Shown: one piece after another, positions 1-64,000 of the stretch
Numbering within the stretch: position 1 is the first letter of the stretch
How the letters are laid out: every line of letters begins with the position of its first letter
NCBI GenBank assembly: GCA_965197285.1
Contig: OZ240092.1
Coordinates: forward strand, 5,570,345-5,634,344
Source of the DNA: Acidobacteriota bacterium
GTDB taxonomy: Bacteria > Acidobacteriota > UBA6911 > RPQK01 > CBDAPI01
Length of the DNA stretch: 64,000 nt
Reading direction: 5' to 3'
Translations under genes and position numbers: made by a program
Notes under the pieces: generated by a model
Told to the model about the DNA's origin: nothing
The model's input: only the letters and a program-made list of their open reading frames with translations
Databases searched by the model: none

Positions 1-1791
1 GAAACGGGCAATACGGATGGCCGCCTTGAGAGGGGCCGCCTGCATCTGAGTCACGAGCCGGCAAGGACCCACCACCAGAAGCGTCGTTTTCTGCCCGTGC
101 TGTGGGCGGGAGGGGGGTCCTCCGCCTTCCGGCGAGACTACTTTCTCAGGCTGGGAGGGTTCGCTTCCATTTTCTCTCCGTGCTATGTGGAAGATACCGA
201 TCTAAGTTACCGGGCCTGGAGACGGGGCCTCCGGGTCCTGTTCGCAGCCGGCAGCCGGGTCGTACACAGGCATCGGAGCAGCTCCCGGCGGCGCTTCAGC
301 GAACAGCGGATTCAAGAGATGGTCGAACAGAGAAAACTCTGGTATCTGTGGAGGAACTTCCAGCCGCGCTCGCTCCTCTCCCACTTGCTGCTGTATCCGA
401 TTCATGTCGGCGGGGCGATCACCGCGGCCGGCTATCTCAGAGCTCTGATCAGGGCGCCTGGCGCTCTCATTTCGAGGGCTGGTGAACCCACCCGCCGTTA
501 CCGGGACCGGCAGTTTGTGGGCTGGATAAGACGGCCGCTGGCCTACCTGAATCACTTTTCTCCGGATCGCCATCGCGACAGCCGGGGAACCGTCCCCCGC
601 GTTCTCATCGCGAGTGCCTATCTTCCCCACCTGGGGCGGCACGGCGGTGCAGGGCGCGTCTTTCAGCTCTTGAGACGGGTCAGCGATAACCACCGCCTGA
701 CTCTCGTCAGCTTCGTCGAGACCGGGGAAGAATCCGAACAGGCAAGGCAAGCCGCTCCTTTCTGTCAGCGGGTGGAGACCGTCCTGCGCCGCCGGTTCGA
801 GCCGGTCTCCCCATTTCTCTACGAGCCATTCGAAGAATTCAACTGTGCCAACTTTCGGGAATCGCTGGAAGGTGTGCTGGCAGAAGAAGATTTCGATCTG
901 GTTCATTTCGAGTGGACCCAGATGGCTCAGTATGCCGATATGTTTCCCGGCGTTCCCAAGCTGGTGACTGAAATCGAGGTGAATTACGCAGCTCACCACA
1001 GTCTGGTGGCAGTGGAGACGAATCCGCTGAAGCGGCTGCGGCTCTACTACAATACCCTGCAGACGCTTCACCGCGAGCTTCAGATGTGCCGCAGGACGGA
1101 CGGAGTTGTCTGCGTGACCGACACCGACGCAGCTTTCCTGGCGGGGTACGTCCCCGATTCCAGGCTTCACGTCGTGCACACCGGCGTGGATACCGGCTAC
1201 TTTACGCCGGGAGCACCTGATCAGATTGAACCCGACTCGGTGGTATACATTGGAGCCTTCCGTCATGAGCCCAATGTGGATGCCATGCTGTATTTTCGGC
1301 GTGAGATCTTTCCTCTACTGCTGGAGGCCAGACCCACGACGCATCTGTACATCGTGGGCTCCTCCCCTCCGCCTGAGATCAGACGTCTGGAGAAGCACCC
1401 CAACGTCACGGTGACCGGTTTCGTGGAGGATATCCGCGAGTACTACCATCGGGCACAGGTCGTCATCGTACCCCTTCGGACGGGAGTGGGAATCCGCGGC
1501 AAAATCCTGGAGGGCTGGGCCGCTGAAAAGGCCATGGTGGCGACTTCGCTTGCCTGCATGGGCATCCGGGCCGGCCATGGAGAGAATATCCTGATTGCAG
1601 ATGACCCGGCCGAATTTGCTCTCTGGACGCTGGCCCTGTTGCGCGATCCCGAGCATTGCCGGCGGCTGGGAGCGGCCGGTCGCAGAACCGCCGTTCGATA
1701 CTACGAATGGGACGACCTGGGACGCCAACTCTCCACCCTTTACGAGAGCATCGCCGGTGGGAACTCCGATCACAGGGAAAAGAGAGCTTGA
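1..1791 (+). CDS. Glycosyltransferase, GT2 C-terminal part fused to a GT4 (Glyco_trans_1/4-like) domain; 5' end lies outside the window
   Basis: Frame is open from base 1 (ETGNTDGRL...). GT2 motif GGF...F...YVEDTDLSYRAWRRG; GT4 motifs HGGAGRV, YIGAFRHEPNVDA, VPLRTGVGIRGKILEGWA. Confidence 0.85.
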   Translation, partial: ETGNTDGRLERGRLHLSHEPARTHHQKRRFLPVLWAGGGSSAFRRDYFLRLGGFASIFSPCYVEDTDLSYRAWRRGLRVLFAAGSRVVHRHRSSSRRRFSEQRIQEMVEQRKLWYLWRNFQPRSLLSHLLLYPIHVGGAITAAGYLRALIRAPGALISRAGEPTRRYRDRQFVGWIRRPLAYLNHFSPDRHRDSRGTVPRVLIASAYLPHLGRHGGAGRVFQLLRRVSDNHRLTLVSFVETGEESEQARQAAPFCQRVETVLRRRFEPVSPFLYEPFEEFNCANFRESLEGVLAEEDFDLVHFEWTQMAQYADMFPGVPKLVTEIEVNYAAHHSLVAVETNPLKRLRLYYNTLQTLHRELQMCRRTDGVVCVTDTDAAFLAGYVPDSRLHVVHTGVDTGYFTPGAPDQIEPDSVVYIGAFRHEPNVDAMLYFRREIFPLLLEARPTTHLYIVGSSPPPEIRRLEKHPNVTVTGFVEDIREYYHRAQVVIVPLRTGVGIRGKILEGWAAEKAMVATSLACMGIRAGHGENILIADDPAEFALWTLALLRDPEHCRRLGAAGRRTAVRYYEWDDLGRQLSTLYESIAGGNSDHREKRA

Positions 1792-1814
1792 AGTCTTCGT
1801 TTTCTTCTCCGGAC

Positions 1815-3991
1815 ATGGGTGACGGCGACCGCCGACTCCTGCTCGTGCAGTGCTGTCACCTCCCCCAGTTTTTTTATCTGGCGGAGGTACTGCGCCGGCA
1901 GTTTCCAGCGGCTGTGCTGGACGCCCTCGTCATTCGGTCGGATGACCTCGACTTCTATCTCTCCAGGCAGAATCCATTCTCATCGGTCCTGACTCCCTCC
2001 TCGGAGTCTCTGGAGGAGGCGAACTACTCGCAGATCCTTTTCCCGCTGTTGAACCGCGGGTATCGATCGATAAAAAGGGCGGCTCGACGACTCCCGGGAC
2101 CCGCGCTTGAAATCGACTACCAAGGGCTGGCGCGCCCTCTGACGCGGGTTCGGCTGGCGCGCTCGGTCGTATATCCCGTGCATCAACCTGACGCGGCCTT
2201 CAGAGAGTATCTGCTTAGCTTTCCCCACCGGCCTCTGGGCGAGAAGGTGCTGTTCGTACAGAGCTGTCATCCCTCTCTGGTGAACGCGACCGAGCCGGTG
2301 TGGCGCCATGCCCTCCCCGATTCCTGCGAGCTGACGCGTGTCACCCCGCAGTCGTTCGTCAAGAGCATGCGGCTGCTGAAAGGTCGCACGTTCGACTCGT
2401 GCATCGTTTTCTTCTCCGGCGAAAAGGGTTATTCGGGACTCAAGTTTTTGCCGTTTGCGTTGAGAGTGCCGAAGACTCTGGTCGTTAATGAGACCGGAGA
2501 CTTTTTCTATGCCACGCGGGCGGGCCTCCTGCGGTTTCTCTACCAGAGAGTTCGCTTCGGGTCCTCACTCCCGCGGCCGACTCGCAGGATCGTGTTCATC
2601 GAGACGGAGGAGGTCTCTAGCTGCCGCTTTGCCCTGATCCGCCTGAAGTCGGCTGAACTTTTTCCAAACAGCGAAGTCTTCGTCCTATGCCGTCAAGAGT
2701 ACGGTTCGCGTTACGCAAACGAACCGGGCGTGGACCGGGTTTTTGACTTGAAAAAAGGTGACTGGCTCCACAACTGGCGCACCTTTCGGCAGCTTCGTCG
2801 GGCCAATCCGGATATCGTCTCTGCCGTTTTCTCGGGGAGGCCGATCTTTCGCAAAGCCAAATTCCTTTTCCTGCTGCTGTGTGACCGCCCGGTCCTGGTT
2901 TTCAACGCTGCTGTGGAATGCTACTTCCTCAAACCGCGCACGCTGTCCCGCATGCTGGCCCGGGAACCCCTTCGCTTCGGCCCCTCCCTCGCTTCCGCAC
3001 GGTCAACGCCCATTGTGGTGACCCAAACCGAGCACGCCGGCATGGTGCGTGAGTCCATCCGGCGCCTCACTTCCCCGGGACTCTACCCCGGGGTGCGATT
3101 GACGGTCGTGTGCCGGGCGGCCAACTCTTCGGATTTCGCCGATCTACCGGGCGTTGAAACAGTGCTTCCGTACCCGGGCAGCCTGGCGGGCTGGCTCCGG
3201 CTGGGCCGGCAACTGCGACAGCAGAAACCGGTCCTGGTCAGCCTCATTCTCTCGGGCCGCCGGTTTTTTCGCTGCATAAGCTCTTCGTGCTGGCGCTCTT
3301 CCCGTTTCGGTCCAAGCTCGTTTTCAACGCTCGTCTGGACGCGTACTGGCTGCGGCTGGGCACGCTTCGCCGAATCTTCCGCAGAGAGCCCCTCCTCATG
3401 CCCTTGCCTCCCGTAGAAACCCGCAACGAGATCCTGCTTATCCAGACCGAGGCCACCGACACGACCCTGAAGGTTCTGCAGACCCTGCTCGCGGGACGGG
3501 CCGTCGGGCGAGGAAGAGTCACGCTGCTGTGCCGGCATCAGGACCGGCATCAGTTTCTATCCACGATTGAAGAAGCCAACATCAGCACCTGGACTCCGGG
3601 AATCTCTCTGGAGAATCTGAAGCTGATGATGAGGTTGCGCGGGATCGACCGGGACGTGGTAACCGCAATCTTCTCCGGCCGGCCGGTCTTCCGGCTCCAG
3701 AAGCTCGCCTTCTTTCTTCTGCCGGCCCGCAACCGGCTGGTTTTCAATGAGAATTTTGACTGCTTTTATCTCCCCCGCCGCCGCTTCAGCAGCGTCCTGC
3801 GGCTGCCCAGTCTTCCCGGGTCGGTTGACGGTTTTTTGCCGACATGGAAGCCCTTGCTCCGGCAGACAACCAAGGTCGTGTTGTGGCCGCCCCGCTTTGC
3901 CTACCTCCTGGGCTGGCTCACAGTGGAAAAACTGAGGCGGGCGCAACGACTTCAGAGGGCGAGTCACAGCAGCCTCACCCGGCGGCCATAG
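1815..3991 (+). pseudogene. Multi-module protein of about five tandem GT9 (heptosyltransferase) N-terminal-like repeats, frameshifted at the T6 run 3264-3269
   Basis: ORFs 1656..3416 (likely start ATG 1815) and 3287..3991 carry the same repeat motif (QTE...VxCR...LR...D.V..IFSGRP.FR..K..FLL...LVFN...C.YL). One extra base at 3264-3270 joins them into about 725 aa. Could be a sequencing error rather than a true pseudogene. Confidence 0.6.
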
Positions 3992-4385
3992 AGCTGCGAA
4001 CCGGATCCGGCGAGGAATGCAGATGAGTCAACCGCCAGGTGCCGTCGTCCTTTTGATAAATCTCGGTCCAACGGCCGTTCTCGCGTGAGAGCTTGCCGTT
4101 TGACTGGTGAGCCAGGAGATACTGGGAGGTAATCCAGGCGACGTCGTCCTTCACCTCTATTTGAATGTTTGAAGTGAAGAAGGCCAGCTCGGCCAGCTTT
4201 CCGAAGTACTGCTGCAGAGTATTCTCGAAAGTCTTGAAGTCAGAAAACCGGGGCGGGGGCACCGTATTGAAAATAACAACCTGTTCGGCGTAAATGCTAC
4301 GAAGACCCGCCAAGTCTTTCTGCTCCCACGCCTTGACATGTCTTCGGTGCAGGTTGAGCAGGTGATCTCTCGGGTTGTTCCGCAT
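3975..4385 (-). CDS. SnoaL/NTF2-like (DUF4440/YybH-type) protein
   Basis: 136 aa with AWEQKDLAGLRSIYAE...DDVAW...GRWTEIYQK.DG.WRLTHLHSS, typical of the NTF2-like fold. Confidence 0.8.
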   Translation of the reverse strand: MRNNPRDHLLNLHRRHVKAWEQKDLAGLRSIYAEQVVIFNTVPPPRFSDFKTFENTLQQYFGKLAELAFFTSNIQIEVKDDVAWITSQYLLAHQSNGKLSRENGRWTEIYQKDDGTWRLTHLHSSPDPVRSSMAAG

Positions 4386-4570
4386 AAGTCCTTAAGGGCC
4401 TTGATCTTAGCAAATTCCGACCCGGCTGTTCAAATCGTCCCGGCCGCTCCGGTGGCGACAGGCTCACATTCAACTCACAAAGCTGCCCGGGTTCCCGTCG
4501 GCATCAAAGCGGCGGCGTAGAACCCCAAACAGTCTGTTAAGATACACGAAGCGGTTCAAAGGACTTGGCG

Positions 4571-5404
4571 ATGCCCACTCTATGGTCTGGCTCTCTCACT
4601 TTTGGCTTGGTTTCGATCCCGGTTCGACTTGAGGTTTCGCGGCGCAGCCAAAGGCTGAGTTTCAACCTCTTGTGCCCCGACTGTCTCGGCCGCATCAACC
4701 AGGTGCCATACTGTCCCGCCTGTGATCAGGATCGAGAACGCGCGGAGCTGAAGAAGGGCTACCAGTATCAGAAAGATGAATACGTAGTGATGCAGCCGGA
4801 GGATTTCAGGAAGGCGGAGAGCCATGCCTCGCGCAACATTGACGTGATCGCTTTTGTGGAAGCTGAGACATTGAAACCGGTCTTTCTGGATCGCACTTAT
4901 TACCTGGTACCGGAACCCGACGCAGAGAAGGGCTACGCCCTGCTCCACCGGGGGATGGAGGAAACCAACAAGGTTGCCATTACTCGCTTCGTCATGCGCG
5001 GTAAGGAATACATCGGGGCCGTAAACTTCGCTGATGAAGGCCTGATGATGCACATCCTGTTCCACCAGGGAGAGTTCAAACACGCCGGTCAGGTCATCCC
5101 GGAGCTGGATGTCGATCTGTCGAGCAAGGAGCTGGACCTGGCCGAGCAGATTATCGAGAACATGTCCGAGGACTTTTCCGAAGAGATGCTCAACGACCAG
5201 TACAGGGAACGCCTTCTCGACATCATCCAGCAGAGAATCGATGGAGAAAGCGTAGTGGTGGCCGAAACCAGGAAGCCGGCCAAGGTAGTGGACCTGATGG
5301 AGGCTCTCAAGAAGAGCCTCGATGCGACCACCCGGGAGAAGTCGAAGGAGGACCACGAAACAAGCGAAAAGGAGCCGTCGAGACAGCGCCAGCAGGCTTC
5401 TTAG
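4571..5404 (+). CDS. ku: Ku protein (NHEJ DNA end-binding)
   Basis: LWSGSLTFGLVSIPVRL, KGY.Y.KD.YVV, IDVIAFV, YYLVPE...KGYALL, and C-terminal KVVDLMEALKKSL. ATG at 4571 (the ORF track starts at TTG 4565). Confidence 0.95.
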   Translation: MPTLWSGSLTFGLVSIPVRLEVSRRSQRLSFNLLCPDCLGRINQVPYCPACDQDRERAELKKGYQYQKDEYVVMQPEDFRKAESHASRNIDVIAFVEAETLKPVFLDRTYYLVPEPDAEKGYALLHRGMEETNKVAITRFVMRGKEYIGAVNFADEGLMMHILFHQGEFKHAGQVIPELDVDLSSKELDLAEQIIENMSEDFSEEMLNDQYRERLLDIIQQRIDGESVVVAETRKPAKVVDLMEALKKSLDATTREKSKEDHETSEKEPSRQRQQAS

Positions 5405-5416
5405 TACCTACTTTAG

Positions 5417-6304
5417 ATGCTCAGACATTTCAGCCGTGAGCAGGCTGCCAAGATTCTAGAAATCAGACTGGGCCGTCTCCGCTACTGGGACCGCATCGGG
5501 TTGGTAAAACCAAGCCTTAGAAAGGGTGGGAGGGCGCTTTACGACTTCCAGGACCTGATTTGTCTCAGGACGGTCAAAACGATTATCGAGAAGGGAGTTG
5601 CGGCGACTCACCTGACCCGAAGTCTGAAGTCTGTCTCGAAGCGTTTTCCCGACGGCAGGCACCAGCTGAGCAGTCTCCGGGTCTTCGCACTGGGAAATCG
5701 GGTCATTGCCGGCCGCGGTCATCGCCTGGTGGACAGTCTTTCGGGGCAATATCTGCTCGATCTCGACTGGAACAGAGTTCGAGGTGAGGTCCGGCAACGG
5801 GTGGACAGTTTTGCAGCGACCAGAGGAGCCGCCGAGTGGTACGAAGAGGGTACCCGCTTTCACTCCGATCCCTCCACGCATGAACACGCCATGCATGCCT
5901 TCCGGCAGGTCATTAAACTGGACCCCGCTCATCGGGAGGCTTTCGCCCGCCTCGGTGCTCTCTATTACAAACGGCGGCGATTCGTTGAGGCTGAGCGCTG
6001 CTTCGTACGCAGCCTGGAGATTCAGCCGGGCGATTCCGGCGCCCTCTTCCACCTGGGTCTGGTGTTCGAGGAGAGAAAAAAGATCAAGAAGGCCCTGGCC
6101 TGCTACGAACAGGCCCTGCAGTCCGAGTCCGAGTATCCGGAAGCACACTACCAGCTGGCCGGAGTGGCCGAGACTCTGGGAGACATCGAAAAGGCAATTT
6201 TTCACTGGGAAGCCTATCTGCAATTCGATCGAAAGAAGAGCCTGCATGGACGAATCGCCCACAAGCGCATTCAGCTTCTCCGGGCCGAGTTGCAGGAGGG
6301 ATAA
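5417..6304 (+). CDS. MerR-type HTH plus tetratricopeptide-repeat protein
   Basis: N-terminal FSREQAAKIL...RLRYWDRIGLVKPS...YDFQDL (MerR HTH); C-terminal TPR helices (AFARLGALYY, ALFHLGLVFE, AHYQLAGV). Confidence 0.8.
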   Translation: MLRHFSREQAAKILEIRLGRLRYWDRIGLVKPSLRKGGRALYDFQDLICLRTVKTIIEKGVAATHLTRSLKSVSKRFPDGRHQLSSLRVFALGNRVIAGRGHRLVDSLSGQYLLDLDWNRVRGEVRQRVDSFAATRGAAEWYEEGTRFHSDPSTHEHAMHAFRQVIKLDPAHREAFARLGALYYKRRRFVEAERCFVRSLEIQPGDSGALFHLGLVFEERKKIKKALACYEQALQSESEYPEAHYQLAGVAETLGDIEKAIFHWEAYLQFDRKKSLHGRIAHKRIQLLRAELQEG

Positions 6305-6353
6305 TCAGGCCGAACCGATGAGGAGCTTTGACGAGAGGAGATCGTAACTGTCC

Positions 6354-7007
6354 ATGATCAGCCATGCCATGGAGGATTACCTGAAGGCGATCTACCTGCT
6401 GGGCCAGGAGGGCAAGAAAGTGTCCACCTCCAGGCTGGCCCAGAATCTGGAATGCTCGGCGGCCAGCGTCACCAACATGCTCCAGAAGCTCGCCTCCTTG
6501 AAGCTGGTACAGTACCAGCCGTATCAGGGCGTAGATCTGACCGAGGCCGGCACCCGCGTTGCCCTGGAAGTCGTGCGCCATCATCGGCTGATTGAGCTGT
6601 ATCTGAAAGAAGTACTTGGGTACAGCTGGGACAGGGTGCATGCAGAAGCCGAGGAGCTCGAGCACGTGATTTCGGAAGAGCTCGAGGAGAGGATCGACGA
6701 GGCTCTCGGGTACCCTACCCGGGATCCCCACGGGCACCCAATTCCGGGGAAGGACGGCAGCATGAGCCACGAGCGGCTGCCTTCTCTATGGGAAGTTCAG
6801 GAATCGACCAACGTTATCGTGACCCGGGTGGATGATCGCGATGCTTCCGTTTTGCGTTACCTGGACTCGATGGGGATTCATCCCGAAGTGGAGATCCGCG
6901 TCCTCGAGAAAGCCCCTTTCAACGGTCCCCTGCTGATCGAGCTGGGTGCTGCGAAGCACAGTCTGAGTGAAGAACTGGCCCGCCAGATCTTTGTCAGGGT
7001 CCAATGA
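6354..7007 (+). CDS. DtxR/MntR-family metal-dependent transcriptional regulator with C-terminal FeoA/SH3-like domain
   Basis: EDYLKAIY, SVTNMLQKL, RHHRLIELYL, HAEAEELEHVIS, PTRDPHGHPIP. Confidence 0.93.
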   Translation: MISHAMEDYLKAIYLLGQEGKKVSTSRLAQNLECSAASVTNMLQKLASLKLVQYQPYQGVDLTEAGTRVALEVVRHHRLIELYLKEVLGYSWDRVHAEAEELEHVISEELEERIDEALGYPTRDPHGHPIPGKDGSMSHERLPSLWEVQESTNVIVTRVDDRDASVLRYLDSMGIHPEVEIRVLEKAPFNGPLLIELGAAKHSLSEELARQIFVRVQ

Positions 7008-8599
7008 ACGTCCCTCTCACTCATCTTCGGTTTCTGGAACGCGCCGAGGTTCAGTTCGGTCCCAAGACTGGAGTCATTGACGGTGAATCGACCTGGACGT
7101 ACGCCCAATATGCGGGTCGTTGCCGCCGGCTGGCCAATGTACTGGAAAGGATGGGAGTGTCCCCCGGTTCCAGGGTGGCCTGCCTTTCCTACAATACCCA
7201 TCATCTGCTGGAAGCCTACTATGGCGTCAATCTGGCCGGAGCCGTCCTCGTCCCGTTGAACATTCGCCTCTCTCCCCGCGAGTTCGAATTCATCCTCAAC
7301 GACTGCCAGGCGGAGGTCGTGTTATTCAGTCACGGGCTGGGTCCTCTTCTCGAGGAGATTCGGGATCGAGTGGAATCGGTCCGCCATTTTGTCCTGCTGG
7401 ATTCCGAGACTCCCCCGGACTGGGCCCGGCGCCGGTGCCTGGAGGACCTGCTGGCAGAAGAGTCCGCTGAAAGGGCTGTGGATCTCGCGGGGATTGACGA
7501 GGATTCGGTGGCGGAGATCTTTTACACGTCGGGAACTACGGGTCACCCGAAAGGCGTCATGCTCACTCATCGAAACCTTTATCTTCACGCCCTGGAAACG
7601 GCCCTGGCCACGTGTACGACGGACGCAGACGTCGTTCTTCATCTCATTCCGCTCTTCCACGTCAACGGCTGGGGAAGCCCGCAGTACCTGACCTGCCTCG
7701 GAGGCACTCACATTATGGTGCACAGCTTCGAGGTGAAGGAGATCTTCGAGCTTATCCAGAAGCACAGGGTGACGTTCTTCTCTCTGGTCCCTGCCATGGC
7801 CACGGCCCTCGTCAATCACCCAGCGGCGAAGCACTATGACTTCTCTTCTCTGCGCATGGTCAACATCGGGGGCGCACCTTCGACCCCGGGCCTGATTAGA
7901 GAATCGATGGAGCTCTTCGGCTGCGAATGCTGTGCTGGTTACGGACTGACCGAGACCAGTCCCGTCCTCACGGTCGCCAGGCTGAAAAACCATCTCCGGA
8001 ATCGGAACCAGCAGGAGCGACTCGAACTCATGTCGAAAGCCGGCTATCCGATGCCCGGAGTGCAGCTAAAGCTGGTTGATGAGGGCGGCAACGCCGTCCC
8101 CTGGGACGGAACGGGGGTGGGCGAGGTGGTCGTCCGATCCGATTCCGTGCTGGAAGGCTATCTGAATCGACCGCGAGCAACCCGCGAAGCCTTCCAGGGA
8201 GGATGGTTCCACACAGGCGACCTGGCCACCATCGACCCCCACGGCTACGTACAGATCGTAGACAGGAAGAAGGATATCATTATCAGTGGCGGAGAAAACA
8301 TTGCCTCCGTTGAAATCGAGAAGGCCATCCTGTCCCACCCGGGGGTCCTGGAGTGCGCAGTGATTCCTGTGCCCAGCGCCGAATGGGGGGAGGTACCCAA
8401 AGCACTGGTGGTTCTCAAGCCTGACGCCCGTATCAGCGAAAGCGAGCTCCTAGAGCACAGCCGGCAGACGCTGGCGGACTTCAAGGTCCCAAACAGCGTC
8501 GACTTCTACGAGGAGCTTCCCAAGGGAGGGACCGGGAAGATCCTGAAGCGCACGCTACGTGAGAAGTACTGGCAGGGGGAGCGGAGGCGGGTGAATTGA
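7004..8599 (+). CDS. Long-chain fatty-acid--CoA ligase (ANL adenylating enzyme)
   Basis: FYTSGTTGHPKGV, GYGLTET, WFHTGDL, DRKKDIIISGGENI, PKGGTGKI. ATGA overlap with the upstream gene. Confidence 0.92.
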   Translation: MNVPLTHLRFLERAEVQFGPKTGVIDGESTWTYAQYAGRCRRLANVLERMGVSPGSRVACLSYNTHHLLEAYYGVNLAGAVLVPLNIRLSPREFEFILNDCQAEVVLFSHGLGPLLEEIRDRVESVRHFVLLDSETPPDWARRRCLEDLLAEESAERAVDLAGIDEDSVAEIFYTSGTTGHPKGVMLTHRNLYLHALETALATCTTDADVVLHLIPLFHVNGWGSPQYLTCLGGTHIMVHSFEVKEIFELIQKHRVTFFSLVPAMATALVNHPAAKHYDFSSLRMVNIGGAPSTPGLIRESMELFGCECCAGYGLTETSPVLTVARLKNHLRNRNQQERLELMSKAGYPMPGVQLKLVDEGGNAVPWDGTGVGEVVVRSDSVLEGYLNRPRATREAFQGGWFHTGDLATIDPHGYVQIVDRKKDIIISGGENIASVEIEKAILSHPGVLECAVIPVPSAEWGEVPKALVVLKPDARISESELLEHSRQTLADFKVPNSVDFYEELPKGGTGKILKRTLREKYWQGERRRVN

Positions 8600-8600
8600 A

Positions 8601-8628
8601 TTAAAAATTAAAAATTAAAAATTAAAGA
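8601..8628 (+). repeat. Heptamer tandem array (TTAAAAA)x3 plus TTAAAGA
   Basis: Read directly; lies between two convergent stop codons (8599 and 8636). Confidence 0.9.
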
Positions 8629-8635
8629 CCGGGCC

Positions 8636-9271
8636 CTACATTCTGTTGATTAACGCTCCGACCTGATCGGCCGAGTCGCCTCGACGGACAATATGAGGTG
8701 GAGAAACCGTCAGGTCGACCACGGTTGAAGCTTGCGACTCGGTCTCTTCAGAGCGGAACAGGAGCAGATCGACAGAGTTCCCGAACAATTCTCTCAAGCC
8801 CTCGGTCGTCTGTGGGATGTCTTCTCCAGAACGGTTGGCACTTGTGGAGAGCAGAGGATGGTCGAGGGCTCTAAGCCAGGCCTGCAAGAATTGATCCTCT
8901 GGACATCGCAGCCCGATCTTCCTGCCTGAGCCCACCACTGCTCTCGGTGCCTCAGAGCCGGCCGTAAACAAAAAGGTTACCGGCCCCGGCCACAACTGTC
9001 TCATCTGCCTGAAATCATCAGAAATCGCGACGTCCGCCAGGGAACTCACGGACTCGGGTCCAGGAATCAAGAGCAGAAACCCCTTCTCTGAGCTTCTTCC
9101 CTTAACGTCTCGGATTCTACTAATCGCCCGCGGCCGGCGGGGGTCACAGGCCAGGCCGTAAACGGTGTCGGTTGGAGACAGAACTACTCCACCTTCGCGG
9201 ATCACGCTTGCCGCGGTTTGCACCGCAACGCGGTTAACAGAACAAGGGTCCAGAAAAAGCACCTTCCCCAT
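8636..9271 (-). CDS. tsaC: L-threonylcarbamoyladenylate synthase (TsaC/YrdC/Sua5 family)
   Basis: PTDTVYGLACD, KGR, LWPGPVT, STSANRSG, ASTVVDL. Alternative start at 9286. Confidence 0.9.
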   Translation of the reverse strand: MGKVLFLDPCSVNRVAVQTAASVIREGGVVLSPTDTVYGLACDPRRPRAISRIRDVKGRSSEKGFLLLIPGPESVSSLADVAISDDFRQMRQLWPGPVTFLFTAGSEAPRAVVGSGRKIGLRCPEDQFLQAWLRALDHPLLSTSANRSGEDIPQTTEGLRELFGNSVDLLLFRSEETESQASTVVDLTVSPPHIVRRGDSADQVGALINRM

Positions 9272-9332
9272 AACGGTAGGTCGCAAGTTTAAGGCAACGC
9301 GCGTTGCTCAAAGACGACCAGCAATCGCTGTC

Positions 9333-10748
9333 TCAGGCTTTGAGAAGCGCCTCAATCACTTTCCCGTGAACATCTGTTAAACGCCGCTCGATACCGTTGT
9401 GATAGTAGGTGAGCCGAGTGTGATCGAGACCCAGGATGCGAAGTACGGTGGCATAGAAATCGTAGACCGTCGTGATATCTACTGCCGCACGACGACCGAA
9501 CTCGTCGGTTTGGCCATAGCTGACCCCACCCTGCACACCGGCACCCATCATCCAGGCGGTGAAGCCGTCCGGATTGTGATCGCGTCCAGCCGTGCCCTCC
9601 TGATGCGTCGGCATACGTCCGAATTCCGTCGTCCAAAGCACCAGAGTCTCATCCATCAGCCCGCGCTGTTCGAGATCCTCGAGAAGGGCCGCCGTAGCAC
9701 CGTCGAATATCTGACAATGTCTCTCGTAGTCCTGCTTCAGGGTTTTGTGGGCGTCCCAGTTCAGAAGCCCGTCGATACCTGACGCTCGGGACCCACAATA
9801 AAGTGTGACAAAGCGAACGCCGCGCTCGATCAACCTCCTTGCCAGCAGGCAGTTCTTGGCATAGGCAGAGACGAGCCGGTTGCTGTTCCTCGTACCGTAC
9901 ATCTCGTGAACGTGGTCCGGTTCCTCTTCCAGGTTGCTCACCTCTGGAGCAGACATCTGCATTCGTGCCGCTAGCTCATAGGAATGAACCCGGGCCAGAA
10001 GCTCAGGATTGCCGGGGTGTCGAGCTGCATGTTGTTCATTCATGAAACGCTGAAAGTCTCTGGAGTGGGCCTCGGCTTGGGACGAGATTGGGGTCGGCCT
10101 GGCCAGATTGCGGATGGGTTCAATGGCGTTGAAGACGGTGGCTTGGTTCTCAGGGGGTAGAAATCCTGACGACCAGTTGGCCGGCCCGGACGGAGGAATG
10201 CCACGCACGTCGGGGATCGCCACGTAGGTCGGTAGGTTGTCGTTCTCGGACCCCAGGGCATAGCTCACCCAGCCTCCAGCACTGGGAAAGCCTTCGTTTA
10301 GGAACCCGGTATTCATCATCACGCAAGCCGGGCCATGCGTGTTGGTTTTCGACGTCATGGAATGGATGAAGGCAATTTCATCCACGTATTCGCCGATCTG
10401 AGGCAGCAATTCGGAGATCATCTTTCCGCTTTGGCCCCGGGGCTTGAAGCTCCAGGGACTCGCCATCAGATTTCCGTTCTTTCCCTGGAATGAGACCAGC
10501 CCTTCTTCGCCGGGCAGCGGCTGACCGTGGCGCTCTTGCAGCTCCGGTTTGTAGTCGAAGGTATCCATCTGCGAAACCCCACCAGGGCAGAAGATCTGGA
10601 GGACCTGTTTCGCAAGAGGTTGGAACTGGTGTTGGCTAGCTGCGTGGATCGACCGCGATCCGGCCAGTACGGAGAGAGCAATCGCGCCTAACCCTTCAGC
10701 CAGTCCTCCCATGAATTCGCGGCGGCTTAAACAGTGCTTACATAACAT
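9333..10748 (-). CDS. DUF1501 family protein (sulfatase-like fold, Tat-like N-terminus)
   Basis: SRREF N-terminus; GGVSQMDTFDYKPEL; CLLARRLIERGVRFV; WDAH; TEFGRMP; GRDHNPDGFT. Confidence 0.9.
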   Translation of the reverse strand: MLCKHCLSRREFMGGLAEGLGAIALSVLAGSRSIHAASQHQFQPLAKQVLQIFCPGGVSQMDTFDYKPELQERHGQPLPGEEGLVSFQGKNGNLMASPWSFKPRGQSGKMISELLPQIGEYVDEIAFIHSMTSKTNTHGPACVMMNTGFLNEGFPSAGGWVSYALGSENDNLPTYVAIPDVRGIPPSGPANWSSGFLPPENQATVFNAIEPIRNLARPTPISSQAEAHSRDFQRFMNEQHAARHPGNPELLARVHSYELAARMQMSAPEVSNLEEEPDHVHEMYGTRNSNRLVSAYAKNCLLARRLIERGVRFVTLYCGSRASGIDGLLNWDAHKTLKQDYERHCQIFDGATAALLEDLEQRGLMDETLVLWTTEFGRMPTHQEGTAGRDHNPDGFTAWMMGAGVQGGVSYGQTDEFGRRAAVDITTVYDFYATVLRILGLDHTRLTYYHNGIERRLTDVHGKVIEALLKA

Positions 10749-13608
10749 AAAGAAACTCGTTCAGGTTGAAAAGTGCCCGGCACAGCATGACCAAACCATG
10801 CTCTTGTACCAATCGAACTGCTCGGTCTAGCTCCTCTGCTTCGGGCGATCGATTCAAGGTCAGCTGAAAGGCTCTGGTGACCTGGTTTTCAACGTTCTCG
10901 CCTTGACTCTCTCTGCGGACCCGCTCCGCGAAAGCCCGGGCTTGATCCAATACGAACCGATTGTTCAGGAGCGCCAGAGCTTGGAGAGGAGAGGTGGTCT
11001 CAACGCGGCGAGGGGCAGGCAGAGCAGAGTCCGGACAATCATACTCACCCAGCAACTCGCCTTTGACCGATCTGGCGGACTGGTGATAGACCCCTCGTCG
11101 GTAGGTTTGGGGCCCATAGTCCTCTTGAGGTACGTAGGTGGCCACGTTGTCCACGGTATATTTATAGAGCCTGAAGCCGAGTCCTTCCATGGTGGGATCC
11201 AGCTGCCCTGAAACCGCCAGAATCGAGTCACGGATGGCTTCAGCCTCGAGCCTGCGGGGTGGAAAACGCCACAGGTACCTGGCCTCCGCATCCACTCCCT
11301 CAGCTGCCTCATCGGCGTCACTCGATTGCCGGTAGGTTGCAGTCAGCATGATCTCCTTGTGCAGGGGTTTCAACCTCCAGCCCAGGAGCTGGAGCCTGCC
11401 GGCGAGATAGTCGAGCAGAGCGGGGTGAGTAGGGCCCTGGCCACCGGCCCCAAAATCACTGGGTGTGGAGACGATACCGTTGCCGTAATGGTAGTGCCAA
11501 ACCCGGTTGGCCAGCACGCGGACGGTGAGAGCATTCCCGTCATCCGCGATCCAGCGAGCTAGTTCCAACCTCCGCTCCCCTTCCGGCGCCGACGGATCGA
11601 GCTTGAATCCCGACAGTAGATGTTCAAGTGTCGAGGGACTGGCCGGCGAGACAACCCCGGCGGGTTTCATGGGGTCACCTCGCTCGAAAAGTCGGGTTGG
11701 CTCTTCGGGTTGTTCGAATTCGCCAATGTAAGCGCGCGTCTCTTTGATTGCTGCTAAGGATTCCTGCAGCTGCGTTCTTTTGTTGAGGAGTTGCTCCCGC
11801 AGGGTTCGCTTGGATTCGGGCATGAAGGCAGCGAACAGCAGCGATTGGCGTTCCGCTTCGATCAGGGGAATCCGCCCCCTCGAATCGCCAAGTGTGAACC
11901 AGCTCTCCCCGTCCAGGGAACCCTCTAAGAGATACTCGGTCACAATGTTTTCCAGTATCTCCGGGTCATAAGCACCCACTCGATCTCGGGACCAGACAAC
12001 TCTAGTGACGCGTGCCTCCTGCTCGAGCTTGAGGGTCAGGACGCCAGCTCCGGGTTCTCCTGAGTACCAAAAGCGGTCGAACTTGCCGTCAATGGTGAGC
12101 TCGGGGTTGTAAATCTCGGGCTCCGTTTCCGACTTACGGACAGAGCTCGCTCGGATTTCCGTACCTGCGCTGGAAAGGGCAACATTGCTGCTCTCCGGTC
12201 CGGCCGTCCAAACCTCGAATTCATCAATCACCGGCGGGCGGCCCTTATTCGTAGCTAGAATCTTCAAGCGAACGAAGCGGAGCCCAACCGGCTCGAACGT
12301 CTCCTCGGTGCCGCGGGAGTGCACTGGTTTACGAAAATCCTTGAAAAACTCATCCCGGGCTCTCTCTATCAGGGGTTTTGCTTCTTCATCCAAGTTCTCG
12401 AGACGGGCCTTGGTTTCAGCCAGCGCACTCTTGAGAGTAGACTTTTTCCGCAAGACGCGGTCCCGTTTGGAGGGAGCCATCCAGATCCGATCAGCGTGCC
12501 GAACTCCCTCGAATATGGCCCTCAATTGGTAATAGTCTGTCTGGAGAATTGGATCAAACTTGTGGTCGTGACAACGGGCACAGTGGATCGTCAACCCCAA
12601 GAATCCCGAGGCGGTGGCGGTGATCATGTCGTTGAGGTCGTCGGCACGTTGTTGCAACTGACCTTCCTTGTTGTCATTACCTACGGTGTCGTGTGGACCG
12701 GCAACCAGAAAACCTGTAGCCACTTCGACGGCCGGATTTCCGACCGCTAGCTGATCCCCCGCCAGCTGTTCCAGGATCATCTGGTTGAAGGGCTTGTCTT
12801 CATTAAAGGAACGGATAACGTAATCGCGGAAGGGCCAGGCGTTGGCTCGCAGGTGGTTCTGCTCGTAACCGTCGCTCTCGCCAAAGCGAGCGACGTCGAG
12901 CCAATGTCGTCCCCATCTTTCCCCATACTGAGGCGAAGCGAGAAGGCGATCCAGCATGGCTGCGTAAGCTTCATCCCGCGTGTCATTCAAGAAGTGTTGG
13001 ACTTCCTCGGGCTTGGGCGGCAGGCCGATCAGATCGAAATAAGCCCGGCGCATCAGGATCCGGCGCTCGGCAGGAGCTCGCGGCCTCAAGCCATGCTTCG
13101 CCATCCGTTCGAAAACGAGTCGGTCGATCGGTGACTTGTTCCAGTTCTCCGGGATGCCTTGAATGGGGGCCACCCTGGCCTTAAGTGTCTGCAGTGGCGT
13201 AAAGGCCCACCACTGCGAGGCTGGAGTACGTTTCGCCTCCTGGTCCTGGCCCAGGATTGTCTCCCATTCTGCTCCTGCCTTGATCCAGTCATGCATTATT
13301 CGAAGATCTTCCGCCCCGAGTCGCGGACCTGTTAGCGGCATCAAGCCGCCCTCGACCATGGAGTAAATCAAGCTGGATTCCGGGTGTGAGGGAACCAGGG
13401 CTGGGCCCTTTGTGCCGCCCTCCAGGGCCGATTCAAGGCGGCTCAGGTCCAAGCCGGATTTCTTCGTTTTGGAATTGTGACACTCGAGGCAATTCTGCTC
13501 GAGCAGGCGCAGAGCGGGGGATTCACCGCTACCTGACCCCGCCACTTGCAGGCTCGCCATCACCCCGGCGAAACACAGGATTGCGAGTCTGCTCAACCTG
13601 ATCGTCAT
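10738..13608 (-). CDS. PSD1/planctomycete cytochrome c (PSCyt1-DUF1549-DUF1553) protein with internal discoidin/F5-8-like domain
   Basis: CLECH heme motif; YGERWGRHWLDVARFGES; CARCHDHKFDPI; RVLANRVWHYHYG; PRRLEAEAIRDSIL; TSPLQALALLN. Confidence 0.9.
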   Translation of the reverse strand: MTIRLSRLAILCFAGVMASLQVAGSGSGESPALRLLEQNCLECHNSKTKKSGLDLSRLESALEGGTKGPALVPSHPESSLIYSMVEGGLMPLTGPRLGAEDLRIMHDWIKAGAEWETILGQDQEAKRTPASQWWAFTPLQTLKARVAPIQGIPENWNKSPIDRLVFERMAKHGLRPRAPAERRILMRRAYFDLIGLPPKPEEVQHFLNDTRDEAYAAMLDRLLASPQYGERWGRHWLDVARFGESDGYEQNHLRANAWPFRDYVIRSFNEDKPFNQMILEQLAGDQLAVGNPAVEVATGFLVAGPHDTVGNDNKEGQLQQRADDLNDMITATASGFLGLTIHCARCHDHKFDPILQTDYYQLRAIFEGVRHADRIWMAPSKRDRVLRKKSTLKSALAETKARLENLDEEAKPLIERARDEFFKDFRKPVHSRGTEETFEPVGLRFVRLKILATNKGRPPVIDEFEVWTAGPESSNVALSSAGTEIRASSVRKSETEPEIYNPELTIDGKFDRFWYSGEPGAGVLTLKLEQEARVTRVVWSRDRVGAYDPEILENIVTEYLLEGSLDGESWFTLGDSRGRIPLIEAERQSLLFAAFMPESKRTLREQLLNKRTQLQESLAAIKETRAYIGEFEQPEEPTRLFERGDPMKPAGVVSPASPSTLEHLLSGFKLDPSAPEGERRLELARWIADDGNALTVRVLANRVWHYHYGNGIVSTPSDFGAGGQGPTHPALLDYLAGRLQLLGWRLKPLHKEIMLTATYRQSSDADEAAEGVDAEARYLWRFPPRRLEAEAIRDSILAVSGQLDPTMEGLGFRLYKYTVDNVATYVPQEDYGPQTYRRGVYHQSARSVKGELLGEYDCPDSALPAPRRVETTSPLQALALLNNRFVLDQARAFAERVRRESQGENVENQVTRAFQLTLNRSPEAEELDRAVRLVQEHGLVMLCRALFNLNEFLYVM

Positions 13609-13710
13609 AGCTAATTAACCGACATTCCCCATATCAACTTCGGATCCATGTTCCTCCGACCTCCCAAGCAGTTTTGACCTTGCCCTGGAACCGCAATGAG
13701 CAAAGCGAAT

Positions 13711-13742
13711 AATTTTCAATCTTCAATTTTCAATTTTTAATT
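13711..13742 (-). repeat. Heptamer tandem array (AATTTTC-type; reads TTGAAAA/TTAAAAA on the minus strand)
   Basis: aattttc aatcttc aattttc aattttt aatt, immediately downstream of the GWxTD gene stop. Confidence 0.85.
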
Positions 13743-13752
13743 GTGACTCAGG

Positions 13753-15390
13753 TCATTCCGACCCCGCCACCGGGTCTTCGACGATCTCAAACGCCTGTTT
13801 CGTCGCGATGGTCTGGCCGGAGAGGTGGTCTTCGATCTCGACATGAAGCACATACCGGGCGGGGGCCAGGTTTGACAGGGGAAGCGGCTTGGCCAGGACC
13901 AGGCGTAAATCGGAGAAGAACTGGATCGATTGGCCGGCGTCTTCGCTCCAGTACTTGAGCTGCTTCCCGCCGCGCTCGATGCGGAACAGGGCCGAGATTT
14001 CCGGCTTGCGGGTGGACTGATCGAGCGAGGCGTTGTAGACCTGCAGATAGGCACCAAAGGGTCTCGAGGCAGAGAACTGGTTACGCAGATTGGGCAGGAT
14101 CTTCAGATCGCCGATCACGAACATCTCTTCCGGCTCCGGGGAGTCCTTGAGCTGGGCAATGAAGTCGGTCAGGATCAGAGAGCTCAGCCCCAGGCTGTCA
14201 GAGGCTCGAGGCGAGGCTATGGGGGTTCGCAGGAGGCCGATGTTCTCGCTGTTGAGATCCTTAATGACGACATCGGCACGGTAGCGCATCCGGTTCTCCA
14301 GTATGAGCACTTTCTGGTAAAGGGAGCGCCACTGTAGTCTCTGCTCCAGCTCCTCGCGGCGGCAGGAGACTTCCAGATCGTGCTCGAACTCGGCCGCCAC
14401 CCGGTTGGTCAGGCTGGTGACGACCCCGTAAATGGCAATCCGCGCCACCATCCGGCCACCCTCCTGCTGGAAAGTCAGATCCTTGTTGTCAATCTCGAGA
14501 TTGAGCGGAACCAGGACCGACGTCTCATTGAGGCGGAAATAGTCGTGGCGGGTTCGAAAAGGCAGGCTGTCGTAACTAACATTCACGTCCACGAGCTGCT
14601 GCAGGTCCTTGAACATGATCTCCGGGGCGCGCTGGACCCGGACCAGAGTTTCGTATCTCGTGAACGGGTTGTCCTTGGCCCTGGTATGCATTCCCGGAAA
14701 GCGATCCCAGTTCCAGGGTGAAAAGTAGGGTCGGTCGGCCCGGCTGGCCAGGCCCAGCTCTTCGCCGATGGTCATCCCCGCGCCGCCCACGAACAGCAGA
14801 GCGTCCTTTTCCCACGGGGCTGTAGCCAGCCGGTATTCCCCGCTGCCACTGGGGTCCACGAATTCGATCTCGACATCGGGTCCAATGCCTTCAATGTGCC
14901 GGTAGCGCCAGATTTCAAAGCCGTACACGACGGTAAACCCGCCCCCCTCATGAGAAGGTCTCTGATAGTGCTCGCCCGGCTGGTGCTTTTCGATCTCCGC
15001 CGGCTGGCCGTGGATGATGTAGATCCTTCCGCGGTCCGTCTTCCAGCCGGGCACACCACTCTGAAAGCGCTCGTTGGCATAGGCCAGGCGCCGGTAGTGT
15101 TCCTCCTTGAATTCGTTTGACCCGGTCATTACATCGGGATCGCGCCGGTACCAGAACTGCTCGATGAACTGCTCCTTCTCTTCGGTCGTCTGGAGCCTCC
15201 CGAACACATCCCGTTCGTCGGGCGTGATGATGTAGGTGACGTCCTTCTCCACCCATTGCCTGAAGTAGTCCTGACTCTCTTCCCGAAGGCGATCTCGTCG
15301 AGCGGCGTTCTCTTGTTCGGTGTCCTGAGCGAGGCCGCTCATCGACAGGATCAGGACCGCCGACAGTGCCAACAGACGATTGTGGATCAC
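13753..15390 (-). CDS. GWxTD domain-containing secreted protein
   Basis: Signal peptide; FIEQFWYRRDP...EEHYRR...ANERF...PGWKTDRGRIYI.HG.P signature. Confidence 0.9.
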   Translation of the reverse strand: MIHNRLLALSAVLILSMSGLAQDTEQENAARRDRLREESQDYFRQWVEKDVTYIITPDERDVFGRLQTTEEKEQFIEQFWYRRDPDVMTGSNEFKEEHYRRLAYANERFQSGVPGWKTDRGRIYIIHGQPAEIEKHQPGEHYQRPSHEGGGFTVVYGFEIWRYRHIEGIGPDVEIEFVDPSGSGEYRLATAPWEKDALLFVGGAGMTIGEELGLASRADRPYFSPWNWDRFPGMHTRAKDNPFTRYETLVRVQRAPEIMFKDLQQLVDVNVSYDSLPFRTRHDYFRLNETSVLVPLNLEIDNKDLTFQQEGGRMVARIAIYGVVTSLTNRVAAEFEHDLEVSCRREELEQRLQWRSLYQKVLILENRMRYRADVVIKDLNSENIGLLRTPIASPRASDSLGLSSLILTDFIAQLKDSPEPEEMFVIGDLKILPNLRNQFSASRPFGAYLQVYNASLDQSTRKPEISALFRIERGGKQLKYWSEDAGQSIQFFSDLRLVLAKPLPLSNLAPARYVLHVEIEDHLSGQTIATKQAFEIVEDPVAGSE

Positions 15391-15666
15391 CGTTTGAACT
15401 CCTTCTTTCAGCGGGTCGCGGGCAACTTTCAGATTTTACACGATTTCTTTCCGATCCGGCCGCACCGGCCCGACCGGCTGAAAGAATCCGAGCGGGCTGC
15501 AGAGGAGTAGTCACCTCCAGCATTCAACTGACTGGATCCGCAGCTCTCGCATGGACACTTTATCCATTTTCTTGTACCATAGTAGTCCAATTTCTTGGAT
15601 TTCCTGCCGGGGGTGGCGGGTCGCAAGTTTTGTTTTTTCAACAGTTTCCTCCATGGTCCCTGTCCC

Positions 15667-15681
15667 TGGCACGGGAGTTGC
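15667..15681 (+). promoter_or_regulatory. Sigma54 (-24/-12) promoter of the TonB-dependent receptor
   Basis: TGGCACG-GGAG-TTGC matches the TGGCACG-N4-TTGC consensus; 68 bp before ATG 15750. Confidence 0.75.
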
Positions 15682-15749
15682 CGGATGTTCGGTGGTGATT
15701 TTTTCTTCAGCGAGTTTTGCACTTCGAAATGGGGATAAGGAGGGTAGAA

Positions 15750-18700
15750 ATGCATCGACTGACTGACAACGCTTTCATTGCACGCGGGTGGATTCTTCTG
15801 CTGGCCGCCGGACTGATTTGCGGCACGGCCTTCGCTCAAAACGCCAGCGTCTCGGGTACGGTCACCGATCCTCAGGGTGGAGTGATCCCAGGCAGTGAGG
15901 TCACGCTGACGAACGAAGCGACACAGGCGCTGCGCACAACGATCACCGATGACACGGGTCGCTATTACTTCCAGCAGGTTGCGCCGGGGAATTACGCCAT
16001 TCAGGCAGAGTTGACCGGCTTCAAGATATTCGTCGTCCGCAACGTGGCCCTGCGGGTGGACAAAGCCACCCGTCTGGATCTGCAGCTGGAACTGGGCGAG
16101 GTCACTGAGATTGTCATCGTCACGGGCGCCACGGAAACGCTCCTCAATAGGGTGGATGCAACCATTGGAAACAACATCCGGGGCGAGCAGATCGTCAAGC
16201 TTCCACTGGAGTCTCGCAACGTTGCCAATCTACTCAGTCTCCAGCCCGGTGCTGTGACGTCGGGAGAAGTTGCTGGAGCCCGGCGTGGAATGTCAAACAT
16301 TACGCTGGATGGTGTGGATATCAACGAGCAGCAAAATGGGTCGATTTCAACCCAGATTGGTCCCGATTCGACGAATTTCGGCGACCCTATCGTAGAGTCG
16401 AAGGAGCTGGCCGAGTCTGCATTCCAACCGGTCATTCGGGTGACTCCGGATTCGGTCCAGGAGTTTCGTGTCACTGTTTCCAATCCCAACGCACATCAGG
16501 GCCGAAGTTCGGGTGCTCAGGTGACACTCGTTACCCGCAGTGGAACCAATGAGTGGCATGGTTCTCTCTATGAGTTCCACCGCAACACCTCTACGACCGC
16601 CAACGATTTCTTTAATAATCGCTCCGGCGTCGAACGGCCGGCATTGATTCGCAATCTTTTTGGCGGTTCCATCGGAGGACCGATCAGTAAGGATCGGGCC
16701 CTCTTCTTCTTCAACTACGAGGGTCGAACCGATCGCAGCCAGGAGAGCGATGTCAACACGGTGCCTTTGCCCCACCTGGGACAGGGACAAGTCAAGTTCA
16801 CCAACACGGACGGCGTCCTGCAGACACTCGGTCCTGAAGAAATCGTCGCCCTTTATCCGGAGATCGGTGGTGTGAACCCGGCGGCTACAGCAGCGCTGGC
16901 AATGGCCAGTTCGGCCCTTCCTAGCAACGATGACGGAGTCGGGGATCAGGTCAACACCCGCGGCTTTCGCTTCAACGGCTCCACCCCGCTGGATTGGAAC
17001 ACGTACACGGCCAAACTCGATTTCAACCTGTCGGATTCTCAGACACTGTTTGTGCGTGGCAACTATCAGTGGGACGCGGAGGGTTTCCTGAATCGGTTCC
17101 CGGGCGCCCCCTCGCCGACGCTGTGGAGACATCCGTTTGCCACCGCGGTGGGACACACCTGGACTGCGAACCCGACCCTGGTCAACACGTTCCGGTACGG
17201 ATTCACTCGCGATGCCTTTTCCAACCAGGGCGACTCTTCGGACAATGCCTTGAGCTTCCGGTTCGTTTATCAGCCCCGGCTCTATCAGCGCACACTGAGT
17301 CGGACCACACCTGTGAACAACTTTGTGAATGATACTTCCTGGATCAGGGGCAACCACACCTTCCAGTTCGGCACCAACATCCGGTTGATTGACAATCAGC
17401 GCGCCTCCTTCGACACGGCTTTCGACTCAGGCGTAATGAATCCATCCTTTTACGCTTCCTCCGGAGCTGTGGTGGACATCGACATCGTGGGTGATGGGCA
17501 GCAGTCGGTCTATCGGAACGCGATCACCTCGGTGCTGGGTCGTTACACTCAGTACACCGGACGCTTTACCTTTGGAGCCGATGGGGCACTTCTGCCCGCC
17601 GGCACTCCCACGGATCGAGAATTCTCCACCGAAGAGTACGACCTTTACTTTGGCGACACCTGGCAAGTGACTCCGGAGCTGACGCTGAACCTGGGTATCC
17701 GATGGGGAGTGAACACGCCGGTGAGTGAGAGCAGCGGCTTTCAAGTAGCGCCCACGACTCCACTGGGAGACTATTTCGACCGAAGAGTCGCCGGGGCCCG
17801 TGCGGGGACACCCCTGAACGACCCGATCATCATCGATACGGCCGGTCCGTTTTATGGGAAGCCCGGGTTTTATGCCACGGATAAGAATAACTGGCAGCCA
17901 CGCGTGTCGGCGGCCTGGTCCCCCAGCTTTGATGACGGAGTCCTGCGCAAGCTCTTCGGAAGCGGCGGTGAGTCCGTGTTCCGAGGTGGCTTTTCAATGG
18001 GCTATGACCGGATCGGAAGCTCTCTGGCAGTTACCTTTGACCTGAACAACCAGCTGGGGTTTGTTTCCCAGTCACAGATCTCGGCCAACACTTTCAATGT
18101 GACCGACAATCCAGGGCCGCTCTTTACAGGCTTTGACCAGGACATTCGGGTTCTGCTTGAGCCGGCCGGCCTGTCTGTTCCAGATAGCCTCGTGTTCCCG
18201 CTCCAGCAACCCTCCAACGAGGAGCAGCGCATTGAGCGCTCCATGGACTCAACCCTGGGCTCCCCCGTCCACTACAACTACAGTTTCTCGTTTGGCCGCG
18301 AGCTGCCGGGCGGCTTGTTCATCGAGGCCTCTTACATCGGCCGCCGGGCACGAGATCTCCTGGCTGAACGAGATGTTTTCCAGCAGAACAATTTCGTGGA
18401 CCCGGCCTCGGGCATGGACTTTTATACCGCCGCCCTGAGACTGGCCGAGTATCGCCTGGCTGACGCGAACGTGGACACTGTAGCTCCCGTTGCCTTTTTC
18501 GAGAACCTCTTTCCCAACAGCGTCACTCCCTCGTGGTACCAGGTTGAGGGCCGCACGGCTACCCAGAATGCCTTTTCTCTGGCGTCCCGGGACGAAGGAT
18601 TTCTGGACTGGACGTTCTTCCAGACGCTCCTGGACGATATCGGGACTGTTCCCAATATGTTCTTCCATCCCCAGTATGCCGCTCTGTCCGTGTTCAGCAC

Positions 18701-19502
18701 GCTGGCCGAGTCGGACTACGACGCCCTTGCCATTACGGTCCGGGAACGCTTCGGCGATTCACTCTCAGCCGGCCTCAACTACACCTGGTCCAAGTCTCTG
18801 GACTGGTCCTCCGGAGGAGGAGGGGCCTCCCAGACAGACTATGCTTCCATTCTCAACTCGCTGACTCCCGAGGCGACACGAGGGAACTCCGATTTCGACC
18901 ACGCCCACATCATCAATACCAACTGGTTGTGGGAGCTACCTTTTGGACGTGGCCAAAGGTGGGGCGCCGGCACCTCATCGGCGGCTGACGCGGTGGTGGG
19001 TGGATGGACACTGACAGGTGTCTTTCGCTGGAACTCCGGGCGGGCCCATGATGTTCCTTTTGAGGATAGCCGCTGGGCCACCAACTGGAACGCCCCCAGC
19101 AGCGCCACGCGGATTCGTGATCCCCGGGTAGAGCCCAGCAAAAGCGGAACAAGCCCGAATTTCTGGAACGACCGACAGTACGCCTATCAGAGCTTCCGGG
19201 ATGCCTTTGCAGGAGAGGTGGGAGATCGGAATGTGTTTCGCCGGCAAGGCTTTGTCACCGTCAACTTTGGTCTCTACAAGTCCTTCACGATGCCCTATGC
19301 TGAGGGTCACGAGGTCACGTTTCGGTGGGAGGTCTTCAACGCCACCAACACCCAGCGTCTCGGTGATGCTGCCGTGACCCGGACCGAGTGGGGTACATCC
19401 GAAGACCCGCAAATCGGCCAAGCCTCGGCCACTTTCGGCAACATCACCGGTATTCAGGGCACGCCGCGGGTCATGCAGTTTGGCCTGCGCTACGACTTTT
19501 GA
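15750..19502 (+). CDS. TonB-dependent outer-membrane receptor with N-terminal carboxypeptidase-regulatory-like domain
   Basis: RBS AAGGAGG before ATG 15750; signal peptide; SVSGTVTDPQGGVIPG; VQEFRVTVSN...GRSSG; C-terminal MQFGLRYDF. Confidence 0.92.
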   Translation: MHRLTDNAFIARGWILLLAAGLICGTAFAQNASVSGTVTDPQGGVIPGSEVTLTNEATQALRTTITDDTGRYYFQQVAPGNYAIQAELTGFKIFVVRNVALRVDKATRLDLQLELGEVTEIVIVTGATETLLNRVDATIGNNIRGEQIVKLPLESRNVANLLSLQPGAVTSGEVAGARRGMSNITLDGVDINEQQNGSISTQIGPDSTNFGDPIVESKELAESAFQPVIRVTPDSVQEFRVTVSNPNAHQGRSSGAQVTLVTRSGTNEWHGSLYEFHRNTSTTANDFFNNRSGVERPALIRNLFGGSIGGPISKDRALFFFNYEGRTDRSQESDVNTVPLPHLGQGQVKFTNTDGVLQTLGPEEIVALYPEIGGVNPAATAALAMASSALPSNDDGVGDQVNTRGFRFNGSTPLDWNTYTAKLDFNLSDSQTLFVRGNYQWDAEGFLNRFPGAPSPTLWRHPFATAVGHTWTANPTLVNTFRYGFTRDAFSNQGDSSDNALSFRFVYQPRLYQRTLSRTTPVNNFVNDTSWIRGNHTFQFGTNIRLIDNQRASFDTAFDSGVMNPSFYASSGAVVDIDIVGDGQQSVYRNAITSVLGRYTQYTGRFTFGADGALLPAGTPTDREFSTEEYDLYFGDTWQVTPELTLNLGIRWGVNTPVSESSGFQVAPTTPLGDYFDRRVAGARAGTPLNDPIIIDTAGPFYGKPGFYATDKNNWQPRVSAAWSPSFDDGVLRKLFGSGGESVFRGGFSMGYDRIGSSLAVTFDLNNQLGFVSQSQISANTFNVTDNPGPLFTGFDQDIRVLLEPAGLSVPDSLVFPLQQPSNEEQRIERSMDSTLGSPVHYNYSFSFGRELPGGLFIEASYIGRRARDLLAERDVFQQNNFVDPASGMDFYTAALRLAEYRLADANVDTVAPVAFFENLFPNSVTPSWYQVEGRTATQNAFSLASRDEGFLDWTFFQTLLDDIGTVPNMFFHPQYAALSVFSTLAESDYDALAITVRERFGDSLSAGLNYTWSKSLDWSSGGGGASQTDYASILNSLTPEATRGNSDFDHAHIINTNWLWELPFGRGQRWGAGTSSAADAVVGGWTLTGVFRWNSGRAHDVPFEDSRWATNWNAPSSATRIRDPRVEPSKSGTSPNFWNDRQYAYQSFRDAFAGEVGDRNVFRRQGFVTVNFGLYKSFTMPYAEGHEVTFRWEVFNATNTQRLGDAAVTRTEWGTSEDPQIGQASATFGNITGIQGTPRVMQFGLRYDF

Positions 19503-19505
19503 AGA

Positions 19506-19528
19506 AAGGGCGGCCCCTGGCCGCCCTT
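19506..19528 (+). terminator. GC hairpin after the receptor gene (possible intrinsic terminator)
   Basis: AAGGGCGGC-ccctg-GCCGCCCTT; the U-tract is weak. Confidence 0.5.
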
Positions 19529-19704
19529 AGTTACCGGTTTTCGTTCCTGTAAGAAGCGGCCTACCGGCCGCTGCGCAGTCACTGTCGTTCCTGCCTCTGC
19601 AGTTTCCTTGACGGTCGGCTTTCCTTACGGCTGGCGGGCCGATCCCGAAGATCATCTGTCCCGCCGCCGAGCAGGCAGAGGCGCGAATCTTGATGAGCGC
19701 GCCC

Positions 19705-19728
19705 ACGTGGAACGTGGAACCTGGAACG
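19705..19728 (+). repeat. Heptamer array (ACGTGGA)x2-ACCTGGA-ACG
   Basis: Same GGAACGT unit as the array at 36963-37003. Confidence 0.7.
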
Positions 19729-19755
19729 CGGGTCCTCTTCAGCTAAAATACCCCG

Positions 19756-20514
19756 GTGGACACACCCATCACCAGCGCCCAAAACCCGCAGTTCAAGCTC
19801 TGGAAACGGTACCTTCAGTCTCCCCAGGATCCGGACTGTCCCTGGATTGCCGTCGAGGGCCCTAAGCAGGTTCTTGATCTGGTTCCAAGACACAAGATCG
19901 AACTGCTGTTGCACTCGGCTGACGACTCCATTGCTCCCATCCTCAGCAGGCAAGCTCCGCCCACCGTCCGTCTCCGGTCGAGTCTGTTTGCCCGGCTTTC
20001 CGGAGTCAGGAGCCCTCAGGGACTGATTGCCTTTTTCCAGAAGCCGGTGTGGCACTGGGATGACGCGTCGGAATGGATCCTCTACCTGGAAGGGATGCAG
20101 GACCCCGGCAATCTCGGGACCCTTCTGCGCACGGCCCGGGCGACCGGCCTCTTTTCACTGGTCACAGGCCGCGAGTCGGTTTCCTTTTTCAACTCCAAGG
20201 TCGTGCGGGCCTCCAGCGGCGCTTTGTTTCAGGTGCCCTTTCTCGAGGGTATTTCCCTATCCGACTTGAAGGGACGAAACTACCGGCTCATTGCTGTCTG
20301 TGCTTCCGGCCGGAACGGTCTGCTGGACCGCCGATTCGCTCCCAGGACTGCTTTTCTCGTGGGCAGTGAGGGCAGGGGCGTGACCCGGGAAGCTCTGGAG
20401 ATGTCTGAGGAGACCCTTCGCATTCCCATGGAGCCGGGAAGCGATAGCCTGAACTCGTCGGTTGCCGGTTCGCTTATCATGTACCAGGTGTACCTTCAGA
20501 GATCACGAAAATGA
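19756..20514 (+). CDS. TrmH/SpoU-family RNA methyltransferase
   Basis: ITSAQNP; LEGMQDPGNLGTLLRTA; VGSEGRG; IPM...SLNSSVAG. Confidence 0.9.
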   Translation: MDTPITSAQNPQFKLWKRYLQSPQDPDCPWIAVEGPKQVLDLVPRHKIELLLHSADDSIAPILSRQAPPTVRLRSSLFARLSGVRSPQGLIAFFQKPVWHWDDASEWILYLEGMQDPGNLGTLLRTARATGLFSLVTGRESVSFFNSKVVRASSGALFQVPFLEGISLSDLKGRNYRLIAVCASGRNGLLDRRFAPRTAFLVGSEGRGVTREALEMSEETLRIPMEPGSDSLNSSVAGSLIMYQVYLQRSRK

Positions 20515-21863
20515 CCTCCGACCTGTTTTCCGGCAATGAGTCGACGTCGTCATCACTGCAGCAGACCGCCCCGCTGGCCGAGCGGATGCGTCCCCGCTCT
20601 TTGTCGGAAGTCGTGGGTCAGGAAGACCTGTTGTCCGAGGGCCGGTTCTTACGCCAGGTGATCGATCAGGATCAGGTTCCCTCGTTGATCCTCTGGGGGG
20701 CCCCGGGCGTCGGAAAGACCACCATTGCCAGGGTGATCGCGAGGGCAACTGGAGCCCATTTCGTTGCCCTGAGTGCGGTATTGTCCGGGGTGAAGCAGGT
20801 CAAGGAAGTGCTCAAGGACGCGGAATACCAGCAGCGGGCATTTTCCCGTCCCACGATCCTGTTCGTGGACGAGATTCACCGCTTCAACAAGGCTCAACAG
20901 GATGCCTTCCTTCCGCATGTCGAAAGCGGCGCGCTCACGCTGATCGGAGCGACTACCGAGAATCCGTCGTTCGAAGTCATCTCGCCTCTTCTCTCGAGAT
21001 GTAGAGTTGTCGTGCTGGAATCCCTGTCGGAGTCCGATCTGATCCGCCTGCTCAAGCGAGCCCTCAAGGAGAAACAGCGAGGCCTTGGATCTCTGCAGTT
21101 GTCCTGCACCGACAAAACACTGGGTCTGATCGCCAGTCACGCTAACGGTGACGCCCGGATTGCTCTCAACGCACTGGAAATCGCCGCCAGCCTGACCGAC
21201 TCCGATGCGGATCGCACCCTTGGTCCCGAGGTCGTGCGGGAAGCGCTCCAGAAGAAAACGCTTCTCTACGACAAATCCGGTGAAGAACACTTCAGCCTGA
21301 TCTCGGCCCTGCACAAATCGCTGCGTAACAGCGACGCGGACGCGGCTCTTTACTGGCTGGCTCGGATGCTGGAGGCGGGGGAGGATCCCCTTTACGTGGC
21401 GCGCCGGATGATCCGCTTTGCCTCCGAGGATGTCGGTCTGGCCGATCCCGGAGCGGTTGGAAGGGCCATCGACGGCCTTCGCGCGTTTCAGTTCATCGGA
21501 CTTCCGGAGGGAAAGCTCGCGCTTGCCCAGGTGGCGATCGACCTGGCTCTTGCTCCCAAGTCAAATGCCGTTTACCGGGCGTACGCCAGGGCGGCGACCG
21601 ATGTGGAGTCTACCCGGAGCGATCCCGTGCCGCTGCATCTCCGGAACGCTCCCACCGGTTTGATGAAAGGACTGGGCTACGGAGCCGGCTACGAATACGC
21701 CCACGACGATCCCGACGCCGTAACTGCTATGTCGTGCCTGCCTGAGAACCTCAGTGGCAGAGATTACTATCGGGCCAGCGATCACGGCTACGAAGCTCGA
21801 CTCAAACGAAGACTCCAGGAGGTCAAGAAGATGGTGGGGGCCCGCAAGACCAGAGCCACTTGA
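20511..21863 (+). CDS. rarA: Replication-associated recombination protein A (RarA/MgsA)
   Basis: PLAERMRP; GAPGVGKTT; FVDEIHRFNKAQQD; ISALHKSLRNSD; ASEDVGLADP. Confidence 0.95.
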   Translation: MTSDLFSGNESTSSSLQQTAPLAERMRPRSLSEVVGQEDLLSEGRFLRQVIDQDQVPSLILWGAPGVGKTTIARVIARATGAHFVALSAVLSGVKQVKEVLKDAEYQQRAFSRPTILFVDEIHRFNKAQQDAFLPHVESGALTLIGATTENPSFEVISPLLSRCRVVVLESLSESDLIRLLKRALKEKQRGLGSLQLSCTDKTLGLIASHANGDARIALNALEIAASLTDSDADRTLGPEVVREALQKKTLLYDKSGEEHFSLISALHKSLRNSDADAALYWLARMLEAGEDPLYVARRMIRFASEDVGLADPGAVGRAIDGLRAFQFIGLPEGKLALAQVAIDLALAPKSNAVYRAYARAATDVESTRSDPVPLHLRNAPTGLMKGLGYGAGYEYAHDDPDAVTAMSCLPENLSGRDYYRASDHGYEARLKRRLQEVKKMVGARKTRAT

Positions 21864-21923
21864 AAACACAGCCGCCGACAAGATCCGATCGAGGTTGATC
21901 GCTGTTTCCTCTCGACTACCCCT

Positions 21924-22943
21924 ATGGAGCAAGCCGTTCACGAATTCATTTCGACCCTGTCCTGGCCCTTTCTGGCCCTGACAATCGTGGCCGCTCTTGG
22001 TGTGCTGGCAAAGGCGGCTGACTGGCTGGTCGACGAGGCCGTCCACCTCTCGGCCCGGTCGGGCATCCCCAAGGTGGTTGTGGGAGCGACCATTGTGAGC
22101 CTGGGAACCACGACGCCGGAGGCAGCGGTTTCCGTCCTGGCAGCCGTGCAGGGAAGAGCCGGATTGGCACTCGGCAATGCCGTCGGCTCCATCATTTGCG
22201 ATACCGGGCTCATCCTGGGCCTGGCCTGTCTGATTGCTCCCCTTCCGCTGGACCGTAAAATTGTGAATCGGCAGGCTTGGATTCAGCTCCTGTGCGGGCT
22301 GCTGCTGGTTGGGGCCTCGTTGCCCTGGACCCGTCTGAACGCGGTGTTTACCGAGGGAGGGAATCTGAGCCGCCCCAGTGGTGTCTTCTTTCTCGTTCTG
22401 CTGGCCGGGTACCTTTGGATCTCGGTCCTGTGGGCGAGAGGAGGGACTCCCGGGCTGTCCTCAAAGCCGACCCGGGAAGAGGGCGGGGGCGCCCTGGGGA
22501 TCCTGCTGCGCCTGTTGCTTGCCATTGCTCTGGTGGTGGGCTCATCCTGGATCCTCATCCCAGCCGTCACCGAGGCTGCATCACGAATGCAGATACCGGA
22601 AAGCATCATCGCCGCCACTCTGGTCGCCTTCGGAACGTCGCTGCCGGAGCTGGTTACGGCCGTCACGGCGGCCCGCCAGGGCCACGGTGAACTGGCGGTG
22701 GGCAATGTGGTGGGGGCCGATATTCTCAACGCCCTGTTTGTAGCCGGAGCCTCGGCGGCAGTCACGCCTGCAGGCCTGTCGGCCCCGGTCCATTTTTTCT
22801 CGCTCTACTTTCCATCCATGTTGTTTCTCCTGGTGGTGCTGCGGATTGGGATTTTCGTCTCCAAGGATCACCTGACACGACCCTTCGGGGTGATTCTACT
22901 GGTCGCCTACCTCGCCGTCACCGTAATCAGCTACCGACCATGA
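21924..22943 (+). CDS. Calcium/sodium antiporter (CaCA, YrbG-like)
   Basis: Two alpha repeats: GATIVSLGTTTPE...GNAVGS and AFGTSLPEL...GNVVGAD. Confidence 0.92.
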   Translation: MEQAVHEFISTLSWPFLALTIVAALGVLAKAADWLVDEAVHLSARSGIPKVVVGATIVSLGTTTPEAAVSVLAAVQGRAGLALGNAVGSIICDTGLILGLACLIAPLPLDRKIVNRQAWIQLLCGLLLVGASLPWTRLNAVFTEGGNLSRPSGVFFLVLLAGYLWISVLWARGGTPGLSSKPTREEGGGALGILLRLLLAIALVVGSSWILIPAVTEAASRMQIPESIIAATLVAFGTSLPELVTAVTAARQGHGELAVGNVVGADILNALFVAGASAAVTPAGLSAPVHFFSLYFPSMLFLLVVLRIGIFVSKDHLTRPFGVILLVAYLAVTVISYRP

Positions 22944-22970
22944 CTCTCGCGAAGTGAAAGTCGAAAGGAA

Positions 22971-24827
22971 TTGGCCTTGCCCACCATGATTCCTGCGCTG
23001 ATCGGACTCTTTGGTTTCTGTCTGCTGCCGGGTTTGGCCTTGTTGAAGAGGGGGCGCCCCTGGGTCGAGCAGGTGGGTACGTCGGTTGCAATCAGCGTGG
23101 CCTTGAACTCTCTTGTGGTCATGCTCCTGGTTCTTTACGAGGTCTACACTCCCGTCACCGGGTGGATCTGGCTGGTAGTTTTGATGGCGATCACCCTTGG
23201 TATGCGCCGAGAGCGGGACTGGATCCGATCCAGGTTCCACGCGCCGGTACCGGCGACCGACGAGGGGGCCTCCAGCGCAATGCTCGTCCCGGTGGTTGCG
23301 GTCGTGGCCTATAAATCCTTCGGACTCCCCTTCTATGCCTGGGACAGCATCGCTTCCTGGAACCGATGGGCGCGGGCCTTTACTCTCGACCCGGATTTCT
23401 TCGCCAGAACCGAGTTCTTTCATCCTCAATATCTGTCCTGGGGTATGAGTTTTCCCTACGTTCTCTCGGGGGATGCCTCTCAGGAGCCGTCCGCCCACGG
23501 CTTTGCGTTCTTCAGCTTTCTGATCCTGTGGGCCGGTGTGTGGCGGCTCTCCGTCTGTTTTTCGGTCCCCGGAGCCCTTGCCTGCACCGCCGTTATGGTT
23601 CCGCTGGGCGTATCCAGCTACGCGGGAACCGGTTACTCAGATATCGCGGCCAGCGGTTTCTCCTGCCTGGCCCTGGCGCTGGCTCTGGAAGCGTTTTCAA
23701 TTTCGGGAGCTGCGCGGGACCCGGTTCTCCGGCGCTCGGCCCGAAACCGGGCTCTTGCAGCCGGCCTGGCGGCCGGCACAGCGTTCCACTACAAGCTTCT
23801 GGCTCCGCTCGGATTCGGCGCGCTCATTCTTGGCCTGCTCGTCCTGAGCGGGCGATCCGGTATGGGGAGGCGCCTCAAATTGTCGGTGGTGAGCGGACTC
23901 GCAAGCCTGGCTGTGATTGCCCCCTGGGCGCTGTCCAGCCGTGCAGCCTTCACGGATCCTCTGCTCCACTATGTCACTACCGGCATCCACGGAGACGCTT
24001 CCAGGATCGGAATCCTCGTCGATGGCGCCTCGATGTTTGTGGCGGGCACGACCGCTTTCAATTCGCCAGTCATAGACCTGTGTGTTTTCCTGGTGGGGTT
24101 GTTTCTCTTCTTGATCGGCTGCCGGAGAAGCGCGCAGGCGACTGCCCTGGGCGCAGCGGCCGGATTGGGTGCTCTTGTCTGGATGACAACCGCAAACTAC
24201 GACACGAGGGCTCTGATGCCATTTCAGATGGCTGCCATCGTTCTTTCGTTGGCCGGCCTGGACGTGATTCTGCGCCGCTTCCGAAATGAGAACCTGCGCT
24301 ACTCGCTGGTGCTCTCCCTGCAGCTCACGTGTCTCCTCGCCTATCTGATGCCCCAGCTGGCTCCCGACTTCCGGGTTGGCGCCGGCAGAGCCATGGACTG
24401 GCAACCTGGAAGGCACTGGATCAAGGCCTCTCCCCTGAGCGGTCGAGCCGAGAAGCTCAGACTCCTGCAACCGGCCCTCGCCGACCTGACTGCCTGGCAG
24501 CAGGCCCACCCGGAGTTCTCGGGATCGATCTGGACGAATCCTCTGCTCCTGGCCCAACTCGACCCGATCCAGGCCGAGAGCAGCAGAGGCTGGATGGGGA
24601 AAGTGGAGTGGGAGGGAGAGGTGCTCTGGAAACACGGAGACGTGCTGCTGGTGTGCGATTTTGACCGCGACACTCCCAAGCTTTCGTATCCGGTGATCGA
24701 TGCACTCGTAGGAAGCCCGGCGACTACCTGGGGTCCATGGGTAATAGCGGCAGAGCAGAAAAGGGTCATCCAGCTTCAGGCCGAATATGAAAGCCTGAGC
24801 GCGTACGAAATCGTCGCAAATCCATAG
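22971..24827 (+). CDS. Polytopic membrane protein, probable GT-C fold (PMT/GT39-like) glycosyltransferase
   Basis: More than ten hydrophobic segments; acidic loop motif AWDSIASW; YSDIA; HYKLLA; C-terminal soluble domain. Confidence 0.55.
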   Translation: MALPTMIPALIGLFGFCLLPGLALLKRGRPWVEQVGTSVAISVALNSLVVMLLVLYEVYTPVTGWIWLVVLMAITLGMRRERDWIRSRFHAPVPATDEGASSAMLVPVVAVVAYKSFGLPFYAWDSIASWNRWARAFTLDPDFFARTEFFHPQYLSWGMSFPYVLSGDASQEPSAHGFAFFSFLILWAGVWRLSVCFSVPGALACTAVMVPLGVSSYAGTGYSDIAASGFSCLALALALEAFSISGAARDPVLRRSARNRALAAGLAAGTAFHYKLLAPLGFGALILGLLVLSGRSGMGRRLKLSVVSGLASLAVIAPWALSSRAAFTDPLLHYVTTGIHGDASRIGILVDGASMFVAGTTAFNSPVIDLCVFLVGLFLFLIGCRRSAQATALGAAAGLGALVWMTTANYDTRALMPFQMAAIVLSLAGLDVILRRFRNENLRYSLVLSLQLTCLLAYLMPQLAPDFRVGAGRAMDWQPGRHWIKASPLSGRAEKLRLLQPALADLTAWQQAHPEFSGSIWTNPLLLAQLDPIQAESSRGWMGKVEWEGEVLWKHGDVLLVCDFDRDTPKLSYPVIDALVGSPATTWGPWVIAAEQKRVIQLQAEYESLSAYEIVANP

Positions 24828-24835
24828 GTCAGATT

Positions 24836-24920
24836 GTAGGGGCGACCCGGCCCCTACGAATGTAGGGGCGACTCCGGGTGGTCGCCCGCCACAACGGGCC
24901 GGAACAAGACCGGCCCCTAC
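24836..24920. repeat. GTAG-class REP elements forming a REPIN-like doublet
   Basis: GTAGGGGCGACCCGGCCCCTAC (24836-24857), then GTAG-GGGCGAC-tccgggtg-GTCGCCC (24862-24887) facing inverted GGGCCGG-aacaaga-CCGGCCC-CTAC (24896-24920). Confidence 0.8.
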
Positions 24921-25072
24921 GAGGGGTGTTAGTAACGCAGGTTGACTGGTGTGGAGACCTATAGAATCGCCCAGGGGCTTCCCGGCTAGGAATCCGCCTC
25001 CAAGTTTTGTAGATTGGCTGTCGGGAATCTGACAGGCAGGCAGAATAAAGTCGAGGTGTTGACGTAATACCC

Positions 25073-25623
25073 GTGTCCAAGAACGACGTGGATGTGAGAG
25101 AGGAGGAGCTGTTGAGCAGGCTGCAGCCGGAACCAGAGAAGCTTACGGCCAAATCTTCAAGCTCCATCGAGACCGGGCCTACGGTCTGGCATTTCACTAC
25201 ACGAAGAACAAGGAAGACGCTATGGATGTCGTCCAGGACGCCTTCATGCGCGCTTACTTGAACTTGAACAAGTTTGACTTCCGGCGCGAGTTTCGACCCT
25301 GGCTTTTGTCGATCGTGCGCAACCTGGCCATCGACCTGCTGCGCAAGCGAAAACGCACGCGCACGGATGAATTACCTGCTGTTCTGCGGGAACGCAGCGA
25401 CCGGAATCATGCCGACCGGAAGCTGCTCAAGAGAGAAATCCGGGATCTGATGAACGAGCTCTCCGAAACCAAGAGAGAGATCATTTTCTTGAAAGATTAT
25501 CAGGGCCACAGCTACGCCGAAATCGCCGAAATCATGGACATTCCACTGGGCACCGTAATGTCCCGGCTTCATCATGCACGCAAGAAACTGGCTGCTCTAC
25601 TCCGAGAGCGAAGAAATGTCTGA
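25073..25623 (+). pseudogene. ECF sigma-70 factor with a single-base frameshift near 25126
   Basis: Frame A gives MSKNDVDVREEELLSRLQ; another frame continues AGTREAYGQIFKLHRDRAYGLAFHY...DAMDVVQDAF...FRPWLLSIVRN...GHSYAEIAEIMDIPLGTVMSRLHHAR. Adding one G after 25126 gives 183 aa. May be an assembly error. Confidence 0.75.
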
Positions 25624-26050
25624 CAAAGAGATCGAGGTACTGCTCTCAGGCTATCTTGACGGCGAACTCACCCAACAGGAGAGACAGAAAGTCCGTGTGT
25701 ATCTGGAGCGGGATGAGCGCTACCGGGAGATTCTGGCCGAACTCGAACGAGTGAAGACTGAAACGCAGCACCTGCACTATGAGGAGCCCAGTTCAGGAGA
25801 TTGGAAGATGATGGAGAAGAAAGTACTACAGGATGTGAGCCGAGGCCTGGGCTGGATGATCCTGTCGGTCTGGGCGGTCTCTGTGACGTCCTACGGGCTG
25901 TGGGAGCTGGCCACTGCTCCCGACGAACCGCTCACGGACAAGCTCCTGGTCTTTGGATTCTTTCTGGCAATGGCCCTTCTCTTCTGCTCGGTTCTCACCC
26001 AGCGAATACGCGAGAGTCGCACGGACAAGTACAAGGGAGTCTACAAATGA
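25616..26050 (+). CDS. Membrane-anchored anti-sigma factor (zf-HC2-like N-terminus lacking the Cys/His ligands)
   Basis: ATG 25616; LLSGYLDGELT...; two C-terminal TM helices; overlaps the sigma stop codon. Confidence 0.75.
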   Translation: MSDKEIEVLLSGYLDGELTQQERQKVRVYLERDERYREILAELERVKTETQHLHYEEPSSGDWKMMEKKVLQDVSRGLGWMILSVWAVSVTSYGLWELATAPDEPLTDKLLVFGFFLAMALLFCSVLTQRIRESRTDKYKGVYK

Positions 26051-26361
26051 TCGTTACCACGACGGAAGAGATTACGGGCCGGCGGGTCGTCAAGACCATC
26101 GGAGTGGTTCGCGGCAATGCCGTCCGATCGAGGCATCTGGGGAAGGACATACTGGCCGTTCTTCGCAATGTCGTCGGGGGTGAGATCCACGAGTATGTCA
26201 AGCTGGCCGCGGAAGCCCGCGAACAGGCCATGGACCGAATGGTGGAAGAGGCGGAAGAACTGGGGGCCAACGGTATCGTCGGCATCCGCTTCGGAACCGC
26301 CATGATCATGTCCGGCGCCGCCGAGCTGCTGGTCTACGGAACAGCCGTGGTTGTGGAGTAG
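26047..26361 (+). CDS. YbjQ/UPF0145 family protein
   Basis: ATG 26047; MIVTTTEEITG...GVVRGNAVRSRHLGKD...GGEI..Y...AREQAMDRM...GANGIVGIRF...AELLVYGTAV. Confidence 0.92.
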   Translation: MIVTTTEEITGRRVVKTIGVVRGNAVRSRHLGKDILAVLRNVVGGEIHEYVKLAAEAREQAMDRMVEEAEELGANGIVGIRFGTAMIMSGAAELLVYGTAVVVE

Positions 26362-26372
26362 CAAAAAAAAGA

Positions 26373-26470
26373 TTAAAAATTAAAGATTAAAAATTGAACA
26401 ATTCGAGATCGGCGTCGATCTGACCAGCAAATCTCTGAGTCTTTAATTCTTAAATCTTTAATTTTTAATT
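26373..26470. repeat. Two heptamer arrays (TTAAAAA/TTAAAGA) in inverted orientation
   Basis: Plus strand ttaaaaa ttaaaga ttaaaaa ttgaaca at 26373-26400; reverse-complement array at about 26440-26470; between convergent genes. Confidence 0.85.
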
Positions 26471-26475
26471 AGTCC

Positions 26476-27003
26476 TTACAGCTCCATCACCCGAATATCG
26501 TCGGCGATGTGGAGGCTGGTGCCGGTTCGAATCTTCACTTCGTCGGTCCCGACCCGGGGAGCGACTTCAGTCAGGACCAATCCCAGGTCGGAGATCTCGA
26601 TCACTCCCAGCTCCGTGATGACTTTCTCGACACAACTGCTGCAGGTCACGGGGGAGCGGCACTCTTTGAGCAGCTTTGGCTGGCCATCCGAGTGATTGTG
26701 CAGCGTAGCAACGATCACCCGGATCCCGTTGAGCAGCTGGACTGATTCGTGGCCCGTGACCACGACATCGCCGCTGGCCGACACCTCATCCGCCTCGACT
26801 ACGATCACACCCCCGGAAAGGTCCTCCTGTTCGCCCTCGTCGAGACTGCGGATCACGGTTCCGGTGGGCAGCAGTCTCCGCAGGCTCTGTGGCAGCCCGG
26901 CACCCAGCGCGATGGTGTCTTCGTTGGTCAGCTCCTGGCGCACCCGCTCAAGGATGATTCTCTGATCCTCGGCGCTGGTTCCATCTTCCGACATGCTCTT
27001 CAT
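26476..27003 (-). CDS. CoA-transferase subunit B-like protein, degenerate
   Basis: RVRQEL...IALGAGLP at the N-terminus and GQPKLLKEC..PVT...VEKVITELGVIEI...LVLTEVAP.V..DEV...TG at the C-terminus match ScoB/AtoA; the central region is much shortened. Confidence 0.7.
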   Translation of the reverse strand: MKSMSEDGTSAEDQRIILERVRQELTNEDTIALGAGLPQSLRRLLPTGTVIRSLDEGEQEDLSGGVIVVEADEVSASGDVVVTGHESVQLLNGIRVIVATLHNHSDGQPKLLKECRSPVTCSSCVEKVITELGVIEISDLGLVLTEVAPRVGTDEVKIRTGTSLHIADDIRVMEL

Positions 27004-27086
27004 CCTAATGAATTGGGTCCTGTGGAAACGTCTCGTCCCTCACACTTGTTTCGTCCTCGTCCCGGCAGGCGCCACCACGTCAAATC

Positions 27087-27120
27087 AAAAAGCCCCTGGG
27101 ACCGGTGTGGCTCCAGGGGC
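27087..27120 (-). terminator. Intrinsic terminator of the 23S-5S unit
   Basis: Minus strand GCCCCTGG-N13-CCAGGGGC followed by TTTTT. Confidence 0.8.
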
Positions 27121-27126
27121 ATAAGA

Positions 27127-27243
27127 TCCGGCAACGACCTACGTTCCCACATAGTTCCCCATGCAGTATCATCGGCGCTGGAGGGCTTAACTTCTGTGTT
27201 CGGGATGGGAACAGGTGTGACCCCTCCGCTAGAGCCACCGGAA
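27127..27243 (-). rRNA. rrf: 5S rRNA
   Basis: Minus strand TTCCGGTGGC...CACCTGTTCCCATCCCGAACACAGAAGTTAAG...GAGCGTAGGTCGTTGCCGGA. Confidence 0.97.
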
Positions 27244-27304
27244 ACTGTTAAAGATCGATGTCGTCGGGCAAACACACAAGTGTTTTGTGCGACAAAATAT
27301 TCTA

Positions 27305-30268
<2,964 letters not shown>

Positions 30269-30347
30269 TAGAATATTTTGGCGCACAATCGCACCAAAGT
30301 CTTAAGCCATGTTACTTGTGGTTTTGCCCATTATGATGCAGCCAAAT

Positions 30348-30358
30348 TGTCAAAGAAC
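30348..30358 (-). promoter_or_regulatory. boxA-like antitermination element in the 23S leader
   Basis: GTTCTTTGACA on the minus strand, between the promoter and the 23S 5' end. Confidence 0.65.
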
Positions 30359-30401
30359 TTCGTGCCCTAGGAGCACAATTTGCTCAGAAGGGCAAACCAT
30401 C

Positions 30402-30431
30402 ATTTTAAGCAAGATGAAGCGCGGTTGTCAA
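30402..30431 (-). promoter_or_regulatory. Sigma70 promoter directly upstream of the 23S rRNA
   Basis: TTGACA (30431-30426), 18-nt spacer, TAAAAT (30407-30402). Confidence 0.8.
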
Positions 30432-30434
30432 CTC

Positions 30435-30479
30435 CGACGACTAGTCGTCGACCGCTCTGACGACTAGTCGTCACCGCTC
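30435..30479. repeat. Twin 16-bp perfect palindromes (core GACGACTAGTCGTC) in a 23-bp direct repeat
   Basis: CGACGACTAGTCGTCG at 30435-30450 and TGACGACTAGTCGTCA at 30458-30473; ACCGCTC follows each copy. Confidence 0.9.
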
Positions 30480-30793
30480 AAGGCCGGAGCCGCCGATCGA
30501 GACCTCTGTGGCGAATACGGCTGGCACGTCGGAGCGCTCGGTGAAGGAAAAGAAGGCCCGGTGGGCGCGACAAGTCAGGGGTTGGGGGAGGGCGCGCCCA
30601 CCAATCTTGAACAAACATGGAAATTATAACGAAAGGCAACAAATAAAGGCAAACAAAAGAGGAAATTCTTGGGTCAGATGGGCTGGCAGCCACTGGTAGG
30701 GTGCACCGGAGGCCGATTCATCCTTTCAACTGACAAAAAAGTCTCTTTGAGCGTCTTTTCGGGGAGGTCCCATCGCCACGTCTGTCTCTCATG

Positions 30794-31693
30794 TCACATG
30801 CGGACCGGCCGGCTCGGAGGCTGGCAGGTAGGACAGAAGTGGGTCCCCCGCTGGGAAACGACAATCTTCTCGACTGGTGTTCCACACCGAACACAATCTT
30901 CGCCGCGCCTCCCGTACACCAGCAACTCTTCCTGAAAGCTCCCGGTTTCCCCGTCGCTGTTGATATAGTCGCGCATCGAAGTCCCGCCGAAGTGGATTCC
31001 CTTCTGCAGCACCCCCTTGATCGAGTGGAAAAGCCGTTCCTTCTCATAGCGGCGAAGGGTCCTCACTCGTCTCAAGGGATGGACACAGGCCTGGAAGAGA
31101 GCTTCATCCGCATAGATGTTTCCGACTCCGGCCACGAATCGCTGGTCCAGGAGGAGAGACTTGACGGCCAGCGTCCGTCCCGCAAAGCCGCCCAGGAATG
31201 CATCCAGCCGGTATTCATCGGAGAACGGCTCCAGGCCGAGGCGTGCAAAAAAGCGATCCCGCGAGGCCTCGGCCCGCGAAAGCAGGTACACTTTGCCGAA
31301 CATCCGAGTGTCGCGATACAGAAGGGAGGAGCCGTTTTCAAAATGAACCTGTAAGTGCGTGTGCCGGTCGGGAGCGTGCTGCCGCACGCGCTGCAAACCC
31401 GTTACAGGGTGGCGCAGAAAACCGTCCGCGTCCGGGAACTCCGGCAGTCGCAGAGTGAGCTGACCGGTCATTCCGAGGTGAACGACCAGGGTTTTCTCGC
31501 TCAACCGGAAGATGAGAAACTTCCCCAGCCGCGCCAGCTCTACAAAGCATTCCCCTTCCAGGGCGGCTGCCATCCGGGCCGGTTCGGTTTGAAAGATTCT
31601 AGAGCCGGTGGCCTCGATAGCGAGGATCTCCAGTCTCTCGACCCGGCCCTTGAGACCACGCCGAATCGTCTCCACTTCGGGAAGTTCGGGCAT
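30794..31693 (-). CDS. mutM: Formamidopyrimidine-DNA glycosylase (MutM/Fpg)
   Basis: MPELPEVETI; HLGMTG; GVGNIYADEALF; C-terminal CxxC...RGTHFCPTCQ zinc finger. Confidence 0.96.
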   Translation of the reverse strand: MPELPEVETIRRGLKGRVERLEILAIEATGSRIFQTEPARMAAALEGECFVELARLGKFLIFRLSEKTLVVHLGMTGQLTLRLPEFPDADGFLRHPVTGLQRVRQHAPDRHTHLQVHFENGSSLLYRDTRMFGKVYLLSRAEASRDRFFARLGLEPFSDEYRLDAFLGGFAGRTLAVKSLLLDQRFVAGVGNIYADEALFQACVHPLRRVRTLRRYEKERLFHSIKGVLQKGIHFGGTSMRDYINSDGETGSFQEELLVYGRRGEDCVRCGTPVEKIVVSQRGTHFCPTCQPPSRPVRM

Positions 31694-31721
31694 TTCTTGG
31701 CAGCTGGCTATCGGTTACTGC

Positions 31722-31755
31722 TTGAAAGTTAAAAGTTAAAGGTTGAAGGTTGAAC
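31722..31755 (+). repeat. Heptamer array TTRAAAG/TTRAAGG
   Basis: ttgaaag ttaaaag ttaaagg ttgaagg ttgaac. Confidence 0.85.
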
Positions 31756-31837
31756 TTTCAACTCGCAAGGAGGGCGATAGTCACCTTCTACTGTTAGGGA
31801 TGGGCCTGACAGAGGACCCATGGCAAGAAGCTGAGCG

Positions 31838-33613
31838 ATGCACGAGCACATCATCCGTGATCTGGCCCTGATCGTCGTCCTGGGGATTGCTGCCCAGTGG
31901 TTGGCCTGGCAGCTACGGCTCCCGTCCATTCTGCTGCTCTTGACTTTCGGTTTCCTGGCCGGGCCGGTCACGCACCTGCTCGACCCCGACGAGCTCTTTT
32001 CGGATCTGCTCTTCCCCTTCGTCTCGCTCTCCGTCGGCCTGATTCTTTTCGAAGGGGGGCTCACGCTCAAGTTCTCTCAGATCCGTGAGGTGCACCGATC
32101 GGTACGGAATCTGATCTCGATCGGAGCGGCCATCACCTGGGTTCTGGGGTCGGCGGCGGCTTATTTAGTGCTCGACCTGGGCCTGGCACTCTCGGTCCTG
32201 TTGGGGGCCATACTTGTGGTCACCGGGCCGACCGTCGTGATTCCCCTTCTCCGTCATGTCCGGCCGGTTCGCAGGGTTGCCTCGGTGGCTCGCTGGGAGG
32301 GGATCGTGATCGATCCGGTGGGGGCGACTCTGGCGGTTCTGATCTACGAAGCCCTGCTCATCGAAGGCTGGCAGGACGCCACCGGCCATGCTCTCCTTGG
32401 ATTATTCAAGACCATCGCCGTCGGAGTCGCTGCAGGTGGGCTGGGGGCCGTGATACTCGTGCTGCTGCTTCGCTACTACTGGGTTCCTGATTACCTGCAG
32501 ACTTCGTTCACTCTCATGATCGTGGTGATTGTGTTTGCCCTGTCCAACCAGCTACAGCACGAATCGGGGCTGCTTTCCGTGACTCTCATGGGAATTGTAC
32601 TCGCTAACCAGAAAAAGGCCGGCGTGCAGCACATCGTGGTATTCAAGGAAACTCTGACCGTTCTGCTGATCTCGTCGCTCTTCGTTCTGCTGGCAGCCCG
32701 GGTCGAGTTGAGCGAGTTGGCCCTGATCGACTTTCGCAGCTATCTCTTCGTGGCCCTGATGATCCTGCTGGTGCGGCCCATCTCCGTCTTCGCCGCCACC
32801 TGGGGCACCCGCCTCGAGTGGGAGGAACGCTGTTTTCTGGCCTGGCTGGCTCCCCGTGGAATCGTAGCGGCCGCCGTGGCCTCAATCTTTTCCCTGCGCC
32901 TGCAAGAGGCCGGTTTCGAACAGGCCGGCAGCATCGTTCCGATTACGTTCCTGGTCATAGTCGCGACGGTGAGTGTCTACGGCCTGACGGCCAGACCACT
33001 GGCCCAGAAACTGAAGCTGGCAGAGGCTACGCCTCAGGGTTTTCTGATCCTGGGAGCCCACTCCTGGTGCCGGACTCTGGCCGGACGACTGCAGTCGCTG
33101 GGCTTTCGCGTCGCGCTGATCGATCGCAACCGGCACAAGGTTCGGCAGGCTCGATTGTCCGGCCTCACCGCCTGGCACGGCAACGCGGTCCGGGAAGATG
33201 CCGAGCACATCGACTTGAGCGGGCTGGGAAGGTTCCTGGCCATGAGCGCAAACGACGAAGCCAACTCCCTGGCCTGTCTCAACTTTCGGGAAGTGTTCGG
33301 GCGAGCCGGAGTCTACCAGCTCGTACCGCGGGCGGAATCCCGGTCTGGAACCGCCAGGCACTTGCGCGGCCGGCTTCTGTTTGGCAGAGAAGCAACCTTC
33401 GATCATCTGGAAGCCCGCTTCGAAGCCGGAGCCGAGATCAAGGTCACCAAGCTGACGCCCGAGTTCGATGAAAGGGCGTACCGCGAGCTCTACGGTTCTT
33501 CCGCCATCCCCTTGTTCGTGATCCTTAGCAATGGTCTAATCCAACTGGCGGCCACCGATCGCCCCATTACCCCCAAACGTGGCCGCACCATCATCAGCCT
33601 GGTCGATCCCTGA
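31838..33613 (+). CDS. CPA1 (NhaP-like) cation:proton antiporter with C-terminal TrkA-N/RCK-like domain
   Basis: LILFEGGL; VTGPTVV; WEGIVIDP; LAPRGIVAAA; C-terminal LILGAH...IDRN Rossmann-like segment. Confidence 0.9.
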   Translation: MHEHIIRDLALIVVLGIAAQWLAWQLRLPSILLLLTFGFLAGPVTHLLDPDELFSDLLFPFVSLSVGLILFEGGLTLKFSQIREVHRSVRNLISIGAAITWVLGSAAAYLVLDLGLALSVLLGAILVVTGPTVVIPLLRHVRPVRRVASVARWEGIVIDPVGATLAVLIYEALLIEGWQDATGHALLGLFKTIAVGVAAGGLGAVILVLLLRYYWVPDYLQTSFTLMIVVIVFALSNQLQHESGLLSVTLMGIVLANQKKAGVQHIVVFKETLTVLLISSLFVLLAARVELSELALIDFRSYLFVALMILLVRPISVFAATWGTRLEWEERCFLAWLAPRGIVAAAVASIFSLRLQEAGFEQAGSIVPITFLVIVATVSVYGLTARPLAQKLKLAEATPQGFLILGAHSWCRTLAGRLQSLGFRVALIDRNRHKVRQARLSGLTAWHGNAVREDAEHIDLSGLGRFLAMSANDEANSLACLNFREVFGRAGVYQLVPRAESRSGTARHLRGRLLFGREATFDHLEARFEAGAEIKVTKLTPEFDERAYRELYGSSAIPLFVILSNGLIQLAATDRPITPKRGRTIISLVDP

Positions 33614-33625
33614 CGCCACCCGTTG

Positions 33626-33669
33626 AACCCTCAACGTTTAACCTTCAACGTTTAACCTTCAACCTTTAA
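33626..33669 (-). repeat. Heptamer array (AACCTTC/AACGTTT; TTRAAGG on the minus strand)
   Basis: aaccctc aacgttt aaccttc aacgttt aaccttc aaccttt. Confidence 0.85.
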
Positions 33670-33699
33670 TCCATCTACGATAGTATTTCCCAGTCCCGC

Positions 33700-33773
33700 T
33701 CGGGGGTCGTCCAATGGTAGGACAGCGGCCTTTGGAGCCGCCGATCCAGGTTCGAGTCCTGGCCCCCGAGCCA
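33700..33773 (+). tRNA. tRNA-Gln(UUG)
   Basis: Acceptor stem TCGGGGG/CCCCCGA; anticodon arm GCGGC-CTTTGGA-GCCGC; T-loop GGTTCGAGTCC; encoded 3' CCA. Confidence 0.97.
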
Positions 33774-33868
33774 GACTTGCCTCCAAACGCAGCGTTCGAG
33801 GTGCCGGATCCCGCCAAGCCCCCGCGTTGCGCCGGATCCTGCGCAGCGGAAAGGCGGTTGACCCTCAT

Positions 33869-34825
33869 TCACATGATGGAGGGATGGTGTAACGGAACGT
33901 CTTCGCCCCCGATCAGGTTCCTGCACTTCAAGACCTGCTGGCGGTGTGCGCTGAAGAAAACCTCAGAGGCCAGCGCGTGGTTATCAAAGATGCGCAGCAG
34001 CAGGGCGTGGTCGACCGCGTGTAAACTTGCCAAAGTCCGGAGAAGTTTTCCGTAGGAAGTCGCGAAGTCGATGGATTTAAAGCTGGAAACGGGCTGCTCC
34101 ACGCAGGTCAGCCGCTGCACCTGTCCGACGACTCCGCCCTGCAGTGATAGCTCTACGAACGGGACCAGCTCACAGGCCATCAGATAAGTGTCGCGATCGT
34201 CGGGGAGCCGATCCATGGAGCGGACCGCCAACTCCGCCGCCTTACGGTCGTAGAGCCGATAGCCGCTCTGCAGATCCAGGGGATAGCCGTTCCAGTAGCG
34301 GCGGTCGAGAACCCCTCCCTGAGCACCCAGCAGGAATTCCGTGAAGCTCTCGAAGATCCCGTTCGTCAGAAGCTCCCACTCCTTGCGTACCCACTCCATA
34401 GGCCTTGTCAACGAGGGACGACACCCAAAGATTGAGACCGCCGGGTCGGGGAGTCTTCTGTCGATCTCCTCCGCCAGCTGCACCATACGCCCCAGGTCCT
34501 GGAGCACATGATCTCCGTCGCAGTCCCGGGTCACCAGGTACCGCACCTCTTCCTGCAGCAGCCGTCGCAGCCCTTCGCGAACCGCTCCCATCTTTCCCTG
34601 ATTTCGGTCTAGACGAATGGTTAGACAATCCAGCCCGAGGTCTTTGCTGAGCCGGTCCAGGATGTTCTCGGCGGTGGTAGCTCGATCTACGACAAAGACG
34701 ACGTTACTCGAATCAAGGAACAGGTGTTGCTCCTCGAGCACCGAGCAAAGGAGTCGCTCGACGGTCTTCTCCTCAACAGACGGGTCGAAATAGACCGGCA
34801 GGACCATCCCGGTCAGATCGCGCAC
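33869..34825 (-). CDS. GT-A fold (GT2-like) glycosyltransferase
   Basis: VLPVYF; NQGKMGAVREG; TRDCDGDH (DxD motif); DLQSGYRLY. Confidence 0.75.
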   Translation of the reverse strand: MRDLTGMVLPVYFDPSVEEKTVERLLCSVLEEQHLFLDSSNVVFVVDRATTAENILDRLSKDLGLDCLTIRLDRNQGKMGAVREGLRRLLQEEVRYLVTRDCDGDHVLQDLGRMVQLAEEIDRRLPDPAVSIFGCRPSLTRPMEWVRKEWELLTNGIFESFTEFLLGAQGGVLDRRYWNGYPLDLQSGYRLYDRKAAELAVRSMDRLPDDRDTYLMACELVPFVELSLQGGVVGQVQRLTCVEQPVSSFKSIDFATSYGKLLRTLASLHAVDHALLLRIFDNHALASEVFFSAHRQQVLKCRNLIGGEDVPLHHPSIM

Positions 34826-34836
34826 CCGGGCAACCG

Positions 34837-35874
34837 TCAGGAAGACTTGCCCCCCTCTACTTCCTTCAATTGCGGTTGAATCAAGCCCAGTGCAATCCTG
34901 ATTTTCTCTTCAACCTCAGTAGCAATGTCAGGGTTCTCAAAGAGAAACTGTTTGCAGTTCTCACGTCCCTGGCCCAGCCGCTCACCACCGTAGGAAAACC
35001 AGGAGCCGCTCTTTTCCACCACGCGGTTGTTGACGCCGAGGTCGAGAATTTCTCCTTGTTTCGAGATGCCCTGGCCGAACATGATGTCGAACTCCGCCTG
35101 GCGAAAGGGAGGTGCCATCTTGTTCTTGACGATTTTGGCTCTGGTCCGGTTTCCAATCGTATGCTCTCCTTCTTTGATGGCTCCGATGCGCCGAATATCG
35201 ACCCGCACCGAGGAATAAAACTTGAGCGCGCGGCCGCCTGTAGTGGTCTCAGGGCTTCCAAACATGACGCCGATCTTCTCGCGAATCTGATTAATGAAGA
35301 TCAAGCACGTGTTCGACTTGGCAACAATCGCCGTCAGCTTACGCATCGCTTTTGACATCAGGCGCGCATGAAGTCCAACAAAGGAATCTCCCATCTCGCC
35401 TTCCAGCTCCGCCCTGGGGACCAGAGCCGCTACCGAATCCACCACCAGAATGTCGACTGCGCCGCTTCGCACCAGCATTTCCCCGATCTCAAGTGCCTGT
35501 TCACCAGAATCGGGCTGGGAAACCAGCAGTCCATCAATATCCACACCCAGCTTGCGGGAGTACTCGGCATCCATGGCATGTTCAGCATCAATGAACGCGG
35601 CCGTGCCCCCTTTCTTTTGAGCCTCGGCAATGGCATGTAGTGCCAGGGTCGTTTTCCCGCTCGACTCGGGACCATAAATCTCGACCACTCGACCGCGGGG
35701 ATAACCGCCGATTCCCAGAGCCACATCCACGCCAATCGAACCGGATGAGATCACAGGCACTCTAAGAGTGGCCCGATCGCCCAGTTTCATGATAGAGCCC
35801 TTCCCGAACTGGCGCTCGATCTGACCCAGCGCCATGTCAATGGCCCGTTGCTTCTCTTTACTTTTATCAGCCAT
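34837..35874 (-). CDS. recA: Recombinase A
   Basis: GPESSGKTT; FIDAEHA; [10 protein letters not shown]; [28 protein letters not shown]. Confidence 0.99.
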
Positions 35875-35942
35875 ACGTGTTGTTCCTTTCCGACTTCCAG
35901 CTCCCGCCGATCCTGCCGGGACGCGGCAAATTCAGACTTTGA

Positions 35943-35981
35943 AGTCTAGCACAAAATGGCGACAGATTTCACCTTTTGTTC
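35943..35981 (-). promoter_or_regulatory. recA promoter: extended -10 plus a candidate LexA box over the -35 region
   Basis: TGCTAGACT (35951-35943); plus strand TTTC-N7-GTTC (35967-35981), one mismatch from GTTC-N7-GTTC. Confidence 0.5.
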
Positions 35982-36044
35982 ACTTCGCTCACGGCGCTCT
36001 TACCGGCCCCACGGGCCGGCACCAGACCGGCCCCAACAGTCTGC

Positions 36045-36893
36045 TCAACCATACTCGTAGAAACCACGCCCGCTTTTGCGGCCCAACCGGCCCGCGTCAA
36101 CCATTTGCCGAAGCAGGGGACAGGGCCGATACTTGGGGTCCCGATAGCCTTCGAAGAGCACGTTTAGAATGTCCAGGCAAACATCCAGCCCAATCAGGTC
36201 GGCCAGCTGCAGCGGACCCATTGGGTGGTTCATCCCCAGCTTCATGACCTGGTCTACAGCCTCGACTTCCGCCACCCCTTCCATGACCGTAAACATGGCC
36301 TCATTGATCATTGGCAGAAGAACGCGATTTGCAACGAACCCAGGGAAATCCTGCACCTCGACCGGCACCTTCTCCAGGTCCAGAGTCAGGTCCCGGGTGG
36401 TCTGCAGAGCCGCGTCGGAGGACTCCAGCCCCCGGATGATCTCCACCAGCCGCATGACCGGGACGGGGTTCATGAAATGCATCCCAACCATGGCTTCGGG
36501 GCGACCTGTGCAGGCGGCCAGACGAGTGATCGATATCGAAGACGTATTGCTGGCCAGGACGGCGCCGTCGCGGCAAATCCCGTCGAGCTGCCGAAAGACC
36601 TCTCTCTTGATTGAGAAATCCTCGAAGACTGCCTCGATCACGAAATCGGACTCTGCGAGCGCGTCGTGTTCCGTCCCGGTCTCAAGGCGCCGCAGCGTTT
36701 TCTCAAGGAGATCCTCCTGATCGGTTGCATCCATCTTTCTGATGATGCGGTGCAGGCTCTTCTCAATGCTTGCCACGGCCCTTTCCAGCGAGGATTGTTC
36801 CACGTCGCACAGATAGACCGCATGGCCATGGAAAGCCGCCACCTGGGCAATGCCGCTTCCCATCGTCCCGGCTCCAACCACCCCAATCTTCAT
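36045..36893 (-). CDS. hbd: 3-hydroxybutyryl-CoA dehydrogenase
   Basis: GVVGAGTMGSGIA; VIEAVFED; LASNTSSISIT; GMHFMNPVP; GFVANRVL; GRLGRKSGRGFY. Confidence 0.93.
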   Translation of the reverse strand: MKIGVVGAGTMGSGIAQVAAFHGHAVYLCDVEQSSLERAVASIEKSLHRIIRKMDATDQEDLLEKTLRRLETGTEHDALAESDFVIEAVFEDFSIKREVFRQLDGICRDGAVLASNTSSISITRLAACTGRPEAMVGMHFMNPVPVMRLVEIIRGLESSDAALQTTRDLTLDLEKVPVEVQDFPGFVANRVLLPMINEAMFTVMEGVAEVEAVDQVMKLGMNHPMGPLQLADLIGLDVCLDILNVLFEGYRDPKYRPCPLLRQMVDAGRLGRKSGRGFYEYG

Positions 36894-36962
36894 AGTTCCC
36901 TACTCTCTATAAACGCCAGTGACCAACAAAAATGCGATATTCTCCGGAGCAACTGAAATCCC

Positions 36963-37003
36963 GAAACGTGGAACGTGGAACGTGAAACGTGAAACGTGGA
37001 ACC
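36963..37003 (+). repeat. Heptamer array G(A/G)AACGT x5-6
   Basis: gaaacgt ggaacgt ggaacgt gaaacgt gaaacgt ggaacc, just downstream of the rel stop. Confidence 0.9.
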
Positions 37004-37007
37004 GCGT

Positions 37008-39176
37008 TTAGGCTCGAGCCTTCCTGGCCCGGTTGTCCGGTCGATCCACATCGCGTACACCATTGATGCCCTTGACGACGTTGACGACCCGGTCCAGGTG
37101 TTCGGTGTCCGTAACCTCCACCGTCAGATCGAAAAGCCCGAACCTTCCCTCAACGGTGTCGGCTGTCGCGTTGACAATATTGGTATTGATGTTGGAGATG
37201 GCGTTTGAGATGTCCGCCAGCATGCCCCGGCGGTCCTCGGTATAAATCCGCAGGCGAACCGCGTAGCGGTCTTCCTCGGTATCGCCAGCCCACTCCACCT
37301 CGATTGTTCTTTCCGGATTCAGGAGCAGGTTCTCCACATTGCGGCAGGTTGCGGCGTGAACCGAGATCCCCCGCCCGACCGTAATATAGCCGATAATCTC
37401 TTCCCCCCGGATGGGATTGCAGCACTTGGCTCGCGAGACCATCAGGTCAGCTTCCCCCTTCACGAGAATTCCATCATCCTGACCTCCCAACGCGGCGCGA
37501 ACCGCCTTGCCCGGCCTCGATTCCTCATGCTCTCGTTCCTCGGTCGCTTGTTCCGGGGCCAGTTTCTTGATGACCACGCGGGCCGGCAGCTTCCCGAACC
37601 CGAGGGCGGCATAGAGGTCCTCGACCTGCCTGAAATTCCAGGTCGGAAGCAGTTGCTTCAGCTTCTGCCGATAGCGCTTGGGACTGATCTGGTACTTTCG
37701 AGCTTCTTTCTCGTAGAGTTTCTTACCCAGAACTTCCGCTTGTTCCCGCTGCCTCTGGTTGAGCCAGCGCCGAATCGCGTTACGAGCTTTCGAGGTCTTC
37801 ACGAACTCCAGCCAACCCCGTCTGGGTCGACTCTGCTTAGAGGTCAGAATCTCGACGCGGTCGCCGTTCTTCAGCCGTGATTTAAGGGGCAGGAGTCGAC
37901 CGTTGATCTTGGCACCCACGCAGCGGTGGCCGATCTCGGTATGAATCGAGTAGGCAAAATCGACAGGGGTAGAGCCCTTCGACAGCGTGACGACCTCTCC
38001 TTTGGGTGTGAAGATGTACACCTCCTTGGGGTAGAGGTCAATCTTGAGGTTGCTCAGGAACTGATGGGGATCGCTGACTTCCTTCTGCCACTCCAGAACG
38101 CGCCTCAACCAGCCGAACTGCTGCTCCTCGGCCCCGGCACGGATCCCTTCTTTGTACTTCCAGTGGGCAGCGATCCCCTCTTCGGCGAGCCGGTGCATCT
38201 CGGGCGTTCGGATCTGGACTTCGAAAGGTTGGCCCCCGTTGCTCAAGACCGTCGTATGCAGGGACTGGTACATGTTGGGGCGGGGAATGGCAATGTAGTC
38301 CTTGATCCGGTCCGGAACCGGATTCCACAGGTTGTTCACGACTCCCAGTGCCGTATAACAGTCCTTGATCGACGGAACAATCAACCGGAAGGCGTGAAAG
38401 TCGTACACCTGATCCATTTCGATTCGCTGTCTCTTCATTTTTTCGGAGATGCTGTAGGGACGCTTGATCCGGCTCTGAGCCACTACTTCAATTCCTTGAT
38501 CCTGGAAGGTGGATTCAATGCGCTTGATCACTCCTCGTATGAAGCCGTCACTGTGAGCCAGCTTTTTACGCACCTGATCCCTGAGCCGCTTGAAGGATGC
38601 CGGGTCAAGGTAGCTGAAGGCGAGATCCTCCAACTCGCCACGGATCCTGGCGATTCCCAGCCGGTGAGCTATGGGCGCGTAAATCTCGATGGTTTCCCGG
38701 GAAATCGATTTCTGCTTCTCCTCCGACATTGCGCTCAGAGTGCGCATATTGTGGAGTCTGTCGGCCAGTTTCACGAGAATGACCCGGATGTCGTCCACCA
38801 TCGCCAGGAGAAGCTTGCGAAAGTTCTCAACCTGTTTCTCCTTTTTCGAGGAGAACTCGATCTGGCTCATCTTGGTGACGCCATCCACCAGGCTGGCGAT
38901 GTCTTCTCCGAACAGTTCCCGAATCCGCTCGGTAGTGGTCAGGGTGTCTTCGACCACATCGTGCAGCAGGCCCACCGAGACACACACAACATCCAGGTGC
39001 ATGTCGGCCAGAATGGCGGCAACCTCAACCGGATGCGAGAAATACGGCTCCCCCGATTTCCGAACTTGGTCCTTGTGGGCTTTCTCTGAAAAACGATACG
39101 CGTCCCGGAGGGGATCCAGATCGGACGTCGGCGCGTAGACTTCCACTCGAGCGCAAAGTTCGTCTAGACTCAGCAT
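37008..39176 (-). CDS. rel: Bifunctional (p)ppGpp synthetase/hydrolase (long RSH)
   Basis: RKSGEPYFSHP; LHDVVEDT (hydrolase HD intact); RIKRPYSI, YQSLHT, EVQIRT; TGS (HTEIGHRCVGAKING); C-terminal ACT domain. Confidence 0.96.
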   Translation of the reverse strand: MLSLDELCARVEVYAPTSDLDPLRDAYRFSEKAHKDQVRKSGEPYFSHPVEVAAILADMHLDVVCVSVGLLHDVVEDTLTTTERIRELFGEDIASLVDGVTKMSQIEFSSKKEKQVENFRKLLLAMVDDIRVILVKLADRLHNMRTLSAMSEEKQKSISRETIEIYAPIAHRLGIARIRGELEDLAFSYLDPASFKRLRDQVRKKLAHSDGFIRGVIKRIESTFQDQGIEVVAQSRIKRPYSISEKMKRQRIEMDQVYDFHAFRLIVPSIKDCYTALGVVNNLWNPVPDRIKDYIAIPRPNMYQSLHTTVLSNGGQPFEVQIRTPEMHRLAEEGIAAHWKYKEGIRAGAEEQQFGWLRRVLEWQKEVSDPHQFLSNLKIDLYPKEVYIFTPKGEVVTLSKGSTPVDFAYSIHTEIGHRCVGAKINGRLLPLKSRLKNGDRVEILTSKQSRPRRGWLEFVKTSKARNAIRRWLNQRQREQAEVLGKKLYEKEARKYQISPKRYRQKLKQLLPTWNFRQVEDLYAALGFGKLPARVVIKKLAPEQATEEREHEESRPGKAVRAALGGQDDGILVKGEADLMVSRAKCCNPIRGEEIIGYITVGRGISVHAATCRNVENLLLNPERTIEVEWAGDTEEDRYAVRLRIYTEDRRGMLADISNAISNINTNIVNATADTVEGRFGLFDLTVEVTDTEHLDRVVNVVKGINGVRDVDRPDNRARKARA

Positions 39177-39191
39177 TCAGGACCCGCGTCA

Positions 39192-39200
39192 AGTGTAGCA
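39192..39200 (-). promoter_or_regulatory. Extended -10 promoter element upstream of rel
   Basis: TGCTACACT on the minus strand, 15 nt before the start codon. Confidence 0.5.
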
Positions 39201-39257
39201 TCCCAGCGCCGATTGACCGCCTTCGTCTCCCCCCATCACGCACCCCCCTGCAGACAC

Positions 39258-39284
39258 AAAAAAAGGCGGCCCCAAAGCCGCCCC
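39258..39284 (-). terminator. Intrinsic terminator of the tonB operon
   Basis: Minus strand GGCGGC-tttggg-GCCGCC followed by T7. Confidence 0.8.
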
Positions 39285-39302
39285 GTATCCTCCGCGAGTC
39301 TA

Positions 39303-39330
39303 GTCAGCCTGTCAGTATGTCAGCCTGTCA
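39303..39330. repeat. Two copies of the 12-mer GTCAGCCTGTCA
   Basis: Copies at 39303-39314 and 39319-39330; the same 12-mer occurs at 56210 and 56368. Confidence 0.8.
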
Positions 39331-39353
39331 ACTGTCCGCCCGTTAGCCCGTCC

Positions 39354-40148
39354 CTACTGTCCCTCACCCCCAAACGTGTGGCGGGCACGCTCCGCCTCTT
39401 CCTCCTGGCGCTTTCTCAGCTCCAGGGCCTGCAGTGCCAGCTTATCGGCTTCCACCTGCCACTTGCGCTTTTCCTCCTCATCCGGGGCCAGATACGCCTT
39501 CTCCCGGTACATCAGGTTCAAGTACTGCATGGCATTGGTGTACTCGGCGTTGATGGCCAGAGCCTGCTTCAGAGCCTCGACTCCTTCGTCCACGAGTTGA
39601 ATGACTTCGACCCTCTCTTCTTCCTCGAGAAAGCTGACCGCGTCCCCGTTGATGCCGGTCTGGTCGTGAGCGAGTTGCCAGTTGATGGTCCCAATGCCGT
39701 AAAACGGCTCCGGGTTGCCGGGATCGACTTCCAGTCTCTTGCGGTACCAGTGCTTGGCCTGGTCGGGTTCGTCGTCGCCCCCATAGATGCCGGCGATGTT
39801 GGCCATGGCGTTGATGTTGACAGGATCCTTCTCCAGGACCCTTTCAAATGTCCGGATGGCCTTGTCGGAGAATTCGGCGTTTGCTTCGGTCTGGACACCG
39901 GGTATCCACTGGGCCCGGTAGGTGGTAGCCAGGTAAAGCTGCGCGTTCAATAGCTCCGGATCGTACTCGACGGCCAGCGCAAAGTGCTCCACCGCCTGCT
40001 CGAAACGCTCGCTCGAGTAGGCTTTGACGCCCTTGTTCATCTGATCTCTGGCTTTGAGTCGATACCATATCTCACAGCCGGTCATTGGCAGTGCCAGGCA
40101 GACCAGTAAAGCGGGCGGAAGCAGTGACTTGAACGGGCGTTTCTTCAT
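39354..40148 (-). CDS. TPR-containing lipoprotein
   Basis: Signal peptide ending in the lipobox MTG-C; several TPR helices (AQLYLATTY, AMANIAGIY, PFYGIGTINW). Confidence 0.8.
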   Translation of the reverse strand: MKKRPFKSLLPPALLVCLALPMTGCEIWYRLKARDQMNKGVKAYSSERFEQAVEHFALAVEYDPELLNAQLYLATTYRAQWIPGVQTEANAEFSDKAIRTFERVLEKDPVNINAMANIAGIYGGDDEPDQAKHWYRKRLEVDPGNPEPFYGIGTINWQLAHDQTGINGDAVSFLEEEERVEVIQLVDEGVEALKQALAINAEYTNAMQYLNLMYREKAYLAPDEEEKRKWQVEADKLALQALELRKRQEEEAERARHTFGGEGQ

Positions 40149-40168
40149 CGTATTTCCAAGAGTGATTG

Positions 40169-40585
40169 CTATTGCGACATGGGCATGAGCCCAATGTCGC
40201 CGACGCCGGCTCCTTTGGCTAGATCGATTACCCGAATCACGGTTCCGAACGGAAGCTCGTCGTGAGCCTGCACGAACAGGTTTTTGTTGGCGCGGGCGCT
40301 GTAGATATCAAAGAGGCGCGTTCCAAGCTGGCTCAAACTGACCGAGTCCTGGTTAATGGTTATCTCGCCGTCAAGGCTGACTGCCACCACGATGGCGTCC
40401 GACTTGACCACTACATTTTCGGGGAGATCCTCAGGGGGCTTGTCGGGGACTCGCGCTCTCAGATCGTACTGAGTTGTCGGCTGAATCACCATGAAGATGA
40501 TGAGAAGAACCAGCAGGATGTCGATGTACGGCGTGATGTTGATGTCCGATTTGGGGCCACTATGGGTGCCCGACGAGATGGCCAT
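40169..40585 (-). CDS. exbD: ExbD/TolR biopolymer transport protein
   Basis: DINITPYIDILLVLLIIFMV with the conserved TM Asp. Confidence 0.92.
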   Translation of the reverse strand: MAISSGTHSGPKSDINITPYIDILLVLLIIFMVIQPTTQYDLRARVPDKPPEDLPENVVVKSDAIVVAVSLDGEITINQDSVSLSQLGTRLFDIYSARANKNLFVQAHDELPFGTVIRVIDLAKGAGVGDIGLMPMSQ

Positions 40586-40591
40586 CTCTGG

Positions 40592-41038
40592 TTACCTCCC
40601 CTGATGCATTTCACGGTCTACCAGAAGCCCGATTCGTTCCACCCCGGCCTCACGCGCCTTGTTCACAAGGCTGACAATCATCCCGTAGGGGGCAGCTACA
40701 TCACTCTTTACGAAGAGAGGCTTCTCGGGGGCCAACGCCGCTCTCATCTCCAGTTCATCGAGGAGATCCTCGGGTGCAACCGGTACGTCATTGATATAGA
40801 TTTCCTGACTCCGGGTGACGGTCACCGTAGTGGCTTCTTTGCCCTCTACTTCGGGGGCCTCCTGCGCATTTCGGGCCTTGGGCTTGTTGACGGCGATCCC
40901 CTCCTGGAGCAAGGGCGTGGTGATCATGAAAATGATCAGCAGTACCAGCATGATGTCCGCCATCGGCGTGACATTGATGTCCGAGGTGACTTCGCTGCTG
41001 GCGGGGCCGCCGCCGCCGCCGCTACTACTCATGGCCAT
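40592..41038 (-). CDS. exbD: ExbD/TolR biopolymer transport protein (second paralog)
   Basis: DINVTPMADIMLVLLIIFMI; LFVKSD...YG. Confidence 0.92.
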   Translation of the reverse strand: MAMSSSGGGGGPASSEVTSDINVTPMADIMLVLLIIFMITTPLLQEGIAVNKPKARNAQEAPEVEGKEATTVTVTRSQEIYINDVPVAPEDLLDELEMRAALAPEKPLFVKSDVAAPYGMIVSLVNKAREAGVERIGLLVDREMHQGR

Positions 41039-41705
41039 CTTTGGCAGCCCTCCTCTTCAGGAAATAGTCGATCAACTCGGAGGCCGAGTTGTCCATCTCC
41101 ACCACAAAAGATTCGATCTTGGCCGTGAAGTAGTTGTACATCCATACGGCCGGAACCGCCACGAAAAGACCAAAGGCGGTGGCCACGAGGGCCTCGGAGA
41201 TCCCCCCGGCGACAGCTGCCAGCCCCATACCTTCCGCTCTGCTCATTCCGGTAAACGCGTTGATGATTCCCACGGTAGTGCCAAACAGCCCTACGAAGGG
41301 AGCCGTCGAGCCAATCGTTGCCAGCCCTCCAAGACCCCGCTTGAATTCTTCAATACCGAGCGCCGTAGCTCGCTGCAAGGCGCGCCTGGAGGCGTCGATC
41401 GTCTGGCCGGGGATGGACGGACCGCCACCCTCCTGGGCCTGAAATTCCTGTAATCCCGCATGCACAACCTTGGCCAGATGGCTCTTGTTGTACTGCTCAG
41501 CAATCTCCAGAGCCTCCCGCAGGTTACCCCTTCCCAGCGCCTCGGCTACTGCGGGAGCAAACAGTCGCGACTGATTCCGAGCTGCCCGGTAGGTGAGGTA
41601 TCTCTCAACCATCACCCCGATGGACCAGACGGACATGACGCCCAGCAAGACCACAACGGCCTGGGCAACCAAGCCCATCTGATTCCACATATCCACTAAA
41701 TCCAT
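41025..41705 (-). CDS. exbB: MotA/TolQ/ExbB proton channel protein
   Basis: LATIGSTAPFVGLFGTTVGII; GGISEALVATAFGLFVAVPA. Confidence 0.93.
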   Translation of the reverse strand: MDLVDMWNQMGLVAQAVVVLLGVMSVWSIGVMVERYLTYRAARNQSRLFAPAVAEALGRGNLREALEIAEQYNKSHLAKVVHAGLQEFQAQEGGGPSIPGQTIDASRRALQRATALGIEEFKRGLGGLATIGSTAPFVGLFGTTVGIINAFTGMSRAEGMGLAAVAGGISEALVATAFGLFVAVPAVWMYNYFTAKIESFVVEMDNSASELIDYFLKRRAAKDGHE

Positions 41706-41787
41706 GTCTTAAACCTCCGTTACAGCCTCATGAAATCTTGATCGGTTGTTATCGTGTCTTCGTGAAATGAGTATTGAATCGAAATAC

Positions 41788-42549
41788 TTACCTGAGGACG
41801 AAATTCACCGTCACCGTCGCGATGACCCGCACCGGTTCCCCGTTCAGCAGAGTGGGTGAGTATCGCCACCTTCCGACCGCGTCAATGGCGGATTGATTCA
41901 ACAGCGGGTGCCCGCGGATGAGTTTGATCTCTCCCACCGTTCCCTGCTCATCGACGGTCACCTGAAGCAGGACGATACCCGACACACGAGCCCTCTTGGC
42001 AAGCTCCGGGTAGATGGGGTCTATCTTCTGTATAAGCTTGGAGTTCTGCACGTTGCCACCGACTCGGATGGCTGCCTTCGCCTTCGGCGGCGGCGGCGGG
42101 GGCGGCGGAGCTCCGAGACCTCCCCCGAGTACCCCTCCTGCTACACCTCCGGGCACTCCTCCGACGACTCCACCCGGGACTCCACCCGGCACTCCCTGGC
42201 TGGACAGGTCCAGGTTGGACATCACAGGGATATCGTCTACGGGCGGTGGGATTTCCTTGGGTACCTCGGTGGGAGCCGTGAATTTGTTTGGATCCAACCT
42301 GACCACCTGCACCTTCTGGACGGGGCGCGGCGCGGCGGGCGGTGGCGGCGGTGGCGGTGGCGGCGGCGGTGGCGGCGGCGGTGCAGCCAGGAAGGTCAGA
42401 AGTTCATGATCGGGAAGAGCTTGATAATAAATCAGGGGGATCAGAACAATGACCGCCAGCACAATGGCATGCACAACCAGCGAGACGAAAAAAGTCCCGT
42501 GCTTTCTGCCTTCTTTGCCGTACGAAGATTCGATCAGGTCGTCAAACAT
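41788..42549 (-). CDS. tonB: TonB-family energy transducer
   Basis: N-terminal TM helix; poly-Pro tracts; (GGVP/GGVV)n linker; C-terminal YPELAKRARVSG.V...WRYSPTLLNG. Confidence 0.92.
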   Translation of the reverse strand: MFDDLIESSYGKEGRKHGTFFVSLVVHAIVLAVIVLIPLIYYQALPDHELLTFLAAPPPPPPPPPPPPPPPAAPRPVQKVQVVRLDPNKFTAPTEVPKEIPPPVDDIPVMSNLDLSSQGVPGGVPGGVVGGVPGGVAGGVLGGGLGAPPPPPPPPKAKAAIRVGGNVQNSKLIQKIDPIYPELAKRARVSGIVLLQVTVDEQGTVGEIKLIRGHPLLNQSAIDAVGRWRYSPTLLNGEPVRVIATVTVNFVLR

Positions 42550-42629
42550 CCGGCTGCCTTTCTTTTTTGATTGACTCGTCCCGGACGTGAAGTTCTCGTG
42601 AAGCGAACTCCTCTTTGCACAGGGCGGTG

Positions 42630-42658
42630 ATGTTACTACCCGCCTCCGGACGAGTCAA
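42630..42658 (-). promoter_or_regulatory. Sigma70 promoter of the tonB operon
   Basis: TTGACT (42658-42653), 17-nt spacer, TAACAT (42635-42630). Confidence 0.7.
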
Positions 42659-42719
42659 GCCTCCATTGGGACGCACCTCCTTGATCAAAATGTGCGTCAA
42701 CAAACCATTTTCACATCCT

Positions 42720-43928
42720 TCATGAGGGCCGTGCCTGCCTTCTCTCGCTCAGGAGTTGCCACCAGTACACAATGGGGCTGGCGATAGCTACCGAAGAATA
42801 GGTCCCGACGAGAACCCCGATGACCAGGGCGAAAGAAAAGCCGTTCAGAACCTGCCCGCCCTTCAGATAGAGGGCCATGACCGCCAGGAACGTCATCCCC
42901 GAAGTGAGAATCGTACGGTTCAGAGTTTGATTGATGCTGGCATTGATGACGGATCCGAAATCGGTGCGCCGCATCAGCCTCAGGTTCTCCCGGATACGGT
43001 CGAATACGACGATCGTGTCGTTAATCGAATACCCCACGAGCGTGAGAAGGGCGGCAACCACGGTGAGCGAAATCTCTTTGCTGAAGAGCGAGAAAAACCC
43101 CAGAGTGATAAAGACGTCGTGGAACAGAGCGACGATGGCCGCCAGGCCGTAAGCGACTCCCTTGAAGCGAACCCAGATGTAGGCCACGATTCCGAGCAGC
43201 GAGAAGAGGACGGCGTTCTGGGCCTTTACACGGAGTTCCTGACCCACCTTGGGGCCCACGCTCTCGACGCTCAGGATATTGAAGCTCCCCAGGTAGAACT
43301 CGTCTCTCAGGGTCTGAGTGATGTTTTCAGGAAGCTGCATCTCGTCGAACTGGGACTCGCTCTCGAGGATACCTCCGTGGCTGGTACGGTAGTCAACCAC
43401 CGCGCGGGCCAGCTGTTCGGGGTCAGGTTGACCCTCCTCCACGGGCTCGGCAATCAGACTCTCCGCCACCTCCTTGCGACAGTCTTCACCCTGCAGGACG
43501 TTGGCGAAGCACCTCGTCAGTACGAACGCGGTGGTGTTGTTCAAATCCAGTCGGTCTTCGGAAAAGTCGCTGTCAAACGCCTGTTTCAGAGCCCGAAAGA
43601 CCCGTCGACTGTCCTCGTTCAAATCCATCTCCGCTTCGTCGGTGATACGGGAGAGCCGGATCTGCAGCTGATTCTTGGAGGGTTCATCAAAGCGGGTCAC
43701 TCCCTCGGCATTGAGCCCGTCAGCCGACAGGATGCCGCGCACCAGTTCGATGTCGGGCGCTTCTTTGAACTTTACGTAAACCAGGGTGCCGCCCGTGAAA
43801 TCAATCCCCAGATTGAGTCCTCGTCCAGCCAGCGAGGAGGCTCCTGCTGCCCCCAGGACCACGGACAGTGCGATAAAGATCCACTTGAATCTCAGCCATT
43901 CGATCTTCGGGTTCTTGACAATATCCAT
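42720..43928 (-). CDS. secF: Protein translocase subunit SecF
   Basis: LGIDFTGGT; SVGPKVGQEL; LTLVGYSINDTIVVFDRIRE; SINQTLNRTILTS. Confidence 0.96.
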   Translation of the reverse strand: MDIVKNPKIEWLRFKWIFIALSVVLGAAGASSLAGRGLNLGIDFTGGTLVYVKFKEAPDIELVRGILSADGLNAEGVTRFDEPSKNQLQIRLSRITDEAEMDLNEDSRRVFRALKQAFDSDFSEDRLDLNNTTAFVLTRCFANVLQGEDCRKEVAESLIAEPVEEGQPDPEQLARAVVDYRTSHGGILESESQFDEMQLPENITQTLRDEFYLGSFNILSVESVGPKVGQELRVKAQNAVLFSLLGIVAYIWVRFKGVAYGLAAIVALFHDVFITLGFFSLFSKEISLTVVAALLTLVGYSINDTIVVFDRIRENLRLMRRTDFGSVINASINQTLNRTILTSGMTFLAVMALYLKGGQVLNGFSFALVIGVLVGTYSSVAIASPIVYWWQLLSERRQARPS

Positions 43929-43999
43929 CTCAGGCCAGTGTCTCCAGAGTATAGTTGCCCCAGCCGCTTGTTTGTTCCCGATACAATACCAAGTAAGTA

Positions 44000-45580
44000 C
44001 TAAATGGAAAGGCGGGCCACTCCCCGACCCTGCAGGAAAAGGTTGAAAATAGTACGCGAGACGAAAGTGGCCGTAAAAATATTGGCCATCAGTCCGATGG
44101 CCAGGGTGATCGCGAACCCCTTCACCGGTCCGGTTCCAAACTGGTAGAGAAAGACGGCCGCCACCAGCGTCGTGATGTTGGTATCGATGATGGTGGAGAA
44201 CACACGGCCAAAACCTGAGTCGACCGCGCTCTTGACCGTCTTGCCGGAACGCAGCTCCTCCTTGATCCGCTCGAAGATCAGAATATTGGCGTCCACGGCC
44301 ATTCCAATGGTCAGAATGACCCCGGCAATTCCGGGAAGGGTGAGGGTTGCACCCAGGTAAGCCAGTGCGCCGCCCAGAAAGAAGAGGTTGATCACCAGGC
44401 AGAGGACGGCGTTCAGTCCCGAGATTCTGTACACGGCGAGCATCGCCACCACGACCAGGGCAAGGCCCATCATCGACGCATTGGTTCCGCTGGCGATGGA
44501 GTCGGCTCCCAGCGACGGGCCGATCTGACGACTTTCCAGAAAGCTTATGCTGGCCGGCAATGCCCCGGAGCGCAGTACCAGGGCCAGGTCATCAGCCTGC
44601 TGCCGGGTGAAGTTTCCGGTGATCCGTGCCGATTCCTGCCGGATCGGCCCCTCGATCTGGGGAGCCGATCGAATGATGTCATCCAGTACGATAGCCAGGT
44701 ACCCTTGCACATTCTGGGAAGTCACCTCGCTGAAGAGCTGGACCCCTTCGCCGTTGAGAAAAAAGGCGACTTCCGGCGTGCCCGTGTAAGGATCTTCCGA
44801 CCGCTGTGCGTTCTTGAGGTGACGACCCGTTATGGCGGCGGCTTTCTTGACCACCATGTAGGCCTCGGGAACGCTCCCGTCGGGTGCCACCCGATCCCGG
44901 TCTTCCATCTTGTGCAGCTCATAGTCTTCGGGGATTTTCCCACCCAAGGCCTGGGCAGCCAGAGCCGGCGAGGCGAATGTCTGGGGATGCTCGGGGTGGA
45001 CGAGCTTCAGCTCCAGATTCGCCGTTTCACCGATGAGGCGCTTGACCCGATCGAAGTCCTCGACCCCCGGAAGCTCAATAACAATCTGGTCCTTCACTTC
45101 GCCGCTGCCGTACACGGCAATGGTGGGGTCCACGACGCCGTACTGATCGATCCTTTTCTGGATGATCTCCCGAGCCTGGCGAACTGTCAGTTCCAGGAGC
45201 GCCTTGCGGGCCGAAGCCAGCATCGAAAGGCGAAAGCCCTCCTCGCCCGATCCGCTCAGGCTCCAATTGAGTGTGTTTCTCAGCTCGTCTCTGGCGGCGT
45301 CGAACTGGGGAGCGGGGACTCCGGTGACCACGATCTCCAGATCTTCTACGACCGAAACCTGATCGAAGGCAACTTCTTTGTCGGTCAGATTGCTGGCGAT
45401 GCGCTCTCTGACCTGTTCGACTTCGGCCCCCATGGCCTCACTGGTCTGGACCTGGACAATCAGGTGAATACCTCCCTGCAGGTCCAGTCCCAGATTGATA
45501 CCTTTCCATTTCCAGACGAAGCCGCTCCCGGCCACCAGCAGAATGATCAGCAGGAGTCGGTATTGTGTGGTCCTGTTCAT
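44000..45580 (-). CDS. secD: Protein translocase subunit SecD
   Basis: LGLDLQGG; AIVLD; LALVLRSGALP; LTLPGIAGVILTIGMAVDANILIFERIKEE; DTNITT. Start ATG 45580. Confidence 0.96.
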   Translation of the reverse strand: MNRTTQYRLLLIILLVAGSGFVWKWKGINLGLDLQGGIHLIVQVQTSEAMGAEVEQVRERIASNLTDKEVAFDQVSVVEDLEIVVTGVPAPQFDAARDELRNTLNWSLSGSGEEGFRLSMLASARKALLELTVRQAREIIQKRIDQYGVVDPTIAVYGSGEVKDQIVIELPGVEDFDRVKRLIGETANLELKLVHPEHPQTFASPALAAQALGGKIPEDYELHKMEDRDRVAPDGSVPEAYMVVKKAAAITGRHLKNAQRSEDPYTGTPEVAFFLNGEGVQLFSEVTSQNVQGYLAIVLDDIIRSAPQIEGPIRQESARITGNFTRQQADDLALVLRSGALPASISFLESRQIGPSLGADSIASGTNASMMGLALVVVAMLAVYRISGLNAVLCLVINLFFLGGALAYLGATLTLPGIAGVILTIGMAVDANILIFERIKEELRSGKTVKSAVDSGFGRVFSTIIDTNITTLVAAVFLYQFGTGPVKGFAITLAIGLMANIFTATFVSRTIFNLFLQGRGVARLSI

Positions 45581-45605
45581 CTTATGAGTTCGCTCGCGGC
45601 GGAAT

Positions 45606-45926
45606 TCACCTGGCCTTGGTCTGATCAGGCTGGCTCTGCAGTGAGGCAATTGCGCTTCGGGATACCTTGATCTTTACCTGATCTGCGATTTTGAGCATGA
45701 CAACGTGGTCTTTGACATCCACTACCGTCCCGTACACGCCACCGGTGGTAATGACTCGATCCCCTTTCTCCAGCGCGGCAATCATCGCCTCCAAACCCTT
45801 CTGGCGCTGCCGGATGGGGCGATACATGATGAAGTAGAAGATCAGGATGATCAGGACAATCGGAAACAGGCTGACCAGTGAGCCTGCCCCTGAACCAGCG
45901 CCCTGGGCTAAGAAGAACCCGTCCAT
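45606..45926 (-). CDS. yajC: Preprotein translocase subunit YajC
   Basis: FYFIMYRP...LEKGDRVITTGGVYGTV; lies between tgt and secD. Confidence 0.95.
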   Translation of the reverse strand: MDGFFLAQGAGSGAGSLVSLFPIVLIILIFYFIMYRPIRQRQKGLEAMIAALEKGDRVITTGGVYGTVVDVKDHVVMLKIADQVKIKVSRSAIASLQSQPDQTKAR

Positions 45927-45977
45927 ATTCAGAGAAGTCCTCCAACGAAAGAGACAGAGTACAGCAGAGAGCAGAGT

Positions 45978-47087
45978 TCAGCAACCGGAGGAATATCGAT
46001 CTCTGAATTCCCCGGCAAACGACTCAAGGGTCCCCAACTCAATGGCTCGCCTGATGCTACGCATCATTTGCAGATAGAACTGCAGGTTGTGAAAGGTGTT
46101 CAGCATGCTGCTCAGAATCTCCCCGGAAACAAACAGATGGCGTAGATAAGCTCGTGAGTAACGTGCGCACACGAAGCACTCACAGTCGGCGTCAACCGGC
46201 CGCTCGTCATTCCGGTATCGGGAGTTCTTGATTCGTAGCTGGCCACGTCCGGTGAAAAGCATCCCGTTACGGGCGTTCCGGGTCGGCAGCACACAGTCGA
46301 AGATGTCCATCCCCAGTTCGACTGCCTGGAGCAGATCCAGAGGTGTTCCGACTCCCATCAGATGACGAGGCTGGTGGGGCGGCAGCTCATCCGAGAGCCG
46401 GTCCAGGATCTCGAACATCTGCTGTCTTGGTTCACCGACACTGAAGCCGCCCAGAGCGAGTCCCGCAAACCCGATCTCGTTGAGCCGGCTCAGGCTTTCC
46501 CGTCGCAGCTGGGTATAGACACCGCCCTGCACGATTCCAAACAAAGCCTGGCGCTCGTCGGCGTGGGCACAGCGGGAGCGGTGTGCCCACCGCATCGATC
46601 TGAGCATCGATGCGCGAGCTTCAGCCCTCGTCACCGGGTAGGGAGTGCACTCGTCGAAAGCCATGATGATGTCGGCACCCAGCTGTTGTTGGATATCAAC
46701 GGAGCGTTCCGGCGTAATGAAGTGGCTACTCCCGTCCAGATAGGATCGAAACTTGACTCCCTCTTCTGAAATGCTCGTCAACTCGCGGTGGCTGAAGACC
46801 TGATAGCCGCCGCTGTCGGTTAATATCGCCCGCTCCCAGCTCATGAAACCATGCAGGCCGCCGCTCTTGGCGATCAGGTCCGAGCCGGGCCGCAGATAGA
46901 GATGATAGGTGTTGGAAAGCACGATCTCGGCCCCTAACTCGCGCAGCCATTCCTGGGTCATTGCCTTGACCGTGGCAGCCGTGCCGACCGGGATGAACAC
47001 GGGAGTCCGGACCCGTCCGTGGCCGGTCTCCAGCACCCCGGCACGGGCCCGGCCGCACTGATGGTGCACGCTGAACCGAAGACCCAT
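45978..47087 (-). CDS. tgt: tRNA-guanine transglycosylase
   Basis: TPVFIPVGT; TDSGGYQVFS; FDEC; GIVQGG; FDCVLPTRNARNG; CxCxxC...H zinc site. Confidence 0.97.
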   Translation of the reverse strand: MGLRFSVHHQCGRARAGVLETGHGRVRTPVFIPVGTAATVKAMTQEWLRELGAEIVLSNTYHLYLRPGSDLIAKSGGLHGFMSWERAILTDSGGYQVFSHRELTSISEEGVKFRSYLDGSSHFITPERSVDIQQQLGADIIMAFDECTPYPVTRAEARASMLRSMRWAHRSRCAHADERQALFGIVQGGVYTQLRRESLSRLNEIGFAGLALGGFSVGEPRQQMFEILDRLSDELPPHQPRHLMGVGTPLDLLQAVELGMDIFDCVLPTRNARNGMLFTGRGQLRIKNSRYRNDERPVDADCECFVCARYSRAYLRHLFVSGEILSSMLNTFHNLQFYLQMMRSIRRAIELGTLESFAGEFRDRYSSGC

Positions 47088-47110
47088 AAAGGAATGTGGA
47101 CAGACAGGTA

Positions 47111-48082
47111 CTACACGGGCAGCTCGAAAAGACTGTTGTTGTTTGCCAGGAAGAGCTTTGAATGGTCCGAACTGTAGGCGAGTCCAACCATCATGGGAGC
47201 TGCTATGGTGTGCTCCAGACCTCCATTGGAGAGAGTGAAAACTCCCTTTGTTCCCCGGTAGGAGGCTGCGATCTGGAGTTGGCCATTAGGACCGAACGCC
47301 ATACCCTGAGGTCGCCCCAGCCCCCGAAAAACAATATGCGGTTCACCGTTGTGATCGATCTTGTAGATGCAGTCCTGGGTGGAGAGAGTGGGGCCTGATA
47401 CATAGAGCTGATTGTCCGCGGACATTGCAAAGTGGTAGGCCGAGATGCTCGGCTCCAGTTCCGAAAAAACCGAAACACTCCGGTCTTGTGCCACTTTGTA
47501 AACCACACCCCCGCGGTCACCGACGAACAGATTTCCTGCGGAATCAAAGGCCAATCCGGTCGCCAGACCCAGGCCGTCGGCGTACTTCTCAACCCGCTTA
47601 TCCAGGGTGGATCGGTAGGCAATGCCCGTGTTTCGACTCGTAATGTACAGGCATTGATCGGGCCCAATGGCCAGTCCGGTGGGATTCATAATCTCGGCAA
47701 GGAAAGGCTCCTTGGTTCCATCGCTGGCGATCACGAACACGCTGAAGGGCACCTTTTCGCCTCGTGTTCCGCTGAACGTGACGTAAATCCTCCCGGCGCT
47801 GTCAACCACGGGGTTCCCGACCGCATGCAGGTCGGTTACCAGAAGATGACCCACCGTGATCTCGGCCACGTCGTGTTCCTCTCCCGAAACTACCTCGACC
47901 CGTCCTCCCAAAGGACTCTCTGGGACCCTGACGGTCAACCGGGAGGGAGAGGCCGCCACGGGAGTGGCCGGCTCCCCCCCGATGGAGATCTCGCCCTCGG
48001 CGGGATTCGTCAACCCCTCCACTTCAATCCGGATAACCCCCCCGGGTAGAGCCAGTTTCGGCTTTACCGACGTGATGCGCAT
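47111..48082 (-). CDS. IPT/TIG domain plus NHL/SMP-30-like beta-propeller protein
   Basis: N-terminal RITSVKPKLALPGGVIRIE (IPT-like); repeated PTGLAIGPD, ATGLAFDSAGNLFV and PQGMAFGPNG blades. Confidence 0.7.
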   Translation of the reverse strand: MRITSVKPKLALPGGVIRIEVEGLTNPAEGEISIGGEPATPVAASPSRLTVRVPESPLGGRVEVVSGEEHDVAEITVGHLLVTDLHAVGNPVVDSAGRIYVTFSGTRGEKVPFSVFVIASDGTKEPFLAEIMNPTGLAIGPDQCLYITSRNTGIAYRSTLDKRVEKYADGLGLATGLAFDSAGNLFVGDRGGVVYKVAQDRSVSVFSELEPSISAYHFAMSADNQLYVSGPTLSTQDCIYKIDHNGEPHIVFRGLGRPQGMAFGPNGQLQIAASYRGTKGVFTLSNGGLEHTIAAPMMVGLAYSSDHSKLFLANNNSLFELPV

Positions 48083-48153
48083 GGGCTCCAACTATAACAT
48101 GTGGTCATTTGACATTGGGACCGGTCATGCTCGACGCGCTTCGCCCCCCGCCA

Positions 48154-48162
48154 TGCTAGACT
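48154..48162 (+). promoter_or_regulatory. Extended -10 promoter element upstream of uvrA
   Basis: TGCTAGACT, 14 nt before ATG 48177. Confidence 0.5.
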
Positions 48163-48176
48163 GATCCTTTTGGTTT

Positions 48177-51017
48177 ATGCCGGAAAAGAGATCAGGAGAG
48201 GGCCCCATCACTGTTCGGGGAGCCGAACAGAACAACCTCAAGGACATCGACGTCACGATCCCCGACAACCGCCTCACGGTGATCACCGGGGTGAGTGGGT
48301 CGGGAAAGTCCAGCCTGGCCTTCGACACCCTTTACGCGGAGGGGCAGCGGCGTTATGTCGAGTCCCTGTCGGCCTACGCGAGGCAGTTTCTGGAGAGACT
48401 CCAGAAACCCCGGGTCAAGGAGATCAGAGGGATCCGCCCGGCCGTCTCCGTCGCTCAGAAGAATACGACTCGAAATCCGCGCTCGACGGTCGGTACGGTC
48501 ACAGAGATCTATGATTACCTGCGGCTTCTTTATGCTCGTATCGGCCGGATTCACTGCCGCTCCTGCCAACGACCGGTTCGATGTGACACTGCGGAGCACG
48601 TTGTCGAGGAACTCCTGAGACTCCCCGAGGGGACCCGTTTGACGCTCGTCTTTCCCTACCAGCTCAGCAGGATGGATCTGAACAGCTATTCGGAGAAAGG
48701 ACTGTCTGCCCCGGCGCTCGTCGAGAACCTGATCCGACACGGCTACCATCGGCTGCTCCTCGATGTGCAGGAGCCCACCGAGATACTGCACCTCCCCGGC
48801 CCGCGACCTCTCGGTGAGGAGCAGCTGCAGACGTCGCGGGTCCTGATGGATCGTTTGGTGGTTCGCGATGATGCCGCCGATCGCCTGGCCGATTCGATCG
48901 AGTCCTGCTTTGCCGAGGGAAACGGTGTCGTCGAGGCCGTGATTGCCGATGCAGGCGGGTCCCCCCAGACAATGCATTTCAGCGAACGCCTCGAGTGCCG
49001 GTACTGCAAGATCAGCTACCGTGTCCTGGAGCCCCGCCTTTTTTCCTTTAACAGCCCCTACGGGGCCTGTCCCACCTGCCAGGGTTTCGGGAACACCATC
49101 AGCATCGATCCCGATCTGGTCATCCCGGACGGGTCAGTGGCCATTTGCGACGGCCCTGTCGTGCCTTTCACGAAGCCCAAGTACAGGGGCTTCCAAAGAC
49201 GTCTGGTGGACTTCATTCGTGATCAGGGAATCGCTACTGCGACCCCATACGCCGACCTGCCGGAGGGCGTCCGTACCCTGATCTGGGAAGGTACGGATTC
49301 GTTTCCGGGTGTTAAAGGCTTCTTTCACCATCTGGAGCGCAAGAAATACAAGATGCACGTCCGCATCATGATCAGCCGCTACCGGGGCTACACGCGCTGT
49401 CCGGATTGCTCAGGCGAGCGACTCTGCCGGGATGCCCGGGACGTCACCGTGGGAGCTCACCGGATCACCGAGCTGACGGCGCAGCCTGTGGCCAGGCTCT
49501 GGGACTTTCTGCGCAATCTCGAACTGACCACCCAGCAGCAGGCAGTGGCCGGCAAGGTGCACGAGGAAATTTCCAGGCGCGTTGGATTTTTGGTTAAGGT
49601 CGGTCTGGAGTACCTGACACTCGACCGTCTGACCTCGACGTTGAGCGGCGGCGAAATGCAGAGGATTCATCTGGCCGCTTCCCTCGGATCAGCGCTGATC
49701 GGGACTCTTTACGTTCTGGACGAACCCACGGTGGGCCTGCATCCACGGGATGAGCTGAAGCTGATTCGCATTCTCCGCCGTCTCCGAGATCTTGGGAACA
49801 CAGTCGTCGTCGTGGAACACGAGCGGGAGATGATCAGCGCTGCCGATTCGATTATCGACATGGGGCCGGGGGCCGGTGAACTGGGGGGGGAAGTCATTCA
49901 CTCCGGGGACCTCCAGTCCCTGCTCGACAATACCGACTCCCTCACTGGAAAATACCTGAGCGGGAAGCTGCGCGTTCCCACGCCTGTTTTTCGCCGCTCC
50001 GTGAATCATCGCAGCCTTTTCGTGCGCGGAGCACGGCAGAACAATCTCAAGAACCTGAATGTGAAGATTCCGCTGGGTCTGCTTACCTGTGTCACGGGTG
50101 TGTCCGGTTCAGGAAAGTCGACGCTCGTGCAGGACGTCCTTTACGCCGGCATCAAGAAGCTGCGTGGGGAATGGAGGGCGGAGGTCGGCGCTTTTGATTC
50201 CATCGACGGATGGGAGTTCCTTAGCGACATCATCCTGGTCGATCAGTCGCCGATTGGAAAGACACCCCGCTCCAACCCGGTTACGTACCTCAAAGCCTTT
50301 GACGGCATCCGCAGGATCTTTGCCTCGTTGCGAGAAGCCAGGGCTCGCAACTTCGGACCCGGCCACTTTTCGTTCAACGTACCCGGGGGGCGCTGCGAGG
50401 TTTGTCATGGAGCTGGAACCGAAACCGTCGAAATGCAGTTTCTGGCCGATGTCCAGCTGGTCTGTGAAGAGTGTCGGGGCAAGCGCTACCAGAGGAAGCT
50501 GCTCGAGGTCACCTACAAAGGAAAGAACATCGACCAGGTTCTGAACCTTACTGTTTCCCAGGCCCAATCGTTTTTCGCGGGCCACAGTGCCTTACTGCGA
50601 AAGCTCCGCCTGCTCGAGGAAGTCGGACTCGGCTATTTGAGGCTGGGTCAGCCTGCCACCACGCTTTCCGGAGGCGAAGCGCAACGAATCAAGCTGGCCT
50701 CCTACATGTCACGAAAGACGAAGGGCCATCCCCTCTTCATTTTCGACGAGCCCACAACCGGTCTTCATTTCCACGACATCGGCAGGCTCCTCCGCGCTTT
50801 CAGCCAGCTCACGGCCCGAGGAGGATCCGCGCTCGTAATCGAGCACAATCTGGACGTCATAAAATGTGCAGACTGGATCATCGATCTCGGCCCGGAAGGC
50901 GGTGAGCGGGGGGGGCGCCTGGTGGCCGAGGGTGCCCCTGAAGTCATCGCGGCGAGCCGGAACTCCCACACCGGGAGGTTTCTCAAGGAGATCCTCAAGG
51001 AAGAAGAGAAGTCATGA
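48177..51017 (+). CDS. uvrA: Excinuclease ABC subunit A
   Basis: Two Walker A motifs (GVSGSGKSS, GVSGSGKST); LSGGE signatures; zinc fingers (CPTCQG...CPDCSG, CEVC...CEEC). Confidence 0.95.
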   Translation: MPEKRSGEGPITVRGAEQNNLKDIDVTIPDNRLTVITGVSGSGKSSLAFDTLYAEGQRRYVESLSAYARQFLERLQKPRVKEIRGIRPAVSVAQKNTTRNPRSTVGTVTEIYDYLRLLYARIGRIHCRSCQRPVRCDTAEHVVEELLRLPEGTRLTLVFPYQLSRMDLNSYSEKGLSAPALVENLIRHGYHRLLLDVQEPTEILHLPGPRPLGEEQLQTSRVLMDRLVVRDDAADRLADSIESCFAEGNGVVEAVIADAGGSPQTMHFSERLECRYCKISYRVLEPRLFSFNSPYGACPTCQGFGNTISIDPDLVIPDGSVAICDGPVVPFTKPKYRGFQRRLVDFIRDQGIATATPYADLPEGVRTLIWEGTDSFPGVKGFFHHLERKKYKMHVRIMISRYRGYTRCPDCSGERLCRDARDVTVGAHRITELTAQPVARLWDFLRNLELTTQQQAVAGKVHEEISRRVGFLVKVGLEYLTLDRLTSTLSGGEMQRIHLAASLGSALIGTLYVLDEPTVGLHPRDELKLIRILRRLRDLGNTVVVVEHEREMISAADSIIDMGPGAGELGGEVIHSGDLQSLLDNTDSLTGKYLSGKLRVPTPVFRRSVNHRSLFVRGARQNNLKNLNVKIPLGLLTCVTGVSGSGKSTLVQDVLYAGIKKLRGEWRAEVGAFDSIDGWEFLSDIILVDQSPIGKTPRSNPVTYLKAFDGIRRIFASLREARARNFGPGHFSFNVPGGRCEVCHGAGTETVEMQFLADVQLVCEECRGKRYQRKLLEVTYKGKNIDQVLNLTVSQAQSFFAGHSALLRKLRLLEEVGLGYLRLGQPATTLSGGEAQRIKLASYMSRKTKGHPLFIFDEPTTGLHFHDIGRLLRAFSQLTARGGSALVIEHNLDVIKCADWIIDLGPEGGERGGRLVAEGAPEVIAASRNSHTGRFLKEILKEEEKS

Positions 51018-51793
51018 GAATTCTGTTCGTCGGTGATATCGTGGGAAAGGGCGGTCGTCGAATTCTTCGAGAACAGCTGTCACGGCTCCAGTCGCTTCAC
51101 CGGGTGGACTTCACCATTGCCAATGTGGAGAACGCAGCCGGCGGCTACGGTCTCACGCCGAAACTTGCCCGCCAGATGTTCGATCTGGGAGTGGATGTCA
51201 TGACTTCCGGGAACCACATCTGGGACCAGAAAGACATCTATCCTTTCCTGGAAGACGAACCTCGCCTGCTGCGCCCGGCCAACTATCCGAACGACCTGCC
51301 CGGCAGGGGTGTCGTTACGGCGAATAGCGCGATCGGGGTACCGGTCGGTGTCATCAGCCTCCAGGGCAGGGTCTTCATGCCCAGCATCGACTGTCCCTTT
51401 CAGAAAGCGAAACAGATTCTGGCCCGCCTTGGTGAGGAAGTCTCTGTCATCGTCGTCGACTTTCACGCCGAAGCCACCTCGGAGAAGATGGCGATGGGTT
51501 GGTTTCTGGATGGGAAAGTGTCGGCCCTGCTGGGTACTCATACCCACGTACCGACCGCCGATGCCAGGGTCCTTCCCGGTGGAACCGCTTACATGACAGA
51601 CGTAGGGATGAGCGGTTCCTATGAATCGGTAATCGGGATGTCTCGGGAGCGGGCCATCGAACGATTCCTGACCGGACTACCGGGCCGCCTCCCACCCGAG
51701 ATCTCCCACTCCCAGTTGTCCTCACTGGTCCTGGAAGTCGACCCCACCAACGGCAAAGCCCGCTCCATCGAATGGCTGGGCTTGATCCGCTAG
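51014..51793 (+). CDS. ymdB: YmdB/TIGR00282 metallophosphoesterase
   Basis: LFVGDIVG; NVENAAGG; TSGNHIWD; VDFHAEATSEK; GTHTHVPTAD. Confidence 0.93.
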   Translation: MRILFVGDIVGKGGRRILREQLSRLQSLHRVDFTIANVENAAGGYGLTPKLARQMFDLGVDVMTSGNHIWDQKDIYPFLEDEPRLLRPANYPNDLPGRGVVTANSAIGVPVGVISLQGRVFMPSIDCPFQKAKQILARLGEEVSVIVVDFHAEATSEKMAMGWFLDGKVSALLGTHTHVPTADARVLPGGTAYMTDVGMSGSYESVIGMSRERAIERFLTGLPGRLPPEISHSQLSSLVLEVDPTNGKARSIEWLGLIR

Positions 51794-51908
51794 CCCGGAT
51801 TATGCAAAAGATCTGAATCCGAGTGAGATTCTGGCTCCAGGAAAAAGCCGTAGCCCTCTGATATAAAAGGGTTTACAAAAACAATGACCCTAAACAGGAG
51901 CTACGGCA

Positions 51909-52514
51909 ATGTTGAAAGCAGTCTGCCAGAATACCCTGCCATTTCACAGCCACAGAAAGATCACGACGCGTTTTGATGGAGGGAGCCTCACTTCCGACGC
52001 AGGATGGTTGTTGTTTGGATCCCTGGATCGTCAACATCGATTGTGCGAGGGCTTCAGTTCGTGTATTGCGGAAAGTCGAGACCGACGCTACGTTCGTCAT
52101 GACCTGTTGAAGTTGATCCGACAACGAGTCTTGCAGATCGTGGCCGGCTACGAAGACTGTAACGACGCCGATACGCTGCGCTCGGATCCGATGCTCAAGA
52201 CAGTCTGTGATCAGTTGCCAGAGAGCGATCCCGATTTGGCCACCCAGCCGACTTTCTCCCGCCTGGAGAACTCCGTCACCAAGAAGGATCTGATGCGTCT
52301 GAGCCGGTGGCTGCTAGGCCGTTATGTGCGCTCCCTGAAGAAGAGACGTCCCAGCAAGATCATCCTGGATCTGGACAGTACCGACGACCACACTCACGGC
52401 CAACAGGAGTTCTCCTTCTACCACGGGTATTACCGAAACCACATTCTGCATCCTTTGCTGATCTTCGATGCCGACACGGGAGACCTGGTCTGTGCGAGAC
52501 CTGGCAACAAGGGG
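51909..52514 (+). pseudogene. IS1380 transposase, N-terminal fragment
   Basis: FDGGSLTSDAG; QRVLQIVAGYEDCNDADTLRSDP; LATQPTFSRLEN; LDLDSTDD..HGQQE..FYHGYY. Confidence 0.9.
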
Positions 52515-52810
52515 TCGGAATGACAAGGGAAAAATGACCCGGAGTGATCACGGAATAGTGACCCACCCTGGGATACGTTGTTCTAATTGATCCTGGAGAA
52601 CCACCTCCTTGAGTTCCTGAAGGATGGAGGGGACGTAGTGAGGGCGAGCCCGAACGGAGTGCCCCTCTCGGCGCGCGACTCGACCGGCCCCTCAGCGGTC
52701 TACTGGCCCCATGCCCCCCTTGAAGTCCCTGCTGGTGGAGATGTACGGGCCACGGGTCGAGGCGACATTGCTGTGTGGCCGTCAGGAGACACTTCCGGGG
52801 GCCCAGAAGG

Positions 52811-53605
52811 CTATTTTGGCCTCGACTTGGCGGATCTTTTCCGGCGTATCTTCTTTTGCCGTTTCAGACTCTCGGCCAGACGGATGCTCTCCCAGTCGAA
52901 CTCGTAGATGTAGCAACGATGGGTGAACCGGTCCAGCAGAGCTGCCGTCAGGGAAGCATCGCCAAAGACCCGTGTCCATTCGGCAAAGGCCAGGTTGGAG
53001 GTCACCAGCAGCGAAGCCTTCTCGTAACGATTGGAAAAGACTTGATACAGCAGTTGCGCTCCTTGTTCCGAGAATGGGATGTAGCCGAGCTCATCGAGGA
53101 CGATCAGGTGAAAGCGATCGAGCTTTCGAAACACTCGCTCCAGCTGCCTTTCCTCGCGGGCTTCCACCAGGGTGTTGACCAGGCCGGAGGCGCTCTGAAA
53201 CAAAACCCGGTGTCCGCGCCGGCACGCTTCCACTCCCAGCACCGTCCCAGCATGCGTTTTGCCCGTTCCATGCTTGCCGATTAGAGACACGTTCTCTCGC
53301 TCGGAGATCCAACTGCACTCCATCAACTCCCGCACTTCGACTGCATCCAGTGTCGGCCACAACGCGAGATCCGTCTTCTCCAGCGTTTTCATCACCGGAA
53401 AGCGCGCTTGCTTGAGTCTTCGCTCCAGCTGATTGGCACGACGCTGCTCGAGTTGGCGGCTCACCAGATCCAGCAAGAAGCCCTCATAACTGGCCCGCGT
53501 TTCCCGCGCTTGGCGCGCACACTCGGCGTAATCTCGCCGCATGGCCGGCAGCCGCAACTCCTTGAGGTGATCCTTCAGCAATACCGCTTCACTGGCGCGG
53601 CTCAT
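52811..53605 (-). CDS. istB: IS21 helper ATPase IstB
   Basis: LKELRLPAM; ARFPVMKTLE; GKHGTGKTH (Walker A); LIVLDELGY; LLVTSNLAFAEW..VFGD..LTAALLDRF. Confidence 0.95.
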   Translation of the reverse strand: MSRASEAVLLKDHLKELRLPAMRRDYAECARQARETRASYEGFLLDLVSRQLEQRRANQLERRLKQARFPVMKTLEKTDLALWPTLDAVEVRELMECSWISERENVSLIGKHGTGKTHAGTVLGVEACRRGHRVLFQSASGLVNTLVEAREERQLERVFRKLDRFHLIVLDELGYIPFSEQGAQLLYQVFSNRYEKASLLVTSNLAFAEWTRVFGDASLTAALLDRFTHRCYIYEFDWESIRLAESLKRQKKIRRKRSAKSRPK

Positions 53606-55131
53606 CCCCTACTCCTCAGCAAGGCATTGAAGCTCGCCACTGCCATCCTCTCGACCCGACGGTCCGTGATCCCCGGAATCAGCTGAGCAGGCAGGGGCGC
53701 GATCGACTGAGTGGAACTTTCCTGGTAACGGATCCAGTGCCGGATCGAAGCCAGGCTCGGGCATTGCAGCTCCAACACCCGGGTAATCGCTTCTTCCACA
53801 AGCCTTTCCGGATAGCGCTGGTGCAAGCCCAGGATGCCGACAAACTCTCGAGTGCCGGAGTTCTCGCCCAGGCGGCTGCGCAACCTGGCGAGCAGCACTT
53901 CGTAATCGTCAGGCCAGCGGTCTCGCCACTGGAGAATAGGCCGGGCAGACTCAAACGCTCCAGGCCGCTGGCTGATCAGATCCAGATAGTGCAGCGGATC
54001 GATCTGCCACTTACAGTTGGAAAACACTCGCTCGTGCTCTGCCATCTTCCGGCCCTCGGCAAACACCTCCACCTGCCAGCAGCTCACATGCGCCCACACC
54101 CAGCGACCCACATACGCCCTGGGCACCGAGTAGCGGTTACGGTCCACTCGCACCGTCTGGTAACGATCCACTTTCACTCGCAGCGGCTTGTAGTTGTCAA
54201 AGGGGCGCTCTGGCAGGGGCAGAAGTCGCGATCTCTCCGACTCGAATCGCTCCTGGACAGTTCGATCATCTTCCCGGCCCGCAATCCGGTGACTGCCATA
54301 CTGCCGGCAGCGCTGCAAGAGCATCTGGTTGAGCTCTTCGAAGTCTTTGACTCGAGGCAACGGCACCAGGAAGTTTCTGCGCGCAAAGCCGACCAGGCCC
54401 TCCACACCACCCTTCTCGCGGCCCACTCCAGGATTGCAAAAGCGGGCCTTGTACGTGTAGTAGCTGCGAAAAGAGACAAAGCGTTCCTGCTCCACTCGTT
54501 TCTTGCCCCGCAGGATTCTCTTCACCGCGGGGCGCAGGTTGTCATACACCAGTTGCCGAAAGATCCCCTGGTAGTAGGCAAAGGCTCGCATGTGGGCGTC
54601 AAAGAACATCTCCTGACGCTCCCACGGATAGGCTCTCACGAAGGGCTTGCCCGAGTAGCGTGAGCGCATCACGAACAGCTTCACCCTCCGGCGCTCCCCA
54701 GCCATCTCGACCCAGGCCGTCCCCCAGTCCACTTCCGCTTCCCGGGCCACTTCCGGGTCCAGAGGAACCACTGCCTGGCTGGCCCCCCAGCCGTGAGCCG
54801 CTTTCCACTCCCGGACCCAACGCCGGACCGTCGATTCTGCTCCCCCAAATCCGTGCTCCTCGACCAGCCGATCCCAGATCCGACGAGACGTGTGACGCTG
54901 ACGCCGAGGACGATCCCGGTCTCCCAGCAGCCAGCCCTCAACAATCGGTGCCACCGGATCCATGATCGGACACCTGGGTGGCTTTCTCCGTCGGTACTTG
55001 GGCTCCAACCCTTGCAAGGCTTTGCGAATCGTTTCCCGATGATGACCTGTCTCCCGACGGATCTCTCGGATGCTCTTTCCGTATACACGGTGGGCTGTTC
55101 TGATAAGCTCGTACTGGTCCATCCCAATCAC
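53602..55131 (-). CDS. istA: IS21 transposase IstA
   Basis: GTG 55131 with GGAGG RBS; HTH SIREI.R.TG; EAEVDWG; LVYDNLR; FCNPG.G.EKG.VEG.VG (DDE core). Confidence 0.95.
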   Translation of the reverse strand: MIGMDQYELIRTAHRVYGKSIREIRRETGHHRETIRKALQGLEPKYRRRKPPRCPIMDPVAPIVEGWLLGDRDRPRRQRHTSRRIWDRLVEEHGFGGAESTVRRWVREWKAAHGWGASQAVVPLDPEVAREAEVDWGTAWVEMAGERRRVKLFVMRSRYSGKPFVRAYPWERQEMFFDAHMRAFAYYQGIFRQLVYDNLRPAVKRILRGKKRVEQERFVSFRSYYTYKARFCNPGVGREKGGVEGLVGFARRNFLVPLPRVKDFEELNQMLLQRCRQYGSHRIAGREDDRTVQERFESERSRLLPLPERPFDNYKPLRVKVDRYQTVRVDRNRYSVPRAYVGRWVWAHVSCWQVEVFAEGRKMAEHERVFSNCKWQIDPLHYLDLISQRPGAFESARPILQWRDRWPDDYEVLLARLRSRLGENSGTREFVGILGLHQRYPERLVEEAITRVLELQCPSLASIRHWIRYQESSTQSIAPLPAQLIPGITDRRVERMAVASFNALLRSRG

Positions 55132-55262
55132 TCCGGCCTCCGTTCTAGTTGTTCTTTTGCTCTTGAACAAACCTAGAACAGAGGTCTGGTTGGGGTGGGT
55201 CACTTTTACTCGATCACTCGCCCCCAATCTGGGTCACTTTTACGATAGCGAAATCAAAGGGG

Positions 55263-55980
55263 GCTGCCTCTCACATCGTGCCCATTCTGAAGCGAGTCGT
55301 GGAGGCCATCCGACAAGCAGTGGGGCCGGGAGTCGAGATTGAGATTCGGGCCGACAGCGGCTTTGCCACGCCTCGGCTCTACGAGTTCTGTGAATGTGAA
55401 GAGAATAAACTCCAGTATGTCATTGGGTTAAGTCGAAACCCTCGCCTGCAGCGAGTGGTCGAGTCCCTGCTGGATTCGACTCGGCTGAGGTTCGTTGAGC
55501 TGGAGGAAAAACAGCGTCAGTTTGACGAGTTTCTTTATCGAGCCCACAGCTGGGATCGATCCCGTCGCGTCATCGTCAAAGTGGAGGTCGATCAGCGTGG
55601 CATCAATCGTCGCTTTGTAGTTACACGATCTCTGCTCCCAATCACTTTATGACCACTACACAAACCGAGGGCAGACCGAGAACTTCATCAAGGCCTTCAA
55701 GAATCATCTGAGCATGGACCGACTCAGCTGTCATCGATTCCTGGCCAATCAGTTTCGACTCCTCCTGCATGCACTGGCTTACCAGATGTTCGTGCGCCTG
55801 CGCGACTATCTTCACGGAACCCCCTGGCACAAGCTCGAAATCGAAACCTTACGTCGTCGGGTCCTCAAGATTGGGGCCCGGATCCGACAAACCACTCGAC
55901 GCATCTGGGTCCATCTTTCCTCAGCCTTCCCCGAACAACCCCTCTTCCACCTCGCCTTGAGTCGCCTGAACTCCAGTTAG
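55263..55980 (+). pseudogene. IS1380 transposase, C-terminal fragment with an extra frameshift near 55624
   Basis: IRADSGFA; YVIGL; RRVIVKVE; then in another frame LYDHY..RGQTENFIK...DRLSCHRFLANQFRLLL.ALAY. Confidence 0.88.
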
Positions 55981-56274
55981 CTTTTCCCAGCTCCCCCGAA
56001 AAACCGCTTCCGACACTCATCCAGGCCCAGATCTGTCTGAAATTCACTCCCCAAACCACTCAAACGCCTCGCCAACCCATATTCTTCGCAAATCCGCCTG
56101 TCACACCTGCCCGCTTCCGAGTTGGGCCACTTCTCGAGTCGTTTTTCAACACCGAACTACGGTTCTTGCATAATCCGGGCTAGCGCGGATCGTTAACGGT
56201 TACCAGTTTGTCAGCCTGTCAGCAAAAGTCGCTTAGAGTGGGGTCTCAGGACCGCGACCGCGGGGTGATGGCAA

Positions 56275-56352
56275 GAAAGAGTGGGCAGGGCCTCGGGGCA
56301 GCGACCGTTTAAATACCCCCGGGAGTCGCCCCGGGGCCCTGCCCACTCTTTC
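56275..56352. other. Long hairpin (25-bp arms, 24/25 complementary, 28-nt loop) downstream of rny; terminator or structured RNA
   Basis: GAAAGAGTGGGCAGGGCCTCGGGGC (56275-56299) pairs with GCCCCGGGGCCCTGCCCACTCTTTC (56328-56352). Confidence 0.7.
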
Positions 56353-56380
56353 GTCACGGTCGGTCGGGTCAGCCTGTCAC

Positions 56381-57943
56381 CTACTTGGCATAGTCCACAG
56401 CCCGCATCTCGCGGATGACGGTGACCTTGATGTGGCCCGGGTACTTCACCTCTTTCTCGATTCTCTTGGCGATGTCTTTGCTGATCCAGAAGGCCTGCTC
56501 GTCGGAGACCTCGCTGCTCTCGACAATGATCCTGACCTCGCGCCCGGCCTGAAGCGCAAAAGCTTTGGCGACGCCCTGGAAGGAAGATGCAATCGTCTCC
56601 AACTGTTCGAGACGCCGGACATAGTTTTCAAGAACTTCCCGCCTGGCCCCGGGGCGAGCAGCTGACACGGCGTCGGCGGCCTGCACCAGTACGGCCTCAA
56701 TCGTTTCGAAAGGGACGTCAAAATGGTGGGCCTCCACGGCGTGGATCACTTCCGGCGACTCGCCGTGCTTCTTCAACAGTTCCACGCCCAGCTGAAGATG
56801 GGTTCCGCTGAGCTGTTGGTCCACAGCCTTGCCGACATCGTGAAGGAGCCCCCCGCGAACACACACTCTGGTGTTTGCTCCCACCTCTTCCGCCATGAGC
56901 CCGGCAAGGAAAGCGACCTGGCGGCTGTGGGCCAGAACATTCTGACCATAGCTGGTTCGATACCTGAGCCGACCCACATGTACGAGAAGCTTACGGGGCA
57001 AATCATGGATACCGAGTTCGAAGGCGGCCTGCTCCCCTTCTTCGAGCAGCGCCCGATCCATGTCTTTTGAAATCTTGCCGACCACTTCCTCAATCCGGGC
57101 GGGATGGATGCGCCCGTCCTGGATCAGGCTCTCGATGGCCCTTCTGGCGATCTCCCGGCGCAGAGGATCGAAACCCGACAGGATCACGGCTTCGGGGGTA
57201 TCATCCACGATCAAGTCAACCCCGGTGGCCTGCTCCAGGGCCCGGATGTTCCGCCCCTCGCGCCCGATGATGCGCCCCTTCATATCATCGCTGGGCAGGT
57301 CGACGACCGAAACGGACGATTCCACCACGTGCTCAGCAGCACAGCGCTGGATAGCCTGCACGACTATCTTTCGGGCGACAACCTCGGCTTTCTCACGAGC
57401 TTCCTCCTCGATGCGTCTGGCCAGCAGTGCCGCGTCATGGCGAGCCTCCTCCTCGATCGTACTGGAGAGTGCTCTCTTGGCCTCCTCGGAGGTGATCCCG
57501 GCGATCGATTCCAATCGCTGCACCTGCTCAAGCCGCAGTTCATTCAGCTCGCTTCGCAGGTTCTCGGCTCTCTGCTGCTCCACCCTCAGCCTTTTGCGGG
57601 CGGCTGCTTCCTCATTCTTCCTTCGCTCCAGCGACTCCTCCAGGCGCTGCAGATCGAGTTGTGTTGCCCTGGATTCCTCTTCAACGAGTTCCAGGTCTCG
57701 CTTCTTCTGCCGAATCTCGGCCTCCGCATTGGTTCTCCAGTCCAGGATTTCTTCCCGAGCCTCGAGCAGCTGCTCCTTCTTGAGTCGCTCGCTCTCTTCC
57801 AGCGCATCTTTATGGAGTACCTCCGCTCTGGCCTGCGCATCGGCCATCTGTCTTTGAATGACTCGAGTCTTGAGGTAGTACCAGATCAGAATTGCGGCCG
57901 CCAGGAGGACCGGAATCAACCACTCGGGAGAGACATCCAACAT
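56381..57943 (-). CDS. rny: Ribonuclease Y
   Basis: N-terminal TM helix, coiled coil, KH domain (MKGRIIGREGRNIR), HD domain (GLLHDVGK). Confidence 0.97.
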   Translation of the reverse strand: MLDVSPEWLIPVLLAAAILIWYYLKTRVIQRQMADAQARAEVLHKDALEESERLKKEQLLEAREEILDWRTNAEAEIRQKKRDLELVEEESRATQLDLQRLEESLERRKNEEAAARKRLRVEQQRAENLRSELNELRLEQVQRLESIAGITSEEAKRALSSTIEEEARHDAALLARRIEEEAREKAEVVARKIVVQAIQRCAAEHVVESSVSVVDLPSDDMKGRIIGREGRNIRALEQATGVDLIVDDTPEAVILSGFDPLRREIARRAIESLIQDGRIHPARIEEVVGKISKDMDRALLEEGEQAAFELGIHDLPRKLLVHVGRLRYRTSYGQNVLAHSRQVAFLAGLMAEEVGANTRVCVRGGLLHDVGKAVDQQLSGTHLQLGVELLKKHGESPEVIHAVEAHHFDVPFETIEAVLVQAADAVSAARPGARREVLENYVRRLEQLETIASSFQGVAKAFALQAGREVRIIVESSEVSDEQAFWISKDIAKRIEKEVKYPGHIKVTVIREMRAVDYAK

Positions 57944-57984
57944 AACAGTTCTGCCTGGGAGACTTTGCTGGGGAAAGAAGGGGC

Positions 57985-58134
57985 ACCCTGCTCAGCCGTG
58001 TGGACGTGAAGATTGAACCTGCATCGAGCAGGTGGGACATCTACCTCCGACTGCACGCAGCCGCAGGACCCGAAATCCCTGGTAGAAACTGTTGGCTCAA
58101 TTTCTACTGAACCATCACGAGCCTCGCAGGGAGT
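57985..58134 (-). ncRNA. ssrS: 6S RNA
   Basis: Located between zapA and rny; closing stem CCCTGC..GCTCGTG pairs with CACGGCTGAGCAGGG; motifs TTGAGCCAACA and CCCACCTG..CAGGTTCAA. Ends are approximate. Confidence 0.8.
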
Positions 58135-58165
58135 AAGGGAGTGTATCCCAGGCTCGCCAGAGGCG

Positions 58166-58483
58166 TCAACTCGAGCTAACCTCTTGAAACGGTGAAGCTA
58201 AGAGCTCTGAAAGGCGGCTGGTCGACTCCGAAACACGACGCTCGAGTTGCTCCAGTTCCCCACGTGTAGAGATGTAATCGTCAGCTATGTTCAAAGCGGC
58301 TAGGATAGCTATCTTCAACGTGTCCACGGTAAGGGTCTGCTCGGCCAGTTCCGACATCTTCTCATCGACGTACCGGGCCAGCTCTTGAACGTATTCTGGA
58401 TTGTCTCCGCTTCGGACCCGAAAAGTCTGATTGAAGATCGTTACCGTGGTTACTTGCTCCTGTACTGGTTCCATCCGGGTCAT
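58166..58483 (-). CDS. zapA: Cell division protein ZapA
   Basis: VTIFNQTF...YVQELARYVDEKM...KIAILAALNIAD. Confidence 0.93.
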   Translation of the reverse strand: MTRMEPVQEQVTTVTIFNQTFRVRSGDNPEYVQELARYVDEKMSELAEQTLTVDTLKIAILAALNIADDYISTRGELEQLERRVSESTSRLSELLASPFQEVSSS

Positions 58484-58505
58484 CGGGCTGATCTCGAGCT
58501 CGCCG

Positions 58506-58769
58506 CTAGCCTTGAGCCTTTTCCAGGCTGGCCAGCGAACTCAGCATTCTCTCAACACTGGAGAGGGTCTTCCGCCGATCCTTTTCCAGCAGTTTCACCT
58601 GATCGCACTTTCCACCAAAATCCCTTTCAAGTACCTCCAAATCCTGTCGCAATTCCGAAACCTGCTGCTTGAGCTTCAGGTTCTCTTCGCGGAGACTTCG
58701 AAACCGTTCTACGAGCTGAACGGCGACCTCTTCGACTTCGCTGAGGACAGTCTTCGCTACAACCGACAT
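58506..58769 (-). CDS. ZapB-like coiled-coil protein
   Basis: ATG 58769; 87-aa heptad-rich sequence (LREENLKLKQQVSELRQDL); located between pheT and zapA. Confidence 0.7.
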   Translation of the reverse strand: MSVVAKTVLSEVEEVAVQLVERFRSLREENLKLKQQVSELRQDLEVLERDFGGKCDQVKLLEKDRRKTLSSVERMLSSLASLEKAQG

Positions 58770-58779
58770 GGGCAGCAAG

Positions 58780-60834
58780 TTAAGAGCGAGCCTCAATGCG
58801 AAAACGCCTGGACAGCTCGGCAAACACCTGCCGGCTGAATAGGTTTGCCTCGTCTTGTGTCAAGGTTCGTTCCAGGTTTGCGAAAGTTAGCCGAACAGTC
58901 AGGCTAATCTTTCCGATGGGAAGCTTTGGGCCTCGATAGAGATCCATCAGATGAACGTCCCGAAGTTCGGGAATATTCAATTGTTGAACAACTTCTGCAA
59001 TTCTATCGAAATCAATTCCCGTGTCAACCAGGAACGACAGATCGGATTCCACGGAAGGGTATTTGGGAATGTCCTGAAACCTCGGATCCTGCAAGGGTTT
59101 ACCATAAAACTGGTCAAGTGATAACTCGGCGACAACTACTGGTGTCGAGATGCGGAGAGGTTGCTGCAGCCGACTGGCCAGCACCCCCATGATTCCGACC
59201 TCACGGCCATCCAGTTCAACTGAGATTGCAGTCCCTTGTGCGAGAAACGGCCGCTCCGTTTTCCGGTATTTGACCGACTGCCCCATCCCACGGGTCAGTG
59301 ACGAGACCACTCCCCTCATGTGGAAAATAGAGAAAACTCCTACGTCCTCGGGATTTTGCCAGTGAATCGGACGATTCTGACCGGTGGCCGCCAGCCCCAG
59401 GCGGGTTTCTTCGGCGATTCCCTCTGAGCCCGCCCAGAACACCCTTCCCAGCTCGAAGAGGTGGACTCGAGTTCTTCCCCGATAAGTGTTTCGCTGAATC
59501 GATGCCAGCAGACCGGGCAGCAGACTCTTCCGCAAATGGCTATGTTCCTCGCTAAGCGGGTTGTCCACCGCAACCATCCCTGTCGGCTCCTCCCAGAATC
59601 CCTTTTCTCGTGCGGGATCCGTAAAAGCCAGATTGATCGCCTCCGAGAAACCCCGACCAACCAGCAGCTCAATCATGGGCCGTTGCCGCTTGCGAGTCGG
59701 AAGGAAGGCTCCGGTGCCTCGGCTGGCAGGAAAAGTACTCTCCACGCGATCATAGCCGTGGTGGCGCAGCAGCTCTTCAACCAGGTCATCTTCCAGGGCG
59801 ACATCACCGCGTGCGCTCGGCGCGATCACCTCCCAGTCACCTGCCTTGCCCTTCACTTTGAAGCCCAGCGACTCCAGGATCGTCTCCACTTTCCGGTTCT
59901 CGATACAGATGCCGGTCACCTGCCGGATGCGATCGGAAGTGAGACGGATGCCGACCCGCCGAACCGGTCTGGGGTACTCGTCGAGCACCGGACCCGAGCA
60001 CTCGGAACCCGGGACGATCTCCTCGATCAGGCGGCTTGCCAGGTGAAGACCCAGGGGCGGGAGATCCGGATCGCTGCCTCGCTCAAAGCGGTAGGAGGCT
60101 TCCGTGCCGGTTCCCAGTTTCCGGGCAGTGCGGCGTACCTGGAGCGGACTGAAATAGGCACTCTCGAGCAGGATGCTTGACGTCTCGGGGCCGACTTCAC
60201 TCGAGAGGCCTCCGATGACGCCGGCCACGGCCACCGGCTTGCGGCTGTCGCAGATCATGAGCATGTTGTCGTCCAACTCCCGCTGCTCGCCGTCAAGCGT
60301 CCGCAGTCGCTCCGCGGGGCGGGACCTGCGCACCACGATCGCCCCCCCCTCCAGCCGTTCGAAATCAAAGGCATGGAGGGGTTGCCCGATGTGGAGCATC
60401 ACGTAATTCGTTATGTCAACGACGTTGTTGATGGGTCTGTGTCCAAGGCGTTCCAGGCGCCGCTGCAGCCATGCCGGCGAACTCTCCACCGTGACGTTCT
60501 CAATCAGGCGTGCCGTGTAGCGGGGGCACAGCTTCGAATCCTCAATTCTCACGGACGGCCGGATTTCGCCATCGCGGCCCGGTGGCGGCGTCAAATCGGG
60601 GAGTTGCAGCGTTGCCCCGTAGTGGGCTCCGAGTTCCCGGGCAATACCCCAGTGATTCAGACAATCCGGCCGATTGGCATGAATCTCCAGGTCATACACG
60701 ACGTCCTGCCCGCACTCCTGCCGGCCCTCCAGGGCAAACCCGATCCTCGCCAGTGCCAACGCAACCTGGTCGGGAGACCGTTCTGCTCCCGTCAGATCGA
60801 GAAAGTCACCAAGCCAGTTATAGGAAACTCTCAT
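58780..60834 (-). CDS. pheT: Phenylalanine--tRNA ligase beta subunit (short form)
   Basis: MRVSYNWL; ANRPDCL; INNVVDITNYVM; ASYRFERG; LRKSLLPGLL; C-terminal SLTVRL.F...RTL. Confidence 0.95.
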   Translation of the reverse strand: MRVSYNWLGDFLDLTGAERSPDQVALALARIGFALEGRQECGQDVVYDLEIHANRPDCLNHWGIARELGAHYGATLQLPDLTPPPGRDGEIRPSVRIEDSKLCPRYTARLIENVTVESSPAWLQRRLERLGHRPINNVVDITNYVMLHIGQPLHAFDFERLEGGAIVVRRSRPAERLRTLDGEQRELDDNMLMICDSRKPVAVAGVIGGLSSEVGPETSSILLESAYFSPLQVRRTARKLGTGTEASYRFERGSDPDLPPLGLHLASRLIEEIVPGSECSGPVLDEYPRPVRRVGIRLTSDRIRQVTGICIENRKVETILESLGFKVKGKAGDWEVIAPSARGDVALEDDLVEELLRHHGYDRVESTFPASRGTGAFLPTRKRQRPMIELLVGRGFSEAINLAFTDPAREKGFWEEPTGMVAVDNPLSEEHSHLRKSLLPGLLASIQRNTYRGRTRVHLFELGRVFWAGSEGIAEETRLGLAATGQNRPIHWQNPEDVGVFSIFHMRGVVSSLTRGMGQSVKYRKTERPFLAQGTAISVELDGREVGIMGVLASRLQQPLRISTPVVVAELSLDQFYGKPLQDPRFQDIPKYPSVESDLSFLVDTGIDFDRIAEVVQQLNIPELRDVHLMDLYRGPKLPIGKISLTVRLTFANLERTLTQDEANLFSRQVFAELSRRFRIEARS

Positions 60835-60870
60835 GGAGCGGCCTTGTGCCCCCGCGAGCCGGGAGCCTTA

Positions 60871-61030
60871 GGTGTACTGTCCGGGAAGTTCACGGTGTTA
60901 ATTCGGGATGGATTTTCGTTGACAGTGAGGCGCGCGACGCAGGAAGGCCGGGCGTCTTTCGAGGTAGCGCAACAAAGCTGTCGGCGAAAAGACGCCCGAA
61001 GTAGCGGCGTGAACTTTCCGGACAGTGCAC
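60871..61030. mobile_element. MITE-like element of about 160 bp with 23-bp imperfect terminal inverted repeats, between pheS and pheT
   Basis: GTGTACTGTCCGGGAAGTTCACG (60872-60894) versus CGTGAACTTTCCGGACAGTGCAC (61008-61030), 21/23 complementary; flanked by TA; internal 11-bp hairpin (60949-60959 with 60988-60998). Confidence 0.55.
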
Positions 61031-62049
61031 TAAAATTGCTGCAGGAAGCGAATGTCATTCTCGAAAAGCAGGCGCATGTCATGAATCTGGTATTTGAGCA
61101 GTGCCAGTCGATCAATCCCCATCCCCCAGGCAAATCCCGTGTAGCGTCGAGGGTCGTATCCGACTCTCTCAAACAGCTGGGGATGGACCATACCGGCCCC
61201 CAGAACTTCGATCCAACCCGTTCTCTTACACACGCGACACCCCTCTCCCCTGCAGAAGGGGCAGCTGATATCCACTTCGGCGCCCGGCTCGACGAAGGGA
61301 AAATAGCTGGGCCGCAGGCGAATCTGGGTGGTCTCCAGGAACAGGGATCTGAGGAACACTTCGAGGGTTCCCTTGAGGTCGGCAAACGTAATGCCTTCGT
61401 CCACCACGAGCGCCTCCAGTTGATGAAACATCGGGCTGTGGGTGGCATCAACCGCATCTCTTCGGAAGACTCTTCCCGGGACGGCAATGCGAAGCGGAGG
61501 CCTCCGCTTCTCCATGGTGCGGATTTGAACGGGTGACGTATGGGTGCGCAAGAGCATTTGCTCCGGCAGGTAGAAAGTGTCCTGACTGGCGCGGGCCGGA
61601 TGTCCCTCGGGAATATTCAGGGCGTCAAAGTTGTAGTACTCAGACTCAACCTCCGGCCCATCGATCAGTTCGAAGCCCATCCCGACACAGATCTCCTCCA
61701 TTTCCCGGGCCAGTCTTCGCAGCGGGTGGATATGACCCATCTCGACGGGGACTTCTGGAAGAGTTCTATCCAGCACCTCTTCCCCGCCGCCCACCTCGGC
61801 GTCTTCAAGCTCCTGCTTGCGATTGGTGAGAGCGTCCTGTACCTGCCCGCGCAGGTCGTTGAGCGCCTGTCCGAGAGCCGGGCGATCCTCTTTCGGGGCG
61901 CTCCCCAGGCGGCGCATCTGCAGGGTAACCAGGCCCCGCTGCCGACTCAGATACTTGTCTCGGACTTCAGCCAGATCGGGGAGCGAGTCCGTCCCGGAGA
62001 GATCGTCGCTAAACTGTTGCCAAATCTCCTCAACCCGATCTGATTGCAT
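61030..62049 (-). CDS. pheS: Phenylalanine--tRNA ligase alpha subunit
   Basis: GHIHP; NFDALNIPEGHPAR..QDTFY; LLRTHTSPVQIR; YFPFVEPGAEVD; GFAWGMGIDRL. Confidence 0.97.
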   Translation of the reverse strand: MQSDRVEEIWQQFSDDLSGTDSLPDLAEVRDKYLSRQRGLVTLQMRRLGSAPKEDRPALGQALNDLRGQVQDALTNRKQELEDAEVGGGEEVLDRTLPEVPVEMGHIHPLRRLAREMEEICVGMGFELIDGPEVESEYYNFDALNIPEGHPARASQDTFYLPEQMLLRTHTSPVQIRTMEKRRPPLRIAVPGRVFRRDAVDATHSPMFHQLEALVVDEGITFADLKGTLEVFLRSLFLETTQIRLRPSYFPFVEPGAEVDISCPFCRGEGCRVCKRTGWIEVLGAGMVHPQLFERVGYDPRRYTGFAWGMGIDRLALLKYQIHDMRLLFENDIRFLQQF

Positions 62050-62079
62050 GGCTCGGAGTGCAGGGAAGGCACATATCTG

Positions 62080-62436
62080 TCAGCCAATGGCCTGGCGGGC
62101 AGTTTCGGCCAGCTTCTTGAAACCTTTGTCATCGCGGACAGCAATGTCGGCCAGCATCTTGCGGTTCAGATCGAGGCCGGCAACCTTGAGGCCGTGAATG
62201 AGCTGGCTGTAGGAGAGACCGTTCTGGCGCGCCGCCGCGCTGATCCGGACAACCCACAACCTGCGGAACTCTCGCTTCCTGCGACGCCGGTCGCGATAAG
62301 CAAACGCCAGTGATCGCAGCACCTGTTCTTTGGCAGCGCGGTGAAGTTTGCTCTTCGTCCCCCAGTAGCCCTTGGCAGATCTGAGGATCCGCTTTCTCCG
62401 CTTGATACGGGTCGTTCCCCTGGTAACCCTGGACAT
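62080..62436 (-). CDS. rplT: 50S ribosomal protein L20
   Basis: MSRVTRG...AKGYWG...[20 protein letters not shown]...LNRKMLAD. Confidence 0.98.
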
Positions 62437-62441
62437 ACTTT

Positions 62442-62636
62442 CTACCCGAGGTTCAGCATCGCTTTGACGCGCTTCACGTCAGCAGATGAGACAAGAGAGG
62501 GCTTGCGCAGATTGCGCTTTCGTTTTGATGACTTCTTCGTCAGGATGTGGCTGTGGTGACTGCTGTGCCGGCGAATTTTTCCCGTGCCGGTTAATTTGAA
62601 GCGCTTGGCAGCGGCCCGTTTCGTCTTTAGTTTCAT
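62442..62636 (-). CDS. rpmI: 50S ribosomal protein L35
   Basis: [19 protein letters not shown]...[16 protein letters not shown]. Confidence 0.97.
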
Positions 62637-62668
62637 GTTCTCAACCGATTCCTTCTCTTCTCAGTGGA

Positions 62669-63181
62669 TCACTGACTCTTCTTCGGGGTCAGGATCATCG
62701 TCATTGTGTAGCGGTCCATCTTGGGCTGTACTTCGATGACGGCCAGATCCCCCACTTCCCCTGCCAGTTTTCTCAGAATCTCCTCTCCGATCCCGGGATG
62801 GGTGACTTCCCTGCCCCGAAACATCACAGTCGCCTTGACCTTGTTCTCGGCCTTTAGAAATCGGATCGCATGCTTCTTCTTGAACTCGAAGTCGTGCGGA
62901 TCGATCTTGGGTCTGAATTTGACCTCTTTGACATGAATGGTTTTCTGGTGCTTCTTGGCTTCGTGAGCCTTTTTGCTCTGCTGGTACTGGTACTTTCCGA
63001 AGTCCATGATTCGGCAAACCGGAGGTCTCGCGGTGGGAGCCACCTCAACCAGGTCCAGCCCACGCGACTGTGCGATCTCCATAGCCTCCCTGGGCCGCAT
63101 CACGCCCAGTTGCTCACCCTCGTCCGATATGACCCGAATTTCAGGTGCCCGAATCCGCCGATTTACCCTTGCTCTCCTAAT
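62669..63181 (-). CDS. infC: Translation initiation factor IF-3, AUU start codon
   Basis: The frame extends upstream of the ORF-track start: (ATT)RRARVNRRIRAPEIRVISDEGEQLGVM... GGAGG RBS lies 6 nt before ATT at 63181-63179; VKEVKFRPKID.HD motif. Confidence 0.93.
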   Translation of the reverse strand: MRRARVNRRIRAPEIRVISDEGEQLGVMRPREAMEIAQSRGLDLVEVAPTARPPVCRIMDFGKYQYQQSKKAHEAKKHQKTIHVKEVKFRPKIDPHDFEFKKKHAIRFLKAENKVKATVMFRGREVTHPGIGEEILRKLAGEVGDLAVIEVQPKMDRYTMTMILTPKKSQ

Positions 63182-63203
63182 ATTCGTCCTCCAAAAGGCT
63201 CAC

Positions 63204-63212
63204 AGTTTACCA
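63204..63212 (-). promoter_or_regulatory. Extended -10 element upstream of infC
   Basis: TGGTAAACT on the minus strand in the thrS-infC gap. Confidence 0.45.
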
Positions 63213-63277
63213 TTGGCTGAATTTCAAACATATCAGAAAAAGGATCCCCGCCCTCATTCGCCGTCCCCGGTAACGAT

Positions 63278-64000
63278 TCAGGCAGGGCTGGCTGTCCTGT
63301 CGTTCACCAGCCTGCGCACCTTCAGGGTGAATTCCTCCAGGCTGGCAGGACCCAGATCCCCCAGCAGGCGATCCCGAACCGAGACATTCCCCTGTTCCAC
63401 TTCCCGGTCGCCCGCGATGAGCATGAAGGGCAACTTCTGCAGTTGCGCCTCGCGGATCTTGAAGCCGACTTTCTCGCTTCGCAGGTCGGCCCGCACTCTC
63501 AGTCCGGCATCTGCCAGCTGCTCGGTTACGCGGCCGGCGTACCCATGGTGTCGTTCGCTGATGGGCACAACCAGCGCCTGGACGGGTGCCAGCCACACCG
63601 GAAAGGCGCCGCCGTAATGTTCCACCAGGACACCCATGAATCTTTCCAGAGAACCGAGCACAGCTCGATGAATCATGATCACGTAGTGCTCCCGTGAGTC
63701 CGATCCGACATAAGTCACGTGAAAGCGCTGGGGCAGGCTAAAGTCGAACTGAAAGGTGCTCAGCTGCCAGGACCGACCCAAGGCATCGATCAGGTTGATA
63801 TCGATCTTAGGACCGTAAAAGGCGGCTTCCCCGCTGTTGCGCTGGTAATCCCAACCCTTCTGCTCGAGAGCCTCGACGAGGACCTTCTCTGCCCGCTCCC
63901 AGTCTTCCGGGCTGCCCGCATACTCTTTGGGGCTGGCCGGATCCGAGACGGAAAGCGCCACCTCAAAGTCCTCAAATCCGAAGGCGTTGAGGATGAACTC
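63278..64000 (-). CDS. thrS: Threonine--tRNA ligase, C-terminal part (runs out of the window)
   Basis: EAAFYGPKID; WQLSTFQFDF; MIHRAVLGSLERF; GAFPVWLAPVQ; KIREAQLQK.P. Confidence 0.97.
   Translation of the reverse strand, partial: EFILNAFGFEDFEVALSVSDPASPKEYAGSPEDWERAEKVLVEALEQKGWDYQRNSGEAAFYGPKIDINLIDALGRSWQLSTFQFDFSLPQRFHVTYVGSDSREHYVIMIHRAVLGSLERFMGVLVEHYGGAFPVWLAPVQALVVPISERHHGYAGRVTEQLADAGLRVRADLRSEKVGFKIREAQLQKLPFMLIAGDREVEQGNVSVRDRLLGDLGPASLEEFTLKVRRLVNDRTASPA

Follow-up and report, generated by a model that had tools for sequence, protein, structure and literature searches.

The window, a stretch of 64,000 nucleotides of an Acidobacteriota genome, begins inside the gene for a glycosyltransferase, which is followed on the same strand by a gene coding for an array of related modules and a hydrophobic tail. 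The features of the two genes are:

1..1791, + strand: 3' part of the gene for a GT2-GT4 fusion glycosyltransferase (769 aa in the genome; cut by the start of the window)
1815..3991, + strand: module gene with the frame restored (725 aa, modules 1 to 5 and tail)
1815..2225, + strand: module 1 (aa 1-137; divergent; motifs VQCCH, LNRGY..IK and EIDYQG)
2226..2567, + strand: module 2 (aa 138-251; shortened; motifs VQSCH, FFSGEKG and VVNE.GDFFYA)
2568..2990, + strand: module 3 (aa 252-392; canonical module)
2991..3409, + strand: module 4 (aa 393-532 with the frames joined; divided over two frames)
3410..3835, + strand: module 5 (aa 533-674; canonical module)
3836..3988, + strand: C-terminal tail (conserved hydrophobic helix VVLWPPRFAYLLGWLTV, then basic residues)

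Five module starts had been proposed in an earlier note on this DNA, and they lie at the coordinates given there, namely RRLLLVQ at aa 6 (nt 1830), EKVLFVQ at aa 143 (nt 2241), RRIVFIE at aa 257 (nt 2583), TPIVVTQ at aa 398 (nt 3006) and NEILLIQ at aa 538 (nt 3425). Modules 3 to 5 are mutually alike in pairwise BLASTP comparisons, with E-values of 4e-23 for modules 3 and 4, 7e-19 for modules 3 and 5, and 1e-10 for modules 4 and 5, and by the same method the C-terminal half of module 2 matches module 5 (E 1e-5), whereas module 1 gave no significant match to any of the other modules. In profile comparisons module 2 aligned with the module profile at a probability of 97.7% (hhalign, E 2e-12), and module 1 showed weak similarity to both the module profile and GT9, with E-values of about 1e-3. 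The observation of five modules is confirmed, module 2 being a shortened copy and module 1 divergent.

The common motif that had been read from the modules, QTE ... CR ... FSGRPxFRxxK ... VFN ... LDCY, is real. Its near-invariant residues are T13, C41, G90-R91, K98, N113 and D117-C118, and among 94 non-redundant modules of homologues the conservation amounts to 97% for T, 93% for C, 94% for G, 93% for K and 100% for N. The module is also basic (median pI 10.5, net charge +9), GT9 N-domains having a pI of 10.0.

The proposed homology to the N-terminal domain of GT9 heptosyltransferases was borne out by hhalign, which aligned module positions 1-130 with GT9 positions 3-133 (probability 95.9%, E 5e-9), while the reversed module and the alignment of the partner glycosyltransferase, used as controls, gave probabilities of 0.4% and 0.2%, respectively. 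In a Foldseek comparison the best matches of the module were GT-B enzymes, including WaaC, WaaF and 3tov; for module 3 the match to 1psw had a TM score of 0.53 and an rmsd of 3.4, and the match to 3tov an rmsd of 2.7. Foldseek E-values for one module are modest (1e-3 to 1e-2), with other Rossmann-like folds scoring close by, and since the output holds no target ranges the matched GT-B lobe was settled by hhalign. A six-frame search of 301 genomes of the phylum with the module HMM yielded, outside the family, only the N-termini of proteins of GT9 length; two of three weak matches were confirmed as PF01075 and the third (L064) carries GT9 motifs by eye. Likewise, among 1.84e9 protein representatives the first true non-family matches listed are GT9 N-domains with E-values around 1e-7 (P0251, P0253). 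P0250 (E 8e-8 in the library search) was rejected as a relative because it is an Ig-repeat protein and thus a false positive.

The donor domain of GT9 is absent, as the earlier note had suspected: the full-length profile gave five sub-hits, every one on GT9 positions 2-128 and none on about 170-340, and a Pfam scan of the two protein pieces returned no PF01075 match even at E<=1. GT9 enzymes conserve a Gly-Asp loop after strand 1, and in WaaC Asp13 is the catalytic base. In the hhalign alignment the 'iGD' columns of GT9 align with module positions that are not conserved, and the Q-T-E of the module lies four residues earlier.

Pfam, NCBIfam and PDB sequence searches gave no meaningful match, in agreement with the view that no named family covers this architecture, and the module profile found nothing meaningful in the PDB either; the only matches, a weak one to FeoA and one to a designed Kelch protein, were both taken as chance. 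A search of the literature found no description of a tandem N-half-domain architecture. The gene belongs to an undescribed family of ~140-aa Rossmann-like modules. The family is rare: a search of 1.84 billion proteins yielded 236 representatives, most of them belonging to a single acidobacterial class. Intact homologues include P0001-P0005 (730-736 aa, 69-74% identity), and the number of modules in homologues ranges from 1 to 8. The family layout consists of an optional head (the divergent module 1 and the short module 2), 1-8 canonical modules and a conserved C-terminal hydrophobic helix, and stand-alone single-module proteins made of one module and the tail occur as well. One member, P0178, has its modules fused to a SAM methyltransferase. 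Another, P0068, is publicly annotated as 'ADP-heptose:LPS heptosyltransferase', a name that is very probably wrong because the donor domain is missing.

At the DNA level, relatives contain tandem repeats of 459 bp in 4.0 copies (99%) and of 444 bp in 6.9 copies (96%), a pattern indicating that module number has changed in evolution through tandem duplication of whole modules. Within the window's own module gene no DNA-level tandem repeats were found, which marks its modules as old.

AlphaFold2 modelled the intact homologue P0001 as five separate β-α-β domains connected by flexible linkers (pLDDT 78, pTM 0.36), with its module 1 predicted as a β-α-β alpha/beta domain at pLDDT 82-92; module 3 alone was modelled with a pLDDT of 89.6 and a pTM of 0.84. 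After module 5 only a helix of 51 aa is left, and in P0001 the tail is predicted to form a long helix comprising residues 683-723. The tail motif K..L(F/W).PRF.YL.LW is kept in all architectures, and the Kyte-Doolittle hydropathy of the tail reaches 1.95 in paralogues and is lower in the window's copy, which is moderately hydrophobic. The C-terminal hydrophobic helix with its basic flanks is a probable membrane anchor. A PEP-CTERM-type sorting signal, an idea that arose from the GT4 half of the partner glycosyltransferase being nearest to TIGR03087, was dropped for this helix as the protein has no signal peptide.

The partner glycosyltransferase matches Pfam Glycos_transf_2 / Glyco_tranf_2_3 at aa 48-272 and Glyco_transf_4 / Glyco_trans_1_4 at aa 388-722, and the score of its GT4 half against TIGR03087 is below the cut-off. 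A GT2-GT4 orthologue lies directly upstream of the module gene, adjacent or overlapping, in 19 of 26 loci across the class, and two single-module forms, P0212 and P0204, each overlap a GT4 gene at its end. Moreover, P0207 is a fusion of a TM segment, a module, GT2 and GT4, collinear with the glycosyltransferase of the window. Conserved adjacency and the fusion protein strongly support the suggested partnership with the adjacent glycosyltransferase and, with it, the reading of the module protein as a dedicated partner of the GT2+GT4 enzyme. Certain paralogues lack a glycosyltransferase in their vicinity and stand next to an Aminotran_5 gene, a gene for a small TM protein or a 112-aa ORF in IS-rich DNA, so that the role of the modules is not strictly tied to a glycosyltransferase.

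Having the family and its partner in hand, we propose that the module protein is a non-catalytic partner of the GT2-GT4 glycosyltransferase, anchored in the membrane and binding acceptor or polymer in a multivalent manner, a reading to which we give a probability of roughly 45%. The module descends from the acceptor-binding N-terminal domain of GT9/GT-B enzymes and lacks the nucleotide-sugar domain; the module protein itself would transfer no sugar. The C-terminal helix would anchor the cytoplasmic protein at the inner membrane, where strongly basic pockets of the acceptor type would be presented in an array, and these pockets would keep the anionic, lipid-linked acceptor, or else the glycan as it grows, in place for the GT2-GT4 enzyme. 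Module number might have an effect on function. That the array is a chain-length or processivity device, in which the number of pockets sets the length of the glycan or the hold on it and is quickly changed by unequal recombination of the 444-459-bp repeats, appears to us a long shot; if true, it would be a new kind of control of polysaccharide chain length or processivity.

The copy in the window has to be viewed separately from the family. The earlier note spoke of a joined 725-aa sequence and so implied a frameshift without stating it. No single frame stays open over the whole gene: frame 0 extends from 1815 to 3416, the -1 frame carries the remainder up to 3991, and a single protein of 725 aa is probably not made. 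The features concerned are:

1815..3416, + strand: open frame A (533 codons; modules 1, 2 and 3 and two thirds of module 4)
3254..3269, + strand: frameshift site, GGGCCGCCGGTTTTTT, inside module 4
3398..3991, + strand: open frame B (ATG at 3398, 197 aa, a GTG at 3287 also being possible; module 5 and tail)

Frame A, which corresponds to P0006 of the protein collection, ends with 49 out-of-frame residues and the stop codon TAG at 3414-3416. Frame B (P0183 of the protein library) starts within the end of frame A. In module 4 the module HMM matches with its positions 3-95 in one frame and with positions 90-138 in another. The intact allele has one extra G behind 3258, which results in SGRPVFSLHK, the family consensus, and occurs in a co-occurring variant strain (runs X3, X4, X5 and X10). 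The allele of the window was recovered with zero differences in short-read contigs of X1, X6, X3, X8, X4, X5 and X7, seven runs from three studies. The 1-nt deletion in module 4 is real.

We lean slightly towards regarding the window's copy as a pseudogene of which neither fragment is functional now, a view compatible with the family-level explanation. Besides the deletion, which breaks module 4 in contigs of several independent runs, a DDE transposase interrupts a neighbouring conserved gene of 1047 aa, and a genome search found no second copy or paralogue of the module gene in the same genome. As an insertion sequence splits this conserved neighbour, the locus is probably decaying and being lost in this strain. 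On the other hand, neither frame showed any other stop or indel, suggesting that the lesion is recent or tolerated, and the ATG of frame B overlaps the stop of frame A and opens the unit of module and tail known as a stand-alone protein elsewhere, so that a reduced function could survive. At best two fragments would be made here, one with modules 1 to 3 and no anchor, and one with module 5 and the probable anchor.

For the family as a whole, the strongest competitor of a non-catalytic binding partner is an enzymatic one, which we consider clearly the less likely, if by no means negligible: each module, or the head of modules 1 and 2, would be an enzyme modifying the glycan of the GT2-GT4 partner, and the array a multi-site processing enzyme. 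Its chemistry might for example be the addition or removal of a non-sugar substituent, or sulfur or phosphate chemistry, in the T/C/GR/K/N/DC pocket. The C-terminal ends of strands are the place where Rossmann-like enzymes bind ligands or perform catalysis, and it is here that the near-invariant polar and Cys residues sit in every module, the distant single-module forms included; because such conservation exceeds what loose binding of a polymer needs, the modules could be enzymes. In the same direction point the invariant Cys-His motifs that modules 1 and 2 have of their own, the PLP-dependent Aminotran_5 gene preceding some paralogues, and the joining of modules to a SAM methyltransferase in P0178. 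Against this, Pfam, NCBIfam and PDB searches revealed no similarity to known catalytic families, the acceptor-binding halves of GT-B enzymes are the only detectable relatives, and fast gain and loss of modules is more typical for binding arrays than for enzymes.

Much less probable is a split glycosyltransferase resembling Alg14/Alg13 (EpsE/EpsF). In that case the modules, as N-halves, would join in trans with a separate donor-binding C-half, and composite active GT-B enzymes would result. The modules are indeed N-halves with a hydrophobic helix, the probable anchor, behind them, comparable to Alg14 (PMC8993221), but the neighbourhoods of the 26 loci and of L085 and L087 contain complete GT4 or GT2-GT4 genes and no orphan C-half gene, the adjacent GT4 already contains both halves, no Pfam Alg14 match appeared even at E<=1, and no equal number of C-halves accompanies the arrays, which reach 8 N-halves.

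Finally, we hold it very improbable that the frame change in the window stems from faulty sequencing or assembly, or that programmed -1 frameshifting at the T6 run yields the 725-aa protein: the run (CGG TTT TTT C) does adjoin the break, and one T read twice would restore the frame, but the identical sequence recurs in the short-read contigs of the seven runs and three studies, the difference of the sister strain is the extra G behind 3258, upstream of the T run, and not a T, which made us reject an assembly error as well as a lesion at the run itself (loss of a T, or slippage by -1), the homologues are all single-frame and there is therefore no conserved recoding site, and G TTT TTT is non-canonical compared with an X XXY YYZ heptamer.

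Returning to the preferred reading of a non-catalytic binding partner, GT-B is among the best studied enzyme folds, and what is new here is a family that keeps and multiplies only the acceptor half, has lost the donor half and is genetically tied to a GT2-GT4 synthase that is itself complete. Should the array bind acceptor or product, it would stand beside accessory subunits such as Alg14 or GtfB as their multivalent counterpart in bacteria and would offer a tractable case for the control of polysaccharide synthesis by accessory domains in Acidobacteriota, a phylum whose exopolysaccharide machinery is, to our knowledge, poorly known. For this genome the result is more modest, the copy being frameshifted and the locus apparently decaying.

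The module and the GT9 enzymes WaaC and WaaF (PF01075; PDB 2h1h, 1psw, 3tov) share the order of strands and helices and a strongly basic N-domain. Unlike GT9, the module protein has no C-terminal ADP-heptose-binding domain and no PF01075 match, Q-T-E replaces the 'GD' loop after strand 1, and the half-domain is multiplied 1-8 times and followed by a terminal hydrophobic helix.

In ABC-transporter-dependent O-antigen systems the rulers of WbdD and WbbB are coiled coils with terminating enzymes. The module protein resembles them as an accessory element of a polymerising glycosyltransferase whose length could set the length of the product, with a module number that varies; in contrast to WbdD and WbbB, it has no terminator domain or coiled coil that we could see.

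We know of no tandem arrays of Alg14. Alg14 itself, an N-half, carries the acceptor site together with a membrane anchor and requires the C-half Alg13 (PMC8993221). Like Alg14 and EpsE, the module protein is a GT-B N-half lacking the donor half and has a glycosyltransferase partner, and its hydrophobic helix may likewise attach it to the membrane. In contrast to Alg14, the partner is a complete GT4 (plus GT2) instead of a C-half, and the modules are of the GT9 type and not of the GT1/GT28 type.

GtfB, in turn, is the non-catalytic, acceptor-binding partner of the GT4 enzyme GtfA in the glycosylation of serine-rich-repeat proteins (PMC6973325). Its GT-B fold is complete, with both lobes and a DUF1975 insertion, and its acceptor is a protein, whereas the module protein consists of N-lobes only, arranged in an array with a putative anchor helix. 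Both, however, are glycosyltransferase-derived proteins encoded beside a GT4 enzyme, and GtfB is the functional analogy that we favour for the module protein.

The gene at window positions 1815-3991, which the earlier note had read as a joined 725-aa sequence of five related modules (M1 to M5; a C-terminal tail follows them), is not one open frame but two, which give the same 725 aa if joined at the T6 run 3264-3269. The gene and its upstream neighbor are arranged as follows.

Window 1-1791, directly upstream of the module gene: GT2-GT4 fusion glycosyltransferase, 769 aa in the genome.
Window 1815-3416, forward strand: frame A of the module gene, open reading frame from ATG 1815 to TAG 3414-3416.
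Window up to the stop codon 3989-3991, forward strand: rest of the module gene, open in the -1 frame relative to frame A.

The five module starts lie exactly where the earlier note had placed them. M3, M4 and M5 (~140 aa each) are mutually related in BLASTP comparisons (E 4e-23, 7e-19 and 1e-10), and M2 is a shortened module, as indicated by profile comparison (prob 97.7%, E 2e-12) and by the match of its C-terminal half to M5 (BLASTP E 1e-5). M1 shows no significant BLASTP similarity to the other modules of the gene and only weak similarity to the module profile (E about 1e-3), and is assigned mainly from its predicted fold. As the modules share 30-39% amino-acid identity and no DNA-level repeat was found in the gene, they are judged to be old.

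Searching the whole genome with the module profile, we found module 4 spread over two frames and no second copy of the gene elsewhere in the 5.75-Mb single-contig genome. Window 3150-3400 was reproduced with zero differences in independently assembled contigs of public sequencing runs from three studies (X1, X6, X3, X8, X4, X5, X7), ruling out an assembly error. Runs X3, X4, X5 and X10 contain a variant strain with 10-12 differences to the window per about 140-190 nt, which has one additional G behind 3258, and reading with this base gives ...SGRPVFSLHKLFVLALF..., the family consensus FSGRPVF. Thus, the lesion in module 4 is a genuine 1-nt deletion in GGGCCGGCCGG; the position of the additional G rules out a T lost from the T6 run, and a conserved recoding site is ruled out as all homologues are in a single frame. 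From ATG 3398, which overlaps the frame A stop, frame B encodes M5 and the tail (197 aa, P0183), a layout that corresponds to that of stand-alone family members.

Thirteen loci (the window's own, L004, and L005 (1808-5562), L008, L065, L066, L068, L070-L073, L075, L076 and L080) share a conserved four-gene neighborhood, in which the glycosyltransferase/module pair has as divergently transcribed neighbors the genes for a 204-aa secreted protein carrying a signal peptide and for a secreted protein of about 1047 aa with a HELGHxxGxxH metzincin motif. The larger flanking gene, intact in the relative L005, is split upstream of the window.

L004 8944-13695 (C1:5564288-5569039): 1047-aa gene, interrupted by a transposase.
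L004 11678-13015: DDE_Tnp_1_4 transposase gene inserted in it.

One gene being IS-interrupted and another frameshifted suggests that the locus is undergoing inactivation in the window's strain. In the co-occurring strain the module gene is intact; the two close strains (about 93% identical over window 3150-3400), one frameshifted and one intact, share samples X3, X4, X5 and X10 at similar depth. A SnoaL/DUF4440-like gene (window 3975-4385, reverse strand, 136 aa) is convergent with the module gene, overlapping its final 17 nt; ku and a MerR-TPR gene come next, and the relative L005 has the same order.

Neither the pieces of the module gene nor the module profile matched any Pfam, NCBIfam or PDB sequence, in line with the earlier note, which had recognised the architecture from no named family. 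Comparison of the module profile with an alignment of 31 GT9 proteins (LPS heptosyltransferase family) from genomes of the same phylum aligned module positions 1-130 with the N-terminal domain, GT9 positions 3-133 (prob 95.9%, E 5e-9), the controls with the reversed sequence and the alignment of the neighboring GT2-GT4 enzyme giving probabilities of 0.4% and 0.2%, respectively. Six-frame searching of 301 genomes from the phylum gave only three matches outside the family (E 4-8e-6, module positions 4-87), each at the N-terminus of a protein of ordinary GT9 length; two were confirmed as PF01075 and the third has GT9 motifs by eye. When 1.84 billion representatives were searched, GT9 N-domains again headed the true non-family matches listed (E about 1e-7; P0251 and the double GT9 P0253). 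P0250 (E 8e-8), an Ig-repeat protein, was discarded as a false positive. PF01075 covers GT9 proteins only from about residue 70 on, which is why Pfam misses the modules. The full-length family alignment gave five sub-hits, falling in strength from M3 over M4, M5 and M2 to M1, all at GT9 positions 2-128 and none in the donor domain. Together, these searches support the structural idea of the earlier note that the acceptor-type half alone has been multiplied. Since a donor domain, a PF01075 score and a GD loop were all missing, the module protein is not a GT9 member. One homologue (P0068, 877 aa) is labelled 'ADP-heptose:LPS heptosyltransferase' in a public (JGI) annotation, very probably a mis-annotation driven by N-domain similarity, as the family has no donor domain.

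The structure predictions agree with the proposed likeness to the GT9 enzymes WaaC and WaaF. AlphaFold2 modelled P0001, an intact 733-aa homologue (74% identical; 44-sequence alignment), as five separate β-α-β domains (pLDDT mostly 75-92) with low-confidence linkers (pTM 0.36) and a long C-terminal helix after the domains. Window module 3, folded with 51 diverse modules, reached a pLDDT of 89.6 and a pTM of 0.84 and has the order β1-α1-β2-α2-β3-α3-β4-α4-β5-β6-α5. In a Foldseek search of the PDB with the single module, GT-B glycosyltransferases made up nine of the ten best matches, including WaaF (1psw; TM 0.53, rmsd 3.4 Å), WaaC (2gt1/2h1h) and the GT9 protein 3tov (rmsd 2.7 Å), with E-values of 1e-3 to 1e-2, the modest range that a Rossmann-like domain is expected to give, and the whole chain matched WaaC and WaaF at prob 1.00. 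The sequence evidence for a GT9 N-domain origin is more specific than these structural matches.

A search of 5.8 billion proteins returned about 120 clusters, all lacking a meaningful Pfam domain; the handful of source names were those of hypothetical proteins of Acidobacteriota MAGs, apart from the one JGI 'heptosyltransferase' label. Library-wide the family has only 236 representatives (E<=1e-3), and in the phylum sample it occurs only in the window's class, in 24 genomes, among them all those sampled from the window's genus and order. The homologue search suggested by the earlier note recovered a family, in which the GT2-GT4 neighborhood recurs and the repeat number varies from 1 to 8 modules per locus. 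The homologues fall into length groups of about 720, 870, 1020 and 1160 aa, which match 3, 4, 5 and 6 canonical modules, respectively, behind a conserved head (M1 and M2, about 255 aa). Head-less members with one to three modules and the tail also occur, as well as stand-alone single-module proteins of 190-217 aa. Copy number changes fast, and in relatives some arrays are recent DNA tandem repeats (L007, 459 bp x 4.0 copies, 99% identity; L073, 444 bp x 6.9 copies, 96% identity).

In 19 of the 26 loci examined, the window and distant members of the class included, the module gene directly follows, and often overlaps, an orthologue of the GT2-GT4 enzyme (E<=1e-190). Two unrelated single-module proteins, P0212 (operon order GT2, 118-aa ORF, methyltransferase, GT4, module) and P0204, both overlap a GT4 gene at its end. 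The 933-aa protein P0207 is a single chain of TM helix, module, GT2 and GT4 and is collinear with the window's glycosyltransferase (E 1e-19 and 5e-16). This adjacency, the overlaps and the fusions P0207 and P0178 provide strong guilt-by-association and Rosetta-stone evidence for the predicted functional cooperation of the module protein with a GT2+GT4 glycan synthase, as the earlier note had supposed, and the linkage looks obligatory. The GT4 half of the window's enzyme is nearest to TIGR03087, the PEP-CTERM/XrtA-system glycosyltransferase model, below its cut-off. P0178 (1069 aa; L088 871-4080) has at least three N-terminal modules, fused to a long region of no known kind and to a SAM-dependent methyltransferase domain (Methyltransf_11, aa 808-891). 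In L008 and L085, too, methyltransferase genes stand ahead of the glycosyltransferase genes.

Against an exclusive link, one set of paralogues has no glycosyltransferase nearby and lies next to an Aminotran_5 gene, a gene for a small TM protein or, in IS-rich DNA, a 112-aa ORF. Head-less two-module paralogues (L074 6936-9203, L078 6763-8916) follow, after a 4-nt gap, an Aminotran_5 gene (E 2e-40; class-V aminotransferase/cysteine-desulfurase-like) in place of a glycosyltransferase, which may hint at a different chemistry, as the modules have conserved Cys residues. A further paralogue class of 722-1183 aa (L006 7658-10169, L007 7655-11552) lies in DNA rich in transposase and toxin-antitoxin genes, 4 nt behind a conserved ORF of 112-113 aa that matches no family.

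The module protein is a strongly basic array of GT9-type acceptor domains that has no donor domain and ends in a conserved hydrophobic helix. The modules have a median pI of 10.5 and a net charge of +9, similar to GT9 N-domains (pI 10.0). The tail motif K..L(F/W).PRF.YL.LW, a hydrophobic helix with basic flanks (Kyte-Doolittle up to 1.95 in paralogues), ends all architectures; an N-terminal signal peptide is absent, and the helix is probably the tail anchor of a cytoplasmic protein. In P0207 (L086 789-3590) the N-terminal TM helix (residues 1-40) contains 'LVRLFLLL', resembling the tail motif of other members (FPxRLFLL / PRFLYL), as if the anchor had relocated to the opposite end. T13 (97%), C41 (93%), G90 (94%), K98 (93%) and N113 (100%), as well as R42, R91, D117 and C118, are conserved, all at C-terminal strand ends, where such folds usually bind their ligands.

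We infer, at a probability of about 0.45, a membrane-anchored, non-transferring acceptor- or glycan-binding partner of the GT2-GT4 enzyme. Anchored at the inner membrane face, the protein would transfer no sugar itself; one pocket per module would bind an anionic lipid-linked acceptor or nascent glycan and offer it to the enzyme or hold it in place, and module number might tune valency or reach. The main rival, in which the conserved Thr/Cys/Arg/Lys/Asn pocket is catalytic, is possible but rather doubtful, and an array acting as a chain-length ruler is improbable. A split glycosyltransferase with an Alg13-type partner is unlikely, as no C-half was found.

The family is narrow, the window's copy is broken and the binding role is deduced; the family is also undescribed, with an unusual architecture open to experiment. 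As a binding partner, the module protein would work most like accessory subunits derived from glycosyltransferases, such as Alg14, an N-half carrying the acceptor site and a membrane anchor (PMC8993221), and GtfB, which is itself non-catalytic and binds the acceptor as partner of the GT4 enzyme GtfA (PMC6973325). Unlike these subunits, it is a GT9-type N-half, forms an array and is paired with a complete glycosyltransferase.
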